Source of the DNA: an uncultured Nitrososphaeraceae archaeon
Lineage (GTDB): Archaea > Thermoproteota > Nitrososphaeria > Nitrososphaerales > Nitrososphaeraceae
Assembly: GCA_963779615.1 (NCBI GenBank)
Contig: CAVZZA010000003.1
Coordinates: 256,001-320,000 of the forward strand
Reading direction: 5' to 3'
DNA: 64,000 nucleotides
Below are positions 1 to 64,000 of the stretch, piece after piece; position 1 is the stretch's first letter, and every line of letters starts with the position of its first letter. The translations under genes were made by a program, and so were the position numbers. The notes beneath the pieces are model-generated. The model saw only the letters and a program-made list of their open reading frames with translations, was not told the origin of the DNA and did not search any database.

Positions 1-335
1 TCTATAGAGCCCCAATTGTGATTGGGGCTTTAGTGCGTACCAGTAAATTCGCATAGCAGAAAAAAAAAGCAATGCACAGTTCGTTCCTATGAAAAGACAT
101 TAGACAAGTTTACTGGGGTATAATACATTATATCTAAGATATATATAGCGACAAGAGAGAACAACTGGAATGCAACATTCAATATCCTGGGGAGATAACA
201 CTTAACTGTTACTTACATGCAATATTATGACTAGAAGTACACTTTATATAATATATTCCTGTTCCATGGTCTTATGAAAGGGGAAAAGGATCATGCATTG
301 ATTAGAAGTTTAGAGCATGGAACACTGCTTTTTCG

Positions 336-1115
336 ATGGGAAGAAGGGGAAAAACAATGACTGACCACAAGATAGGAACACGTGAAGAGTGGCTTGCGGC
401 CCGGCTGGAGCTGCTCAAGGCCGAGAAAGCGCTTACGCGGCGTAGCGACGAACTGGCGCAGTGGCGACAGAGGCTGCCTTGGGTTCGAATCGACAAAGAA
501 TACCGTTTCGAGACCGACGAGGGCATGGCGTCCCTTGCCGATCTGTTCAGAGGACGCTCGCAGCTCCTCATATATCACTTCATGTTCGGACCCGATTACA
601 CAGGCGGCTGCCCAGCATGCTCTGCGATCGCAGACGGCTTTAACGGCTTTGCCGTGCACCTTGAGCACCACGACGTCGCTATGATCGCGGTCTCACGCGC
701 CCCATTAGCCGCGCTCCAAGCCTACAAGCGCCGTATGGGCTGGACTTTTACGTGGGCCTCGTCACTGAATAGCGATTTCAACTACGACTTCAACACCTCG
801 GTCACTGAGGAGCAGCAGCGCTCCGGCAGCATCGAATACAACTACAGCACGCTCGGCACGACACCCGACTCGGTTAGCGTAGGAGATTTCGCGGCCATGA
901 CCGGCACCGACGTCCCTACCTACACCCGCGAGGCGCCGGGCATGAGTGCGTTCGCACTCGCCGACGGCGTCATCTACCACACATACTCCACCTACGCGCG
1001 CGGCCTCGACGCGCTCTGGGGAATGTACCAGTGGCTTGACCGGGCACCGAATGGGCGAAACGAAACTGGGCCGTGGTTTAGGCGGCACGACGAATACGCA
1101 CGAAATTCTCGATAG
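336..1115 (+). CDS. DUF899 family thioredoxin-like protein
   Basis: REEWLAARLELL...RRLPW-like start, YHFMFGPD, CPACS, HTYSTYARG, LDRAPNGRNE; visibly GC-rich compared with flanks. Confidence 0.85.
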   Translation: MGRRGKTMTDHKIGTREEWLAARLELLKAEKALTRRSDELAQWRQRLPWVRIDKEYRFETDEGMASLADLFRGRSQLLIYHFMFGPDYTGGCPACSAIADGFNGFAVHLEHHDVAMIAVSRAPLAALQAYKRRMGWTFTWASSLNSDFNYDFNTSVTEEQQRSGSIEYNYSTLGTTPDSVSVGDFAAMTGTDVPTYTREAPGMSAFALADGVIYHTYSTYARGLDALWGMYQWLDRAPNGRNETGPWFRRHDEYARNSR

Positions 1116-2386
1116 CGGTCGCCAAACAGAACGAATGATCGGGAAATTTTGAAGCACCACCACCGGGTACGTTGAATCCCGAAGTTGCCCGGTACGTTGA
1201 AATAATGCATTCATTACCTATTACCAAATCTATGAACACAGACCACCCAAGCCCTCTATTTGTTGATCAGAGGACATTGCATAACCCCTGATTTTCGAAA
1301 CTCAATTTGTGAACACTTATTGGCAAATAGTGACTCCTTTTTCTATTTCTAACATTCTGTTCAAGCAGGCATTTTGAATTGGAATCTAATGGTCGAAGTG
1401 AATTACACTTATCCAGCCAGGTCTGCAATATACTGGCAACTTCAGAAGCTGCTAACTAACTTTCTGAATGAACAGGTATGGCAAAAGAATGCGCCATAGT
1501 GCATACTCTGATCTGATATCGGTGTTTGAAGTAGTTGCTCGATCCACGGAATAGTATCGGTCTTGTTGCAACCAAAACTCTTTACGTAGGATATCAGCGC
1601 CTATGAAATAGATACGGCGATCTAAAACGTGGTCCAAAACACAGGCTAATTTTTCAAACTCATTTAATCAGCCTTTGACAAATATCATGCCATTGACCTT
1701 GCCCTAGAGAAAAGAAATTGTTCCCTTAGGACTAAATTCAATCCCCTGGTTTGAATTCATAAAATTTAAGGTTGGAAATTTCAACAGTATTCATATTCAT
1801 GATTTTTTACGGTTTGATTTTAAATAAATAGAAAATACAGATATACTCTATTATTCTTTGTATTGCAATTCCATGACATCTCAATGAATGGAATCTTGAT
1901 ACTATCAAAAATCATGTTGAAAAAGGTTATTTAGAAACTAAAAAATTTGAGTTTAAGTGAGCAAAAGAAGGTAACGATGCAAATGAGGATTCAAGAAACA
2001 TAAAAACTGCTTGTGCTTTTGCAAATACTGATTAGGGGTTTATTATTTTGGTGTTCATTATAAAAGAAAAGCAAATAAGGATAGGATTGTAGGTCTTAAA
2101 AATTCAGGCTTGTCAAAAGAATTTGGAGACGGAATTTCAGGTGTAAACCCTACAATAGATTTCGATTTTTCGAATCCGCCGATCAAAATACCAGGTAGCG
2201 AAAATGATCTTTATTGCTCGCATTAAGCTGAGTAGCCTGAGACCTCACATAAAAGTTGATTTAGGTGTCTTTTACGCGTTGCTATAAATTTAAGCTTCTT
2301 ATTTAAAATTCAGAATTTTTTTTGAAAATACCAATGGGGTGTCTTTTACTGTAAAATCCAATTTATAGTAAAATTTGAATATAGTA

Positions 2387-2413
2387 TGGGCCCAAAGGGC
2401 CTGGTGCCGACAT
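2387..2413 (-). repeat. Degenerate copy of tRNA-Ile 3' end (att-like scar 3)
   Basis: tgggcccaaagggcctggtgccgacat resembles tRNA end tgggcccaagggggtttg (8819) and the scars at 3752 and 7345. Confidence 0.5.
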
Positions 2414-2526
2414 CGGTCTTTAAGGCAGGTTCTAAAATGTCAGGGGATAACGCCAAACTTAAAGATTATGGATATAATCGTTATTTGTTCTGTGTTTATT
2501 TCAACTTTGCAAGTGCACTTATGCTG

Positions 2527-3503
2527 TCAGTCTACTCTTACACTTTGAATCATTTTTTCGCAATGTTCATCTGTCCAAACCCCAACACTTTGTAATCTAC
2601 CCTTCCATTTTTCTTCTGTTTTATCCACACACACACTTGTTAATGCATTAAAATATGCTTCTGTGACAGCAGCATTGTTTTGTTTGTCGATGTTTTCAGT
2701 CACCTGAGTAAAGTTAACATTATTTATAGCAAATTGTGAGTTATTTTTTAGGTCAGTTACATATTCTTTCTGTAGATCTATGTCTTCTTTTTGTACCCAT
2801 CTTACCATGTCCAGGCACGTAAACATCAAACTCATATCCCAAAGCTTGATCATAAGATCTCATCAAAGCAGGCACTTCTGGCGTAGCGGCAAGGTGTTTC
2901 CATGGCACCTCCCCTGGAGATAGTTGATCAACTGCCATTAAGACTTTTTGTTCCGGATTGTATATGAAAATGTTACCTCTTTGGTGGTACTGCCCAGGAT
3001 ACGTCAATTGCAATGTTTTATTTCCAAATGTCAGAGTAGTGTTGTCTACAAATGTTTTTGTTGGGACAGGTCGTTCAGGATCATTAGCCATTGTCAGAAT
3101 ATCCGCAGTATTCTTTTCTGCCATTATCTCTACATCAGGTTGAAAGAGATGTGCAGATCCAACATGGTCTCTGTGGGCATGACTATAAATAAGATATTTT
3201 ATGGGTTCGTCTGTGACCTCGGATATAGTCTTTGAGGATTCTATCACCTATACTGGGTGGTGCGTCAACTACAATAACACCCTCGCCAGTGGTCAAAAAC
3301 ATGACGTTGTATCCACCTGCCGATATAACATATACTCCATCTTTTATCTCCTGCAAATCGTAGTCGTTTTGAGCAACAGACCGGATGTTGCTTATATCCC
3401 CCATGGAAATCAAAAACATAAAAGTCAAAACTATACCTGCAAACGATGATACTAATCTCGTATACTGTATAGATAAAAATATGTTAGATTTCATATCAAA
3501 CAT
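2527..3503 (-). CDS. Secreted MBL-fold metallo-hydrolase, split over three ORFs by two single-base frameshifts
   Basis: N-terminal hydrophobic segment; GVIVVDAPP; YSHAHRDHVG (HxHxDH); YVPGHG. Confidence 0.75.
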
Positions 3504-3751
3504 TTTATCATATTTGTAAAACTTAATAAAGATTTTAAAATTATAATCACATGATTATAGTTTTAGGCAATTATCCGGTTGAATTTCTAATTTTTTTAAT
3601 ACCAGGATATACAATTTTGACAGCCATCACTTTCTCTTTGTAACGGTAAACATAAACATATTTTAAAAAATTTCCTTTTCATACTACGTGATCAACAGTT
3701 ATCAATAGCTCTAACAATTTATCACCGTGATAAATATATACACATAGGAAC

Positions 3752-3789
3752 GGGCCCAAAGGGTTTGGCAATAGGCATATTACAAGTCT
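3752..3789 (-). repeat. Degenerate copy of tRNA-Ile 3' end plus shared arm (att-like scar 2)
   Basis: gggcccaaagggtttggcaataggcatattacaagtct aligns to 7346-7383, mostly by transitions. Confidence 0.6.
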
Positions 3790-4073
3790 GATTCTTCAAT
3801 ATTTTTACTTGCTATTAACATTAAATCAAAGCATGTTGTACTAAAAATGACACTGAAAGTTGATTCAATAGGCCTTTGAATTTTATTATCACCAATCAAT
3901 TTCTTCATATTTTAATAGGGAGATTTTTAGACAATACTCGCTATTTCCATTTCTTTTATATCCCATCACTTTTACCATTTCAGTTGCATGCAACCATGTC
4001 AATCTCTTGTTTGCATCATCGCCCATTGGGAGAAGACCGAAGAATATAATGACAAGATGCAGATTGGGAAATA

Positions 4074-4989
4074 GTGATGAATACACCGTTGGCAGGCAAG
4101 GTTGCCTTGGTCGCCGGAGCGACCCGTGGAGCGGGACGAGGGATAGCTGTGCAGTTAGGAGCGGCCGGAGCGATCGTCTACGTTACTGGGCGTACGACAC
4201 AGTCAGAACGATCGGAAATGAGGCGACCAGAGACGATTGAAGAAACCGCGTCTCTCGTGGATGAAGCCGGCGGCCAAGGGATTGCAGTCCAAGTAGACCA
4301 CCTCATCCCTGACCAGGTGCGCGCGCTTGTGGCTCGCATAAGAGGCGAACAGGACGCCCTGCACGTTCTTGTGAATGATATCTGGGGCGCCACGACGATG
4401 GAATGGAACAAATCGGTCTGGGAATCCTCTTTGAATATTGGGCTGCGCACTCTGCGTCTGGGTGTGGACACGCACGCCATTACCAGCCACTTCGCGATAC
4501 CGCTACTCATCAAGTCACCCGGTGGTTTGGTTGTTGAAGTGACTGACGGAACTGATGAGTACAACGCGACCAACTACAGAGTCTCATTCTTCTATGACCT
4601 GGCCAAGGCATCAGTAAATCGAATGGCGTTAGCACTTGCTCACGAGTTGCAGCCATACAATGCAACGGCGGTATCACTCACTCCTGGTTGGCTGCGATCA
4701 GAGGCCATGCTCGAGTACGTACGGTGTCACCGAATCGAACTGGCGGGATGCAACAAAGCGCACACCTCACTTCGCTATTTCTGAAAGTCCTGCGTTCGTT
4801 GGCAGGGCCATAGCGGCGCTTGCACAAGATCCCAACGTATCGCGTTGGAACGGAAAGTCGTTGTCCAGCGGACAACTTGCGAAAATCTACGGGTTTACTG
4901 ATCTAGACGGTAGCCAGCCCGATTGCTGGCGGTACGTCACCGAAGTTCAGGACGCAGGCAAACCTGCCGATGTAACCGGATATCGATAA
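4074..4989 (+). CDS. SDR family oxidoreductase (one single-base frameshift near 4715)
   Basis: VAGATRGAGRGIA Rossmann motif, YDLAK catalytic motif; C-terminus continues in ORF 4636..4989; GC-rich. Confidence 0.85.
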
Positions 4990-5831
4990 CACCTGTGGAA
5001 GGCGACCTAGTTCTGTTATGATCCTCTTCACAAGCATGGCGTAGACGAAACTAGTAGCAAATGTTTATTTCTTTCGGCCGTCGAGCTAAAGAGGTTCCTA
5101 ATGAAATCTATCTCATTTGTTTTTGATTGTTTGGCTGTAACTCAGAATACACTTATCCCTTTTTGAAAAAAGTCCTTCAATGATGAAGCTATCAGGCTTG
5201 GGGTATTACAGATATCGGTTCTCTATAAGAGATTACAATACCAATATGATAATGTTTGATTTAAGGTGTACTTAGAACAGGTTTATGACCGGATTGAATC
5301 CAAACGTATTTGCATAAATTATATGAAAATCTAGTATTTTAAAAATTGTAAACCCAATATTTTGGTTAAATTTGACATGGCATAGGGTAGTAACAGATGA
5401 TTTTGAGGATGGATTCAGCGGAAACAATGATAAAATTTGCCGTGATGATCGCAATAATCACTGCCAAGAAAAAATACAGGGCCTTCAATAATCCACTTTT
5501 TCAATGACTATCAATATTTCTTATAAAATTTTTTTTGCAAATAATTTTTATATGTCTGTCATAAGAAGAGTTTTCAGATATAGGGAGTATCCATATACTC
5601 AATCATGGTGACAAGAGAAATTATAACTTATTTAGGTATTTAATCACAGGCCACCGCTATAAAGTAAGAGTATTCCACCTAACATTAAAAACAGAAACTA
5701 AAAAATAGGCAATGTTGAGGCCATCTGTAAGAAAAATTCTAAATTTATCTGGCTGTTGCCATATAAAATAAATATTTGGGCCATAATAAAACATATCTGC
5801 TTTTGACTATTACCGTAGCGTTGGATAGATA

Positions 5832-6749
5832 ATGGTAAAAAATCAAAAGGTGGCGGTTGTAACGGGAAGTTCATCAGGCATAGGATTTGAAACATCCTTG
5901 GCACTTGCAAGGAAAGGTTATGTTACCTACGCTACTATGAGGGATTTGCGAAAATCCAAAAACCTGGAGGGAATTGCCCATGATGCAAACGTTTCGCTGA
6001 AAACTATCGAGATGGACGTTGACCATGATCATTCGGTTGGGAACGCAATAGACAAGATTGTTGGTGAATCCGGCCGGATTGATGTGCTGGTCAACAATGC
6101 AGGGTTTGGTCTTTTTGGATCGTTGGAGGATCTTGAGATGGAAGAGATAAAAAAGCAATACGAAACAAATGTGTTTGGTGTAATAAGGGTGACCAAAAAT
6201 GTCCTTCCAACAATGAGACTCAGACAGAATGGAATCATAGTCAATATTAGCTCCATAGCTGGATTGGCAGGCGTTCCTTCCCAATCCATTTACTGTGGAA
6301 CGAAGTTTGCAGTTGAGGGCTTTAGCGAATCCCTGTCTTTTGAGGTTGAGCCTTTTGGGATAAAAGTGATACTTGTTGAACCGGGGGCAATAAACACGGA
6401 ATTTGCAAAGGATTTGATAGTGCCAACCAACAGGTATGGAGTTGGCAAAAATGCAGAATATGTCAATCAACCCGTTCATAAAGACAATGGGGATAATTTG
6501 TTGTCCTCCTATAGCAACACCATAGGAAAATTCTTGTCATTTTATTACAAGGCAATGAGCAACGCTCCCCACCCTGAGGTTGTTGCCAATGAGACAATCC
6601 GAGCAATAGAAAAAGTTTCTGATGGAAGCAATGCCGAACCTATTCTGAGGGTAACAGTTGGAAATGACTCTAAAAAGTATTCCAAATTAAAAAAGGAACT
6701 ATCAGACAGTGAATTTCATAAAACACTAAGAGAGGATTTGTTAAGGTAG
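5832..6749 (+). CDS. SDR family oxidoreductase
   Basis: TGSSSGIG, NNAG, YCGTK motifs. Confidence 0.92.
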   Translation: MVKNQKVAVVTGSSSGIGFETSLALARKGYVTYATMRDLRKSKNLEGIAHDANVSLKTIEMDVDHDHSVGNAIDKIVGESGRIDVLVNNAGFGLFGSLEDLEMEEIKKQYETNVFGVIRVTKNVLPTMRLRQNGIIVNISSIAGLAGVPSQSIYCGTKFAVEGFSESLSFEVEPFGIKVILVEPGAINTEFAKDLIVPTNRYGVGKNAEYVNQPVHKDNGDNLLSSYSNTIGKFLSFYYKAMSNAPHPEVVANETIRAIEKVSDGSNAEPILRVTVGNDSKKYSKLKKELSDSEFHKTLREDLLR

Positions 6750-7344
6750 GTTGAACTATTTTCAGTTGAGTGCCTTTCTTTTGAGATTATCATAACAAGA
6801 GGTTAAAAAGCCCCGCGTGAGAGCCTAAATCTATTTTAACATTCAAAGACAAAGGGTTCTGACGATACAGGGGCTCAGTCACTATTTCAGCTTTGAATAA
6901 GGGGGTTTAAGCAGGATAGGTAAATGGGTTCAATAACTTAATGCATAGTTGCAGTTTGATTTTAACCTTTAAATCAAAAGTAAAATCCGTATATGAGACA
7001 AACTAGCTGAAAGAATAATCACCACTTCGTCCATCTCTTTTGCCATAACCGCATTCTCAAGTTTCTGGCAATTGCATTTTTTCTGATTAAACGGATTTAT
7101 GATTTTTGCTTTCTTCTTTATCGTCATCAATGTCGTATTCGGTATAAACTATTTTTGGCATTCTCGATAGTATGTAATTGAGTTTATTAGCGTTTGCCTT
7201 AAATTCAATAGAAGAATATGGTGTGAACTTGATGAGAATCTTTCACACATAACAATATTTACTAAAAAGCCTGAAAACGATTTTATAACAATTGGAAAAG
7301 GTATACCCTTTAATGGTATTATAGAAATGATCCCTTGTGGTTAG

Positions 7345-7383
7345 TGGGCCCAAGGGGTTTGGTAACAGACATAATGCGGGTCC
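7345..7383 (-). repeat. Degenerate copy of tRNA-Ile 3' end plus shared arm (att-like scar 1)
   Basis: tgggcccaaggggtttg vs tRNA tgggcccaagggggtttg (one G missing). Confidence 0.7.
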
Positions 7384-8083
7384 AAATTTGCCGTTGCATA
7401 AGTCCCAACACCCACCATGAAAAGTTGTTTGGTGTCAAACTGAGGTGCAGGATCTGATTTGACATGCAGTATAAATGGAATAACCATATCATAGTCTGTC
7501 CATTGATCTCAATAATCAGTTTTTTAGTCCTTCAAAAAATTTTTGCCAATTTTGCTTTTATTCTGTTTTTTTCCATAGATATGATATGGGGAATTATGGC
7601 GTTTTCTGCATCCATAGAGGCACAGCACTGTCTTGCCGTCGGTGCTGAATCGATACTCCGCTATCCCATACGACAAAAGCGAAAGGGCAAAAAGTAAAGT
7701 TTTGGGTTTTGCTATTGTATGCGTTTTTTGTCGAATTGAAAACATCGATAAGGTCGGATTTGACATGACTTTAAAATCTACAATAGTTTTAGATGAGATA
7801 CCATAGAACACACCTTTTTGATAACATTAGAAAAACATGAAACGTGAGAGGGAATCCCTGCATACATGAATGGATTCCCATCTATGAATTGAATCATTAG
7901 TTGGGTGAACAGAGGGCAGAAACATCTAGCTAAATATCTACAATGGGCGGCATCAGAATGGGTTGTTCACACCGAGTTATCCGCGACCACTTTTAAAGCC
8001 AAAATTTTTAGATTCTATCAAGGCCCCTGAAATATTCAAGTATCGATAAATACTATTTTGCCTATATCATGAAATGACACCTT

Positions 8084-8696
8084 ATGCAAAATATTGGCGA
8101 TAAAATAGTCTATGACACCATGGAGGAAATCCTGAATCCTTCGCACACGGCATTGGTGCTGTGGGACGCCATAGACGCATTCACAAAAATGACTTTCAAC
8201 AGGGAGGAATTCGTCAGGAACCTGAATAATCTTGTGGAGGCTGCGCGTAAATCAAACGTTCCGGCATTCTTTACAACAATTCAGATCCTGCCAAAACGGT
8301 TCGAGTCTTCTGCTAACATTTACACCATGGGCAAACTTGGCTTTGACCGCCTGTTTGAACAGATTAAATCAGAAGCGATGGAATTCACAATAAAACCGAG
8401 ACAGGACGAGACGGTAATACACAAGCACACCGCAAGCATATTCATAGACACTGGCTTTGAGCGGATGCTCAGGAGCGCCGGCATTGTCACAGTTCTCTTC
8501 ACCGGCATTGCCACGGAGTGTGGAATAGAGTCCAGCGCCAGGGATGCTTTCAACAGGGGATTCTATTCGGTAGTGGCCTCAGACTGTGTTTCTTCACCAT
8601 ACAAAGAGGGACACGAAAGATCGATTGAGAACATGAAGAACCTCTTAACCGTCACAGAGTCAAGAGAAGATCCTAAAAGTTTGGTCAAAACTCTAG
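8084..8696 (+). CDS. Isochorismatase / cysteine hydrolase family protein
   Basis: TALVLWD, IHKHTASIF, GIATECGIESSARDA. Removing one base near 8668 gives ...REILKVWSKL* ending at 8696 and removes the overlap with the tRNA seen in ORF 8084..8845. Confidence 0.8.
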
Positions 8697-8818
8697 AAGC
8701 AGAGCATCCAACCCCCCATGCTTTGTCTCCATTCCTGTTTTCCTCATTGTTACTCGAGGAATTTGTCGTTGGAAAGACAATGAATAATTTTGAACCTTGG
8801 CTTTTGGCAAATTTATCA

Positions 8819-8892
8819 TGGGCCCAAGGGGGTTTGAACCCCTGACCTACCGGTTATGAGCCGGTCGCTCTACCAGGCTAAGCTATGGGCCC
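8819..8892 (-). tRNA. tRNA with CAU anticodon, most likely tRNA-Ile2 (agmatidine type)
   Basis: GGGCCCATAGCTTAGCCTGGTAGAGCGACCGGCTCATAACCGGTAGGTCAGGGGTTCAAACCCCCTTGGGCCCA folds as a cloverleaf; GGGCCC acceptor stem is typical of archaeal tRNA-Ile. Confidence 0.92.
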
Positions 8893-8953
8893 GTCATTTT
8901 ACTTTATCGAATCTATGACTGTATAAAGGTTTTGATTATCCCAAAGAAGACAT

Positions 8954-9616
8954 TTAACAAGCAATAGTATTGTCTACATATTTGCTTTTTACCGAATCTA
9001 ACAGCCTATTCTGGTCCTCAAGTGACAATACTACTGCATTCAATATCTTTTCCTTTTTGTCGTCAGATGATTCTTTTATTATGTTTTCCCAAATTTTAGA
9101 ATGGTAAATGTCTATTTCTTTGTGGATATTAAAATATTCATTGGATTCCTCATCAGTGATACCGTAAAACTTAGCAAGCCCATCTAATTTGGTTTCGCTT
9201 ATTTTTGGCAATTGTTTTTCAAAGGCATACAACACAGCAACAGCTTCCTCAAAGGATGATTCAGACAATTTGATCATATGGCCAACAGATTGTTTTGTCA
9301 AATCCTCACCAACACAATCCATCAACTCGGTTTTGTCAACCTGCAAAGAGGAGGAAAATTTAATCCATGGCTCAATGTGCTCACGCTCATCCTGCAGGAT
9401 AGTTTGAATCGAATTTTCGTATTTTCTAACTTTGTTTGTTTTCAAGGCGTTTTCTACCAACAGGGGAACTGCTTTTACCAATTGAAAATATTCTTTAGAA
9501 TAACCTGCCAGATGATCCAAAGTTAATTTGCCTTCTTGCCATAATCTATAGAAATCATGTTTTAACAAGCTGTATCTTTCTATTTCAAGATCAATCTGAT
9601 CAATTAAACTATGCAT
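8954..9616 (-). CDS. CADD/CT610-like (TenA/PqqC, heme-oxygenase-like diiron) protein, putative pABA synthase
   Basis: HDFYRLWQEGKL, EREH, YAFE, ISETKLDGL, YFNIHKEIDIYH. Confidence 0.75.
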   Translation of the reverse strand: MHSLIDQIDLEIERYSLLKHDFYRLWQEGKLTLDHLAGYSKEYFQLVKAVPLLVENALKTNKVRKYENSIQTILQDEREHIEPWIKFSSSLQVDKTELMDCVGEDLTKQSVGHMIKLSESSFEEAVAVLYAFEKQLPKISETKLDGLAKFYGITDEESNEYFNIHKEIDIYHSKIWENIIKESSDDKKEKILNAVVLSLEDQNRLLDSVKSKYVDNTIAC

Positions 9617-9727
9617 ACATCATTAAGAGTCATTTTCTTATAAAAAAACATTTTGACCAAGGTAAAAATAGGCAAATTAATGGAATAAGAAAGGATTTTA
9701 TAATATTCCTAAAATACACACATTGAA

Positions 9728-9824
9728 GCTCCGGTGGTGTAGAAGCACCCAAAGGCTGCACAGTCCGGTCAAGCATTGCGGCCTTTCGAGTCGCAAATCC
9801 CGGGTTCAAATCCCGGCCGGAGCA
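9728..9824 (+). tRNA. tRNA-Glu(UUC) with 21-nt non-canonical intron (9743-9763) in the D-arm
   Basis: GCTCCGG/CCGGAGC acceptor stem, anticodon TTC at 9785-9787, GGTTCAAATCC T-arm; removing the intron restores GGTGTAG|TCCGGTCAAGCA; TATA-like tttataata upstream. Confidence 0.92.
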
Positions 9825-9986
9825 TCGCTTCTTTTCCGACATATCAAAGTTTTGGCAACTTACGCCACAACAATAACACAAAATTTCAAGATAGTGAGGG
9901 AAACAGCAAAAAACCTACGTTTTCAAACTGTCCTCCTAATCACCTCAGTGTGGTAATGCCCACTAAAGTTGTTGCAGACACCTTAC
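9782..9986 (+). repeat. att direct repeat, left copy
   Basis: Identical to 28882-29086 except A9796/G28896. Confidence 0.95.
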
Positions 9987-10786
9987 CGAATTTGGTAAGG
10001 TCACCACCATCACCAAAGGAACAGCAGCAAAGCATATGGGCAGACTTTAAGAACTACCTGGTAAACGAGGGGCAGAGACAGCACAGCGTAAGGAACAAGG
10101 TGGGGTATGCCAAAAGATTCCATTACGTTTTGGAGTCAAAGGATGCCCGTGACCTTCTGAAACTATCGCACGGCTCGAAGGTGCACACCATGAAGGCTTT
10201 GGCGTCTTTGTCAAAGTTTTTGGGAAGATATGACGAGTGGTTGGAAATTGTGAAGAGGCACCAGTTGAAATGGTCAAAGCCCGACAACTCCGCCAAAGCC
10301 TTCAAGTCCATTTTTGACAGCGAGGGTGATGGCAAGAACCTTGAATCAATGGCAAGGTGGATCAGGGATGTCTCGGCGGCCCTGCCTGCAGAATACAGGA
10401 ATATCCTGGTGTTCAACACACTAACCGGCCTTAGGCCGGATGAGGCACAGAAGGCCATTCATTTGATAAAGACCAAAGGGCAAGAATACATCGACAGAGA
10501 CAGGATGATACTAAAGCACTACCAGTTTCCCAAAACCTTTCTAAGGCAAACAAAGAACGCATACATCAGTGTTGTCAACCTAGACATTCTGGAAATGACA
10601 AAGAACACCATTGACAAAGAACATTACTACCCGTCATTGCGCAAGAGGATAGAAGCCACAAAGGGTTTTGGAATGAGCATGATTTATTGCCGCAAGGTCT
10701 TTGCCACCTTTCTGAGGAACAGGGGCATCGAACCGGAAATAATAGACCTGCTGCAGGGCAGGATATCCAGCTCTGTGTTTGTGAAC

Positions 10787-11791
10787 TGCTTTGTTGCATG
10801 ATTCTTAAAAATCTGCAATCATGTGGCACATTTTGTCTAAAAAGATATCATCTTATTATATAACGATGCTTTTAATATCATTTCTTTTATCATATTCTCA
10901 AACTTTACAGAATAAACGTACTCCCCAAACGTCCTCTTTATACACGAAAACACGGTTTCGGCCATCCATCTTTGTCCATAGCTTACGCTATCCTTCCATT
11001 TTTTAATATCATTTCTTTGGGCTAACACTGATAGGTTCCTAAGAAAATGTCCTGTTTTCAATCTGACTCTTGCATTCTTTCTTACTTTAATACAAGGCAG
11101 GATTCCATTGTCTGCCATGCATCTAAAAATATCATTATTATCATAGGCACCATCAGCAAATAGTTTGGATATTGTTATTTTTCCACTATCAGATTTTATG
11201 ACATTCTTAACCAATTCAGGTAACGCTTTGCTATCGTGAACATGCTCGTCAGTAACCTTCATCGAAAGGATTTTCTTGCTCTTCACGTTTACTGCTATGT
11301 GGATTTTCAAATATCTCTTTCTTATACTCCATTTGTCTCTTAACCACTGGCCTCTGTTCGTAACCTTGATGCCGGTACTGTCTATTGCAATGATAAGGTA
11401 GTCATCTTCAGATTCCATGCTTTTGTTATTGTCTTCTGTTTTCATATCCAGCCTGTTTATTCTCCTGCTTATTGTGGTATAATCTGGAATGGAAGGTACT
11501 TTCCCTTTCGCATGTCCTTGTGCAATTCCCTCTGTCTGTCTGTATGGAAGATGAAAGTACACTTTGGCATAGCCAAGTAAAAGAAGAAATGTATTAGGAT
11601 AGTGAAATGGCTCACCGATTTTGTCTTTATTCATCTCTTTTAGCTCTGCATCCCAGTTGTCAATAACGTCAAAACCAATCAGTATTTCACCTCGTCTAAC
11701 TAGAAATTGGTTGTAGTATGGCCATTTCATATGGTTTACTAGTTGAGGCTAGTAAATGTATTTGGAAATAGGGGAATCATGCAACAAAGCA
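10787..11791 (-). mobile_element. IS5 family (IS903-group) insertion sequence, 1005 bp
   Basis: Perfect 18-bp TIR tgctttgttgcatgattc (10787-10804 / 11774-11791); 9-bp TSD tttgtgaac (10778-10786, 11792-11800). Confidence 0.95.
10837..11730 (-). CDS. IS5 family DDE transposase
   Basis: YNQFLVRRG, IAIDSTG, ADGAYD, YGQRWMAETVFS (YREK-like). Confidence 0.95.
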   Translation of the reverse strand: MKWPYYNQFLVRRGEILIGFDVIDNWDAELKEMNKDKIGEPFHYPNTFLLLLGYAKVYFHLPYRQTEGIAQGHAKGKVPSIPDYTTISRRINRLDMKTEDNNKSMESEDDYLIIAIDSTGIKVTNRGQWLRDKWSIRKRYLKIHIAVNVKSKKILSMKVTDEHVHDSKALPELVKNVIKSDSGKITISKLFADGAYDNNDIFRCMADNGILPCIKVRKNARVRLKTGHFLRNLSVLAQRNDIKKWKDSVSYGQRWMAETVFSCIKRTFGEYVYSVKFENMIKEMILKASLYNKMISF

Positions 11792-11966
11792 TTTGTGAAC
11801 CACTACTACAGACCGGACATCAATGAGATGATTGCGAGTAAAATAAGGCCTGCATTGCACTCTTTAAGCAAGGTTATAGAAACTGTTGGATGAATAGATA
11901 TAGCAGCTATAACAACATATGATTATCATTGTTTTTGATTTTTATTGGAATAAAAAAAGGGATAGA

Positions 11967-12626
11967 TCATGGGTTGTCGAAACATACCGCAATAGTAGTT
12001 ATATCAATGTTAGGGCCAGTTACCGTTGTTGTCCATCCTATTGAACTATCGGGTTGAAAATTAATGCCTCGAACTGTTCCTCCTCCATTATTTGCTAAAA
12101 GATTATAACCACCACTCAAAACAGTATCCCCAAAATTACATGTAACTGTGGAGGTAGCAGTCGATGGCGTATCTGGTCCTGATGTAACAAGAGGACCTAC
12201 CTTAATGTAAGTTTTTCCGAATAAACTAGATAGACCTGCCGATCCTGTCGCTCCGGTAGCCCCTGTTGCTCCTCGTTCACCGTTAGTTCCATTAAGTCCC
12301 TGTGGACCTTGAGTCCCTGGTGATGATGTTGCATTGGTAGCGGAAAGAGAGTTCGCAGTTGTGCTTTGATCATTAAAGCCGGATGCAGAATTATCATTAC
12401 CGGTTATCTGTTGTCCCTCATTGGCCTGTTTGCAACCGTCAGACCTGTGGCAGAGGTTGTCCTGGCCCACTTGTTGTTTGACGTCCTGCTTTAAATCCGA
12501 GGATTTAGGACTTGCGGCATATGCTGACTGTTGTAATGGATTGAGATTTGGCAACAAAGCAAACATGGATGATATTGATATCCCCATAATGACTACAATC
12601 GGTAAATAGTTAATTCTTTTATGCAT
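11967..12626 (-). CDS. Secreted protein: conserved QDNxCxRxxxC module, collagen-like Gly-X-Y tract, small C-terminal beta domain
   Basis: Signal peptide ending AYA; QDNLCHRSDGCKQANEGQQITGNDNSASGFNDQS; GTQGPQGLNGTNGERGATGATGATG. Confidence 0.85.
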   Translation of the reverse strand: MHKRINYLPIVVIMGISISSMFALLPNLNPLQQSAYAASPKSSDLKQDVKQQVGQDNLCHRSDGCKQANEGQQITGNDNSASGFNDQSTTANSLSATNATSSPGTQGPQGLNGTNGERGATGATGATGSAGLSSLFGKTYIKVGPLVTSGPDTPSTATSTVTCNFGDTVLSGGYNLLANNGGGTVRGINFQPDSSIGWTTTVTGPNIDITTIAVCFDNP

Positions 12627-12797
12627 TACTAAAAATTGTTTCTACCAATACATTTGAAATAGACAGTTGTCAATACTTTTTCAGTTCCTTGTGAATACGG
12701 GACACAAAACTAGGGGATTAAAAGACATTTTAACTTGATAAGAATACCACTCTCGATATATTAAGAATGACTAAAACTAAATCCGTTTAACTTTCAA

Positions 12798-12922
12798 ATG
12801 TATTACCGCAAGGTCTTTGCGACTATCTCAACCAGCGACATAGAACAGAATGAAATTTGCTGAAGGGCATGGATATGGAGCTCTGTTTTTGTAAACCTCT
12901 ATCAAGCCACAATATCAATGAA
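12798..12922 (+). pseudogene. Eroded second copy of integrase 3' end
   Basis: tattaccgcaaggtctttgc...gctctgtttttgtaaacc...atcaatga parallels 10686-10786 joined to 11801-11826. Confidence 0.7.
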
Positions 12923-13014
12923 CACAACTAGCAAGATGTTCAGTACTAGCCCGTTAAAAGAACTAGCCTAGCCATTGTCAATATATGAACTATTCTTATA
13001 TACTCATTCGTTGA

Positions 13015-13308
13015 TTGAGGCGCATGTATAGGCATTTGGATGACTCTGAAACACCAAAAGACAAAGCATACCATAACATAATGCAACGATTAAGCAGCTT
13101 TATGGAATGCCTGCCAACAGAATCAGACCAGCAACTTTTGTTAAACATGATTTCTGAGTGCTACTACAAAAATAATGAGGCGATAAAGGCAAAGGAAAAG
13201 GATGACCCAAGCCTGGTTATGCCTTTGGTTATGGCCTTGCTTGTGGATCAGCAAACAATGGTTGATAAGGTGAAAAACCACAGGAGAAACAATGAATCCC
13301 CACTCTGA
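13015..13308 (+). CDS. Hypothetical protein
   Basis: 97-aa ORF, AT-rich promoter-like upstream, overlaps the next start. Confidence 0.55.
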   Translation: MRRMYRHLDDSETPKDKAYHNIMQRLSSFMECLPTESDQQLLLNMISECYYKNNEAIKAKEKDDPSLVMPLVMALLVDQQTMVDKVKNHRRNNESPL

Positions 13309-14321
13309 TGGGAAAACGGACATATCCGGGGGTGAACATGTGGCAAGGGATTCAAACCTCCAAGTCAACCCAAGTATTCGGCCAAGACGGGAACGCATTG
13401 GACTTGTCGTGGATGGGTCCAACGCGGCGGCTGCGGTCAAAACCATTGTTTCAGCAGAGGCTGCAGGAGTGCGGCAGGTATGGATGACACAGCCACCATT
13501 TTGGCCAGACACATTGACTACATTTGCTGTAGCGGCGGCAAAAACATCCGCAATATGCCTGGGAACATCGATTGTGCCGACATATCCACGCCATCCCCTC
13601 GTCCTTGCTCAGCAGTCGCTATCCTTATACAATCTTGCGCCTGGCCGGTTGCGCCTTGGGATAGGCCCCAGTCACCGATTTATCATAGAGGGCACCTATG
13701 GCTTGCAACAGACGACACCCCTATCCCACCTGCGCGAATATGTGCAAGTGCTGCGTGCGGCGCTCTGGGAGGGGAAGGTCGATCATCACGGGCAATTCTA
13801 CAGTGTTGTTGCCACCCTCCCCCGCACATCGCAGGCTCCGGTGCTTGTTTCGGCACTGGGTGAGAAGGCATTTCAGTTGGCCGGGCAAGTAGCTGATGGG
13901 GCCCTTTCCTGGGTATGCCCTGTCCCGTATTTGCTTAGAACTGGAATTACGGCAATTGCGTGCATCGGCAGCTGCAGCAGGACGGGCATCTCCACCATTG
14001 GTTGCGCATGTACCGGTGGCACTCAGTGAGGACAGGGGCTCTGTCCTGTCTGCTGGACACCAAATGCTTGACTTCTATGCCACTATCCCCTTCTATGCCA
14101 GCATGTTCACCAATGCGGGTTTGCCCGCAACATCCGAACAGGCGATGTCCGATGACCTTGTGGAGAGTTTGGTCATCTCCGGAAATGAAGCAGCAGTGAC
14201 TGCGCGGTTCATAGAACTCCTGGAGGCAGGCTTGGATGAGATGATGGTGTCCCTGGTTCCCACTGCAGATGAGGGTAATGGTGAACAGGCACGACTCGCG
14301 CATTTAATCGGTCGGCTATAG
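13292..14321 (+). CDS. LLM-class (probably F420-dependent) oxidoreductase, one frameshift near 13955
   Basis: LGTSIVPTYPRHP, GRLRLGIGPSH, AGQVADG; continues in ORF 13896..14321. Confidence 0.85.
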
Positions 14322-14574
14322 AGTTGCGGGTTCTCATCACAGATCATAACCTTAACCGAAAGGCAAATCTAGCAGAAGGAAGGTGAAGCAACTCTCCTTT
14401 AGTTATGCCACGATGAGGCCAAGCAGAGTTTGAATGAAATGTTATGCAGTGTATAAATTTGCCTAAAAGGATATGACCTTATAAAAATAGGCTCTGTTCA
14501 TTTCTAGGGTGGTAATTTTGAGTATTTAAATCGTTGGTAACTAGAATATAAACTATATTGAATAATAAGTATCA

Positions 14575-14730
14575 ATGAGCGATTCACTAGATGATGCAGC
14601 AAAGAAAATGAAAAACACTCAGCAAGACTTTAACGCCAAAGCAGAGACTACTGAAGACCATGCAGAAGGCAAACCAAGTTCTGAAACCCTGAACAAGGCA
14701 AAAGAAAAGGTTAAAGACACCTTTTCCTAA
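14575..14730 (+). CDS. Small hydrophilic LEA/CsbD-like protein (51 aa, below the ORF-track cutoff)
   Basis: MSDSLDDAAKKMKNTQQDFNAKAETTEDHAEGKPSSETLNKAKEKVKDTFS*; TATA-like aatataaac about 25 nt upstream; T-run right after the stop. Confidence 0.65.
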   Translation: MSDSLDDAAKKMKNTQQDFNAKAETTEDHAEGKPSSETLNKAKEKVKDTFS

Positions 14731-14831
14731 ATTTTTTGTTTCTATTGATTCTTCCGTTGTTTAAAACCGTTGTTGGGATTCCGTTGGTAAGTTTGGATAG
14801 CAATATTAATTATTAGTTATCAAAATATTTG

Positions 14832-15150
14832 TCATATATTGTAACACCCTTTAATCCCCGCCTTTTCGGCGGGAGTCTTTCCTTCCAGCGCTTGATGCGG
14901 CTTCACAAAGTTATAGTATATCCTTTGACCTTCCGCTATTGCCGACTTGTCAGATTTCCATCCCCTCTGAACCTTGACCCTTTCCCTCAAAGTTCCGTTT
15001 AACCTTTCTACTCTGTTATTGTTAGCATGGGTTTTGTTAATCCCACACTTGGATAAATGTTCTACCTTGTCTCCCAACGTTTGCTTTACACCTTCCCTGT
15101 AAGTCCTTAAAGCGTCTGTGTAAACAACATCGTGCTTGTTGTTATGGCTG
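14832..15150 (-). pseudogene. C-terminal remnant of DDE (IS6/rve-like) transposase
   Basis: VVYTDALRTY...NNNRVERLNGTLRER...YYNFVKPHQALEGKTPAE. Confidence 0.75.
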
Positions 15151-15255
15151 TTTTTTTATTGGGTGATTTATATGGGCGGTTTGGTATATTTAGAGATGCA
15201 AAAACATCATGACGAATTACTGTAGGGTGGACAAGCACATGCCTGATGGCTCTAC

Positions 15256-15417
15256 CCCTGACAATTCTGTCAGGGATGTCAGGGATGTCAGGGTTTTTGG
15301 TACTGTTGTTTTTTTGCAACATACACTTATTGCATATGCTGTTGTGTACATACAGCAGCAGCAGAAACAACAGTACAGGAATCCCTGACATCTATGACAT
15401 CCCTGACATGTCTGATA
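15256..15417. repeat. Iteron-like 9-mers (tgtcaggga) in a 44-bp imperfect inverted repeat; putative replication origin
   Basis: Three tandem tgtcaggga-type units at 15268-15293, inverted units at 15382-15408, plus one at 15256; just downstream of the primase-helicase. Confidence 0.65.
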
Positions 15418-15543
15418 CACCCAAAAAACACATCTAAACAACAAACATAATAACATGCATCAGAGACCCAATATTTTTGCCCCCGCAACCCAAGTAGTCA
15501 CTCCTAAACCAAGCCCAAATAGCTATTGCAACTTAATAAAAGA

Positions 15544-17978
15544 CTAGTGGTAAGTTGATTCGGTCCACAGCGTAACCTGTTGCTGTTCATCAACGCAGAC
15601 GAACTCAGATTTTAGTTTCCTGCCAATCCAGCAGGTCCGCCTTTTTTCCCCATTGCTCTCTCGACCGTCAACCCAACCAAGTTTCTTTAAATCCCTGCCC
15701 AAGGCTACCTCGGACTTTGGGGGCAAGGAGTATTTTTGCAGTATTTTTTAAATGCGCCATACAGGTCGGCCTTTACAACATAATCACTTTCAGTAGAGTC
15801 ATCAAATATTGCCTCAGCAACAAAGGCCTGAACAGGGTTAACGGCCCTTTCATGTTTTGCGGTTCTGGCCTCGATGGTCTTCTCATTAAGGTGGATTCCA
15901 TTGTTTTTCAGGATGTTCCGCAATGCCCTCATCAAGACATTAAATATCCCGGATTTTTCCTCCTCGCTTGACAGTTCCTCAAGCAGATGTGGGTTGTCCT
16001 TTTTGTCCTCAAATGTGTTTGGGAAACTGATAATTATCTGTCTTCTGTAATAGGCGCCCGTTTGATCGGCTGTGTCTGCTATGGTGTTGGCGTTAAAGAA
16101 CAGCTTTGCATGAAGGTAGGCATCATGTGCGGGCTTGTATTTACGCTCTACCCTTATGGGTTGTTTCCTGCCGCCAGTTAGTTTTTTTAACAAAGACGTA
16201 TCCCTTATTGCAGTGCCTGAAAGCTCTGAGTTGATATTGACATCCTTGAACTCCAAATCCGAAAGGGCAAACCGATTATCGTTCAATGATGTCATTGAAA
16301 CATTGCTTACATTTTCTTCACCGTGTAACTTGGTGACCAGACCGGTAAATACGCTTTTTCCATTAGAGCCATATCCATGCAGCTTAAAGAAATGCTCAAA
16401 AGGACAATCCCGGTAAAAGGTGTAAGCCATCACCTCTACTGCAGTTCTAATTTCAGAAGGATACAAAACCTGACTTAAGAACTTCCCAAGCATCTTTGGT
16501 TTGGCTTTTGGGTCATATACAATAGGTTTCTGGTTGATTGAATAGTAATGCGGGGAATGAGGCATTAACTCATTTTTGTTAATGTCGTACAACCCGTTTC
16601 TAAGGTTTATGACATTAATGTTATTGTCTATTTCCTTCCTGGACCTGTAAGTTTGTCTTATGATGTGTCCTTTTATCTCTTCGAGATCCTTGACATTAAT
16701 GTTATTGTCTATTTCCTTCCTGGACCTGTACGTTTGTCTTATGATGTGTCCTTTTATCTCTTCGAGATCCTTGTTTTTAAGGGCATACTTTAACATCCCC
16801 TCTGCCTGTTTTTCAATTATGGTTTCACCACCGGGAACGTATACTCCATCCCTATAATGCAATATTTCCCTTCTCGACTCTTCAATAGTGAGGAAATGAT
16901 TGTCATTCATTATTTCCTCGGCAGCCTTTTCAACCAAGCCGATCTCTTCCTCCTTAGATGAGAACGTTTGTTGTTTGTGGGGGTTGTTAGTGGGGTCTAG
17001 ATATTTGGAGTTTTTTATTACAAACACTGTAGCACACTTCCACTGTTTTTCAACCTCCTTGTCTTCTAATGGTGGTTTGCAATGCTTTTTGTTCCACTCA
17101 TAAGACATCTTTTTTATCTGCTCTAAATCAAGTATTGACTTATTTCTTTGGATAAGTGAAGTCATAATTCTCAACAAAGCCTCATGTCTATTATGCCCCT
17201 CATGTATCACAAAATCTTCATCACATAACATCGCTATTGGAATTTTGTTTTCTTTGTCAATACCCAAATCATATTTCTTGTAAATTTTAAATAAAAGATC
17301 TTCAACGTTCTTCCCACATGTTTTGGGTTCAATAGTGCCTATGACTTCATATTTTTGTCCATTTTTATGCATTGAGGGACTGCAGTATGCAACCCCGTGT
17401 TCACCCAATCCTTTAACTTCGATTGCAGGAATCTTATTCTTGTCTATTAAATCTTTTAACTTGCTGACGTCACTGCTTTTCTTGTTAAAAGTGTGATTTG
17501 AATAAAAATAAAGGTGCGCTTTTGTTTTATTATCCTTATGTTGCTCCACTATAACATAATTAGACAATAATTCCAAATTCTCACAATTGAAAATGTTACA
17601 GACTTCATCTATAGCCTTTTGATTATCCAAGTCTATAAAAACAAGTAGTTTATCCTTATGTGGTCCCCTCCAAACCTTTCCTGGAATTAATGCTATGCCT
17701 TGGGAGTAATTATTGTATTTCTTGCGTAATTGATGCACCTCATCCAACACAGGCTTATTTTGATATTCTGACCATTTTACTTTTATTTCTCTTTTCTTTG
17801 TATCCGCAGGTATTATATTCACACCTATCACATAAAACCAAAAATCAGCCCATGTATTGATGTCAGTCTTTGAATCCTCTTGTCTAATTTTATTTAATAG
17901 GATATCTTTATCGATTGAGGATGCGTCATTTGCTTTTAAGTCATTAGTTGATATGATATCCGTAGAAAGAGAAGTCAT
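15544..17978 (-). CDS. Primase-polymerase / PriCT / D5-like SF3 helicase replication protein (C-terminal frameshift near 15735)
   Basis: FIDLD and HLYF AEP motifs; GHNRH...CKPPL PriCT; Walker A GYGSNGKS; FFNAN; adding one A gives CKKYSLPPKSEVALGRDLKKLG. Confidence 0.88.
16610..16771. repeat. 81-bp in-frame tandem duplication in the primase-helicase
   Basis: KDLEEIKGHIIRQTYRSRKEIDNNINV x2, one synonymous mismatch. Confidence 0.95.
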
Positions 17979-18045
17979 CCAAATTCACTCTAGTGTAGCG
18001 ATACTGTCAGATGTTTGAATGACCGCTTGACCGCCTTTTCTATCC

Positions 18046-18093
18046 TCATCCCTTGGAGCACTCCTCAGACACAAGGGATGACTTTTTTATAAA
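18046..18093. promoter_or_regulatory. 10-bp perfect inverted repeat next to the TATA box upstream of the rep gene
   Basis: tcatcccttg (18046-18055) / caagggatga (18072-18081), followed by ttttttataaa. Confidence 0.45.
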
Positions 18094-18714
18094 CACAGTG
18101 GATTTGCAGCGGCTGCAGTTTGCGCAGTATGGGTTTGAACCCTTATAGGTCCAGGTATTTTTGCAGCGTTTACAAGTTAAATTTTCCAATAGTATACATA
18201 CCCATATACACAGAATTTGCTTATAAGCATAACGTTGGTTTATACTTCAGCGTGGGATTACCGAAATATAGATTATACCGTAACTCTTCTATTCTTACAC
18301 TCTCATTTAAATCTTTCGACACTCATAGAAGATATAGTATACTTGTAATAGCGGATGATGGTGGCGAGTCACTATCTTGACTTTATCGCATGTTGCAGGA
18401 GTTGCCAAGTAGAAGGTTGACGACTTTGAAAAGGTGTTAAGTTGCCTGTCAATGGACCTAATCAAGGTTTGGAATGGTCTTGCTACTTGCTGTGTTTATT
18501 GTGGTTGCCCTGCTTCTAATGGTTGTGGCGGCGGCCATTTCAATGCACCCTACTGCAATTGTGGGCCAATGATGCCCGCCGTGGTGTATACATTGGTTCG
18601 AGGCAGGAGCACCACACAATCATCCCTCCTTGCACCTCTTATGAATATAACATGCAGCAACCAAAGAGGTGGCATTTCATCGTTGCCTTATAAGCATTTT
18701 ATTAATATGCTAAG

Positions 18715-19008
18715 GTGTCAATAATGACAAACTTAAGAAAATACTACATTTCTCCATATCAGGTTGGCAAGGACAAAAGGTCCCTAGCCATGGTTCTACC
18801 ATCTGAATTGGTCAAGTTGCTCAACATCGACCCCCTTACCATACTCTTTTTGCTAAAGGTTGAAGGGCACGATGAGTTGCAGTTAAGGATCATCAGACAG
18901 GAGCATCTGGAGAAAAAGGAAATGGAAAATGTGGCACCTGTTGATAATGTCCCTAACCCTACCTGTCAGATATCATCTGTCGTTGAACAGGAGGCCGTTC
19001 ACCATTGA
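18715..19008 (+). CDS. AbrB/MazE-like DNA-binding protein
   Basis: YQVGKDKRSLAMVLPSELVKLLNI resembles a looped-hinge-helix fold. Confidence 0.6.
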   Translation: MSIMTNLRKYYISPYQVGKDKRSLAMVLPSELVKLLNIDPLTILFLLKVEGHDELQLRIIRQEHLEKKEMENVAPVDNVPNPTCQISSVVEQEAVHH

Positions 19009-19931
19009 GAAACCTTGAGGATGCGTCTTGGGGAACCAACAACCCTCCTTCTACCGAAGAAGACGACTTTGTCAACCCAAACGAAACCGGGGAGGCTGTT
19101 GACAAGAAACTCGATGCAGAGGTGTCTGGGTTATTTGAGGATGCAAGGGACGAACTTGAAAAGATAGATGCAAATGCAGAACGCCAGAAAAAGGAAATCG
19201 TCATCGATTTGGCAAAAGACCTTGAGGGAAAGATCCCAACAGACACCATATGCATGGAGATCATAAATCAGTTACGGGGTCAAGTAAAAGAACGAACTGT
19301 ACGTGCATGCCTGGATGAAAAGTACAAGCAAAAATCCCAGTCTGAAAACGCCAAGAAGCAGAATAGACAACAGCAACAGGAAGTTGGCTCCAGTGACGGT
19401 TCGGCGGCATCGATGCCGCCGAACCAAGAGACTGAAAATAAAAAGGCCATCATACTTGGCGTTGATGGTCAGGCCATACTACAAGAGGAGGAAAGGGATG
19501 AGCAAGATGATGAAGGCGAGGACGAGGAACAATCCGCCGTAACCACTGAACCTTCAATCACAAAGGATGGAGTGCAAAAGAATCATCGACAAGAGCAGCA
19601 GGAAGAACCAGAGGATTTCAAATATTCTTATGACTACCTTAACATGAAGGGCCCTAGTTTGGAGGATTTAGAACCGGAGGGAAAGATTGAGAAACCAATT
19701 CAATCCACCGACCAAGACGAAACGGCTGGCGAATATATCCATAACAACAAACCACATGAGCCTGAAGGTGATATCCTGGAATTTGAGTTCTATATGTTGT
19801 ATGGCAACATACGCAAGTATATGGTTCCCCTATTTCAAAAGATAGGCGATAGTGGAAAAGTATGGATCAAAGGAAAAATTGACAGAAGGACAGGAAAGGT
19901 TGTAGATGTAGGTTTCGGAAAAATAAGTTAG
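19005..19931 (+). CDS. Hypothetical acidic protein of the element
   Basis: 308-aa ORF overlapping the upstream stop. Confidence 0.7.
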   Translation: MRNLEDASWGTNNPPSTEEDDFVNPNETGEAVDKKLDAEVSGLFEDARDELEKIDANAERQKKEIVIDLAKDLEGKIPTDTICMEIINQLRGQVKERTVRACLDEKYKQKSQSENAKKQNRQQQQEVGSSDGSAASMPPNQETENKKAIILGVDGQAILQEEERDEQDDEGEDEEQSAVTTEPSITKDGVQKNHRQEQQEEPEDFKYSYDYLNMKGPSLEDLEPEGKIEKPIQSTDQDETAGEYIHNNKPHEPEGDILEFEFYMLYGNIRKYMVPLFQKIGDSGKVWIKGKIDRRTGKVVDVGFGKIS

Positions 19932-20325
19932 TTGCAGCAATGCTATATTACCAGTCCTGCCCATGACCTTTAACAATATTTTTTACAAAAGCAATGACAG
20001 GAATGTACCATTACGTTCAGAAAAAAAAATGTACCAGATAAGGAATTAGTACATAGTGTAAGGCAGAGGAAATACGTAAAAAGGGATCAAGTAAGGGAAT
20101 TGGGTGAACTTAACTACAGCAAAAATGGCATGGGCCTAACCATATTCGATCCGCAGCTAGCCAAAGAGTAAGGTAGGTGTCTTTGTTACGTTTATGGGCG
20201 CATGGTCAAGCTGGCAATACAGACCGCCATAACTCCTGAGCATGTGGTCAGTCACTCTTCTGTAAATAATTGGTATTAAAAACCGTTGAATACCAGGCTT
20301 TATATAGCATGTTAACCTACAGATA

Positions 20326-20947
20326 GTGATGTCAAAGAAAATAGAAACACAAGAAAGTTACTCATATAACAATAATACCAATACCAATGATTTCAAAGAG
20401 TCAGTCAACAGGTCACTTGACGAGGCCAAAGACAACATCAAAAAATCAATAGACGAGTCAAAGAACCAGATTCCCCGAATCAACAACATCGTGAACAGCT
20501 ACCAGGAACAATCACTCCAAACCGCAAAAGAGGTTTCAGAGGAGGACATCGACTCACAAAAGGAAATCATCAGCTCACTCCAATCAGCATGGAAGCCATA
20601 CAACGAAAGCTTTAACGGGTTAGTCACAAGGTTCTCATCACCTGACGCAGCAACCAAGGCATACGCAAGGTTTGTCAGCAATGTCGCAGACAACACAGTG
20701 TTAGCCATAAGACTCACAAACAACATCATATTCTCAAACTTGGACTCATGGAAATCAGTGATGCAACAGGCAAAAGACAACTCAAAACACCTGTCAAACA
20801 TGGGCGTAAACACAGCAAAAACATTTGAACAAAATACAAGACAATTAGCATCAGCAGTTAGATGCAAATAATTCAAACGTTAACGCATCTACCTCTACCA
20901 ACAACACCACTACAGTTTACAGTACAACAACAACAAAAAAGCAATAA
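20326..20947 (+). CDS. Phasin-like helical protein (probable frameshift near 20860)
   Basis: Amphipathic helical pattern SVNRSLDEAKDNIKKSIDE...; alternative tail DANNSNV...KKQ* ends at 20947. Confidence 0.55.
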
Positions 20948-21039
20948 AAGTAATTAGAATCTACTAAAAGATTCGGCAATTGCCAATTCCTTTTATAGTA
21001 GTTTATTAAAGTAGTGTAAAAGGTGGCGAATATTTTTTA

Positions 21040-21489
21040 ATGATTAGTCTAAACAAGTATACAATACCAGTGCCAAAAGACCTTCTGCAAAGAATAGACA
21101 GAACCTCCTCCCCGGTGCATTTTGGCATCCTCAGAAATGCGGTTGACCTGGTTGCTCCACAAAGTACTCCTGTCCTTGCCGCGGCAAACGGAACAGTGAT
21201 TTATGTCCATGATGACTCCAATGTTGGAGGCCCTGATCCATCATACTGGAATTACACCAACTTTATCACAATTATGCACCCAAACGGGGAATACTCGCGA
21301 TACGACCACCTCGAATATGGCAGCGCAAAGGTAATGGTGGGCCAACAAGTGCGCGCAGGCCAGGAGATAGCCAGGGTTGGCATGACAGGCTACACATATG
21401 TCCCACACCGGCATTTTCACGTTATGGTGTTCACAGGGTACAACATTTGGACAGACTTTGACACCCTGGAGGTCAAATTTTTTATTTGA
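21040..21489 (+). CDS. M23 family metallopeptidase
   Basis: NAVD, TPVLAAANGTV, YDHL, VGMTG, PHRHFHV. Confidence 0.85.
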   Translation: MISLNKYTIPVPKDLLQRIDRTSSPVHFGILRNAVDLVAPQSTPVLAAANGTVIYVHDDSNVGGPDPSYWNYTNFITIMHPNGEYSRYDHLEYGSAKVMVGQQVRAGQEIARVGMTGYTYVPHRHFHVMVFTGYNIWTDFDTLEVKFFI

Positions 21490-21947
21490 TCCCATAGAGG
21501 TCACTCCTGTGGTTATAACTCCGGACTAAAATTAATTCAAATTTTTAAATCATATTCATCGCTAAATATAGAATATTTTTGAGGACTGATGCTCCTTGCT
21601 ACCAATCTCTGCTCTTTTGTGTTTTCTTTTAGTGTATGTGTCTAAAGTAAATTGCGGCTACTATTTGTAAAAGGCAGCTGCCTATACTGCAGATATCTAT
21701 AAAATGGTTGTAGTGTGCTCGTTTCTTGTAATATGTCATATGGACGAAGCGGCGGTGAATTTATCTTCCTGCTTCCATGACTGTCATTGATGATATGGGC
21801 ATCAGCCTAGGAATCGGCTCCGGTCAAGTTTATCCCTGGTACCATGTTGTAAACAGAGGCTAAACCCATTTATTCGGTACTCAATGTTGCTTAAATCATA
21901 CGCTGATTGAAGAATAAAAGCATCGGACTTGCATAACTACTACTACC

Positions 21948-22955
21948 ATGGCACTGAAGCATCCAACAAAAAATGTGGGCACGCCATTGTCCATTCTTGA
22001 CCTGGTGATGGTAAATGCAGGCGGTGGCTCCCCAGGCCAGTCAATGCAAAACAGCTTGGATTTGGCCCGGCATGCCGAGCGGTGGGGATACAAACGCTAC
22101 TGGCTGGCAAAGCACCACAACACCAAGGGCATAGCAAGCACCGCCACCTCTGTGCTTATTGGGTTTATAGCAGCAGGCACTTCCACAATAAGGGTGGGCT
22201 CTGGCGGTGTGATGCTGCCAAACCATGCCCCGCTTGTAATAGCAGAGCAGTTTGGAACCCTGGAATCACTGTATCCCGGCAGGGTTGACCTTGGGGTTGG
22301 CCGCGCACCCGGCACAGACATAAGTACAGCCATGGCCTTAAGGCGCAACCTGGACGGTCTGGAGGAGGATTTTCCCAATGGCGTTATGGAGTTGCAAAAC
22401 TACCTTGGTCCGCCAAAACCCGGGGCCAAGGTTAGGGCAACCCCAGGCGAGGGGCTGAAAGTCCCAATCTGGCTGCTGGGCTCAAGCACATTCAGCGCCC
22501 AGCTGGGCCTGCCTTTTGCCTTTGCAAGCCATTTTGCTCCAGCATACTTGGATGCCTTGGATACGGCTGTTGCAGCCTATCGAGAAGGATTCAAGCCCTC
22601 TGAAACCCTGAAGGAGCCTTACGTTTTTAGCTGCTGTCAATGTGGTTGCGGCTGACACAGACATAGAGGCCAGTCGCCTGTTCACATCCACACAGGTGAG
22701 GGCACTGGAAATGATCAGGGGAAACCACGCACCATTACAATCCCAGGTAAACGACATTGATGGCGTATAAAGCAAAGGTGAGAAGGAGGCTGTGGAGCAA
22801 AGGCTCAGGTATTTTTTTGTTGGGGACCAGCCACTGTCAAAGGGAGCCTGGAGTCCTATTTGGACAGGACGCAGGTAGACGATATCATGGCTGTCTCGCA
22901 CATATACGAGCATGCCGCAAGGCTGCGCTCCTATGAAATTCTGTCGTCCCTTTGA
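21948..22955 (+). pseudogene. LLM-class flavin-dependent oxidoreductase, decayed 3' part
   Basis: [34 protein letters not shown]; several frameshifts or stops after 22620. Confidence 0.75.
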
Positions 22956-23202
22956 CACGTATGAGCAATAGAATCTTTAAACTGGGTTATTAGCCAAGCA
23001 TGATTCGGGTGGTGAAAAATGACAACATGTCAAACATAGAAGATTCTTCAGCATCCGATGAAAACGATAATATGATGACATAAACAAGATTAAAAGTGAT
23101 TATTTTGGTGGTTAAGAAAAGATGAATGGTTTGCTTCATCTATAGAGTATTAGATTAAATATTACTGTTAACCTTTTTCTACATTTATCTATATTTTAGC
23201 GG

Positions 23203-24738
23203 TTAAGGTTCGAGGGTAAATACTTGAACACGGTTATGGCCAGTATCAGCTATATACACATTACCTGTAGATGGATTTACCGCAATACCTCTAGGACCAT
23301 CAAACTGTCCATCGCCTGTACCACCAGTTCCAAACTTTGTTATGAAGTTGCCACTGCTGTCGAATACTTGTACACGGTTATGGCCAGTATCTGTTACAAA
23401 CACATTACCTGTAGATGGATTTACCGCAATACCTCTAGGACCATCAAACTGTCCATCGCCTGTACCACCAGTTCCAAACTTTGTTATGAAGTTGCCACTG
23501 CTGTCGAATACTTGTACACGGTTATTGTTAAAGTCTACTACAAACACATTACCTGTAGATGGATTTACCGCAATACCTACCGGGGCATTAAACTGTCCAT
23601 CGCCTGTACCACCAGTTCCAAACTTTGTTATGAAGTTGCCACTGCTGTCGAATACTTGTACACGGTTATGGCCAGTATCTGTTACAAACACATTACCTGT
23701 AGATGGATTTACTGCAGCGCTATTCGGATCAAGAAACTGTCCATCGCCTGTACCACCAGTTCCAAACTTTGTTATGAAGTTGCCACTGCTGTCGAATACT
23801 TGTACACGGTCATTGTTTCGCTCTACTACAAACACATTACCTGTAGATGGATTTACTGCAATACCTGCTGGAAGATTGAATTGTCCATTACCACCACCAT
23901 GAGATCCAAACTTTGTTATGAAGTTGCCACTGCTGTCGAATACTTGTACACGTTCATTGTCAAACTCTACTACAAACACATTACCTGTAGAGGGATTTAC
24001 CGCAATACCTACCGGGGTTTTAAACTGTCCATCGCTTGTTCCTTCAGATCCCCATTTATTTAAAAATATATATGTTTTTTGTACGTATTCGTTTAATACA
24101 TCACATTTCTTGTTTTCACCAGCTGTATTTATACTGCCACTGCAGCCTGAACCAAAGTGCTGTACCAATTTTAATTGTACAGGTGCATTAGTTGGCACGT
24201 CCTCAATTACATTATAGGTACCTAAATTTACCGCGACATTGGTGCCACCTGAAGAGCCGGCAAATGAACTTGGATTCGGATTGTTATTTCCAGGAGCCCC
24301 TGTGATATGCATTGTAAAATCCGATGGTTGTGGACATGTAAAGCCTTGAAGACATTTAACGTCTTTTGTAACTAGGAGGGACCCTGTTTGTGGCGTTGGT
24401 GTTGTACCATTGCCTGACGCTGTTGGTGATGTTGGGGATACAGCAGGTTGCTGTTGGTGTTGTATGTTCTCACTCTGATCATTATAGCCTGCTGCCGTAT
24501 TGTCATTGCCCGTTATCTGTTTGTTGTCATTTGCCTGTTCACAACCATCAGATCTATGACAGACGTTGTCTTGGTTCACATGTTGTTTTATGTCCTGTTT
24601 TAAATCCGAAGTTTTAAGACTTGCAGCATACACTGATTGTTGTTGTAGAGAATTTAGATTTGGCAAAATAGCAAACATTGATGCTATTGAAATCACTATA
24701 ATAAGTACAATCGGTAAATGTTTTAAACTGTTATTCAT
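23203..24738 (-). CDS. Secreted protein: conserved QDNxCxRxxxC module, Ig-like domain, six NHL repeats (beta-propeller)
   Basis: Signal peptide; QDNVCHRSDGCEQAN...GYNDQS; 47-aa repeats PxGIAVNPSTGNVFVxDxxxxRVQVFDSSGNFITKFG. Confidence 0.92.
   Translation of the reverse strand: MNNSLKHLPIVLIIVISIASMFAILPNLNSLQQQSVYAASLKTSDLKQDIKQHVNQDNVCHRSDGCEQANDNKQITGNDNTAAGYNDQSENIQHQQQPAVSPTSPTASGNGTTPTPQTGSLLVTKDVKCLQGFTCPQPSDFTMHITGAPGNNNPNPSSFAGSSGGTNVAVNLGTYNVIEDVPTNAPVQLKLVQHFGSGCSGSINTAGENKKCDVLNEYVQKTYIFLNKWGSEGTSDGQFKTPVGIAVNPSTGNVFVVEFDNERVQVFDSSGNFITKFGSHGGGNGQFNLPAGIAVNPSTGNVFVVERNNDRVQVFDSSGNFITKFGTGGTGDGQFLDPNSAAVNPSTGNVFVTDTGHNRVQVFDSSGNFITKFGTGGTGDGQFNAPVGIAVNPSTGNVFVVDFNNNRVQVFDSSGNFITKFGTGGTGDGQFDGPRGIAVNPSTGNVFVTDTGHNRVQVFDSSGNFITKFGTGGTGDGQFDGPRGIAVNPSTGNVYIADTGHNRVQVFTLEP
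23215..24060. repeat. 141-bp coding tandem repeats (NHL), about 6 units
   Basis: Near-identical units at DNA level. Confidence 0.9.
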
Positions 24739-25231
24739 AACTAATGGTTAGATTATGTCAGTATATTTGAAATATCCAGAATTGTCGGCATACTTTAATA
24801 CTATTTCAACTTAGGTAGGAAATTATCAGGAGATACAAATTATAAATTATACCTAAGCAACCTCTATCAATGGGATTTGAGGAGATTAAACTTGATAAGA
24901 CATCTCCTCCATGGAAGAGTTTTGATGCTATGATTTAAGGATGGAAGATGGTGAGTGTTAGGCTATTGACCTGCGTGCAATTGTATAACAGCAGCTAATA
25001 ATCTGTCCACGATACTTGATTCATACTGCTGTCGATGGTGTATCATCACGAATCCCTCCTTATACCAATTCGGTTCCTTCTGAACCGTCATATCGTTTGT
25101 GTTTATGCATGTACAGCGATTCAGGTGGGATTTACTGACACTGTGGCATTTTATTGGCAAAATAACGAATTCGAATTGATTAGAGAAATTAAAAAAAAAT
25201 TAAAAAAATATAGTTGTGAATTATGTTAGGT

Positions 25232-25801
25232 TCAAACAAAATTTATTCCTGCAGCTCTTAAACATTCTATAAGAGCATTAATTTTGATTTGATCAACTCC
25301 TATACTTTGTAAAAGCAATATAAGGCCAGACTCAACGATAGGGTCAACATTACAAAATGCAGAAATTGAGGCTGCTACATTATCTTCGACTTGAAGTATT
25401 TGTGATGAAATAAGGAAAGTGGTGAAACACTGTACACAGGTTAGTGGTGTTGGAGTTGGTGGTTGAGTTGGAGTTGGTGGTTGAGTTGGAGTTGGTGTTG
25501 AGGTTGATTGTTGGATAGTCTTACTTTGCTCATTGAACCCCTTTGCTTCATTGTCTTTGCCAATTATCTCTTGGCCTTGATTTGCTTGCTTGCAATCGGC
25601 ATCTCTATAGCATATATTGTCTTGTTCCGTTTTTTGGCTTGCACTCTTTTTGTCTACTTTAGTGCTTTCTTTTATTGATGATTTAAATTCACTAGTTTTT
25701 TTATGTTGGTCTGCATATGACTGAATTGGAATAATACTTGTTCCCATTATTAATAACAACGTGATTGCTAATATCAATAAAATATTTTTTGCATTGGTCA
25801 T
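25232..25801 (-). CDS. Secreted protein: conserved QDNxCxRxxxC module, Pro/Thr linker, small Cys-containing helical domain
   Basis: Start MTNAKNILL; QDNICYRDADCKQANQGQ...GFNEQS; TPTQPP repeats; TCVQCF...IECL. Confidence 0.8.
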   Translation of the reverse strand: MTNAKNILLILAITLLLIMGTSIIPIQSYADQHKKTSEFKSSIKESTKVDKKSASQKTEQDNICYRDADCKQANQGQEIIGKDNEAKGFNEQSKTIQQSTSTPTPTQPPTPTQPPTPTPLTCVQCFTTFLISSQILQVEDNVAASISAFCNVDPIVESGLILLLQSIGVDQIKINALIECLRAAGINFV

Positions 25802-26175
25802 AGGTGAAATTAACGATCTTTTAAGATATATTAAGAGTAAGTATATTAAAAAGTAAAGCTTGTTTCTCAAGTAAGTGGGTGTAAAAAATTAACATAACAT
25901 TACTAGCAGAAACAATACAGAATTAACATATACTACAATTCTTGATTTAATTGTCATATAAATTAGGGAAAGTAGATGTTAAACCAGGATTTTTAAGTCC
26001 ATGATAAATTTGTTTTCTTCTGTGTATTACAATTGTCATAGATAAGTTGAAAATAAAGAATGTTGTGAATGATTGTTTACCACCCTTGGATGATTATACT
26101 AGCCAATACACGCGGACCTGTGGATGAAGAAATATCCACGGGAGTTAGGATATGATGATGATGGGGATAACCTGG

Positions 26176-27746
26176 TTATGACGGGTTTAGATTACCCTTT
26201 GCAAAGTATATGTTAAAGTCATTAATTTCAAAAACATTCCATATAGCATATACATTAGTGCCCGATATGGCAACGTCATTCAAGATAGAATTTAAGTCCC
26301 CTAGACTACTGCTTATGCTGATTGGCTCACTGAAGGTATTGCCTGCATCAGTGCTACCCACAAAAAATATTTCAGCATGGGAAGTTGGAGAAGTCAATCT
26401 TTCTTCCCATGTTATAGCCGCATTATTAACATCCACGTCAATGTGTGGGTTTTGTGAAACTGTACCTGGTGGTAACTAGCACTCAAGTTAACAGGACTGC
26501 CAAAACTTTGCCCACCATCTGTGCTTTTTAGTAAAAACACATCTCTCTCTATGACACCGTTAACAGGATATGCCTGACCATATACCACGTATACGTTGTT
26601 TCCAAATACCTTAATGTCAGGAAGTGAAGATTCAGGAGCAGTCAAGGCAACGGGGGAGGTAAAACCAAGTCCCCCATTGCTGCTTTTAGTGTATAGTATT
26701 TTGCAGTTGGAATTGGTCATCAGGTTATCACAATCCGACCATGCAACGTGTACATTGCTTCCAAATGCAGCTATTGATGGATTTTTTGAGAGCGTTCCTG
26801 GATTATTGCTTATATTGATAGGGGTACTATAAGTTGCTCCACCATCTGTACTTGATGCGAAGAATGTTTCTGAATCACTTCCATCTGGAGAAGTGCTAAA
26901 GTCTTGCCATGTCACATATACGTTATTTCCAGAGACAGCTACCTCCCCATTTCTGCCATTTGCGAGAGGCCCCGGATTCAATACAACGGGTGGACCAAAG
27001 TTGACACCACCGTCTGTGCTCTTTACAATGACTACCTCGCTTACAGTTGTAACTCGGGCCCACACAACATACACATTATTGTTGTTATTATTGTCCACAG
27101 CAACGTCCGGTAAAAATGAAAATGAGGTAGTTTGATCACTTAATGGAATAGGAGTGCTAAATGTAGCACCACCGTCTGTGCTTTTCGCAAACAATATGTT
27201 ACCCTGAACAAGAGAACCATTTGTCCACACAGCGTATACACTGCTCCCAGAAGATGCAATATGCGGGTCGGTTTGATCTCCCAGGCGATTGTCCAAAGGT
27301 ACCGGATTACTAAATGATGGCTGAGGTGGTTGTGGTGGTTGTGGTGTTCCTGGAGGCCCTTGTTGCCCTTGATCTCTATCTCCATTAGAGCCTTGTGTTC
27401 CAGGCGATAACGCTGAAGTGGTGGTATTAGCAAGAATAGATCTCTGGTCATTGAAGCCTGAAGCGGTGTTGTCTTTGCCCTCTAACTGTTGGCCTTCGTT
27501 TGCCTGCTCGCAACCGTCGTCCCTATAGCAGAGGTTGTCCTGGCCTAAATGCTGGTTTGTTTTTTCGGATTTTGCGTTTACGTCCTTTTGGATGCTGTCC
27601 TTGTAGTCCTTGGTGATTTTATAATCGCCATCATTGTCACCACCACCAGCAGGTCGGCATACGCTTGGACTGGAGACCAAATTCGGCCCCGTGACCAACA
27701 AGGATGCTAATGCGGATATTATCAACAGACACCGTAAAATGTTCAT
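26176..27746 (-). CDS. Secreted protein: conserved QDNxCxRxxxC module and Asp-box/BNR (sialidase-like) propeller; frameshift near 26475
   Basis: QDNLCYRDDGCEQANEGQQ...GFNDQ; repeated STDGGxTF; C-terminus in ORF 26176..26436. Confidence 0.85.
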
Positions 27747-27944
27747 ATATGGAAGATTGGTAAGTTTTTCGATTTATATGGAATAGGGCATTTGACACTG
27801 CAATTTCATTTTGTGTTTATCGTCCTGTAAAAAACAGCATAACACTGACACTAAACAAAGCAGAGGAAATGTTTACGGGTATCTTCCATTTTGATAGTCC
27901 CATATCTAGCCACCCTTGATAAACATACAACCTTGACAGCACCT

Positions 27945-28551
27945 TTAAAACTGTCTTGCTTGCTGGCTCCTTTCCAAAAGCATGGCATCATACTCGTCTA
28001 TCCTTTTTGTCAGGTCGTCCACATCCCTTTCCAGCTGGAACTTTATTGAGTTCAGCTTGCCAATCTCCCCTGCGACTTCATAAAGTTCACAATTAAGGCT
28101 CTTTCAGTTTTCCCGCCATCTGGATAATATTGAAAATGTCTATCTTGTTACAAAGGCCTTCATTTTTTAGGTCATGATAAAGATATTCCAGGAGATATAT
28201 GTCATCTTCCATCTCCCGATATATAGTCATCAACTTTTGCAAGTTCAGCAGCCGCAGGTAGTCAGAATACATGCTTAACACTTCATCTGTTTCTATGTCC
28301 AAGGTAATGGCGATGTCCACCAAGCTTTTGCCCTCCTTAAAAAGCCTGAATGCCCTGGAATACAGTGATTTACTACCGCCTTGACAATCTGAATCCTCCC
28401 CGGTGTGTTTTCTGATTATGGTACCTATGTCTTTTAGAGATATGTGGGCTACCTGAGCTATATGCCTTGTGGTCTTGCCGGCCTCTGCCAGCTGGATAAC
28501 TAGTTTCTCCTTTTCGTCTCGCTTCAGAATCACTTTAGGACAAGTATGCAT
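27945..28551 (-). CDS. HTH plus coiled-coil protein, divergent from int(N); frameshift near 28095
   Basis: GKTTRHIAQVAHISLKDIGTIIRK HTH; AFRLFKEGKSLVDIAITL; tail ELYEVAGE...ARQF*. Confidence 0.7.
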
Positions 28552-28695
28552 ATAGCCAAAGAGTTTAAGAGTCCTGATTCCCTGATTCTTTTGTCTGACA
28601 GGACAGCATTAAATGATAACAGACACAAATGCATGCACCTGATTGACAAAGGGCAAAGGCTTAACCCTTTAATACTTTTTCCCCTTACCTTAGCC

Positions 28696-29124
28696 ATGTC
28701 CCTTCTCTCCAAGTCAGAGATCCAATACCTTCAGGGCCAAAAGCAGGTTTCAAAGTCCTACGAGTACAAGTTAAAGTCCATCATCAGGAAAAAGATAACC
28801 CACCTATTGGACAAGGAGGTGCCGCTTTTGTCAACCCTCTTTCCCAAGCTCAACCTTACGGGATTCGGTAAGGAGGAAGGCCCTTTCGAGTCGCAGATCC
28901 CGGGTTCAAATCCCGGCCGGAGCATCGCTTCTTTTCCGACATATCAAAGTTTTGGCAACTTACGCCACAACAATAACACAAAATTTCAAGATAGTGAGGG
29001 AAACAGCAAAAAACCTACGTTTTCAAACTGTCCTCCTAATCACCTCAGTGTGGTAATGCCCACTAAAGTTGTTGCAGACACCTTACTGACGAGAGCCGCC
29101 ACATGTAGACGGCAAGGTATTTGA
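28696..29124 (+). pseudogene. int: Integrase N-terminal part reading through the att repeat
   Basis: MSLLSKSEIQYLQGQKQVSKSYEYKLKS... runs into PFESQIPGSNPGRSI, the same frame as int(C) at 9782. Confidence 0.85.
28882..29086 (+). repeat. att direct repeat, right copy (3' half of tRNA-Glu plus 162 bp)
   Basis: Matches 9782-9986 at an offset of 19100. Confidence 0.95.
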
Positions 29125-29400
29125 CCCTGTGCGTATTTACCAGCAGGTAAAGATTGGGAGTATCTAGGCGTGGACCCTCAAAAGCACGGATGATGATGAT
29201 CCCCCTTCCAATTGCATGTAAATGAGTCAGGTGAGGTCGGCGAATGCCCAACCATACGACACTCATGGTTTACAGGTCACGGTGTTGAATCCAGGCCACG
29301 TCGAGGTGGGGATCCGAACCCCGTTCAATCATTTCACTGGAAAGATGCCCTATCACTGTCACTCCCTATTCCATTGGATGGCAGAGTGGGGGTGTTGTCG
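29100..29400 (+). pseudogene. Multicopper oxidase C-terminal remnant
   Basis: VDGKVFDP..., LHVNE, NAQPYDTHGLQVTV, FTGKMPYHCHSLFH (HCHxxxH); contains stops and frameshifts. Confidence 0.7.
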
Positions 29401-30595
29401 AGGTGGTGAAATAGCAACATTCTAAGCGGCTCCACATTAAGCAAGATACAGTTTGGGCTAGCTGACGGTGCCATATTTTGGATTTGAACCTTGTTATATA
29501 TATAAAAGTATTTCGATGATAGATATACTGATGGGTAATTCATAATAAATTGGTGTCCCTAATGACACCGCCATTGCTTTAAGCAATAGGAAGAGGCTGT
29601 TGGAGAGCGTCTAATCCCCCCTATAGCATATCACCAAGACGTTAATAAACAAAGAATATACCATGGCCTTTCTCTTGTTAATGGAGGTGTATGGATACCT
29701 GTTATTTGTCTTATCCATTATCGGGTATTATTATCTATTTATAACCATTACATGTCAGCATAGGGGGATACTTGCAAATGGTAAATTCTTTATACTAGTC
29801 TATACCACACACCCCAAATAATTGTGTGCGGGTCCCCAGCAGATACTGTGTCTTGTTTGCAGACAGGCACAATTGACATAATACCTTTATTTGCAGCCAT
29901 ATGGATGTACCAAGGTATTAAAAGTCCAGCGAAGGAGGTACAGCAGTTCGACAGTCTATGAAGGTGCAAGTCAAATGCATCCACTCACAGGATGCCCACG
30001 GCTTTAACAGCCCCTAAAACTATTGGGAGGCGACCAGGCATTAAAGAGCATGTTTTGGATGGGTTGTTTGGAGGATGGATGGATCATTAATCTTTGCACC
30101 ACGTTACTTTATGGAGCAGGGCTTGGCTCCTTGCCTACTAGGACACACCACCTAATACCATGAAAGCTACCTCGGTCACCACCACCATCGTAGTCATCTA
30201 CCGCTTCCAAAAACGACCTTTTGTAGGACAAGCCAGCAAGGGTTGACGACGTCCACAACCTGCATCAATACCGCGTCTGGCAACGGGTATGACCAAGTTT
30301 CCGAGTCATGGCACTTCACACCAAAAAATTGAAAGCCGTTCATAGGTGAATGACCAATGTGAAGAATGGGGACATGGGTCTTTGGCAGATCTCTATCCAT
30401 TACTGCCAGGCTGCCATGGCTAAATCACCATAGGTGCAGATCTGCTCTAGGTGTTGGTTTTGACAACAAAGATGGGACCTTAATATTATCCTTACCCTTA
30501 TTCACACCTTCCAGAGCAGCATCAGGTTGAGATTGAAAGGCAAGCAAGCATTAATAAGATGATTTTAATTTAAATAAGACGGCTAGGAAGAATAT

Positions 30596-31471
30596 TTGAA
30601 CAATAGAGATTTTCTTTTAAATCCATTCGTTAAAAAATTTTATAACTACATCAATAAAATTAATGATTCTTTAAAAAGAGAATTGGAATTGTATTCATGG
30701 TCAGAGTTCTTTTTACCCCTAAAATATGCTTGTGATGGAGGCAAAAGAATAAGGCCCCTTATTCTAACCCTATCCGCAGAAAGCCTAAACAACGGTAACC
30801 TTGAGTCCCTAAACTCAAGGGCCATAGAGAACATTTACACGGTTTCAACAGCCATTGAACTGCTGCACACCGAATCAGTAATCCACGATGACATAATCGA
30901 TTCGGACAACATTAGAAGGGGCATGCCATCCTTTCATGTAAAATACGGGTACAACGCAAGCATATTGACAGCAGATTTTATCCTAGGCATCATATTGAAC
31001 ATTGGGGCAAAGATAAGCAACAACCATGTGTCAAAAGAACTCTCCAATGCGGTGCTAAAGATGAGTGAGGGGGAGATGATGGAGCTGAGGCTGGTCAAAA
31101 ATCAGCACATATCCCAAAATGATTACATAAAAGTAATAGAAAACAAAACAGCCTCGTTGTTCGAGGCGTCAGCAAAAATAGGGGCGATTCTAGGGTCGGG
31201 AAATGATAAGGAGATTAATGCGCTTGCCAATTATGGAAAGTTATTGGGAATTGCCTACCAAATACATGACGATTTAATTGACTATAACAACGAAGACAGA
31301 TTATTTAACATTTTTGTGAAACAAAATGACGAGGATAACAAATGTGTCGAAATAATGGAAAACACTTATCTGAACTATTCTGATCTTGCCCGAAAGGAAC
31401 TGGAATCGATCAACAACAACAATTCCAAGAAAACATTAGAGGAATTGACCAATCTTGAATCCATAACATAG
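30596..31471 (+). CDS. Polyprenyl (geranylgeranyl) diphosphate synthase
   Basis: GGKRIRP, HDDIID...RRG, KTASLF, YQIHDDLID. Confidence 0.93.
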   Translation: MNNRDFLLNPFVKKFYNYINKINDSLKRELELYSWSEFFLPLKYACDGGKRIRPLILTLSAESLNNGNLESLNSRAIENIYTVSTAIELLHTESVIHDDIIDSDNIRRGMPSFHVKYGYNASILTADFILGIILNIGAKISNNHVSKELSNAVLKMSEGEMMELRLVKNQHISQNDYIKVIENKTASLFEASAKIGAILGSGNDKEINALANYGKLLGIAYQIHDDLIDYNNEDRLFNIFVKQNDEDNKCVEIMENTYLNYSDLARKELESINNNNSKKTLEELTNLESIT

Positions 31472-31730
31472 CATCACGGCAAACAATGTGTAATAACTCG
31501 ATGAATGTCTTCCTCAACCAACAGCAGCGTCAGGGCAAAAACCAGCAAAAAAAAAACAGCAGCAGAGCCACCACCATGCCTCCCCCTTCTGAAACCTGGC
31601 ACACATCCAAAACTGAAAGCCTCTGCAACATTGTGTCTATTCTAAAAAACCATGACCGGATGTTGATGTTGCAGCAATGAAAAATAGAATCCAGTTTTTG
31701 ATCATGCTGGTCCTGGTAAATACCATTATG

Positions 31731-32498
31731 CTATTCTAGGACCTTTCGGGCAAACCCAAGGTAGGTGGTATGTCCTATCATCCTCATGGATGGTCGGGTT
31801 TTTCCCTCTCGTGCCTCAATCCTTCTTAAGAAAGTTTCAACGCATTCAATGTCAATAAACCCACTTGGAAAAAACTGGGTCGCCAGTTTTTCAAGCTGGT
31901 TCATAGTGGGGCATATACAGGCCACAGAGGCCCCACTTTTCATGCATGGATGGACAACATCAAGATACATCCATGGATCGCCAAGGTCGATTATCACCAA
32001 GTCAATATCCTGAATTTGTGAGATTTTTTCAGCATCATAGTGGGACAGTGTTACAAAGTCATTCATTCCGGATTTTTCCAGGTTTTTTTTTGCTATGGAC
32101 ATGAATTCATCGTTAACATCAAATGTGTACACATGACCTTCAGGCATCACGATGCTTGCCATAAAGGTGGCCAAGGCAGCACTCCCAGTTCCAATTTCCA
32201 GCACCCTAAAGCCATTTTTCAGCCCGGTTCTCGCAGCAATGTATCCATAATCTTTTGGATATACAATTTGGGTTGTTCTTTGGGACTTCATCACAAAGTC
32301 ATGAATGCTCGGGGGAAGAAGGTAAACTTTTTTGTCTTTGTTGGTAATGACAAAAGATCCGTAATCAAGATCAATGGTGGAGCCAACATCGATTATGCCT
32401 ATGTGAGTGTGCAGTATTTTCTCTTTCTCAACCCTGATTAGCCATTTCTTGTCACCATTGTAAAAAAACAGGACAAGCGAACCTTCGGATATTTTCAC
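31731..32498 (-). CDS. trmI: tRNA (adenine-N1)-methyltransferase
   Basis: TQIVYPKD, VLEIGTGSA, DLGDPW, GHTTYL. Confidence 0.92.
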   Translation of the reverse strand: MKISEGSLVLFFYNGDKKWLIRVEKEKILHTHIGIIDVGSTIDLDYGSFVITNKDKKVYLLPPSIHDFVMKSQRTTQIVYPKDYGYIAARTGLKNGFRVLEIGTGSAALATFMASIVMPEGHVYTFDVNDEFMSIAKKNLEKSGMNDFVTLSHYDAEKISQIQDIDLVIIDLGDPWMYLDVVHPCMKSGASVACICPTMNQLEKLATQFFPSGFIDIECVETFLRRIEAREGKTRPSMRMIGHTTYLGFARKVLE

Positions 32499-32584
32499 AA
32501 ATGAAGGTTAATTCAATCAATTTAAAAATATTTCAATTGTAATGTCATGCGTGTTTTAAATACGATAAAAGGTACTTTGGGTAC

Positions 32585-33355
32585 ATGTATAGTATTATGT
32601 CAAAGTCAATAACCCTGTTGCTATCCAGTAAAGCAGATTTAGCGTTATTCCTGACTATCATGCTAACTTCATTCTTTTTTTCATTTTCTTTGGCAAATAA
32701 TTTTGAGTCAGCAGCGGCATCACCATCATCAGCACCAATGCCACAACACTCTTCTCCCAATGATGATTTGAAAACGATTCAGGTCAAGTTGACTTTAGAC
32801 CAGAACAAATACAAGCATCTAATAGGAATACTTCAGAACACCGGGAACAAAACCATAGACCAGGTAGTCGTTTCTGCCGATTTTTTGGACAAGGACAAAA
32901 AATCCCTCGGCAATTTTAGCAAGCAGACAGAACTAACAACACTAAACCCATATGAAATAACGCCATTTGATATTTTGGTTTATGATAAAAAAATAAACGA
33001 CAGAATAAAGGATTACAAAGTGGACTTTAAATTCAGATTTACAGAATACAAGGATAAAAAGCTTGTGACAGTTTCCAATGACTCACGCTTGGATATGACT
33101 GGATTTTATTTCATAAATGGAAAAATTCAAAACACCGACAAAGCATCAGCTTCTGGCAATACAAATGTAATAGCCATTACATACAATAAAAACAAAGAAT
33201 TGGCGGGGGTTTGGAAGGCCCAAACTGAACCCTTTAGCATACCACCCTTAACTACAGCGACGTTTACAATACCAGTAACAGATAAAGTCCAGGCATTTCA
33301 AATATCAAACTACACACTATTGACTGAATCAGATAATTTTTCCAAACTAAAGTAA
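32585..33355 (+). CDS. Secreted FxLYD-type domain protein
   Basis: Signal/TM segment and two GxxQNT...PF Ig-like repeats. Confidence 0.7.
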   Translation: MYSIMSKSITLLLSSKADLALFLTIMLTSFFFSFSLANNFESAAASPSSAPMPQHSSPNDDLKTIQVKLTLDQNKYKHLIGILQNTGNKTIDQVVVSADFLDKDKKSLGNFSKQTELTTLNPYEITPFDILVYDKKINDRIKDYKVDFKFRFTEYKDKKLVTVSNDSRLDMTGFYFINGKIQNTDKASASGNTNVIAITYNKNKELAGVWKAQTEPFSIPPLTTATFTIPVTDKVQAFQISNYTLLTESDNFSKLK

Positions 33356-33716
33356 TCCAAAGTAACAGCACAGTGCTAGTCCTTTAAATTTATTTTTTGC
33401 ACTCACATAAACTCCACAAATATCGGTAATCAACACAGTTGGTTTGCGCCCTATAGTGCAGCATCAACAAATTCCATATCCATGGCAAAAACAATAAAGT
33501 TAAAAAAAATAAAGTATTTCTCGCCACAAATTCATAAAAAAAAGAAACAACGACAGCTCAAGTTTTTGGGTAAATATATTATATTAGTAACGTGTAGCAC
33601 GGTGGAGAACATTCGATAACGATTCCCAAAGATTTTACCTACATTGCCACACAACTATAGTGCGCAGCATTAAACATTCCAGGCTTAGATGGGGCACAAC
33701 TGCCATGACGGGCGGG

Positions 33717-34040
33717 TCAACCCATCTCCACATTTCTTAAAGAAACCACATATCTTTCAATTTCATTGAATCTGCGAGTGGAACCTTCATGCTGCAAAAC
33801 AGGTGCAAATACCGTGTCATCTTTAATTTTTTGCAGTACACCAAGTACTTCTTCCACAGTCACACCGTGTACTAAGTCATAATCTATCTGTTTGCAGCAA
33901 TTTGCAATTGTGCCGTATTTTTTATGCTGTCTTTTTTCCCATATAGTGGCAGTTTCAGGAAGTCCAGTTATGAATTTTTTAATGGTTTTTTCAACATGTT
34001 CTAAATGCCACTGTTTCATGGGAAAACTGTTTTGTGCCAA
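33717..34040 (-). CDS. Hypothetical protein
   Basis: 107-aa ORF with TATA-like sequence upstream. Confidence 0.7.
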   Translation of the reverse strand: MAQNSFPMKQWHLEHVEKTIKKFITGLPETATIWEKRQHKKYGTIANCCKQIDYDLVHGVTVEEVLGVLQKIKDDTVFAPVLQHEGSTRRFNEIERYVVSLRNVEMG

Positions 34041-34671
34041 AAAAATATCACTATAATTGCATCAAACGCATATATAAGCGAAACTTTTGGGTAAACTATA
34101 AAATATTTTATTAATTCCTGCGCTTTCTTGCATAATTCATAGTTGCATCCGTAGCCCCACATCAATAGCAGTAGCAGACCATAGGTGTTTTTGGCTCCAG
34201 CCACACCATCCTTAAACCCTGCCACCTGTACGGCGTTATTCCATACCCATCCCCCTTCCACGTTAAATCCAGTTTGCGAGATGAATATCTGCATGTTCAC
34301 CTCAGGAAAGAAAACCAGTTTTCTAAATCTAGTTCATGCATCCCCTTTCTCGGTCAATACCATTTTCTTTCCGTCCTCCTCCCCCTTTTTCTCCTATTTT
34401 CATTTTGCGCAAAACAATTGCATAAAAAAAGTAGGAAAACAGCATCACATGATGGGTTTTCTGACCGATTCCTCGTTTGGTTTTTGTTTGTTTGTTCTCT
34501 GCATTGTTGTCTGCTTGCCTGCGTGGTTGGCTTGGTTTGGTTTGGTTGGTTAATTTTGCTGCTTTAAGCCAAGATAAAAAACTGGTTTATGCACATAATG
34601 ACAACAACAGCAAAGCAGGAATGTCCTAATAACAATTTAAACAACCTCGACCTACCGGATATTAAAATTAG

Positions 34672-35451
34672 ATGAGTTGTTTTATTCCGCTGTACCCTTA
34701 TCCCATCCTGATAATGGAGGTTTCAGATTCCGATAAATACCTAGTGATAACAGACATCCACATTGGTTTTGAGGACAAAATAAATAAAAAGGGGGTTTAC
34801 ATTGACCCGAAGAAAAGCGTTGATGAGCAGCTGGATGTCCTATCACAGACAATATGTAAAACACGGATAAAAAACCTCATCATACTGGGGGATTTAAAAT
34901 CATCCACTAATGTCATAACCCGTTCTGAATGGAATAACGTTCCCTATTTTTTGGAGTCACTGTCCAAGATATGCAACATTTACTTGGTTCCCGGGAACCA
35001 TGATGGCAACATAGTTCACCTGATATCAAACGATGTTAACCTAATGTCGATGAGGGGCATGGAAGTGGATAACACTTTGTTGACACATGGTCACACAACA
35101 CCCACAATCGGAAACAACATAAATAAAATAGTGGCAGGACACCTTCACCCAATTTTGGTAAAGGAGGGAAACATACTAAACGGCCAAAAGGTATGGGTTA
35201 GAATCATCTTGAAAAAAAACGAAAGCAAAAACAAGGAAAGAAAAATGGAGTTTATAGTTATCCCCCATTTTAACAAATACCTAAATTACTACCACAGATT
35301 TGCCAATGAAAAAAGACCCAAAAAAAAATCCAATCTTCCGTTGTTGAATAACTTGATCAATAAAAAAAAATGGGCAATTGATCAAGTTTTTGTTATTTCA
35401 CTGGAGGGCGCAATTATCGGATCGGAAAATGAGCTGAGTAAAATCCTATAG
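34672..35451 (+). CDS. Calcineurin-like metallophosphoesterase
   Basis: DIHIG, GD, GNHD, HGH, GHLHP. Confidence 0.9.
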   Translation: MSCFIPLYPYPILIMEVSDSDKYLVITDIHIGFEDKINKKGVYIDPKKSVDEQLDVLSQTICKTRIKNLIILGDLKSSTNVITRSEWNNVPYFLESLSKICNIYLVPGNHDGNIVHLISNDVNLMSMRGMEVDNTLLTHGHTTPTIGNNINKIVAGHLHPILVKEGNILNGQKVWVRIILKKNESKNKERKMEFIVIPHFNKYLNYYHRFANEKRPKKKSNLPLLNNLINKKKWAIDQVFVISLEGAIIGSENELSKIL

Positions 35452-35467
35452 TCAAAACAAACTAACA

Positions 35468-38400
35468 CTATATCGGGTTTGTTGTTGGGGAATTACTTTG
35501 CATCCATTCCAAGGTTTTAATAAACGAAATGGCGCTTTCAACGGTTGTAAGTACCGGTATGCCCATCTCAACGGCCTTCCTGCGAATCAGGTACTCGTCA
35601 TACAGCATCCCAACATACTTTTCCACGGTGGATGTCGATGGTATGTTGATTATAAAATCAATTTTTCTGTTGGTTAACAGATTCAGGATATTGGGGTGCC
35701 TTTCAGGTTCGCTGATTTTATAGACCAAATCTACGTTTTTAAAGCCAGACTTTTCAAAATATTCAGCAGTGTGTTCGGTTGCTAGGATTCTAAAGTTCAT
35801 CAACGAGATCATGGAAATCAATGGGAGAAGCTTTTCCTTATTTTTGATGCCTCCAACGGTAATTAAAGCTGAACCCGATAACGGCAACGAGTAACCCGCT
35901 GCAGTGTAGGACTTGGACAGTGCATCGTAAAACGTGTTTCCAAAGCAGGCAACCTCCCCGGTCGATTGCATCTCTACCCCCAACACAATATCTGCCCCCT
36001 CAAGTTGCATAAACGAAAATTGTGGCACCTTTATTCCAAATCCCGACTTTTTAAGCCAATGATCATTTTCTAAAGCGGGTAACTTAACTCCCAAAATTGA
36101 TTTTGCAGACAACTCTATGAGGTTTATCCCAAAAAACTTTGAAACAAAAGGCATAGAGCGAGATGCGCGGATGTTCGCTTCGATTACATAAACTTCATCA
36201 TCCTTAACAAGGTACTGGATATTAAAGGGGCCTTTAACATGAAGGGATTTTCCAATTTTAATGGTGTTGTCCATGATTGTGTCAATAGTTTTTCTGCTCA
36301 ACCTCCATGGGGGAATGCACATCATGGCATCACCTGAGTGAATGCCGGCGTTGTCAATGTGTTCAATAATTGAGCCAATCACAATCCTGTCGGAGCTCCC
36401 AACTGCATCTACCTCCACCTCAGACGCATCTTCCAAAAACTTGCTTATCACAATGGGGTAATCAGGGCTGACATTTGACGCTTCCCTAATAAATTGCTCC
36501 AACTGATCCTCACTCCAAACAACCTTCATTGCAGAGCCGCTAAGCACGTATGAGGGTCGGACAAGCATCGGATATTCTGCCTCCAAGGCAAAGTTTTTGG
36601 CCTTTTCCAGACTGGTAAAAATTTTCCACGGTGGTTGTTTTATCAGCAGCGAATCTAGCAGATTGCTGAACTTTGAACGATCTTCAGCTTTATCCACATC
36701 ATGGCTTGACGTTCCCAGTATCCGTATATCATAGTTATTTAATTTAGAAACAAGGTTATTTGCACTCTGGCCACCAACACATGTAACCAAACCAAATGGT
36801 TTTTCTTTCTCGCATATGTCCAATACCCGCTCAAGGGTTAATTCCTCAAAATACAGCCGATCAGGAACATCATAGTCTGTGGAAACGGTTTCAGGATTGC
36901 AATTGATAATAGAAATACTCTTTATCCCGTTCTCCCTTAAACCGTAAACCATGTTTACAGTTCCCCAATCAAATTCAACACTGCTGCCTATACGGTATGG
37001 ACCGGCACCCAAAACAATAGCGCTTTTGCCATCACCTGAACTAGGGACGTCTGAAACGTCATCATACTCACCGCCGTATGTAAGGTACAGATAATTTGTT
37101 TTTGCAGGCCATTCTGCAGCCAGTGTATCAATTTGTTTTATTACAGGGACGATTCCAAATCTTTTTCTAAGCTCCCTTACCTGATGCTCCTCAAGGTTAA
37201 AGCACCTGCCTATTTGTTTGTCAGAAAAACCTAGTTTTTTGGCTTCAGAGATCAAAGATATATCAAACTTTGATTTTCTTAATTTAATTTCCTCATCCAC
37301 AATGTTTTTGATTTTTACAAGAAACCAGGGATCGACAAACGATAGTCTGTTTATCCTGTCGATGCTCAACCCAATCTTCATGGCTTTTACAATATTGAAT
37401 ATGATTTCATCGTCTGGATTCATTAATGAGTATTCAACCTTTTCTATTTCAGATGTATCGGGGGAAGGCTCATCGTCGGTTTTTTTATTTGGCAGTCCAA
37501 CGTCTGAATCAGCACTGTTTGCAACCAGTCCGTCTTTGCCTATCTCGCACATCCTGACTGCCTTTTGGATGACCTCCTCAAAGTTTTTTCCCAATGCCAT
37601 AACTTCTCCCACAGACTTCATTGTGCTTCCGAGTTTTCGTTTTACCAACTCGAATTTTTTAAAGTCCCATCTTGGCATTTTAACAACCATATAATCCAAG
37701 GATGGCTCAAAACAAGCGGTGGTAACTTTGGTAATTTTGTTGACAAGTTCTGGAAGCGAGTATCCAAGGCCAATTTTGGCAGCCATATATGCTAGCGGGT
37801 AACCTGTTGCTTTACTCGCTAATGCAGACGATCTCGATAACCTGGCATTTATCTCAATTGCGCAGTATTCATCCGACTGCGGATTTAGGCCAAATTGAAT
37901 GTTGCATTCTCCCACTATTTTACAATAGGAGGTTGCCCTTAATGCAGCATCCCTCAAAAAATGATATTCATAATTATTTAGTGTTTGTGAGGGGGCTACA
38001 ACAATATTGTCTCCGGTATGGACCCTCATCCCAAGAACATTCTCCATATTGCAAACAATAACGCTATTTCCTTCGTGATCTCTCATTACTTCATATTCGA
38101 TTTGCTTCCATTCTCCAACGTATCTTTCGATAAGGACCTGGTTAACCATACTTAACGCAAGTCCCCTCTGGACAATCTCAAACAAATCATACTCATTATA
38201 GGCCACTCCTCCCCCTCTTCCTCCCAGGGTATAGGCAACACGAATGATTACGGGAAATCCTATTTCTTTTGATATTTTAAGGGCCTCCTCAAATGAATAA
38301 GCGGGAGCACTGCTTAAAACAGGAATGTTACTGCTTATCATTGCTTCCTTGAATTTCTGCCTGTCCTCGGTTATTTTTATCCCTTCAATTGAGGTGTTTA

Positions 38401-38771
38401 ACACACTTATGCCATATTTTTTCAATATGCCATTATCAAACAAATCAACCCCGCAATTGAGCGCAGTTTGACCTCCAAAACCGAGCATTATGGAGTCAGG
38501 GCGCTCCAATTCTATTATTTTTTCAACATAATTTCTATTGATTGGTAACAGGTAAACCTTGTCTGCAAATTTTTTGTCAGTTTGAATAGTGGCTATGTTG
38601 GGATTAACAAGTACACTCGAAATACTCTCTTCTTTGAGGGCTTTTAAGCATTGAGAACCGGAGTAGTCAAATTAGCGGCTAGATTTAAGTCTAGCTTTCG
38701 CCTGCTTCTCCGATTTTTATAGCTCCACTGCCCAGCACTATGACTTTTTTTATGTTTTTATTTTTTGGCAT
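35468..38771 (-). CDS. carB: Carbamoyl-phosphate synthase large subunit; exon 1 38771-38697, exon 2 38671-35468 (1092 aa after splicing)
   Basis: MPKNKNIKKVIVLGSGAIKIGEAGE + FDYSGSQCLKALKEE...; two ATP-grasp halves and a C-terminal MGS domain. Confidence 0.95.
38672..38696 (-). other. Candidate 25-nt BHB intron in carB mRNA
   Basis: AGCTAGACTTAAATCTAGCCGCTAA; central helix GGCG/CGCU, bulges AAA and AAU, inner helix GCUAGA/UCUAGC. Confidence 0.88.
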
Positions 38772-38839
38772 TCCACATCATCAAATAATAATTATTTTAT
38801 CGAAACAGTGCAACATATTGATTTAAACTCATCCCTTTC

Positions 38840-40003
38840 TCAATTATTTTTGTTGCCGTTATTTATAATAAGATCTTTAAATTTGCTGAAAACAAACAAA
38901 CAATCAAATGGCCCAGGCGATGCTTCAGGGTGGAATTGGACGGCGATTATTGGCTTAGACTTATGCTTAATGCCCTCTACGGTTTTGTCATCAATGTTTT
39001 GAAACCATAGTTCAAATCCAGTGTCACTCAAGCTCTCAAGCTCAACACCGTATCCATGGTTTTGGCTGGTGATAAATGAATGGTTTGAATCAAAATCAAC
39101 ACATGTTTTATTTTGACCCCTGTGGCCAAACTTTAGCTTTTGCGTCCTTGCTCCTGCAGCTAATGCAAGTATTTGGTGCCCCAAGCATATTCCCAATGTA
39201 GGTATAGAACTGTCAATTATTTTAGAGGCAGTTTGTATGGTTTCACTACATATCACAGGATCACCAGGACCATTGCTTATGACAATTCCCCTCGGCCTGT
39301 ACGCGGTGACTTCCTCGATTGATGAGTCCCAAGGTAGCCTGATAACACTAAAGCCCGATTTTATCAAGTTTCGTATGATACTAAATTTTGTCCCGGTATC
39401 AATCAAAGCAATCAAAGGATCAGAGTCCTTTCCATAAAATTGGGGATTTTGGATTGAAACATCATTCATAAAGTTGTGACTGCCATAGTCAAATTGACCA
39501 CCTTTATCAACAGCGGTTGCTGTTGATTTGCTCTCACCATTGATTATTATTTTTCCATTCATCACCCCTTCAATCCTAATTTTTTTTGTTAATTCTCGGG
39601 TATCAACTCCATAAATCCCTGGAACTTTTTGTTGGTATAACCATTCATCCAATGTTTTAACACAAGACCAATGGCTTGAGACATTGGAAAGATCATTGAT
39701 GATAACTCCCGAGGTTTGAATGCCATACGATTCAAAATATTTTGGAAGGCCGTACTCATCCAAATCAAACTCGGACGGGACGCCATAATTTCCAATTGAC
39801 GGATACGTAAAACAAAGAATTTGACCCCTGTATGAAGGATCAGTCAAGGTCTCTGTATATCCAACCATTCCCGTGTTGAAAACAATTTCACCAGTAACCG
39901 TTTTTGGAAATCCAAAACCAACCCCGTTGAATATGGTTCCATCATCAAGTAATAGCTTTGCCTCATATCCGATATATTTGTTAAAAAGTGTCGGAATATT
40001 AAT
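38840..40003 (-). CDS. carA: Carbamoyl-phosphate synthase small subunit (start uncertain)
   Basis: AKLLLDDGTIF...GEIVFNTGMVGY, SNGPGDP, GICLGHQ, QFHPE; the frame is open up to ATT at 40003. Confidence 0.93.
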   Translation of the reverse strand: MNIPTLFNKYIGYEAKLLLDDGTIFNGVGFGFPKTVTGEIVFNTGMVGYTETLTDPSYRGQILCFTYPSIGNYGVPSEFDLDEYGLPKYFESYGIQTSGVIINDLSNVSSHWSCVKTLDEWLYQQKVPGIYGVDTRELTKKIRIEGVMNGKIIINGESKSTATAVDKGGQFDYGSHNFMNDVSIQNPQFYGKDSDPLIALIDTGTKFSIIRNLIKSGFSVIRLPWDSSIEEVTAYRPRGIVISNGPGDPVICSETIQTASKIIDSSIPTLGICLGHQILALAAGARTQKLKFGHRGQNKTCVDFDSNHSFITSQNHGYGVELESLSDTGFELWFQNIDDKTVEGIKHKSKPIIAVQFHPEASPGPFDCLFVFSKFKDLIINNGNKNN

Positions 40004-40083
40004 CCCTTAAATCCAAAAAAAAACCATCATTTATAAATTTTTGTAAAATAATTTAGCAATGTTTATCGAAGAAGAAAAAATAT

Positions 40084-41283
40084 TCACCTGCCATAGTGGT
40101 AAACTCGATCCCTCCATTTTACAACACCTTTTTTCTCAGAAGAAATAACAGACCAGATAAAAGACAGTGACACGGTAAAGCATCCAACAGGTGTGCCTAA
40201 AAAATAGATTGCATTGTGTGTTTTTGCCTTTTTCAACTGATAGTAATTGGTAAAGTATATAACCGCTACATCAAAGGTAACCAAAACAAGCAAAAAAACA
40301 AGGTATGGGTTGTGGGCATTGTTTTCCTGTGCAACATTGATAAGAGAATGGATCAAAATCACAAACGGAAAAACCATCAACAAAAAAACACCTATTGTAA
40401 GCAAAATTGAATTTTTTTTGTCTGTAAAGTATATCGGGATTATTAGTCTTTTTAAGGAATTCCAAAGTGTATGAAAATCCCTTGCCCAGTACGCACTCAA
40501 GAGATCCTCCCCCCGGAACATCTTTAACCGATATCCACATTCCTTGATTTTTTTACCCAATGCGCCGTCTTCCACTATTTCGGACTTGACAGATTCATGG
40601 GTCCCCACTTTTTTGTAGACATCTTTTGATATGATGAAGAAACTTCCAAAGAGATAACCCAGTTTTACTTTGGGGTCATTAACGCGCAATGGCGAATACC
40701 TTGAAAACATAAATATTGAAAGGATAGGAAGGACCATTTTCACAATAAAAGTCGGATAAAGCAAATTTGGGACAGCTGTCAATACGTCTAGTTTTTCTTC
40801 TAAAAGAGTATGCAAAGAATCCTGAATGCTATGTCTAGAATGCACCGTGTCAGCATCCGTAAAAAGCAGATAGTCACCTCTTGATTTTTGGTAACCTATA
40901 TAGCATGGCCAATTTTTTCCAATCCAGCCTTCAGGTTTTTCACCTGCCTCAAATACTTTTATTTTACCAGTATTTCTGAAGGATTGAACTATCTCCAAGG
41001 TGCCGTCAGAGGAGTTATCGTTTACGACAATAATTTCATAATTTGAATGGTACTGGTTTAAAAGGCTAGAGAGACAGTTTTTGATGTATTTTTCCTCGTT
41101 TCTGGCAGGTACTATCACACTAACTAGACTGTTTTTTTTTGCCTCCAACGTATTTGGCTTCAGCAGACGGGGAGAAAGTTCAAATGATTTTTTCAAAACA
41201 AAAAACAGGTAAATCCAAATCCCTAATGAACCAGCAACAATAATTGTCAAAATATTATATAAAATCATCCCAAATTCAATCAT
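40084..41283 (-). CDS. Glycosyltransferase family 2, membrane-bound
   Basis: VSVIVPARNEE, VVNDNSSD, GWIGK, FTDAD, VED, C-terminal TM helices. Confidence 0.9.
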   Translation of the reverse strand: MIEFGMILYNILTIIVAGSLGIWIYLFFVLKKSFELSPRLLKPNTLEAKKNSLVSVIVPARNEEKYIKNCLSSLLNQYHSNYEIIVVNDNSSDGTLEIVQSFRNTGKIKVFEAGEKPEGWIGKNWPCYIGYQKSRGDYLLFTDADTVHSRHSIQDSLHTLLEEKLDVLTAVPNLLYPTFIVKMVLPILSIFMFSRYSPLRVNDPKVKLGYLFGSFFIISKDVYKKVGTHESVKSEIVEDGALGKKIKECGYRLKMFRGEDLLSAYWARDFHTLWNSLKRLIIPIYFTDKKNSILLTIGVFLLMVFPFVILIHSLINVAQENNAHNPYLVFLLVLVTFDVAVIYFTNYYQLKKAKTHNAIYFLGTPVGCFTVSLSFIWSVISSEKKGVVKWRDRVYHYGR

Positions 41284-41375
41284 AATTTCAAAGTTTACAA
41301 AGTTATATAAATAGGGTATAGCAGTAATCACAAGTATTTTTCTAAACACTTTTAAGCAAAACTTATTATTTATTT

Positions 41376-42749
41376 TTGTTAGTGTTGAAAAAAACCAACA
41401 TAATTAATATCAAGAGTTTTCTTCTATTATCCCTAATAATAATAACACTGATTTCTTTATCTCATTTTCTCTCATTCACGTCATCACCACCATCATTCGC
41501 GCAGTCTACTGCCGGAAAAACCAGTCTGGAAAACAATCAAATCAAGGACAAACCATCCGCCAAAACACCATCGCCTGACTCAGACATTACTTCCAATATT
41601 TCACTAATACTAACACCTTCCCCAGACATAATTAATCCTACGGACAATCAAGATTTCCAGGTGCCTGAAGAGAATCTCAAAACAGGTGCTGGTAATGATA
41701 AAACGGCAGGAGCAGGAGGAGCAGCAGCAGAAAATAGCTATTTGAAAGACAATTCACTAATCACTCCCGGCAACCAGAACAAAACCAATAGCGGCTCGGG
41801 AACCTCAGAGACGACGATAAAGCCGTCTGTCATAACCCCAGCCAACTCCAAAAAAACTGCGTCAGCAGGAGAGCCAGCGACAGCAAACAGTTACTCAAAA
41901 GGTAAATCATTAATCACGGCCAGCAACCAGAACAAAACCAATAGCGGCTCGGGAACCTCAGAGACGACGATAAAGCCGTCTGTCATAACCCCAGCCAACG
42001 CCACAAACACCAGTGCAATAACCAATGGTACGGGCAAACAGGACGCCATTGGCAACAACAACAACAACAACACAGCAGCATCGCCAAACATCTATCCAAA
42101 TGGCAACCCAATAGGTACCAATGCAACGGACACCGCTGCTGCTGCCACCACGACCAACATTACCTCCAACATTACCGCCGCCAGCAACCAGAACAAAACC
42201 AATAGCGGCTCGGGAACCTCAGAGACGACGATAAAGCCGTCTGTCATAACCCCAGCCAACTCCACAAACACCAGTGCAATAACCAATGGTACGGGCAAAC
42301 AGGACGCCATTGGCAACAACAACAACAACAACAACACAACAGCATCGCCAAACATCTATCCAAATGGCAACCCAATAGGTACCAATGCAACGGACACCGC
42401 TGCTGCTGCCACCACGACCAACATTACCGCCGCCAGCAACCAGAACAAAACCAATAGCGGCTCGGGAACCTCAGAGACGACGATAAAGCCGTCTGTCATA
42501 ACCCCAGCCAACTCCACAAACACCAGTGCAATAACCAATGGTACGGGCAAACAGGACGCCATTGGCAACAACAACAACAAAACGATTAGCGATGCATCTT
42601 TAACAGGCAACAACAAAAGCTCACCTCAGGAAGCCAATACCAAAAACCCCGTCAAAGTTTCTAACTTGACATCCAATAAAACAAGTGAGCAAGGCTCATC
42701 AGCGTTTCCATGGTTGGACCAAATCTCAAAAATCCTGGGAGTCAAATAA
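41376..42749 (+). CDS. Secreted low-complexity Thr/Asn/Ser-rich tandem-repeat protein
   Basis: Signal peptide; four copies of NQNKTNSGSGTSETTIKPSVITPAN; many NxT/S sequons. Confidence 0.8.
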   Translation: MLVLKKTNIINIKSFLLLSLIIITLISLSHFLSFTSSPPSFAQSTAGKTSLENNQIKDKPSAKTPSPDSDITSNISLILTPSPDIINPTDNQDFQVPEENLKTGAGNDKTAGAGGAAAENSYLKDNSLITPGNQNKTNSGSGTSETTIKPSVITPANSKKTASAGEPATANSYSKGKSLITASNQNKTNSGSGTSETTIKPSVITPANATNTSAITNGTGKQDAIGNNNNNNTAASPNIYPNGNPIGTNATDTAAAATTTNITSNITAASNQNKTNSGSGTSETTIKPSVITPANSTNTSAITNGTGKQDAIGNNNNNNNTTASPNIYPNGNPIGTNATDTAAAATTTNITAASNQNKTNSGSGTSETTIKPSVITPANSTNTSAITNGTGKQDAIGNNNNKTISDASLTGNNKSSPQEANTKNPVKVSNLTSNKTSEQGSSAFPWLDQISKILGVK

Positions 42750-42783
42750 TTTTAAGTCTTTTACACTAAAAAGGGTTTTATTA

Positions 42784-43125
42784 ATGAGTAACAAAAAAGA
42801 AAAAATCAGTTTCGTGGATTTTGAAAAGGTTGACCTTCAAGTTGGTAAAGTAATCAGTGTTGAAAGATTGAAGGGATATAGCAGGATTTTGAAGGTTACA
42901 GTAGACCTTGGTGATGAAAAGAGGGAAATAATGTCAGGCATAGCAAAACATTATTCGCCAGAGGAATTGGTTGACAAATCTGTCATAGTTTGTACAAATC
43001 TGGAGCCTAAAAAATTCGGGGAGAACACTTCCAATGGGATGATATTGGCGGCTGCCGAGAATGATAAGAAACCGGTTTTGTTAACTGTTTTAGAAGAGGT
43101 GGAACCAGGCTCCCCCATACTGTAA
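42784..43125 (+). CDS. tRNA-binding OB-fold protein (CsaA/Trbp111/MetRS C-terminal-like)
   Basis: DFEKVDLQVGKV, IMSGIAKHY, NLEPKK, SNGMILAA. Confidence 0.88.
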   Translation: MSNKKEKISFVDFEKVDLQVGKVISVERLKGYSRILKVTVDLGDEKREIMSGIAKHYSPEELVDKSVIVCTNLEPKKFGENTSNGMILAAAENDKKPVLLTVLEEVEPGSPIL

Positions 43126-43154
43126 GTAGATATAAAAAACACTCTTAGACCATA

Positions 43155-43577
43155 CTATATTCTATCAAATCCATATTTTGACAGGATTTGTCTATCCATT
43201 TCCTGCTTCATTCTTGAAAATTCTTCATATTTTTTATTCCATTTCAATATAGATTTGTAGTGCTTTAACCCGGTAATCATCCAAATAAAGGAAATTATTA
43301 TGACCGCAGCCAGCATCAACAGCAAGGCAAGACCAAATTCCGTTTCAATAGCCAAAATCGCAAAAAAGGAAGGATTGAAAATAAGATATAAAGAAAGGAA
43401 GACTGCAAATGGGGCTAAAACCAATGCAGACAGGGATAAGCCAACTAAAGTTTTTTTGATCCGCATTACATTCTCAATAAAGTCATCCAATAGTTTTAAA
43501 ATGTCATGTCTTTCATAAACCTCATTTTCCTTATCAACTGGATTGTCATCCTTCATGTTAATACAAACAACGTACAT
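43155..43577 (-). CDS. Two-TM membrane protein
   Basis: Two hydrophobic helices. Confidence 0.7.
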   Translation of the reverse strand: MYVVCINMKDDNPVDKENEVYERHDILKLLDDFIENVMRIKKTLVGLSLSALVLAPFAVFLSLYLIFNPSFFAILAIETEFGLALLLMLAAVIIISFIWMITGLKHYKSILKWNKKYEEFSRMKQEMDRQILSKYGFDRI

Positions 43578-43660
43578 GGTATGGAGTTATTTATACAATG
43601 ATTAACATAGTTATATTATCTAGTAGAATCTATCAGAAGCTAAAAATAGGTTGAAGATGA

Positions 43661-44008
43661 ATGCCTAACCCAGAAGAAACAACAGTGAATAAAGAGGTTG
43701 AAGCTGAAAAGATTAATGGTCTAATTAATGAGAAAAAGGTAAAAAAAATAGTTTTCACACCATCGAAAGTTGAGATATGGGAGGTCAAAAGCCACAAAAA
43801 TAACAACATTTACTGGGTCGACATAGAAACAAAATACTGCTCATGCAAGGGCTTTTACTATAATTTCACAAAAAAAACATGCTATCACATTAGCGCTGTG
43901 TCTACAGTGTTGTCACAAAACGCATATAAAATTGAATTGCTATCAGACAGTGAAATGAACGACTTTTTTAACAACCAAATAGACAATCTGATAAGCAACA
44001 ACTCATAA
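43661..44008 (+). CDS. SWIM zinc-finger protein
   Basis: YCSCKGFYY...CYHI. Confidence 0.8.
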   Translation: MPNPEETTVNKEVEAEKINGLINEKKVKKIVFTPSKVEIWEVKSHKNNNIYWVDIETKYCSCKGFYYNFTKKTCYHISAVSTVLSQNAYKIELLSDSEMNDFFNNQIDNLISNNS

Positions 44009-44054
44009 ATCCACTAATTCCAATTTTATATAACAGAAATGAAATTAAAGACCT

Positions 44055-45353
44055 ATGTTTAATTATGAAAATGCACTAATTGTAGGATCTGGCGGAAGAG
44101 AACATGCTTTGGGCTGGAAGATTTCAAAAAGCAAAAAGGTAAAAAAAATTTATTATGCTGATGGAAATGGAGGCACATGTGAGAATATCCCAATTTTGCC
44201 AACCGAAATTGAAAAACTGGCAGAATTTGCGCGCCATAACAAATGCTTTACCATAGTGGGTCCAGAAATACCCCTATCTTTAGGAATAGTAGACTCATTT
44301 AGTTCTAAAGAATTACCAATCTTTGGCCCTTCAAAAAATGCATCATTATTAGAAACAAGTAAAAAACACTCAAAGAATTTCATGAAAAGCAATTCTATAC
44401 CAACTGCAGAGTTTCAAACATTTACGGACAGTACAAAAGCTATAGACTACATAAACAAAATAGGCCACGAGGTGGTTGTAAAAGCAGATGGCCTGGCATC
44501 AGGGAAAGGGGTTTTTGTAACAAACAATCAAAAAGAGGCGATCGAGGCTGTTGAATTGCTTTTAAACAAACAGATGTTTGGAAAGTCATCCGAGGAGATC
44601 ATCATAGAAAATAAAATCACCGGGGATGAGGTGTCCATTATTGCAATGTGTGATGGCAAGTCATTTACCACCCTTGAGCCATGTAAAGACCATAAAAGGG
44701 CTTTCGACAATGATACAGGTCCAAACACTGGAGGAATGGGCAGTTTCTCCCCGGTATCCGACATCAATGTCGAAGAAATTTATCAAATATCAAAAAAGAT
44801 TTTCCAACCCACATTGGACGGAATGATGAAAAATGGAAACCCATTTAATGGGTTTCTTTATGCGGGCCTAATGATAGAAAGCCAAACAAGAAAACCATAT
44901 GTTCTGGAGTTTAATGTAAGAATGGGGGACCCAGAATGCCAGCCCCTGATGATGAGAATGGAATCGGATCTTTTTGAATATATGGAGTCAATTGAGAGCA
45001 AATCAATTGATTCGATGAAACCAATTTCATGGAAAGAAAAACACTCTGTCTGTGTTGTTGTTGCCTCAAAAGGATATCCCGGAAAGTTCGAGACAGGTCA
45101 CACCATAAAAGGTCTGGACAGAGTGGATAAAGAAGGTTTGATGGTATTCCATGCAGGAACAAAATTAAGTTCTTCCAATGAATTGGTAACAAATGGTGGA
45201 CGTGTGCTTGGAGTTACCTCCTTAGGTAATACGCTTGAAGAAGCGATTGATAAATCTTATCGCAATGTTGGAAAAATAGTTTGGGGAAACAACCAACAGC
45301 AATACAGAAAGGATATCGCAATGAAAAGCCAATGTCAAATCAAGTCAGTATGA
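44055..45353 (+). CDS. purD: Phosphoribosylamine-glycine ligase
   Basis: GSGGREHA, KADGLASGKGV, GPNTGGMG, EFNVRMGDPE. Confidence 0.97.
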   Translation: MFNYENALIVGSGGREHALGWKISKSKKVKKIYYADGNGGTCENIPILPTEIEKLAEFARHNKCFTIVGPEIPLSLGIVDSFSSKELPIFGPSKNASLLETSKKHSKNFMKSNSIPTAEFQTFTDSTKAIDYINKIGHEVVVKADGLASGKGVFVTNNQKEAIEAVELLLNKQMFGKSSEEIIIENKITGDEVSIIAMCDGKSFTTLEPCKDHKRAFDNDTGPNTGGMGSFSPVSDINVEEIYQISKKIFQPTLDGMMKNGNPFNGFLYAGLMIESQTRKPYVLEFNVRMGDPECQPLMMRMESDLFEYMESIESKSIDSMKPISWKEKHSVCVVVASKGYPGKFETGHTIKGLDRVDKEGLMVFHAGTKLSSSNELVTNGGRVLGVTSLGNTLEEAIDKSYRNVGKIVWGNNQQQYRKDIAMKSQCQIKSV

Positions 45354-45906
45354 CTTCTTTGTTTGTAATCAAGGCATCCAATTTGACATCATGTGACTCA
45401 TATGGTATAGGCTCTGACATTAATTGGAATTCATATCCAAGCCCCACCTTTCTGCTGTTTTGTTTTGAAAATTGCTTTAGGTACCTATCGTAGTATCCTT
45501 TGCCATAACCTATCCTATAACCACACCTATCAAAGGCTATTCCGGGAGTAATCACGGTATCGATCTCTTCACAGATGTTATCTTTATTTAATAGTGGTTC
45601 TTTTATGTTGAAACTACCAGTCTCCAGATCATTTAGGGTAGTAATTGAGAAAAAAACAATTTTTCCACCCAACAATTTTGGAAGGCAAACCGTCTTTTTC
45701 ACCAGCAAACACTCACGGATTATCCTAAATGTTTGTACTTCATTTAATATAGGATAGTACGCTCCTATAACCCTGCTTTTTGAGAAAAAAAACGAATTTA
45801 GAAAGTTTTCTTGGGCATGCCAGCTCTTGATAAATGCATCAATTGGAGAAAGGTTCTGCCTTAGTGATAGGATCTTATTTTTTAAAGGCTCCTTGCTGCT
45901 CTTCAA
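45340..45906 (-). CDS. 5-formyltetrahydrofolate cyclo-ligase
   Basis: PGIAFD...RIGYGKGYYDRYL, HDVKLD. Confidence 0.93.
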   Translation of the reverse strand: MKSSKEPLKNKILSLRQNLSPIDAFIKSWHAQENFLNSFFFSKSRVIGAYYPILNEVQTFRIIRECLLVKKTVCLPKLLGGKIVFFSITTLNDLETGSFNIKEPLLNKDNICEEIDTVITPGIAFDRCGYRIGYGKGYYDRYLKQFSKQNSRKVGLGYEFQLMSEPIPYESHDVKLDALITNKEVILT

Positions 45907-45913
45907 TTTGCTA

Positions 45914-46771
45914 CTAGATGTAGTTTAAAATTTTGGCCGCCTGAACAGTGTTTTTCAATAGCATGGCAATAGTCATGGGTCCCACCCCGCCTGGAACAGG
46001 AGTTATGAATGCTGCCTTTTCCTTAACTTCATCAAAATCTACGTCCCCCATTAATTTACCATCAACTCTGCTGGTACCTACATCAATAACTACAGAGTTT
46101 TCCTTTATCATGTTTTTTGTTATCTTAAATCTGCTTCTATCACCAACGGCAGTTATGACTATGTCAGAGGATTGTAAAAAATGATCAAGGTTTTTTGTAT
46201 GGGAGTGGCAGACAATAACCGTGGAATTTTTTTCCAACAATAGAAAAGACAAAGGTTTGCCAACCAAGTTGCTTCTATTGACAATTGCAACAGTGGCGCC
46301 ATCCAAATCAATACCATAATATTCCAACAATTTCATTACACCCATGGGTGTGCATGGCATTAATTTGGATTTGTTGTGAAACAATAAACCAGAATTTAAA
46401 AATGTCAATCCATCCACATCTTTGCTTGGGTTGACAAGGTTTAGGGTATGGAATTTATCCAGGTGTTTTTGGAGTGGTAACTGAATTAGTATTCCATGAA
46501 CGCTTTGGTCCTTGTTTAATCCATCTATTAAATCATACAGTTCCTGTTGTTTTATCTTCTCGTCTACCCTATAATCAAGGGTTTTAATTCCTATCGTTTT
46601 GGCGGTTTTTTGCTTATTGTTGATATAGGAAATTGACGGGGGGTCGTTTCCAACAAGAATGGTCGCCAAGCACGGGTATACATTATTTTCAGCTAGTCTT
46701 GATATCTCCGTCTTCAAATCATGTTTCACAGAATTTGAGACCATAATTCCATCCAATAGTGTGGCTGTCAA
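45914..46771 (-). CDS. folD: Methylene-THF dehydrogenase/cyclohydrolase
   Basis: GILIQLPL, KDVDG, PCTP, TPVPGGVGPMT. Confidence 0.97.
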   Translation of the reverse strand: MTATLLDGIMVSNSVKHDLKTEISRLAENNVYPCLATILVGNDPPSISYINNKQKTAKTIGIKTLDYRVDEKIKQQELYDLIDGLNKDQSVHGILIQLPLQKHLDKFHTLNLVNPSKDVDGLTFLNSGLLFHNKSKLMPCTPMGVMKLLEYYGIDLDGATVAIVNRSNLVGKPLSFLLLEKNSTVIVCHSHTKNLDHFLQSSDIVITAVGDRSRFKITKNMIKENSVVIDVGTSRVDGKLMGDVDFDEVKEKAAFITPVPGGVGPMTIAMLLKNTVQAAKILNYI

Positions 46772-46868
46772 TATTTTATCAGGGGTTAAGTTATAGGGTA
46801 TTTTAATTTATTTGAACCACCAAATTTAATTTTAATAGGTAAAATAAAAATATGCGGGTAAAAATAAA

Positions 46869-47681
46869 CTATTTTACCTTGATTTTTGGTGATTCAGGTG
46901 CTTGTTGTAGCTTATCCAGGGCAACCTCCGCAGCCTTTTTACCGGATAACAGCATTGAACCAAATGTAGGGCCCATTCTGGGCAATCCAAAAGTTTCAGT
47001 TACGGACATTCCGGCAGCAATTAGCCCAGGGTACACCTCACCCGTATAGTTAACTACTGCATCTTCGCCGCCTTCTACCCACATTGGATTCATGCCTTTC
47101 CATTCAACCAATCCTCGTTCCATTAAGCGCTTTACAGCCACCGAATCATGACCTGTTGCGTCAATGACAATTTTACTTTCAAATGCCACAGGGTCGACAC
47201 ATGTGATATTTCTGGGTAATGCAGAAACAGGCATCCAATTGATTACCACACCACAGACTTTCTTATTTTTTAGTACCAAATCATCAAATTTTGTCAATTG
47301 CAGGAATCTGACACCAGCGTCACAGGCAGACGATATAAGTTTAGAGCAGGCGTTTGGTCCCCATGTTGCATAAAGGTTTTCGTTAACCTTTCTGTATGGA
47401 ACTCCCAATTCGTCCCATATTTTTTGTGCGGGTGCCCTAACGGTTACCGGATTCATCATATACCCTCCAACCCAGTATCCACCACCTAGGTAATTATTTT
47501 GCTCCACAATCAGTGTTTTAACGCCTTGTTTGGCAAGGTCTCTTCCTGCTATCAATCCTGACGGTCCGCCACCCAATATGATAACATCAGAATCACTATA
47601 TTCCTGAATAGTTTCAAAAAACATTGAAGCAATTGAACGAGTAATCTCCTTCTCGCTTACATCAGCAAAAATTTTTTCCAT
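46869..47681 (-). CDS. thi4: Thiazole biosynthesis enzyme Thi4 (Cys-type)
   Basis: GGGPSG, TCVDP, DATGHD, PRMGPTFGSMLLSG. Confidence 0.93.
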   Translation of the reverse strand: MEKIFADVSEKEITRSIASMFFETIQEYSDSDVIILGGGPSGLIAGRDLAKQGVKTLIVEQNNYLGGGYWVGGYMMNPVTVRAPAQKIWDELGVPYRKVNENLYATWGPNACSKLISSACDAGVRFLQLTKFDDLVLKNKKVCGVVINWMPVSALPRNITCVDPVAFESKIVIDATGHDSVAVKRLMERGLVEWKGMNPMWVEGGEDAVVNYTGEVYPGLIAAGMSVTETFGLPRMGPTFGSMLLSGKKAAEVALDKLQQAPESPKIKVK

Positions 47682-47761
47682 ATGTAATTGTCGTTTACGT
47701 AATATTAATACATTTTTGGAGCCTCTAAAGAATAAATTACCTAAAATCTAAAAGCTAAAGG

Positions 47762-48322
47762 ATGAAAAACACGAAAAAAGGCCTAGTTTTTGTTTTACCG
47801 TATATCTATATTTTTCTATTTTTGGCAACAGTTTCATCAGCAATAAACTACGTTAATGCACAGCATCATGGCGCCCCCCCACCTTATGCTGCCATAGGAG
47901 ACAGAAACATTAAGATGAACTTTATAAGCGAACCATCTACCATAGTTCCAGGTCAGAATTCTCAATTAAAGATGTCACTTACGGATTTAAATTCAGGGAA
48001 AAAGATACAGCATGTCACATACAGAATAACCATAAGCAAGGACAACCAAACCAAAGTTTCTGATTTTTTTCACTCACATAGAGGAGACCTGGCAATATCA
48101 TCAGGGAACGCGAATTCTACAAACATAGGGGTGGAAGGAACATTTGACACTTTAACTAATGCCATTATACCTGATCCTTCAGGAAATGTAGAGATCACAG
48201 GGCCACTATTCTCAGCACCGGGCTCATACAGGGCTGACACAGAAATAATCACAATAGACAACGATAAAACGGATCTATCAACCCCCTTGGAATACCAATT
48301 TGACATTGATGTGAAAAAATAA
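47762..48322 (+). CDS. Secreted hypothetical protein
   Basis: Signal peptide, then QHHG and FFHSH His motifs. Confidence 0.7.
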   Translation: MKNTKKGLVFVLPYIYIFLFLATVSSAINYVNAQHHGAPPPYAAIGDRNIKMNFISEPSTIVPGQNSQLKMSLTDLNSGKKIQHVTYRITISKDNQTKVSDFFHSHRGDLAISSGNANSTNIGVEGTFDTLTNAIIPDPSGNVEITGPLFSAPGSYRADTEIITIDNDKTDLSTPLEYQFDIDVKK

Positions 48323-48960
48323 AAAATGCATTAGTAACCTCATTTGCCATTCTCATTTGCCATTTCATTCTTTCAGCATTACCCATTAATAAAACAGTAA
48401 CTTTTTTTTGCGACACCCCCAAAAACAAAACAATAAGAAAAATAGTTGTGTCCACCCGTAAACCCGTAAAATACCCTAGTTACTTTTATCGGTAATTCCC
48501 GATCAAAACAAATGATATTTTTATCGTTATTTTTGTCTTGATGAAATACCAAATAAAACAACTAATATGCATGCTTTTACATAAAATCAAAATTGCAAAT
48601 AACACCTAAAACAAATGGGATAACATATAAAAAGGCCAATTCCACTTCCCCCACTGTCAATGCAGAATCAGGCGCACACAAAACACACAATTAATGACCA
48701 TTAGATTATGTAAAAGCAAATTTCAAACCTGGCACTTTACTCACCCAGCAGAAATACCAATAACCTGTTAAACCATTTTTTGCATCAGATTTAAAATAAG
48801 TTTAATAAATTATCAGCAGTAAAAGAAATAGATGAAGGAGAGAAAATGCGCCCTTTGTAATAATAGTTTGCAAGGCAAGTCATTAACAAGTTTATGCAAC
48901 GATTGCCTAAAACATGCTGATTGCTGCACAGGATTAGAAAAGATAGAGGGCCTTTAATGA

Positions 48961-49521
48961 TTAGGTAAGTTCAACTATTTTTAAGGTATCAGTCAAAGTT
49001 ATTATTCCTACCACATTACCCTTTTCACCCACCAAAACGCATTTAGCAAAACGAACCAAGGAAACAAGTGCTTTTGCAGGGGTTGAGGCATCCACTAAGG
49101 GTGGGGGGGGCTCCATAACGGAAACTATCTTTACCAAATGAATATCCTTGCCACTATGCTCAACCATTATTTTTGCAAGATTATCCTCTGTCAATATACC
49201 CACAAGCCGGGAACCCTCAAACACAGGCAGCTGACTGATACTATGATCACGCATTTTATGGATTGCCGCGCTCAATGATTCCTCGCTTTGAATGGTGATC
49301 AAATCTTTATTGCAAATATCCCCTGCTTTGATTGATGCATTGCTTTCGATGGACAACAATATCTCAAAAATTCTCTTGGCAGTATCGTAACTTGGTTTAC
49401 ACCTACCAGACTCAATCTGGTTGATCATTGAAGTGCTCACGCCACATAGGAGCGCCAATTTTCTTTGGGTAACCCCTAATTTTAAACGGGATTGCTTAAT
49501 ATAGTCCAGTCGGGGCAACAT
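48961..49521 (-). CDS. XRE-HTH plus CBS-pair transcriptional regulator
   Basis: TQRKLA...QIESGRCKPS; ISQLPV...GIL CBS motifs. Confidence 0.9.
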   Translation of the reverse strand: MLPRLDYIKQSRLKLGVTQRKLALLCGVSTSMINQIESGRCKPSYDTAKRIFEILLSIESNASIKAGDICNKDLITIQSEESLSAAIHKMRDHSISQLPVFEGSRLVGILTEDNLAKIMVEHSGKDIHLVKIVSVMEPPPPLVDASTPAKALVSLVRFAKCVLVGEKGNVVGIITLTDTLKIVELT

Positions 49522-49650
49522 TATAGCTTGTTCATCATTATCACTGTCTTTGTTGTAATTTAATATTTTATTTTTAACTAATTTACAATATTTGGCATAT
49601 TTTCATCAAAGCGATTACCCATATTTTTTTTTAAAAGGCTGTTTTTTCAA

Positions 49651-49725
49651 TGCGACGGCCGGGATTTGAACCCGGGTTACCAGATTGGCAATCTGATGTC
49701 CTAGACCAAACTGGACGACCGTCGC
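49651..49725 (-). tRNA. tRNA-Gly(GCC)
   Basis: GCGACGGTCGTCCAGTTTGGTCTAGGACATCAGATTGCCAATCTGGTAACCCGGGTTCAAATCCCGGCCGTCGCA. Confidence 0.95.
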
Positions 49726-49790
49726 TTTGACAATTTTATTGATAATAAGGCTATTTTAACTATGTGTTTAATGACCTAATTGATTTATAT

Positions 49791-50051
49791 TTACAAGTCC
49801 ACTTCATGGGTCGGTTCCAAAATTTTTTCGGTACCTGTAGGCTTCTTCATAACATTGTACTCTTCAAACAAAGTGTCCAGAGTGTCCTTTTTTACAAAAA
49901 ACTCTTTCTCAATAAAATCTGTATCTTGATTATCACTATACTCCCTGATTAAAACCTTAAAAACACCCTTTTTTATTTCTCTAACTAAAAAATCTGCATT
50001 CTCACCTTCATAATTAAAATAGGTCACATATTCAGATATAGGTACTTCCAA
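49791..50051 (-). CDS. Hypothetical protein
   Basis: 86-aa ORF with protein-like composition. Confidence 0.6.
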   Translation of the reverse strand: MEVPISEYVTYFNYEGENADFLVREIKKGVFKVLIREYSDNQDTDFIEKEFFVKKDTLDTLFEEYNVMKKPTGTEKILEPTHEVDL

Positions 50052-50202
50052 TTTCTCCCAAATAAGGTCAAAAATTAACTAATATTAGTGTATCAAATTT
50101 TCAATGAAAAGACATGTATCAACATTTTACAACTGTCGTCATAATGCCCAATCAACTCTGTGTATCTTGAAATTTTAAATAGTCAGCAAAAGAAATAGCC
50201 TT

Positions 50203-50619
50203 ATGCATAAGAAATATGCTGACAAGACCCCAATGGTATTAGTAGCCGGTTCTTGCTTAGACTTTCACAAAGAAAGGGATGCAATCATGGATCTTATTGG
50301 GGAACTCGAATGGGGCGCTCACTATCACTCAAAATGCGAGTGTTCGTCTGATGGCAAAAAAGTCATGGGTTGGGATTTTTTTCATATTTACATAGAAACA
50401 GACTTTATTATGGAACTAACTCAAATTCATCCAAAAATACGAAAGGAAGAGGGCAATATGGTTGAACAGCAATTTGTATTATGGTTAGAAAAACAATTCA
50501 AAAAAAGGAAAAAGAATTATTATCTAAAACTTGTGGAAATTCCTTTTGACCAATCTAAAGGATTCAGGCTAAATCCTGAACATTATAGAAACGAAGAGAC
50601 TTTATGGGATTTAAGGTGA
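50203..50619 (+). CDS. Hypothetical protein
   Basis: 138-aa ORF with TATA-like ttttaaat upstream. Confidence 0.75.
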   Translation: MHKKYADKTPMVLVAGSCLDFHKERDAIMDLIGELEWGAHYHSKCECSSDGKKVMGWDFFHIYIETDFIMELTQIHPKIRKEEGNMVEQQFVLWLEKQFKKRKKNYYLKLVEIPFDQSKGFRLNPEHYRNEETLWDLR

Positions 50620-51040
50620 CCAAATTTATTCCAATTTTTTGTATAGCGATGTAATTTGCCCATCCGTTGTTGTTCTAGTTTCCTTATCAGAAACATAAAA
50701 TGATCTAATGGCTCTAAAAAGTCAAGGATTTTACAGAATGTTTTTAATCAGATGAATAGTTTTGTATCTTACCATACAAACAATTTGGGAAAGTGAACTT
50801 AATTTTAGTATCCAAATCAAATTTTTGTTCGACCATTACGATTAACACGTTACACACAAATAATTTTTTTCTTCACTGCCTCTTTCATCTTCTTCTTTTC
50901 TGGTTTTTGCTTTTGTGATTTTACATCAAGCTCCAGGTCTGCGCATACATGGTTTCGCTCATAAAAAAAGAAACATCCTTTTCGACACACTTTTGGTCGA
51001 GGTAAAAACTTCAAGCATAGCCCATAACCAGCAGATTCGT

Positions 51041-51106
51041 AGGGTGGAGGGAAAAAGGAGGGTGGAGGGAAAAAGGAGGGTGGAGGGAAAAAGGAGGGTG
51101 GAGGGA
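51041..51106 (+). repeat. 18-bp G-rich tandem repeat (agggtggagggaaaaagg) x3.7
   Basis: Read directly from the sequence. Confidence 0.9.
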
Positions 51107-51230
51107 GAGGGAGATCATGCGGATTGGATCATGAGGAAAACATGGCATATTTAAGATATGAGCTGCAGCAGGTAAAGGGTTTGTGAATCCATGTTTTAAA
51201 TATAAACGCCTTTAGATAAATTGTAATAAA

Positions 51231-52190
51231 TTGAAAACAATCATAATTTCTCATGAATCTGACGTTGACGGAATTTTTTCTGCATCAATCGCTTTAATGA
51301 GATTTCCGCAAGCTAAAACGTTTTTTACAAGTTATGGAAAGGAGAATTTTACAAGAATCTCTGAGACTTTGTATAAAGAAATAATTTCAACACAAGAAAT
51401 AGGGCAGGTGATAATATCGGATCTAGGATTAAATGATGACATGATTGATCTTTTTAAAGAAATCATCATATTTTTAAAGGCGAATTTATGGTCAATGGTA
51501 TGGGTTGATCATCACCCATGGTCGGAGAGGGCAATAGAATCAGTTTCTGGAGGGGTACCAGTCCAACTTGTTCTTGACAAAACAGAAAAATTGTGCGCAA
51601 CCGAAATTATGTGCAATAAATTCTTAAAGGGAAACACTGTTGCAGAAGGGTTATCCCATATAGCTCATACCACGGATTTTTTTACAAAAGATCAGGAAAT
51701 TCCACCGTTGCCCGAGTTAATTGTATTCTATAAAACCTTTCCGGATTTTTATTCTCGAATTTCTGGACTGACAAAGAAAATTTCAAAAGGAACGTTATGG
51801 GATACAGAAATGCAAGAAGAATATAACCAATATTCAAAGTTAAGGGACCATGCAAAAGTTTCCACTTTTGATAAAATAAAAACCGTCAAGACAGATGAAG
51901 GGGTAAAAATTAGCATAGTGCCCACTTCACCCTACTTGCAAATTAGCCTTTTTTCAGAAGAGGTTTTCAAAGGAACAGGATCCGACATAGTATTTTTTTT
52001 TAACAAGGAAGGAAAAATAAGCATCAGAAGAAACAATGAAAACATACACTGTGACAAGATAGCTAAACAATTACTGGAGGGTGGAGGTCACAGGTTTGCT
52101 GCAGGGGGCAGGTTAAAGTCAAACCCGGAAGACATAGATAGAGTAATAAATGAAATAAAAAGTGCGGTAACAAACGCTATGATGGATTGA
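51231..52190 (+). CDS. DHH family phosphoesterase
   Basis: HESDVDG, SDLG, WVDHH, GGGHRFAAGG. Confidence 0.92.
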   Translation: MKTIIISHESDVDGIFSASIALMRFPQAKTFFTSYGKENFTRISETLYKEIISTQEIGQVIISDLGLNDDMIDLFKEIIIFLKANLWSMVWVDHHPWSERAIESVSGGVPVQLVLDKTEKLCATEIMCNKFLKGNTVAEGLSHIAHTTDFFTKDQEIPPLPELIVFYKTFPDFYSRISGLTKKISKGTLWDTEMQEEYNQYSKLRDHAKVSTFDKIKTVKTDEGVKISIVPTSPYLQISLFSEEVFKGTGSDIVFFFNKEGKISIRRNNENIHCDKIAKQLLEGGGHRFAAGGRLKSNPEDIDRVINEIKSAVTNAMMD

Positions 52191-52266
52191 TAGGCTAATA
52201 GATAAATTTACAAGAAATAATTGCCTTTGCATTATCAGGGTTTTTTAGAGTTTTTTTGCCACATAT

Positions 52267-52578
52267 TTATTGGGTCAGCGACACCTCGATATAAACATCT
52301 TCAGGTATTTTTAAACGCATTAATTGTCGTATTGATCTGTCATCTGCACCCAAGTCTATGACACGCCTGTGAACTCGAAGTTCATACTTGTCCCATGTGT
52401 TTGTCCCTTGCCCACAAGGGGATTTTCGGGTTACAACACGCATTTTTTTTGTAGGCAGTGGATGAGGGCCTTTCAATTTGATGCCATTTTTTTCTCCAAT
52501 ATCCTTTATCTCAGAGCAGACATTCTCCAAAGTTAAAAGATTTGTGCTTGTAAGTTTTATTCTAGCTTCTTGGGCCAT
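52267..52578 (-). CDS. rpsJ: 30S ribosomal protein uS10
   Basis: GPHPLPTK, TRKSPCGQG, HRRVID. Confidence 0.97.
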   Translation of the reverse strand: MAQEARIKLTSTNLLTLENVCSEIKDIGEKNGIKLKGPHPLPTKKMRVVTRKSPCGQGTNTWDKYELRVHRRVIDLGADDRSIRQLMRLKIPEDVYIEVSLTQ

Positions 52579-52589
52579 TCAACTTCTAC

Positions 52590-53904
52590 TCACTTTTTGT
52601 TTGGGTCATATTTATCAGTTATAGTTTTAACTATACCCGCAGCAATAGTTGTACCCATATCTCGTAATGCAAACCTACCGATTTCAGGAAATTCTTTAAA
52701 TGTTTCAATAGCCAAAGGTCTAACAGGCTTTATCTTTACTATAGCGGCATCACCTGTTTTCAGAAATTTTGGCTTTTCTTCAACTATTCCACCGGTTTTC
52801 GGATCGATTTTTGCCACAAATTCTGACAAAGTAGCAGCAACCTGTGCCGTGTGGGCATGTAAAACAGGCGTATATCCGGGAGCCAATGCTGTAGGGTGAT
52901 GAATTACGATAATTTGGGCTTCGAACTCTTTTGCGACACTAGGTGGACTATCAGAGTTTCCAATAATATCGCCTCTATGGATTAGTTTTTTATCTACACC
53001 TCTAAGGTTAAATCCGATGTTGTCACCTGCTTCAGCAGAGTCCATTTGAGTGTGATGAGTTTCTATAGACTTTACCTCACCCGTTACACCTGCTGGCATT
53101 ACAATAACTTTTTGATTTGCTTTTATAATTCCAGTTTCTACCCGGCCCACAGGTACAGGTACCTACTCCAGTAATAGAATAAACGTCTTGAATGGGTATA
53201 CGCAATGGTTTGTTGATAGGTTTTTCTGGCGGTATAAAGGAATCCAATGCTTCAGCTAATGTTGGCCCTTTGTACCAAGACATATTTTCGGATTTTTTAA
53301 CAAGGTTATCACCTTTCCACGCAGATACGGGAATAAAATTAACTTTAGATGTGTTGTATCCAACCATTTTCAGCATTTTTTCTACAATATCTTTGACTTC
53401 TTTAAATCGTGCTTCAGTATAACCAGCATCATCCATCTTGTTTAATGCAACAACGATTTGACCCACACCAAGGGTTCTGGAAAGAAATGCGTGTTCTCTC
53501 GCCTGGCCACCAGGTTCAGTAGCCGCCTCGGTCTCTCCGGGTTTAACTGAAACCACTAATATTGCTGCATCTGCCTCAGACGCACCAGTAATCATATTTT
53601 TAATGAAATCTCTATGGCCGGGGGCATCAATTAATGTGTAAAAGAATTTAGAGGTTTCAAATTTTTGAAAAGCTAAATCAATAGTGATACCTCGATCTCT
53701 TTCATCCTTGATGCTGTCCAATACCCATGCGTACTTGAAGGTATCACCTTTGCCAGTAGCTTCAGACTCCTTGGCAAATGTATCTATAGTTCTTTGATCA
53801 ATAACACCTAAATCGACCAATAAATGACCAACAGTGGTCGATTTACCATTATCAACATGTCCAGTTACCACCAAATTCAAATGTGGCTTTTTACTTGCAC
53901 TCAT
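52590..53904 (-). CDS. tuf: Elongation factor 1-alpha (single extra base near 53158, likely sequencing error)
   Basis: [26 protein letters not shown]; two ORFs join as [13 protein letters not shown]. Confidence 0.96.
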
Positions 53905-54491
53905 AACTGTTAAAAATCATTGAGGGGTTTATTTATATTTCGTTATCTCATGTGACTCTGTTTACTTAAATTTTGCGCATATCTAAAGACGCGTATTTCC
54001 ATTATTGGGCATAATAGAAACAGCAAAGCATCTAAATGTAGACATCTACATTGGGATTATACTGTTCATTTGATCCTTCCCTAGGAAAGACATTCCAAAA
54101 ATTATCCTGCTTTGTAAACCACAATAACACTTTAATGTGAAAATAAAGTCAAATTTATTATCCAAGTCAAATATTGTAGAAAAGAAGGACAATGAATAGC
54201 ACCTGGATCTGCAATTGACGAAACTCTAACTAAAATTTGAGGTCGCCATACTGCTGCTGTCTATGGCGGTTTCCTTAAATTCCATAAACAAATTAATAGC
54301 GGGTGTCTTGTATACACTTAGGGAACGCTTTAATTGTTCAAGTCCACAAACACAAGAAAAAGACAATAAATAATTCATTGTTTAGTAAGGGTGTTGGGAA
54401 AGTACAGAGTATTTTCAAGCATTAACATTCTTGAAGATAGAAAACCTTCTTCATCTTTCTCATCATCACAATGCAATAACCCATCCTTTAA

Positions 54492-55248
54492 AAAATCATC
54501 ATGGAACATAAAATGTATGCGTAAAACATTGCATTGGTGCTATTTCGCTGCAGAAAGAGGAAGTGTGGATTAACGCATATTCAAAATGGCCCAACCTATT
54601 TGGATATACAGATAATGAAGTGATTGCTTGGGTATACACCAGTTCGACTTAAACTCGGTTATAGTCATCTTCTAGTCGTACTATATCATTCTCATCAAAT
54701 TCTCCTGTGGATATTTCTAAGATAACAGAAGTACCTTCCAAGTTTACTATCCTATGTTTTGACCCTCTGCCGATATAAAAAGAGTCATTTTCGGCCAACC
54801 GATATTCATCATCATTAAGGTATATTATAATTGAGCCTTTGATTACTTTCCACCGTTCATCACGTTTATGATGATATTGTAAACTCGTTTGCTGGTTTGG
54901 ATTTAAATAAAGAATTTTTACAGTGCATTTTTCATTTTCTATATATTTTTCAAACTTTCCCCAAGGCCTTTCTTCAACATAAACATCCATTTTATTTAAT
55001 CATCTACTTTTAATTAGCATTCTATATGCAACAATAGAAAACATTATTTTTATAATGTATGTTATATATTATATATTAATTGTGGCTTTAGCTACATACT
55101 GTTTCCTTGCTTTAACGATGATTCTAAACAGATTGGGCCATTTTGAATATGCGTTAATCCACACTTCCTCTTTCTGCAGCGAAATAGCACCAAAGCAGTC
55201 ACCAATGCAATGTTTTACGCATACATTTTATGCTTCCATGATGATTTT
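54492..55248. repeat. Long inverted repeat pair (54492-54594 and 55133-55248) flanking a cupin gene
   Basis: Arms identical apart from a 1-nt and a 12-nt indel. Confidence 0.9.
54649..54990 (-). CDS. Cupin, phosphomannose isomerase type II C-terminal-like
   Basis: ERPWG, SLQYHHKRDERW, HRIVN, DIVRLEDDY. Confidence 0.9.
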   Translation of the reverse strand: MDVYVEERPWGKFEKYIENEKCTVKILYLNPNQQTSLQYHHKRDERWKVIKGSIIIYLNDDEYRLAENDSFYIGRGSKHRIVNLEGTSVILEISTGEFDENDIVRLEDDYNRV

Positions 55249-56016
55249 CTCATAGGGAGAACATGAAGACAATGATCCATTTTGAAAATTTGCAAATCTG
55301 TGTTGGGTGGAACTTTCCACTTCCACCACCACCATTCTCTGTTGATACAAGGAACGGCAAGAAGAGAGATGAAAAGAGAGATATTTCCCATGAATTTCAA
55401 TAAAGCGGGGAACAATCACCCGGCAATTTACACAAGTCTTTCTTGAGATATCCCACATACACGTTTTGATTCAGTTTTTGGCAATAGCAATCACCGCGCC
55501 ACCATATCTAATTGCGCATAACAAACCGGGTTTTTGATCGTCTAATCAACCATGAATCTTTACTCTTTGTAAAGTACTTGATTACCTTTAAAAAAATTTG
55601 AACCCGATTTCTTCTCAATTTCGCACTCTGACTCCTTTTATTGGTTTTTCTACAGAAAGTAATGCTGCTTTTGAATATTCCCCAATTACGGTCAAAAAAA
55701 GTGAAAGGTAGCAAATATGCCTAGTTCCCGATCTTATTTCCATATCCCGTAAAAAGTACAAGCGACAAATAAGAAAGAAAACTATATCATGATGCTTTGC
55801 TTCAATGCCTTAATTTTAGCCAATATTTGGATATTATAATATGCTGTATGCAATAGGCCTAAAACATTGTTTGTAATTATTCCCGAATTTCCCCAAAATA
55901 ACAAAAACATACATAAAATCTTAACGCAGGTGTCACAGGATTTGTAATCACAGATAAGTCATTTACCAACATCAAGAATAGAAAAGATGTGTATGGAGAT
56001 TTCACAGGTAAAAAAA

Positions 56017-56388
56017 TCATACGTTGATAGACAAAAGTGCCTCATCTAATGTTGACAGACATTGGACAAACAGGCTAGAACTTCTCCTAAAAAGCCACAA
56101 GGAAAATTCTTCGAATGTGAAAACTCGCTGATGAGGAACTGCTATTGGAACAAAGCCCCCAAAGCTAATGACTTGAATAACCACAAAATTTTCATTAATG
56201 ATGGCTAACTCTTGTTCACCAAACTCATTTTCTTCGTCCAATAGAGTGGTATAGAGAATAACGGGTTTTCCATTACCAGCTTTTGACATGTTAAGAGATA
56301 GATCCTCTAGTTTCTTTCTGAAAATATTGACTAAAAAATCGTCAAACGACATTTGTTTTTCATTACAGAGGCCTTTCTCTTTTTTCAA
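56017..56388 (-). CDS. Hypothetical protein
   Basis: 123-aa ORF. Confidence 0.65.
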   Translation of the reverse strand: MKKEKGLCNEKQMSFDDFLVNIFRKKLEDLSLNMSKAGNGKPVILYTTLLDEENEFGEQELAIINENFVVIQVISFGGFVPIAVPHQRVFTFEEFSLWLFRRSSSLFVQCLSTLDEALLSINV

Positions 56389-56534
56389 CTGATTGATGTT
56401 TAAAAAACAATTTATCTATATCAATGATCACAACTATTGACTTTTTAACCAATGTTTATTATATATCCATTAACGGTATGTGATATACTGAAAGGTATTT
56501 CTTGAACCTCAATAAATTTAAACGACTAACAAAA

Positions 56535-59500
56535 TTAATTTATGGATATCTTAATCTCTTTTCCATCTATATCAATTGATTTGTGGTTAAACTTGTTATC
56601 CGGTACTTCAGAAAACACAACATCCCTTACACGAACCAGGTTTTTAATCTCCTCATAATAATTTTTTAATTGCATAATTTCATCTTTTGATATGTTCGAT
56701 ATGTATGCACAGGCAAGTATTTCTGTTGGATTAAAACCTAGTTCTTTCCTTAGTTGTTGTATGTTTCTTGATAGATCCCTCACTAAACCTTTTATTATTA
56801 ACTCATCATTTCTAGATATATTGATTAGCAATAGAATGTTCTCTTTTTCCCCAGAAGCATAATTTTCATTGGGCAGGTATGCTATACCCAAATCAGCTTC
56901 AGTTAAATCAATAGATGCGTTGTTGGAATACTGGCAAGAAAAGAACCCTTTTTCCTTGATATCAAATAGAATTTGGTTCGCATCCATTAATGAAAATTTT
57001 TGGATTAAAAGTTCAATGTCAGATTTCACTTTTTTTGCTACAACTTTTCTATTGATATCAATCTTGGGTATAATCGGTGCTTTGTTTTCCAGTAGATTTA
57101 TGATTTTTTCAACATTATTGTTATACTGCAACTCACGGATAAACAGGCTGTTGATATTCAACTGGTCATTCAGAATTTCCTTTATTCCCTTGGTTTTCAT
57201 AAAATCAACGTTTTTACGATAGATGTATGCAGATTCTAACGGCCATCTTCTTTTTAGTTTTGATTTATTCCGGATAGAATAGGATAATGACGCAACCTCT
57301 TTGACTACATCAAAGGCAGATTCGGTTTCATGGTTTGAAACTTTTTGAAGGATTTCTTTATCAGACCAGCAATCCATTAAAATAGTTTCATGGCGTTTAA
57401 AACAGGACAAGTAAAGAAAATCTGTTGTAAATGGACTGAACGGATGCAATAAAAGGTCAATATTCTTAAGGCAGGTGCATAAAACCGAATAGATAGTAAA
57501 TCTACGAAACTGGTTTTCCATCTCATCGTTCCACAAATCATATCTAATCAAAGGAACATAAGTTTGACTTAACGAGGTAATAACAAACTCCTCTATGGAT
57601 CGGGACGCTTCATGGAATTTACAGCCGTCAACAAAAGAGGTAACATTGGTGATTAGTTTTTCTAATTTGGTCAATATCCACACATCAGGAGTTTGTAGGT
57701 GTCCGTCAGAAAAAAGTGATTTTAACGTATACCTACTGTCGTCAAACTTGTCATATTCGCTATTTTGTTTATAATACACATGCAAATAATATAATGTGCT
57801 AATAATCTGGTGTGGTCTGCCCAGCATCTCTTTTGTGCTGAAACTTATGGGCTCTATTGGAGAAGATTTCCACATAAAATAAAACCTAACCAAGTCTATA
57901 GGGTTCTTATCCAAGAGTAATGATGCGTCTATAACATTGCCAGCGCTTTTACTCATTTTATTTCCCTTTTCGTCCAACACGTGCCCAGTAAATAGAAAGG
58001 ATCTAAATGGGGATTGGGGACGGTTGGTTAAAAGTATATTTAGCATCAATAAAGTATATGCCCAGCCTCTTGTTTGGTCAATCCCTTCGGTCAGAAATTC
58101 AACCGGTATTAGTTTATCATATTCCTCGTCGGTTAAAGATGAGAATGGTGCACTGCCACTATTATGCCAAGTATCCAGTACAAAGGTTTCCCTGTCCATA
58201 ATGTTATGGCAATTTGGGCAAATAATCTGTATTTTATCTATCCACGGCCTATGTAATTCAAAGTCCTTACCATCGGGTAGGCTTATAGCTGATTCAACTA
58301 TTTCCTTTCTAGAAAACAGCCCTTTTTTCTCATGACAAGTAGCACAAGTCCATATTGGTAAAGGGGTTCCCCAAAACCTTTCACGGGAAATGCACCATGG
58401 AACTTTTTCTTTTATTATTTCGACAAATCTGTTTTTTGGTTGATCATAATAATAATTGATTTCATTGGCAGCATCGATGGGTTTGTTTTCGAGTTTATCA
58501 ATCATGTAAAAATACTCCCTTCTGGCCAGCCATACGATTTTGTGATGGGATCTCCAGCAGGTAGGATATTTATGTTTGATTTTACCTGTTTTCACTGCAG
58601 AATTGGCCTCGAACATTGCATTGACTATCACTGCATCGGCGTCCCTAACAAAAAGATCTTTAAACTTGCCTGCTTTCTCATTAAAAGTAACTTTATCGTC
58701 TATCGGAACAAAAATTGGTATATTTCTTCTTAGTGCAACCTCAAAGTCTTGCTCACCATTAGCAGGGGACAAATGTACAATGCCACTTCCTGTATTCACG
58801 TCAACAAAACCTTCTGCAACTACAAAATGGATTAACTTCTTGCGATAAAGTTCACACAACCCAGGAATATCCTTAATCAGCGGATGAATATAGTGCCTTC
58901 CCTCTAGATCTTTACCCAATAAAGTCTTTGTGACTTTGTAGTCCTGTATCTTTAATTCCAGCATCAGATCTTTTAATCTGCTCTCGGAGACTATCCAATT
59001 TTCAGCTTTGTCTTTATTGTCAACGGTGGTCAATACATAGCGTGCATCAGGATTCACACCAACCAGCTCATCTGTAACTATTGTGAACGGCATAGTGGTC
59101 CAAACAATTAGGAAAATATCACCACCATCACCACCATCATTTTCTAATCTCACTTTATAATAAAAAGAGGGATCTTCAACGTCCTCATAACTTTGATTAA
59201 TTTCTGAATTACTAAGAGAGGTCTGGCATGAGGGACAGTATGCAACTACCCTAAATCGCTCCTTTAAAATATTGTTGTTATAGGCCTTTTTAACATATTT
59301 CCATTCTCTCTCTATATAGGAATCAGTAAAGGTCCAATAGGCGTTATCATAATCAAAAGACATTCCAAGTAAATTGTCAACATCAAGCCACTTTTTATTA
59401 TATTCTGCAATAATTTTTTTACACGTATTAACTATTTTTTCAATCCCTACTTTTTTTAAGTTTTCAGCCTTGTTACCAGTAAGCCCTAAAACTTTTTCTG

Positions 59501-59819
59501 CATTCAGTTCAACAGGCAAACCCTGTGCGTCCCAGCCGGCTCTAAACACGACTCTTTTCTTTTCAATAGAATTTTTACGATACCATAAATCCTTTATTAT
59601 GCGCCCTCTTAAATGGCCTATGTGAGGCTCACCATTCATGGTTGGTGGTCCATCTATAAAGCCAATCGTTTTAGAAAAATTATTACCGTCATTAATAAAA
59701 GTTCTAATAATATTTTTTATTTCCGGCTTTTGATAGTAAGCCCTGACTTGATTTTCAATTAGTTTGGCATCAAATTTATCGCCTAAATTCATCCTATTAG
59801 TTGTCCCGGCCATTTCCAT
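56535..59819 (-). CDS. ileS: Isoleucine-tRNA ligase
   Basis: DGPP...HIGH, WTTMPFT, WCISRERFWG, DQTRGW, KMSKS. Confidence 0.97.
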   Translation of the reverse strand: MEMAGTTNRMNLGDKFDAKLIENQVRAYYQKPEIKNIIRTFINDGNNFSKTIGFIDGPPTMNGEPHIGHLRGRIIKDLWYRKNSIEKKRVVFRAGWDAQGLPVELNAEKVLGLTGNKAENLKKVGIEKIVNTCKKIIAEYNKKWLDVDNLLGMSFDYDNAYWTFTDSYIEREWKYVKKAYNNNILKERFRVVAYCPSCQTSLSNSEINQSYEDVEDPSFYYKVRLENDGGDGGDIFLIVWTTMPFTIVTDELVGVNPDARYVLTTVDNKDKAENWIVSESRLKDLMLELKIQDYKVTKTLLGKDLEGRHYIHPLIKDIPGLCELYRKKLIHFVVAEGFVDVNTGSGIVHLSPANGEQDFEVALRRNIPIFVPIDDKVTFNEKAGKFKDLFVRDADAVIVNAMFEANSAVKTGKIKHKYPTCWRSHHKIVWLARREYFYMIDKLENKPIDAANEINYYYDQPKNRFVEIIKEKVPWCISRERFWGTPLPIWTCATCHEKKGLFSRKEIVESAISLPDGKDFELHRPWIDKIQIICPNCHNIMDRETFVLDTWHNSGSAPFSSLTDEEYDKLIPVEFLTEGIDQTRGWAYTLLMLNILLTNRPQSPFRSFLFTGHVLDEKGNKMSKSAGNVIDASLLLDKNPIDLVRFYFMWKSSPIEPISFSTKEMLGRPHQIISTLYYLHVYYKQNSEYDKFDDSRYTLKSLFSDGHLQTPDVWILTKLEKLITNVTSFVDGCKFHEASRSIEEFVITSLSQTYVPLIRYDLWNDEMENQFRRFTIYSVLCTCLKNIDLLLHPFSPFTTDFLYLSCFKRHETILMDCWSDKEILQKVSNHETESAFDVVKEVASLSYSIRNKSKLKRRWPLESAYIYRKNVDFMKTKGIKEILNDQLNINSLFIRELQYNNNVEKIINLLENKAPIIPKIDINRKVVAKKVKSDIELLIQKFSLMDANQILFDIKEKGFFSCQYSNNASIDLTEADLGIAYLPNENYASGEKENILLLINISRNDELIIKGLVRDLSRNIQQLRKELGFNPTEILACAYISNISKDEIMQLKNYYEEIKNLVRVRDVVFSEVPDNKFNHKSIDIDGKEIKISIN

Positions 59820-60083
59820 CCTTTATGTTTTTGGAAAACCAGATCTAAAGTACTTGATGTGTCTTAAAAATATTCAACCACACTAACAACACACATAATT
59901 TACGATCCATGATTTAAACATAGTTTAACAAATAAATCATCATCTACTGTACGCCAAAACATTGTATTTTTATAAATCAACAGATAATATCAAAGTAACA
60001 AAGCGAAGACACAATCATGCGATACTCATGTCACTACCTAAAAAGAACAATAGAATTATATTCAAACTGCTTAAACAATTTAC

Positions 60084-60626
60084 ATGAATAATATTAATAA
60101 AATCGGTTCAGGAAAAAACCCTCCAAGTGACATTTACACGGTAATTGAAATACCAAAAGATAGTAATATCAAATACGAAGTAGACGAAAAAACAGGAACT
60201 CTATTTGTTGATAGAAAACTCCATACATCTATGATATACCCGTTTAACTATGGGTTTATTCCACAGACAAAAGAAGAAGATGGGGATCCGATTGATGTCC
60301 TACTCCTTGGTAATGATCAATATTCACCTTTATCAGTAGTCAGGTCTAAACCAATAGGTGTTTTGCTAACTGAAGATGAAGAGGGAGGGGACTCAAAAAT
60401 AATAGCAGTCCCTCACGAAAAAATCGACGCAAGTTATTCCAATTATAGTGAAATTGAACAGATAGGCAAAGAGACATCAAACAAGATAAAACATTTTTTC
60501 GAGCATTATAAGGAACTTGAAGAAGGGAAATTTGTCAAGGTTATCGACTGGAAAAATAAAACTATAGCAGAAAAAATAGTCACGGAAGGCATTCAAAGAT
60601 TTAAAACCGCCAATATCGCAGATTAA
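60084..60626 (+). CDS. ppa: Inorganic pyrophosphatase
   Basis: KYE, YPFNYG, DGDPID, FFEHYKELE. Confidence 0.97.
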   Translation: MNNINKIGSGKNPPSDIYTVIEIPKDSNIKYEVDEKTGTLFVDRKLHTSMIYPFNYGFIPQTKEEDGDPIDVLLLGNDQYSPLSVVRSKPIGVLLTEDEEGGDSKIIAVPHEKIDASYSNYSEIEQIGKETSNKIKHFFEHYKELEEGKFVKVIDWKNKTIAEKIVTEGIQRFKTANIAD

Positions 60627-61927
60627 AGTGCCTTAAATTGTTCGCTCCAGCGCATGTAGGCCCTTACCATGTCAGAGCTGACACTTGGTTTTCTAACCTT
60701 AATCATATCTTTAAAATCATTTAAATTCAATGCTCGAGGCAACTCCGATCCGTTCATAGGGTCCCCATTCTCAAATAGTTCGTTTACAACTTTTAATTGC
60801 GCAGATTGGCAAATGTCTTTAATATCGCTTGCACTGTATGATTCAGACAACTTGGCCAACTCATCTATTTTTAGCGATGAGTCATTGTTTAGTTTTGAAA
60901 CATACTGTTTAAAAAGACTTTTTCTGGACATCATGTCAGGCAAAGTTACATATATCCTTTTTTGGAACCGCCTTAAAAATCCAGACTCCAAACTCCATGG
61001 TTTGTTGGTAGCACCAATTACATAAACGAATGAATTTTTGGATTTGTCATTTATTCCATCCATTTCTGTCAAAAATTGGTTTTTTACCCTTACCTCCCCT
61101 CCCACTTCACCGTTTCTTGTTCCAAGTAATGAATCTATTTCGTCAATAAAAAGCAATATAGGAATTTGTTCTTTTTCATGCAATTTTCTTGCAAAAGTAA
61201 ACAATTTGGAAATATTTTTCTCTGCCTCCCCTAGCCATTTGCTCATCATTGAGGGAGCATCCATTACGATAAAATATCCGTGTATTTCTGCGGCTGCGGC
61301 TGCCGCAAGCAAAGTTTTTCCGCATCCTGGAGGGCCGAACAGCAGTATCCCTCGTGGCCAGCCTAAAGGAAATAGATCGGATCGTTTAGTTGGATAAACA
61401 ATAGATTCCCGGATAGCTCTCTTTGCATCTTCCAATCCAACAACCTCATTCCAAGAAACTAAGGGTTTTTCCTTAAGGATTAGGTTATCAAATTCGGAGT
61501 TTGTCTCAGAGTTTTTTTTTGTATCAAACTGATTGAGGGTGCTGTTGTTGTTTGCAGAATGTGATGATTTATTTTGATTCCCAAAAACGGATCCGGTTTT
61601 AACTTGAGGTTTTGAGTTTTTGCTATCTGACAAACCGCTATCATGGATCATATTGGCAACCTCTTTGCTGCTGGTCTGTGCCTCATCACCCAATAGTCCA
61701 TTTGCCATTTGTAAAGCCTTAATGCGATTTTGATAGGCGCTGGCCCGTTCCAAATAAACCCTATTTAATTTGTATTCGGGGTAAATTTCCACTAATCTTA
61801 TCAATGCCTCACTAGCACGCTGGTATGACTGAATTGCAACAGAATGAGAACCTTGAGAATCGAGTTTTATTGCTTCAGCAGCAAATTTACTCGCGGTATT
61901 TTCTAATTCCTGTGGTGCCAGTGTCAT
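60623..61927 (-). CDS. cdvC: Vps4/CdvC AAA+ ATPase (MIT + AAA)
   Basis: N-terminal MIT domain, GPPGCGKT, SKWLGE, IDEID, RRFQKRI. Confidence 0.9.
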   Translation of the reverse strand: MTLAPQELENTASKFAAEAIKLDSQGSHSVAIQSYQRASEALIRLVEIYPEYKLNRVYLERASAYQNRIKALQMANGLLGDEAQTSSKEVANMIHDSGLSDSKNSKPQVKTGSVFGNQNKSSHSANNNSTLNQFDTKKNSETNSEFDNLILKEKPLVSWNEVVGLEDAKRAIRESIVYPTKRSDLFPLGWPRGILLFGPPGCGKTLLAAAAAAEIHGYFIVMDAPSMMSKWLGEAEKNISKLFTFARKLHEKEQIPILLFIDEIDSLLGTRNGEVGGEVRVKNQFLTEMDGINDKSKNSFVYVIGATNKPWSLESGFLRRFQKRIYVTLPDMMSRKSLFKQYVSKLNNDSSLKIDELAKLSESYSASDIKDICQSAQLKVVNELFENGDPMNGSELPRALNLNDFKDMIKVRKPSVSSDMVRAYMRWSEQFKAL

Positions 61928-62117
61928 TTTTTTACTTTCTTTCTATATATTTTCAGGTTCTTAGAAAGAATACAAGGTAAAGAGTTATTACCTAAAGAAG
62001 AAAAAAAAATAGACCAAAACAGACTAACTACGTCAAAGAACTTGTTTCTTTTTTTTTAATTATTAATATAAAATTATTGACAATAGACCTTACTATCATA
62101 CAATCAAAATTAACCTG

Positions 62118-62918
62118 ATGATGTCTGAAGAAAAAATAGAAAACCATGAAATAATAGGTGGTCTGGAAGAGGCAGGATTATCAAAATATGAGTCTTCAGC
62201 ATATTATAATTTGCTTGGAAAAGGCATGGTTTCTGCTACTGAAATAGCATATTGTTCTAATTTGCCTAGGACTAAAATTTACTCGGTATTAAAAAAACTT
62301 GAGAAAAAAAAATTGGTTCTGATAAACTATCAGAAACCTCTTCTGTGCAGAGCTGTTTCACCTAAAGAGGCATTTAACGAGATGATAAACAAATACGAAA
62401 ATAAATTCAAGGGGCTAAAAAAAACCATCTATAGTCTACAACAAATTAATGACGAAGGGTTAAGAAACAAAGGCATTGAAGAAAAAAAATATTTTGTATT
62501 AAATCAATTTTCTACTGCTAACAAAATAATAGATCTGATCAAGAAAACCAAAAATTCCATCGACGCTATGGTAAACTTATGGGGAAACAAACTATTGACA
62601 CACTCCAAGGATGAAATAGTCAAAACCATCATTGATGGAGTAAGAGTAAGAGTAATTTTTGACACTAAATGCAAATCTGAAGAAAAAACCATTCCAAATT
62701 CAATAGAAAAAAAATTTGCGAAAGTTACAACAAATATTTTTGTTTTTGATGATTACAACATACTAATATTGGATAACAGTGGAACAAAGTCTGCATTGAT
62801 TCAGTCAAATGAGATTTTTTTATCTACAATAATGAACCAATTCGATGGCCTGTGGAATGACCATGAGAACAGAATAGTTGAACCAGATAACAAAATCAGG
62901 TTCCTTAATAACAATTAA
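62118..62918 (+). CDS. TrmB family transcriptional regulator
   Basis: GLSKYE...LPRTKIYSVLKKLEKK. Confidence 0.88.
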   Translation: MMSEEKIENHEIIGGLEEAGLSKYESSAYYNLLGKGMVSATEIAYCSNLPRTKIYSVLKKLEKKKLVLINYQKPLLCRAVSPKEAFNEMINKYENKFKGLKKTIYSLQQINDEGLRNKGIEEKKYFVLNQFSTANKIIDLIKKTKNSIDAMVNLWGNKLLTHSKDEIVKTIIDGVRVRVIFDTKCKSEEKTIPNSIEKKFAKVTTNIFVFDDYNILILDNSGTKSALIQSNEIFLSTIMNQFDGLWNDHENRIVEPDNKIRFLNNN

Positions 62919-63778
62919 TCTATTGAATCAAATTCTCTCATAACTAATGGAAGTTCCTTCAACAAGTCTGACGCCATTAAATGCAAACCGAACTTACTAT
63001 ACAAATTAAATCCGGCCTTACCATTGAAGAATAACCCCAATACAGAGGATTCAAAGGGGTTGTTCTTAGTTAAAAAACCCGATATCAAGCCAGATAACAC
63101 GTCACCAGTTCCACCAACAGTCATTGAGGGAGTTGTCCTCTCCATAACTGAAATTTGGTCGCCATCTGAAACAATATTCCAATATCCTTTTAAGACAATT
63201 ACAATTCCATGCTCTTTGGCGTTTTTTTCAACAATGGATATTTGTTCAGATTTGGTCTGTCCGGGATCTTGTCCAAACATTCTCTTAAATTCACCAGCAT
63301 GAGGTGTAACAACCGTTTTGGTATTAATTATCTCGTTAAGGACATCCGGGATTAAGGATGAAGCATCCAGGATTAGACAGGTTTTGTCTTCCAATAATTT
63401 CCTTATTAAAAAGCATAAAGAACTTGTTTTAGAAATACCCAACCCCATACCAATAGATGCGCTATGAACTTTTTTGGGCATTGAAGACAATAACTTTCTT
63501 GACGATCCCATTGTTAATTTATCGTCAGGTAACGGTATGAAAATCAAATTTGGAGAAAACATTTTTGAGGAAACTAAGTTAATTTTTGGAATGGCAGTAT
63601 AAACCAGATCAGTACCGCTTATCAGCGCAGCAATGGATGACAAGAGAGGTGCACCATGGTAGATCCTACTTCCGCCAACAATCAAAACAATACCATTATC
63701 ACCTTTTCGGGATTGAATGCTTCGTGGTTTAACGATTTTTTTTATAAAGGCATTGTCTACGGTAATAAAATTTGGCAT
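62915..63778 (-). CDS. nnrD: ADP-dependent NAD(P)H-hydrate dehydratase
   Basis: KGDNG...GGS...YHGAP, TPHAGEF, GGTGDVLSG. Confidence 0.92.
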   Translation of the reverse strand: MPNFITVDNAFIKKIVKPRSIQSRKGDNGIVLIVGGSRIYHGAPLLSSIAALISGTDLVYTAIPKINLVSSKMFSPNLIFIPLPDDKLTMGSSRKLLSSMPKKVHSASIGMGLGISKTSSLCFLIRKLLEDKTCLILDASSLIPDVLNEIINTKTVVTPHAGEFKRMFGQDPGQTKSEQISIVEKNAKEHGIVIVLKGYWNIVSDGDQISVMERTTPSMTVGGTGDVLSGLISGFLTKNNPFESSVLGLFFNGKAGFNLYSKFGLHLMASDLLKELPLVMREFDSID

Positions 63779-64000
63779 ATATAGTATAATAACTAGCCCA
63801 AAGTAACTTTTATTCTTATTTTATTTTCAACTATCAAAACAGAGCGTATAAGAATATTTTTAATTTACTATTGATAGATATAAAGGTGATTGGAACCCAG
63901 CAGAAAAAAAGTAAAATCAGATGATAGTCAAAAGGAATTTGCCTCCCCTGTGCCATTAGAAATAGACACCCACTTTAAACTATTTGGGAAACATATGTGG

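What the first reader, a model, noticed from the sequence alone, without database searches (positions are those of the whole stretch)
38672..38696. Candidate bulge-helix-bulge intron inside carB mRNA
Seen: on the minus strand carB reads ...GCA GGC GAA [AGCTAGACTTAAATCTAGCCGCTAA] TTT GAC TAC TCC GGT. The 25-nt insert shifts the frame and puts a stop (AGC TAG) right after codon 25, which is why the ORF track starts carB 79 codons late. The RNA folds as GGCG-AA^A-GCUAGA-(CUUAAA)-UCUAGC-CGCU-AA^U: a 4-bp central helix, two 3-nt bulges, a perfect 6-bp inner helix and a weak outer helix. Established: the archaeal splicing endonuclease EndA cuts after the 2nd nucleotide of each bulge. Those two cuts remove exactly this insert and restore the conserved CarB motif GEAGE|FDYSG in frame with the other 1067 codons. 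The classic archaeal mRNA intron is in cbf5; I do not know of a validated one in carB. Inference: arginine/pyrimidine precursor synthesis depends on EndA/RtcB splicing here, possibly as a post-transcriptional switch.
Basis: partly seen in the sequence, partly recalled or inferred. Interest (0 to 1): 0.95.

Follow-up and report, generated by a model that had tools for sequence, protein, structure and literature searches.

The report
Spliced micro-intron inside archaeal carB
A 25-base insert that breaks the only carbamoyl-phosphate synthase large-subunit gene of this soil ammonia-oxidising archaeon is a tRNA-type (bulge-helix-bulge) intron that is cut out of the messenger RNA, a very rare thing in archaea that gene-calling pipelines miss.

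Summary
On the minus strand, carB reads ATG (38771) plus 25 codons, then a 25-nt insert (38696-38672), then 1067 codons in a different frame.

- **RNA.** Contigs from three metatranscriptome studies lack exactly these 25 nt at full depth. A DNA run keeps them.
- **Conservation.** A same-site insert of 17-32 nt is present in 84 of 140 Nitrososphaeria carB loci, including 25 of 25 species of the window's genus.
- **Structure.** The inner and central helices covary, and RNAalifold finds the bulge-helix-bulge unaided.
- **Cut sites.** Only the canonical register, after the second nucleotide of each bulge, restores GE|FD in all 84 loci.

The genome has one carB, two EndA paralogues and one RtcB. 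Exon 2 starts at position 25 of the CarB profile, so it lacks what exon 1 supplies.

None of the 120 best public gene models has the joined motif. I found no paper on it in nine searches of the held library.

The "post-transcriptional switch" idea has no support. The loop is short and unconserved, and only spliced RNA contigs were seen.

Verdict: a real, ancient and widespread pre-mRNA intron, and a new member of a known kind.

The parts
38697..38771 (-). carB exon 1: ATG plus 24 codons (MPKNKNIKKVIVLGSGAIKIGEAGE)
   Evidence: The last 10 residues are identical or nearly so in 84 of 84 insert-bearing loci, although several of their codons vary synonymously.
38672..38696 (-). 25-nt bulge-helix-bulge intron (AGCUAGACUUAAAUCUAGCCGCUAA). 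In this species alone the boundaries could slide 1-2 nt to the 5' side without changing the joined sequence.
   Evidence: 'Left out 25' at 38672 in one contig each of RNA runs X2, X16 and X17 at full depth; 0 of 3.44 in DNA run X1. Register analysis.
35468..38671 (-). carB exon 2: 1067 codons plus stop, beginning FDYSGSQCLK
   Evidence: Matches TIGR01369 (CarB) profile positions 25-1051 of 1052 at 1326.9 bits.
38699..38702 (-). Central helix, 5' strand (GGCG; exonic, from the Gly-Glu codons GGC GAA)
   Evidence: Pairs with 38674-38677. Alignment columns 25-28 with 57-60 are 97.2% paired, and C-G becomes U-A in two families.
38674..38677 (-). Central helix, 3' strand (CGCU; intronic)
38678..38695 (-). 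Inner hairpin: 6-bp stem GCUAGA/UCUAGC with loop CUUAAA
   Evidence: Three stem pairs show 21-31 compensatory sequences each and at most 2 of 71 sequences unpaired or gapped.
38696..38698 (-). 5' splice-site bulge AAA (cut inferred after the second A)
38671..38673 (-). 3' splice-site bulge AAU (cut inferred after the second A). In the MFE fold the bulge is AAUU.
38703..38715 (-). Outer helix, 5' strand, in exon 1 (AAUCGGAG.AGCA)
   Evidence: Synonymous sites are fixed in insert-bearing genes and free in insert-less ones.
38656..38669 (-). Outer helix, 3' strand, in exon 2 (UG.CU.CUCCGGUU)
38722..38725 (-). Distal helix, 5' strand (GAGC)
   Evidence: RNAalifold columns 2-5 with 85-88. Pair 3:87 is G-C in 46 sequences and A-U in 17.
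38646..38649 (-). Distal helix, 3' strand (GCUU)
38840..40006 (-). carA (small subunit) just upstream, co-transcribed at least in part
   Evidence: TIGR01368 at 381 bits. RNA contig X2 record 24 runs from 38429 past 39100.

Best explanation
The 25 nt at 38696-38672 are an archaeal bulge-helix-bulge (BHB) intron in the carB pre-mRNA.

**Proposed mechanism.**
1. About 80 nt of transcript, including roughly 28 nt of each exon, fold into a rod. It consists of a distal and an outer exon-exon helix, a 4-bp central helix (exonic GGCG with intronic CGCU) flanked by two bulges, and an inner intronic hairpin.
2. The splicing endonuclease cuts after the second nucleotide of each bulge. It is probably a two-subunit EndA of the broad-specificity type.
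3. RtcB joins the exons.
4. The mature mRNA reads ...GGC GAA|UUU GAC... and encodes a full 1092-residue CarB whose N-terminal glycine-rich motif ...GSGAIKIGEAGE|FDYSG... is restored.
5. Unspliced RNA can give only a 26-residue peptide (stop at AGC UAG).

**Status of each step.**
- Shown: removal of exactly this segment at the RNA level; conservation and covariation of the structure; presence of the enzymes' genes; a single carB.
- Inferred: that EndA and RtcB are the enzymes; the exact cut positions, taken from the cross-species register; and that splicing is constitutive.

**Age and spread.** The intron is old. It is shared by Nitrososphaeraceae, Nitrosopumilaceae and several other Nitrososphaeria families. 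Presence or absence needs at least 8 changes on the gene tree, and every insert-less gene has a scarless junction.
For: **RNA**
- One contig in each of three metatranscriptome runs from three studies lacks 25 letters at 38672, at full local depth: X2 7.36 of 7.36, X16 4.41 of 4.41, X17 2.4 of 2.4.
- The bridging contigs are 899, 390 and 227 nt long, with 10, 4 and 0 other differences.
- DNA run X1 has the insert (0 of 3.44 left out), carried on a 222-nt contig covering 38548-38769.

**Fold**
- z = -4.15, with 0 of 200 shuffles folding as well.

**Conservation**
- A same-site insert is present in 84 of 140 genomes examined, including 25 of 25 of genus g1 counting the window.
- In named records it is present in 21 of 80. 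All 21 are labelled Nitrososphaeria or Nitrososphaerota (21 of 33 such records), against 0 of 47 with other labels.

**Structure**
- RNAalifold on a plain MAFFT alignment predicts the BHB.
- 88.5% of cells are paired against 82.5% in shuffles (0 of 500 reach it). There are 134 compensatory cells against 53.9 (0 of 500). Slid controls reach only 21.6-47.8% paired.

**Cut register**
- Only shift 0 restores the conserved junction in all 84 loci, and it is the unique solution in 37.

**Coding**
- Exon-1 residues are invariant while several of their codons vary synonymously.
- Exon 2 begins at profile position 25 of TIGR01369.
- There is one carB in a genome that is 92.5% complete.

**Exon constraint**
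- Within one family, insert-bearing genes have ATC, GGA, GGC, GAC and TAC in 49 of 49. Insert-less genes vary at the same codons.

**Machinery**
- Two EndA-domain ORFs score 97 and 71 bits against Pfam PF01974 (found in the genome). RtcB scores 569 bits.
- The stronger EndA paralogue best matches chain B of PDB entries 3p1z, 3ajv and 2zyz. I recall these as crenarchaeal heterotetramers.
- ARAGORN predicts intron-bearing tRNAs in the genome.

**No readthrough**
- All 33 of 33 loci with a 3n-length insert carry an in-frame stop, so readthrough never gives a full protein.
Against: - The RNA evidence is assembled contigs from soil metatranscriptomes, not reads from a pure culture. Contigs drop minor forms, and RNA libraries can hold DNA.
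- No DNA run from the same samples as the RNA runs was laid. An insert-less DNA allele in those populations is therefore not formally excluded. It is hard to credit, because all 25 congeners and DNA run X1 keep the insert and the X17 contig is otherwise identical to the window.
- The 3' bulge is not strictly canonical. The MFE fold gives 4 nt, the consensus gives a 5x1 internal loop, and the outermost central pair is G.A in 8 of 71 sequences.
- No enzyme assay, junction peptide or circular intron was available.
- Part of the codon contrast between insert-bearing and insert-less genes follows a GC3 difference of 0.43 against 0.27.
Confidence: 0.93

Rival explanations
1. carB is a decaying pseudogene, broken by a 25-nt insertion. 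Carbamoyl phosphate would then come from elsewhere.
For: The conventional ORF is truncated. Public gene models are truncated or read in the wrong frame.
Against: - It is the only carB in the genome. The second hit is a 27%-identical ATP-grasp protein.
- Both exons are under strong protein-level constraint across 84 loci.
- The 1067-codon frame is intact.
- The insert is held at one site, with compensatory changes, in many species.
- RNA lacks the insert.
Confidence: 0.01
2. The ribosome, not an RNA-processing enzyme, skips the insert: translational bypassing (hopping), frameshifting or stop readthrough.
For: A stop codon directly after the take-off codon, followed by a hairpin, recalls phage T4 gene 60 (recalled from memory, not from a call).
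Against: - RNA contigs themselves lack the 25 nt.
- There is no matching landing codon. GAA is followed at the 3' end of the insert by ...GCUAA|UUU.
- Insert lengths of all three residue classes mod 3, from 17 to 52 nt, occur.
- 3n inserts always carry stops.
- The conserved features are those of a BHB.
Confidence: 0.02
3. The difference lies in the DNA. Some cells or strains carry an insert-less carB allele and the RNA contigs come from them, or the insert is an assembly artefact.
For: The RNA and DNA runs laid come from different samples. Insert-less carB does exist in other lineages.
Against: - 25 of 25 species of the genus, from independent assemblies, and the DNA run X1 all carry the insert.
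- All three RNA runs show only the short form, at identities of about 98.5 to 100% to the window.
- Insert-less lineages have lost the fixed synonymous sites. The RNA contigs show no other differences from the window in the flanks 38646-38725 (table 3).
Confidence: 0.03
4. It is a self-splicing (group I or II) or otherwise novel ribozyme-type intron, not an EndA substrate.
For: None specific. The enzyme was not tested.
Against: - At 17-52 nt it is far too small for a group I or II intron.
- No Rfam family matches at E <= 1.
- The conserved geometry is that of a BHB.
Confidence: 0.01

Closest known systems
cbf5 pre-mRNA BHB intron of Crenarchaeota (Watanabe et al. 2002; Yokobori et al. 2009, PMC2738675, passages read)
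   Same: - A short BHB intron inside a protein-coding gene.
- It is removed by the tRNA-splicing machinery.
- It occurs in lineages with a hetero-oligomeric endonuclease.
- It shows lineage-specific precise losses.
- It confounds gene prediction.
   Different: - A different gene: a core metabolic enzyme rather than an RNA-modification enzyme.
- A different lineage: mesophilic ammonia-oxidising Nitrososphaeria.
- cbf5 is uninterrupted in this genome.
- Yokobori's table lists no cbf5 intron in Cenarchaeum or Nitrosopumilus.
- Here the intron lies 75 nt from the start codon, and about 28 nt of each exon are recruited into the structure.
BHB element in the 5' UTR of Haloferax volcanii HVO_1309 mRNA (Schwarz et al. 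2020, PMC7714728, passages read)
   Same: An mRNA substrate of the archaeal splicing endonuclease.
   Different: It lies in an untranslated leader and does not interrupt a reading frame. It is a single-species case in a euryarchaeon. That paper states that cbf5 was then the only other reported mRNA BHB intron.
Archaeal tRNA and rRNA BHB introns, including relaxed (non-canonical) forms cut by (alpha-beta)2 and epsilon2 EndA (PMC5829648, abstract seen in the listing)
   Same: - The 4-bp central helix between two bulges.
- The symmetric cut sites.
- Dependence on EndA and RtcB.
- Tolerance of a loose outer helix where the enzyme is of a broad-specificity type.
   Different: The host RNA is a messenger. 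Half of the central helix, both bulges in part, and the whole outer helix are coding sequence, so RNA structure and protein sequence constrain the same nucleotides.

Membership tests
Archaeal bulge-helix-bulge (EndA-type) intron | 4-bp central helix between the two splice sites | tested here: met
   GGCG pairs with CGCU in the window. Across 71 distinct sequences 97.2% of cells are paired, and C-G becomes U-A in two families. The outermost pair is G.A in 8 of 71.
Archaeal bulge-helix-bulge (EndA-type) intron | Two 3-nt bulges on opposite strands | tested here: inconclusive
   The 5' bulge is 3 nt (A-R-W) in all 71 rows. The 3' bulge can be drawn as 3 nt (A-N-U), but the MFE fold gives 4 nt and the consensus gives a 5x1 loop. 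This makes it a relaxed form at the 3' site.
Archaeal bulge-helix-bulge (EndA-type) intron | Flanking helices (inner and outer) | tested here: met
   The inner helix has 5 of 6 pairs with compensatory change. The outer helix has 12 pairs at 85.3% paired, mostly invariant. It is supported instead by synonymous-site fixation and by pairs 24:65 and 3:87 switching between A-U and G-C.
Archaeal bulge-helix-bulge (EndA-type) intron | Removal of the segment between the bulge cut sites from the RNA, with the exons joined | tested here: met
   RNA contigs from 3 studies lack exactly 25 nt at 38672-38696, and DNA keeps them. Only the canonical register fits all 84 loci.
Archaeal bulge-helix-bulge (EndA-type) intron | Host encodes the splicing endonuclease and the RtcB ligase | tested here: met
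   Two PF01974 ORFs and one PF01139 ORF, all above the curated cut-offs.
Archaeal bulge-helix-bulge (EndA-type) intron | Cleavage by EndA giving 2',3'-cyclic phosphate and 5'-OH ends; circular intron | not testable with these tools
   Needs enzyme assays or circular-RNA sequencing.
cbf5-type pre-mRNA intron (same gene and site) | Located in the cbf5 (pseudouridine synthase) gene | tested here: not met
   cbf5 matches TIGR00425 positions 3-321 in one open frame without stops. The intron here is in carB.
Group I / group II self-splicing introns | Ribozyme core of hundreds of nucleotides | tested here: not met
   The insert is 17-52 nt. There is no Rfam match at E <= 1.

The most novel reading that the evidence does not exclude
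The carB micro-intron is not a passive relic but an obligatory checkpoint kept by selection since before Nitrososphaeraceae and Nitrosopumilaceae diverged. In this reading:
- about 28 nt of each exon are shaped to present the BHB;
- unspliced RNA is made untranslatable by an in-frame stop (33 of 33 inserts of 3n length);
- carbamoyl-phosphate supply for arginine and pyrimidines is thereby tied to EndA/RtcB capacity, or to a race between splicing and the first ribosome.

It would also be the first visible case of a wider, unannotated set of micro-introns in the messenger RNAs of ammonia-oxidising archaea.
Probability: 0.15. Interest if true: 0.92.

Novelty: new member of a known kind. Interest (0 to 1): 0.82.

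Why it matters
- **Rarity.** Protein-coding BHB introns in archaea were, in the papers I could read, limited to cbf5 in Crenarchaeota plus one 5'-UTR element in Haloferax. This adds a second reading-frame-interrupting case.
- **Reach.** It sits in an essential biosynthetic gene, in the globally abundant ammonia-oxidising archaea. It is conserved in dozens of species, including lineages with cultured members by the record titles (Nitrosocosmicus, Nitrosotenuis, Nitrosarchaeum, Cenarchaeum).
- **Evolution of dual constraint.** It gives a natural system in which RNA structure and protein sequence constrain the same nucleotides. It also shows repeated scarless presence/absence changes, at least 8 on the gene tree.
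- **Annotation.** None of the 120 best public gene models is right at the N-terminus, so databases carry a truncated or wrong-frame CarB for this whole clade. Pathway reconstructions or pseudogene counts could be misled.
- **A wider question.** It makes it concrete to ask whether archaeal mRNA splicing is more common than annotated.

Tried and rejected
**Dead ends and side checks**
- My first translation of exon 1 was off by one base and gave stops. One search corrected it.
- The two tRNAs in the window have no bearing on the finding.
- **Genome-wide scan for other BHB-interrupted genes**.
  - 60,191 structural candidates were found: a 4-bp central helix with at most one G-U, an inner stem of at least 4 bp, and a hairpin of 9-55 nt.
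  - 1,438 of them fuse an upstream start-bearing frame to a frame of at least 100 codons.
  - 561 remain once exon 2's frame must be closed at the insert.
  - 83 have no start codon within 12 codons of the junction.
  - carB was recovered, with the longest downstream frame (1067 codons) and a GC-rich core.
  - I judged the other 82 by eye only. They are mostly AT-rich weak helices and none was followed up. The scan is crude and not exhaustive, and it would miss relaxed motifs.
- **Loose sequence-signature scan**. It gave 216 matches. Two GC-rich look-alikes on contig C4 turned out to be antisense to a duplicated Rossmann-fold N-terminus, so they are chance.
- **Short open frames of carB in three other genomes**. 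These are 1-2-nt frame changes, not inserts.
- **Regulatory switch.** No conserved loop, no alternative fold and no unspliced RNA contig was seen.
- **Hallam et al. 2006** (Cenarchaeum genome) is not held, so I could not check whether it mentions this.

**Literature: nine searches**
- Only 4 papers hold both 'carbamoyl' and 'bulge-helix-bulge'. By title and abstract none concerns carB.
- Subscription journals and supplementary files were not searchable.

**Genomes not examined**
- G099: a weak 43%-identity match that I did not fetch.
- Genomes with no match.
Full report
**1. The observation**

On the minus strand the window reads ...ATC GGA GAA GCA GGC GAA, then AGCTAGACTTAAATCTAGCCGCTAA, then TTT GAC TAC TCC GGT....
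- From the ATG at 38771 the first 25 codons give MPKNKNIKKVIVLGSGAIKIGEAGE.
- The next codons in that frame are AGC TAG.
- From 38671 a different frame is open for 1067 codons to a stop at 35468 and begins FDYSGSQCLK.
- The best conventional ORF is a 1013-aa TTG-started fragment, 79 codons short of 25 + 1067.

A 71-nt stretch folds to -22.9 kcal/mol, against -11.53 +/- 2.74 for 200 shuffles (z = -4.15; none of the 200 as stable). The fold contains GGCG paired with CGCU, an AAA bulge, a perfect 6-bp stem and a 6-nt loop.

**2. What the gene is**

- Exon 2 matches the CarB model TIGR01369 at 1326.9 bits over profile positions 25-1051 of 1052. It lacks about the 24 residues that exon 1 would supply.
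- The upstream ORF is carA (TIGR01368, 381 bits).
- The genome (3.17 Mb, 5 contigs, 92.5% complete) has no second carB. The only other hit is a 27%-identical ATP-grasp protein.
- The closest named records are titled Candidatus Nitrosocosmicus sp. One 87%-identical record is titled Nitrosopumilus sp., a label that conflicts with its sequence.

**3. RNA evidence**

I laid three metatranscriptome runs from three studies (X2, X16, X17) and one DNA run (X1) on 38000-39100.
- Each RNA run has one contig with 25 letters left out at 38672, at full local depth: 7.36 of 7.36, 4.41 of 4.41 and 2.4 of 2.4.
- The contigs bridge the site by far more than 31 letters on each side. They are 899, 390 and 227 nt long and differ from the window at 10, 4 and 0 other places.
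- The DNA run has a 222-nt contig across the site without the gap (0 of 3.44).
- These are assembled contigs from soils, so they show presence, not proportions.
- Three independent studies giving the same 25-nt deletion, and only in RNA, is what splicing predicts.

**4. Comparative evidence**

With the first 150 residues of exon 2 I searched 41 relatives and 151 genomes of the class. I fetched the 5' regions and measured the distance between the ...GE codon and the FDYSG codon.
- Of 140 genomes, 84 carry an insert at exactly this site, 17 to 32 nt long.
- All 25 species of the window's genus carry it (25, 26 or 32 nt), as do two other genera of its family.
- Seven other families of the order carry it.
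- In the large family f13, 49 of 79 genomes carry it.
- One genome outside the order carries it.
- The remaining 56 have an uninterrupted GE-FD junction (AE-FD in a few), with no residue gained or lost.

In 80 named records, 21 have the insert (20-52 nt).
- All 21 are labelled Nitrososphaeria or Nitrososphaerota, out of 33 records so labelled, of which 2 were not assessable.
- Their titles include Nitrosocosmicus, Nitrososphaeraceae, Nitrosotenuis, Nitrosarchaeum and Cenarchaeum.
- 0 of 47 records labelled Bathyarchaeia, Aenigmatarchaeota, Asgard groups, Thermoplasmata, Methanomicrobia or bacteria have it.

On a quick maximum-likelihood tree of 447 nt of exon 2, presence or absence needs at least 8 changes, against 33-44 for shuffled labels. 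The tree is a short gene fragment and includes the first, intron-constrained codons. It cannot tell gain from loss.

**5. Structure**

A plain MAFFT alignment of the 71 distinct sequences (30 nt of each exon plus the insert) was folded by RNAalifold. It predicted the same bulge-helix-bulge unaided, plus an outer and a distal exon-exon helix.

Counting pairs for the structure I named:

| Measure | Observed | Control |
|---|---|---|
| Cells paired | 88.5% | 82.5% in shuffles (0 of 500 reach it) |
| Compensatory cells | 134 | 53.9 in shuffles (0 of 500 reach it) |
| Cells paired, partner slid 1-3 columns | - | 21.6-47.8% |

- The three inner-stem pairs next to the invariant G-C closing pair switch among U-A, C-G, G-C and A-U in 21-31 sequences each. 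At most 2 of 71 sequences are unpaired or gapped.
- The central helix changes C-G to U-A in two separate families.
- The outermost central pair is G-C in 37, G-U in 26 and G.A in 8 sequences.
- A wider alignment (48-nt flanks, 80 distinct rows) gives the same structure and nothing beyond about 28 nt on either side.
- The sequences are related, so the shuffle counts are not probabilities. The slid controls and the number of distinct pair types carry the argument.

**6. Exon constraint**

- In insert-bearing genes the ten residues before the site are invariant or nearly so in 84 of 84, while several of their codons vary synonymously. Exon 1 is therefore read in that frame.
- The codons that form the helices are frozen. 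Within family f13, ATC, GGA, GGC, GAC and TAC are each 49 of 49 in insert-bearing genes. The 30 insert-less genes use mixtures.
- Part of this follows base composition: GC3 is 0.43 against 0.27. But a GC3 of 0.43 does not predict 49 of 49.
- Within the window's genus, the Ala and Phe third positions switch together: A with U, or G with C (pair 24:65, 19 and 7 sequences).

**7. Cut sites**

Sliding both boundaries together, only the register that cuts after the second nucleotide of each 3-nt bulge restores the conserved junction in all 84 loci. It is the only possible register in 37 of them. In the window itself, shifts of -1 and -2 give the same product. This matches the rule, recalled from the literature, for the archaeal splicing endonuclease.

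**8. Fate of unspliced RNA**

- All 33 loci whose insert length is a multiple of three carry an in-frame stop.
- In the others the shifted frame stops inside the insert or within 149 nt after it.
- Among 56 distinct inserts, 41 have a stop in the exon-1 frame, against 22 and 14 in the other two frames.
- No species can make full-length CarB without removing the insert.

**9. Machinery**

- The genome has two ORFs with both EndA domains (201 and 216 aa; 97 and 71 bits for PF01974) and one RtcB (569 bits).
- The stronger paralogue is most like chain B of PDB entries 3p1z, 3ajv and 2zyz. The other paralogue is more distant.
- I recall those entries as two-subunit crenarchaeal enzymes. The tool gives no organism.
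- Two paralogues fit the (alpha-beta)2 type, which an abstract seen (PMC5829648) says can cut non-canonical introns. That would suit the relaxed 3' bulge.
- ARAGORN predicts introns in 16 of 38 tRNAs. Several of those are implausibly long, so the count is soft.

**10. Rivals**

- **Pseudogene.** Excluded by the single copy, the constraint on both exons and the RNA evidence.
- **Ribosomal bypass or frameshift.** The RNA itself is shorter, there is no landing codon, and inserts of every length class occur.
- **DNA polymorphism.** Every congener and the DNA run keep the insert. The RNA contigs show no other listed differences from the window across the flanking helices (table 3).
- **Ribozyme.** The insert is 17-52 nt, and no Rfam family matches.

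**11. Function**

I commit to constitutive EndA/RtcB splicing as a requirement for CarB synthesis (confidence 0.93).

A metabolite-sensing switch is unlikely. The loop is unconserved and the smallest insert has a 3-bp stem and a 4-nt loop.

The following are compatible with a checkpoint role but do not show one:
- the exon-wide structural constraint;
- the universal stop in 3n inserts;
- the position 75 nt from the start codon, where a translating ribosome would melt the outer helix.

**12. Known or new**

- Passages read in PMC2738675 and PMC7714728 say that cbf5 is the only confirmed coding-region BHB intron. One further mRNA substrate sits in a Haloferax 5' UTR.
- cbf5 is uninterrupted here.
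- Nine searches of the held library found nothing on a carB intron.
- Subscription journals, supplementary files and the Cenarchaeum genome paper could not be checked.
- Of the 120 best public gene models:
  - none has the contiguous motif;
  - 96 start with an 18-residue extension that comes from reading the insert and exon 1 in the wrong frame;
  - 12 start downstream of the junction motif.

I file it as a new member of a known kind.

**13. Search for more cases**

A crude genome-wide scan recovered carB and gave nothing else that I found convincing. The other candidates were only inspected by eye.

Noticed in passing
window 39868-40006, minus strand (carA 5' end): The conserved N-terminus of carA (..IPTLFNKYIGYEAKLLLDDGTIFNGVGFGFP..) lies upstream of the first in-frame ATG/GTG/TTG. 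The ATG-started ORF matches the CarA models only from profile position about 30-32. In most congeners the frame opens 1-3 codons before a conserved IPTL and has no canonical start there. A TATA-like TTTATAAA sits about 25-30 nt upstream. This could be a non-AUG (AUU/AUA) or leaderless start. I saw no insert.
   Followed up: partly
public proteins P0003-P0122: Gene models for insert-bearing Nitrososphaeraceae carB are systematically wrong at the N-terminus. 96 of 120 carry an 18-residue artefactual extension (for example ...SEKQAKV...), made by reading exon 1 and the insert in exon 2's frame. 12 start downstream of the junction motif. None has the joined motif.
   Followed up: yes
window 38646-38649 with 38722-38725, minus strand: A distal 4-bp helix about 25-28 nt from the splice sites is predicted by RNAalifold. 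One of its pairs switches between G-C (46 sequences) and A-U (17). The structured region therefore spans about 80 nt, most of it coding.
   Followed up: partly
L227 (G147), L228 (G186), L229 (G011): carB in three other genomes is split by a 1-2-nt frame change at different internal positions (near residues 452, 690 and 831 of exon 2), without any insert. These are probably assembly indels. Real frameshifts are not excluded.
   Followed up: partly
G000 contig C4:256500-257100 (outside the window): A GC-rich stretch in a 36%-GC genome holds a segment of about 155 nt that is duplicated. It repeats the N-terminus of a Rossmann-fold (GxGxxG) oxidoreductase on the minus strand. Its antisense strand mimics a BHB. 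It may be foreign DNA or contamination.
   Followed up: no
L146: A record titled Nitrosopumilus sp. is 87% identical to the window's exon 2. It carries the 26-nt insert type seen in the window's soil genus, so its label conflicts with its sequence.
   Followed up: no
G000 whole genome: ARAGORN with introns allowed reports 16 of 38 tRNA genes as intron-bearing. Some of the predicted introns are 309-653 nt long and are likely artefacts. The tRNA intron set of this genome deserves a proper BHB-aware census.
   Followed up: no
L150, L152: Two Nitrososphaeraceae/Nitrososphaerales records have much longer A-rich inserts (38 and 52 nt) at the same site. The intron can therefore grow by loop expansion while keeping the core.
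   Followed up: no
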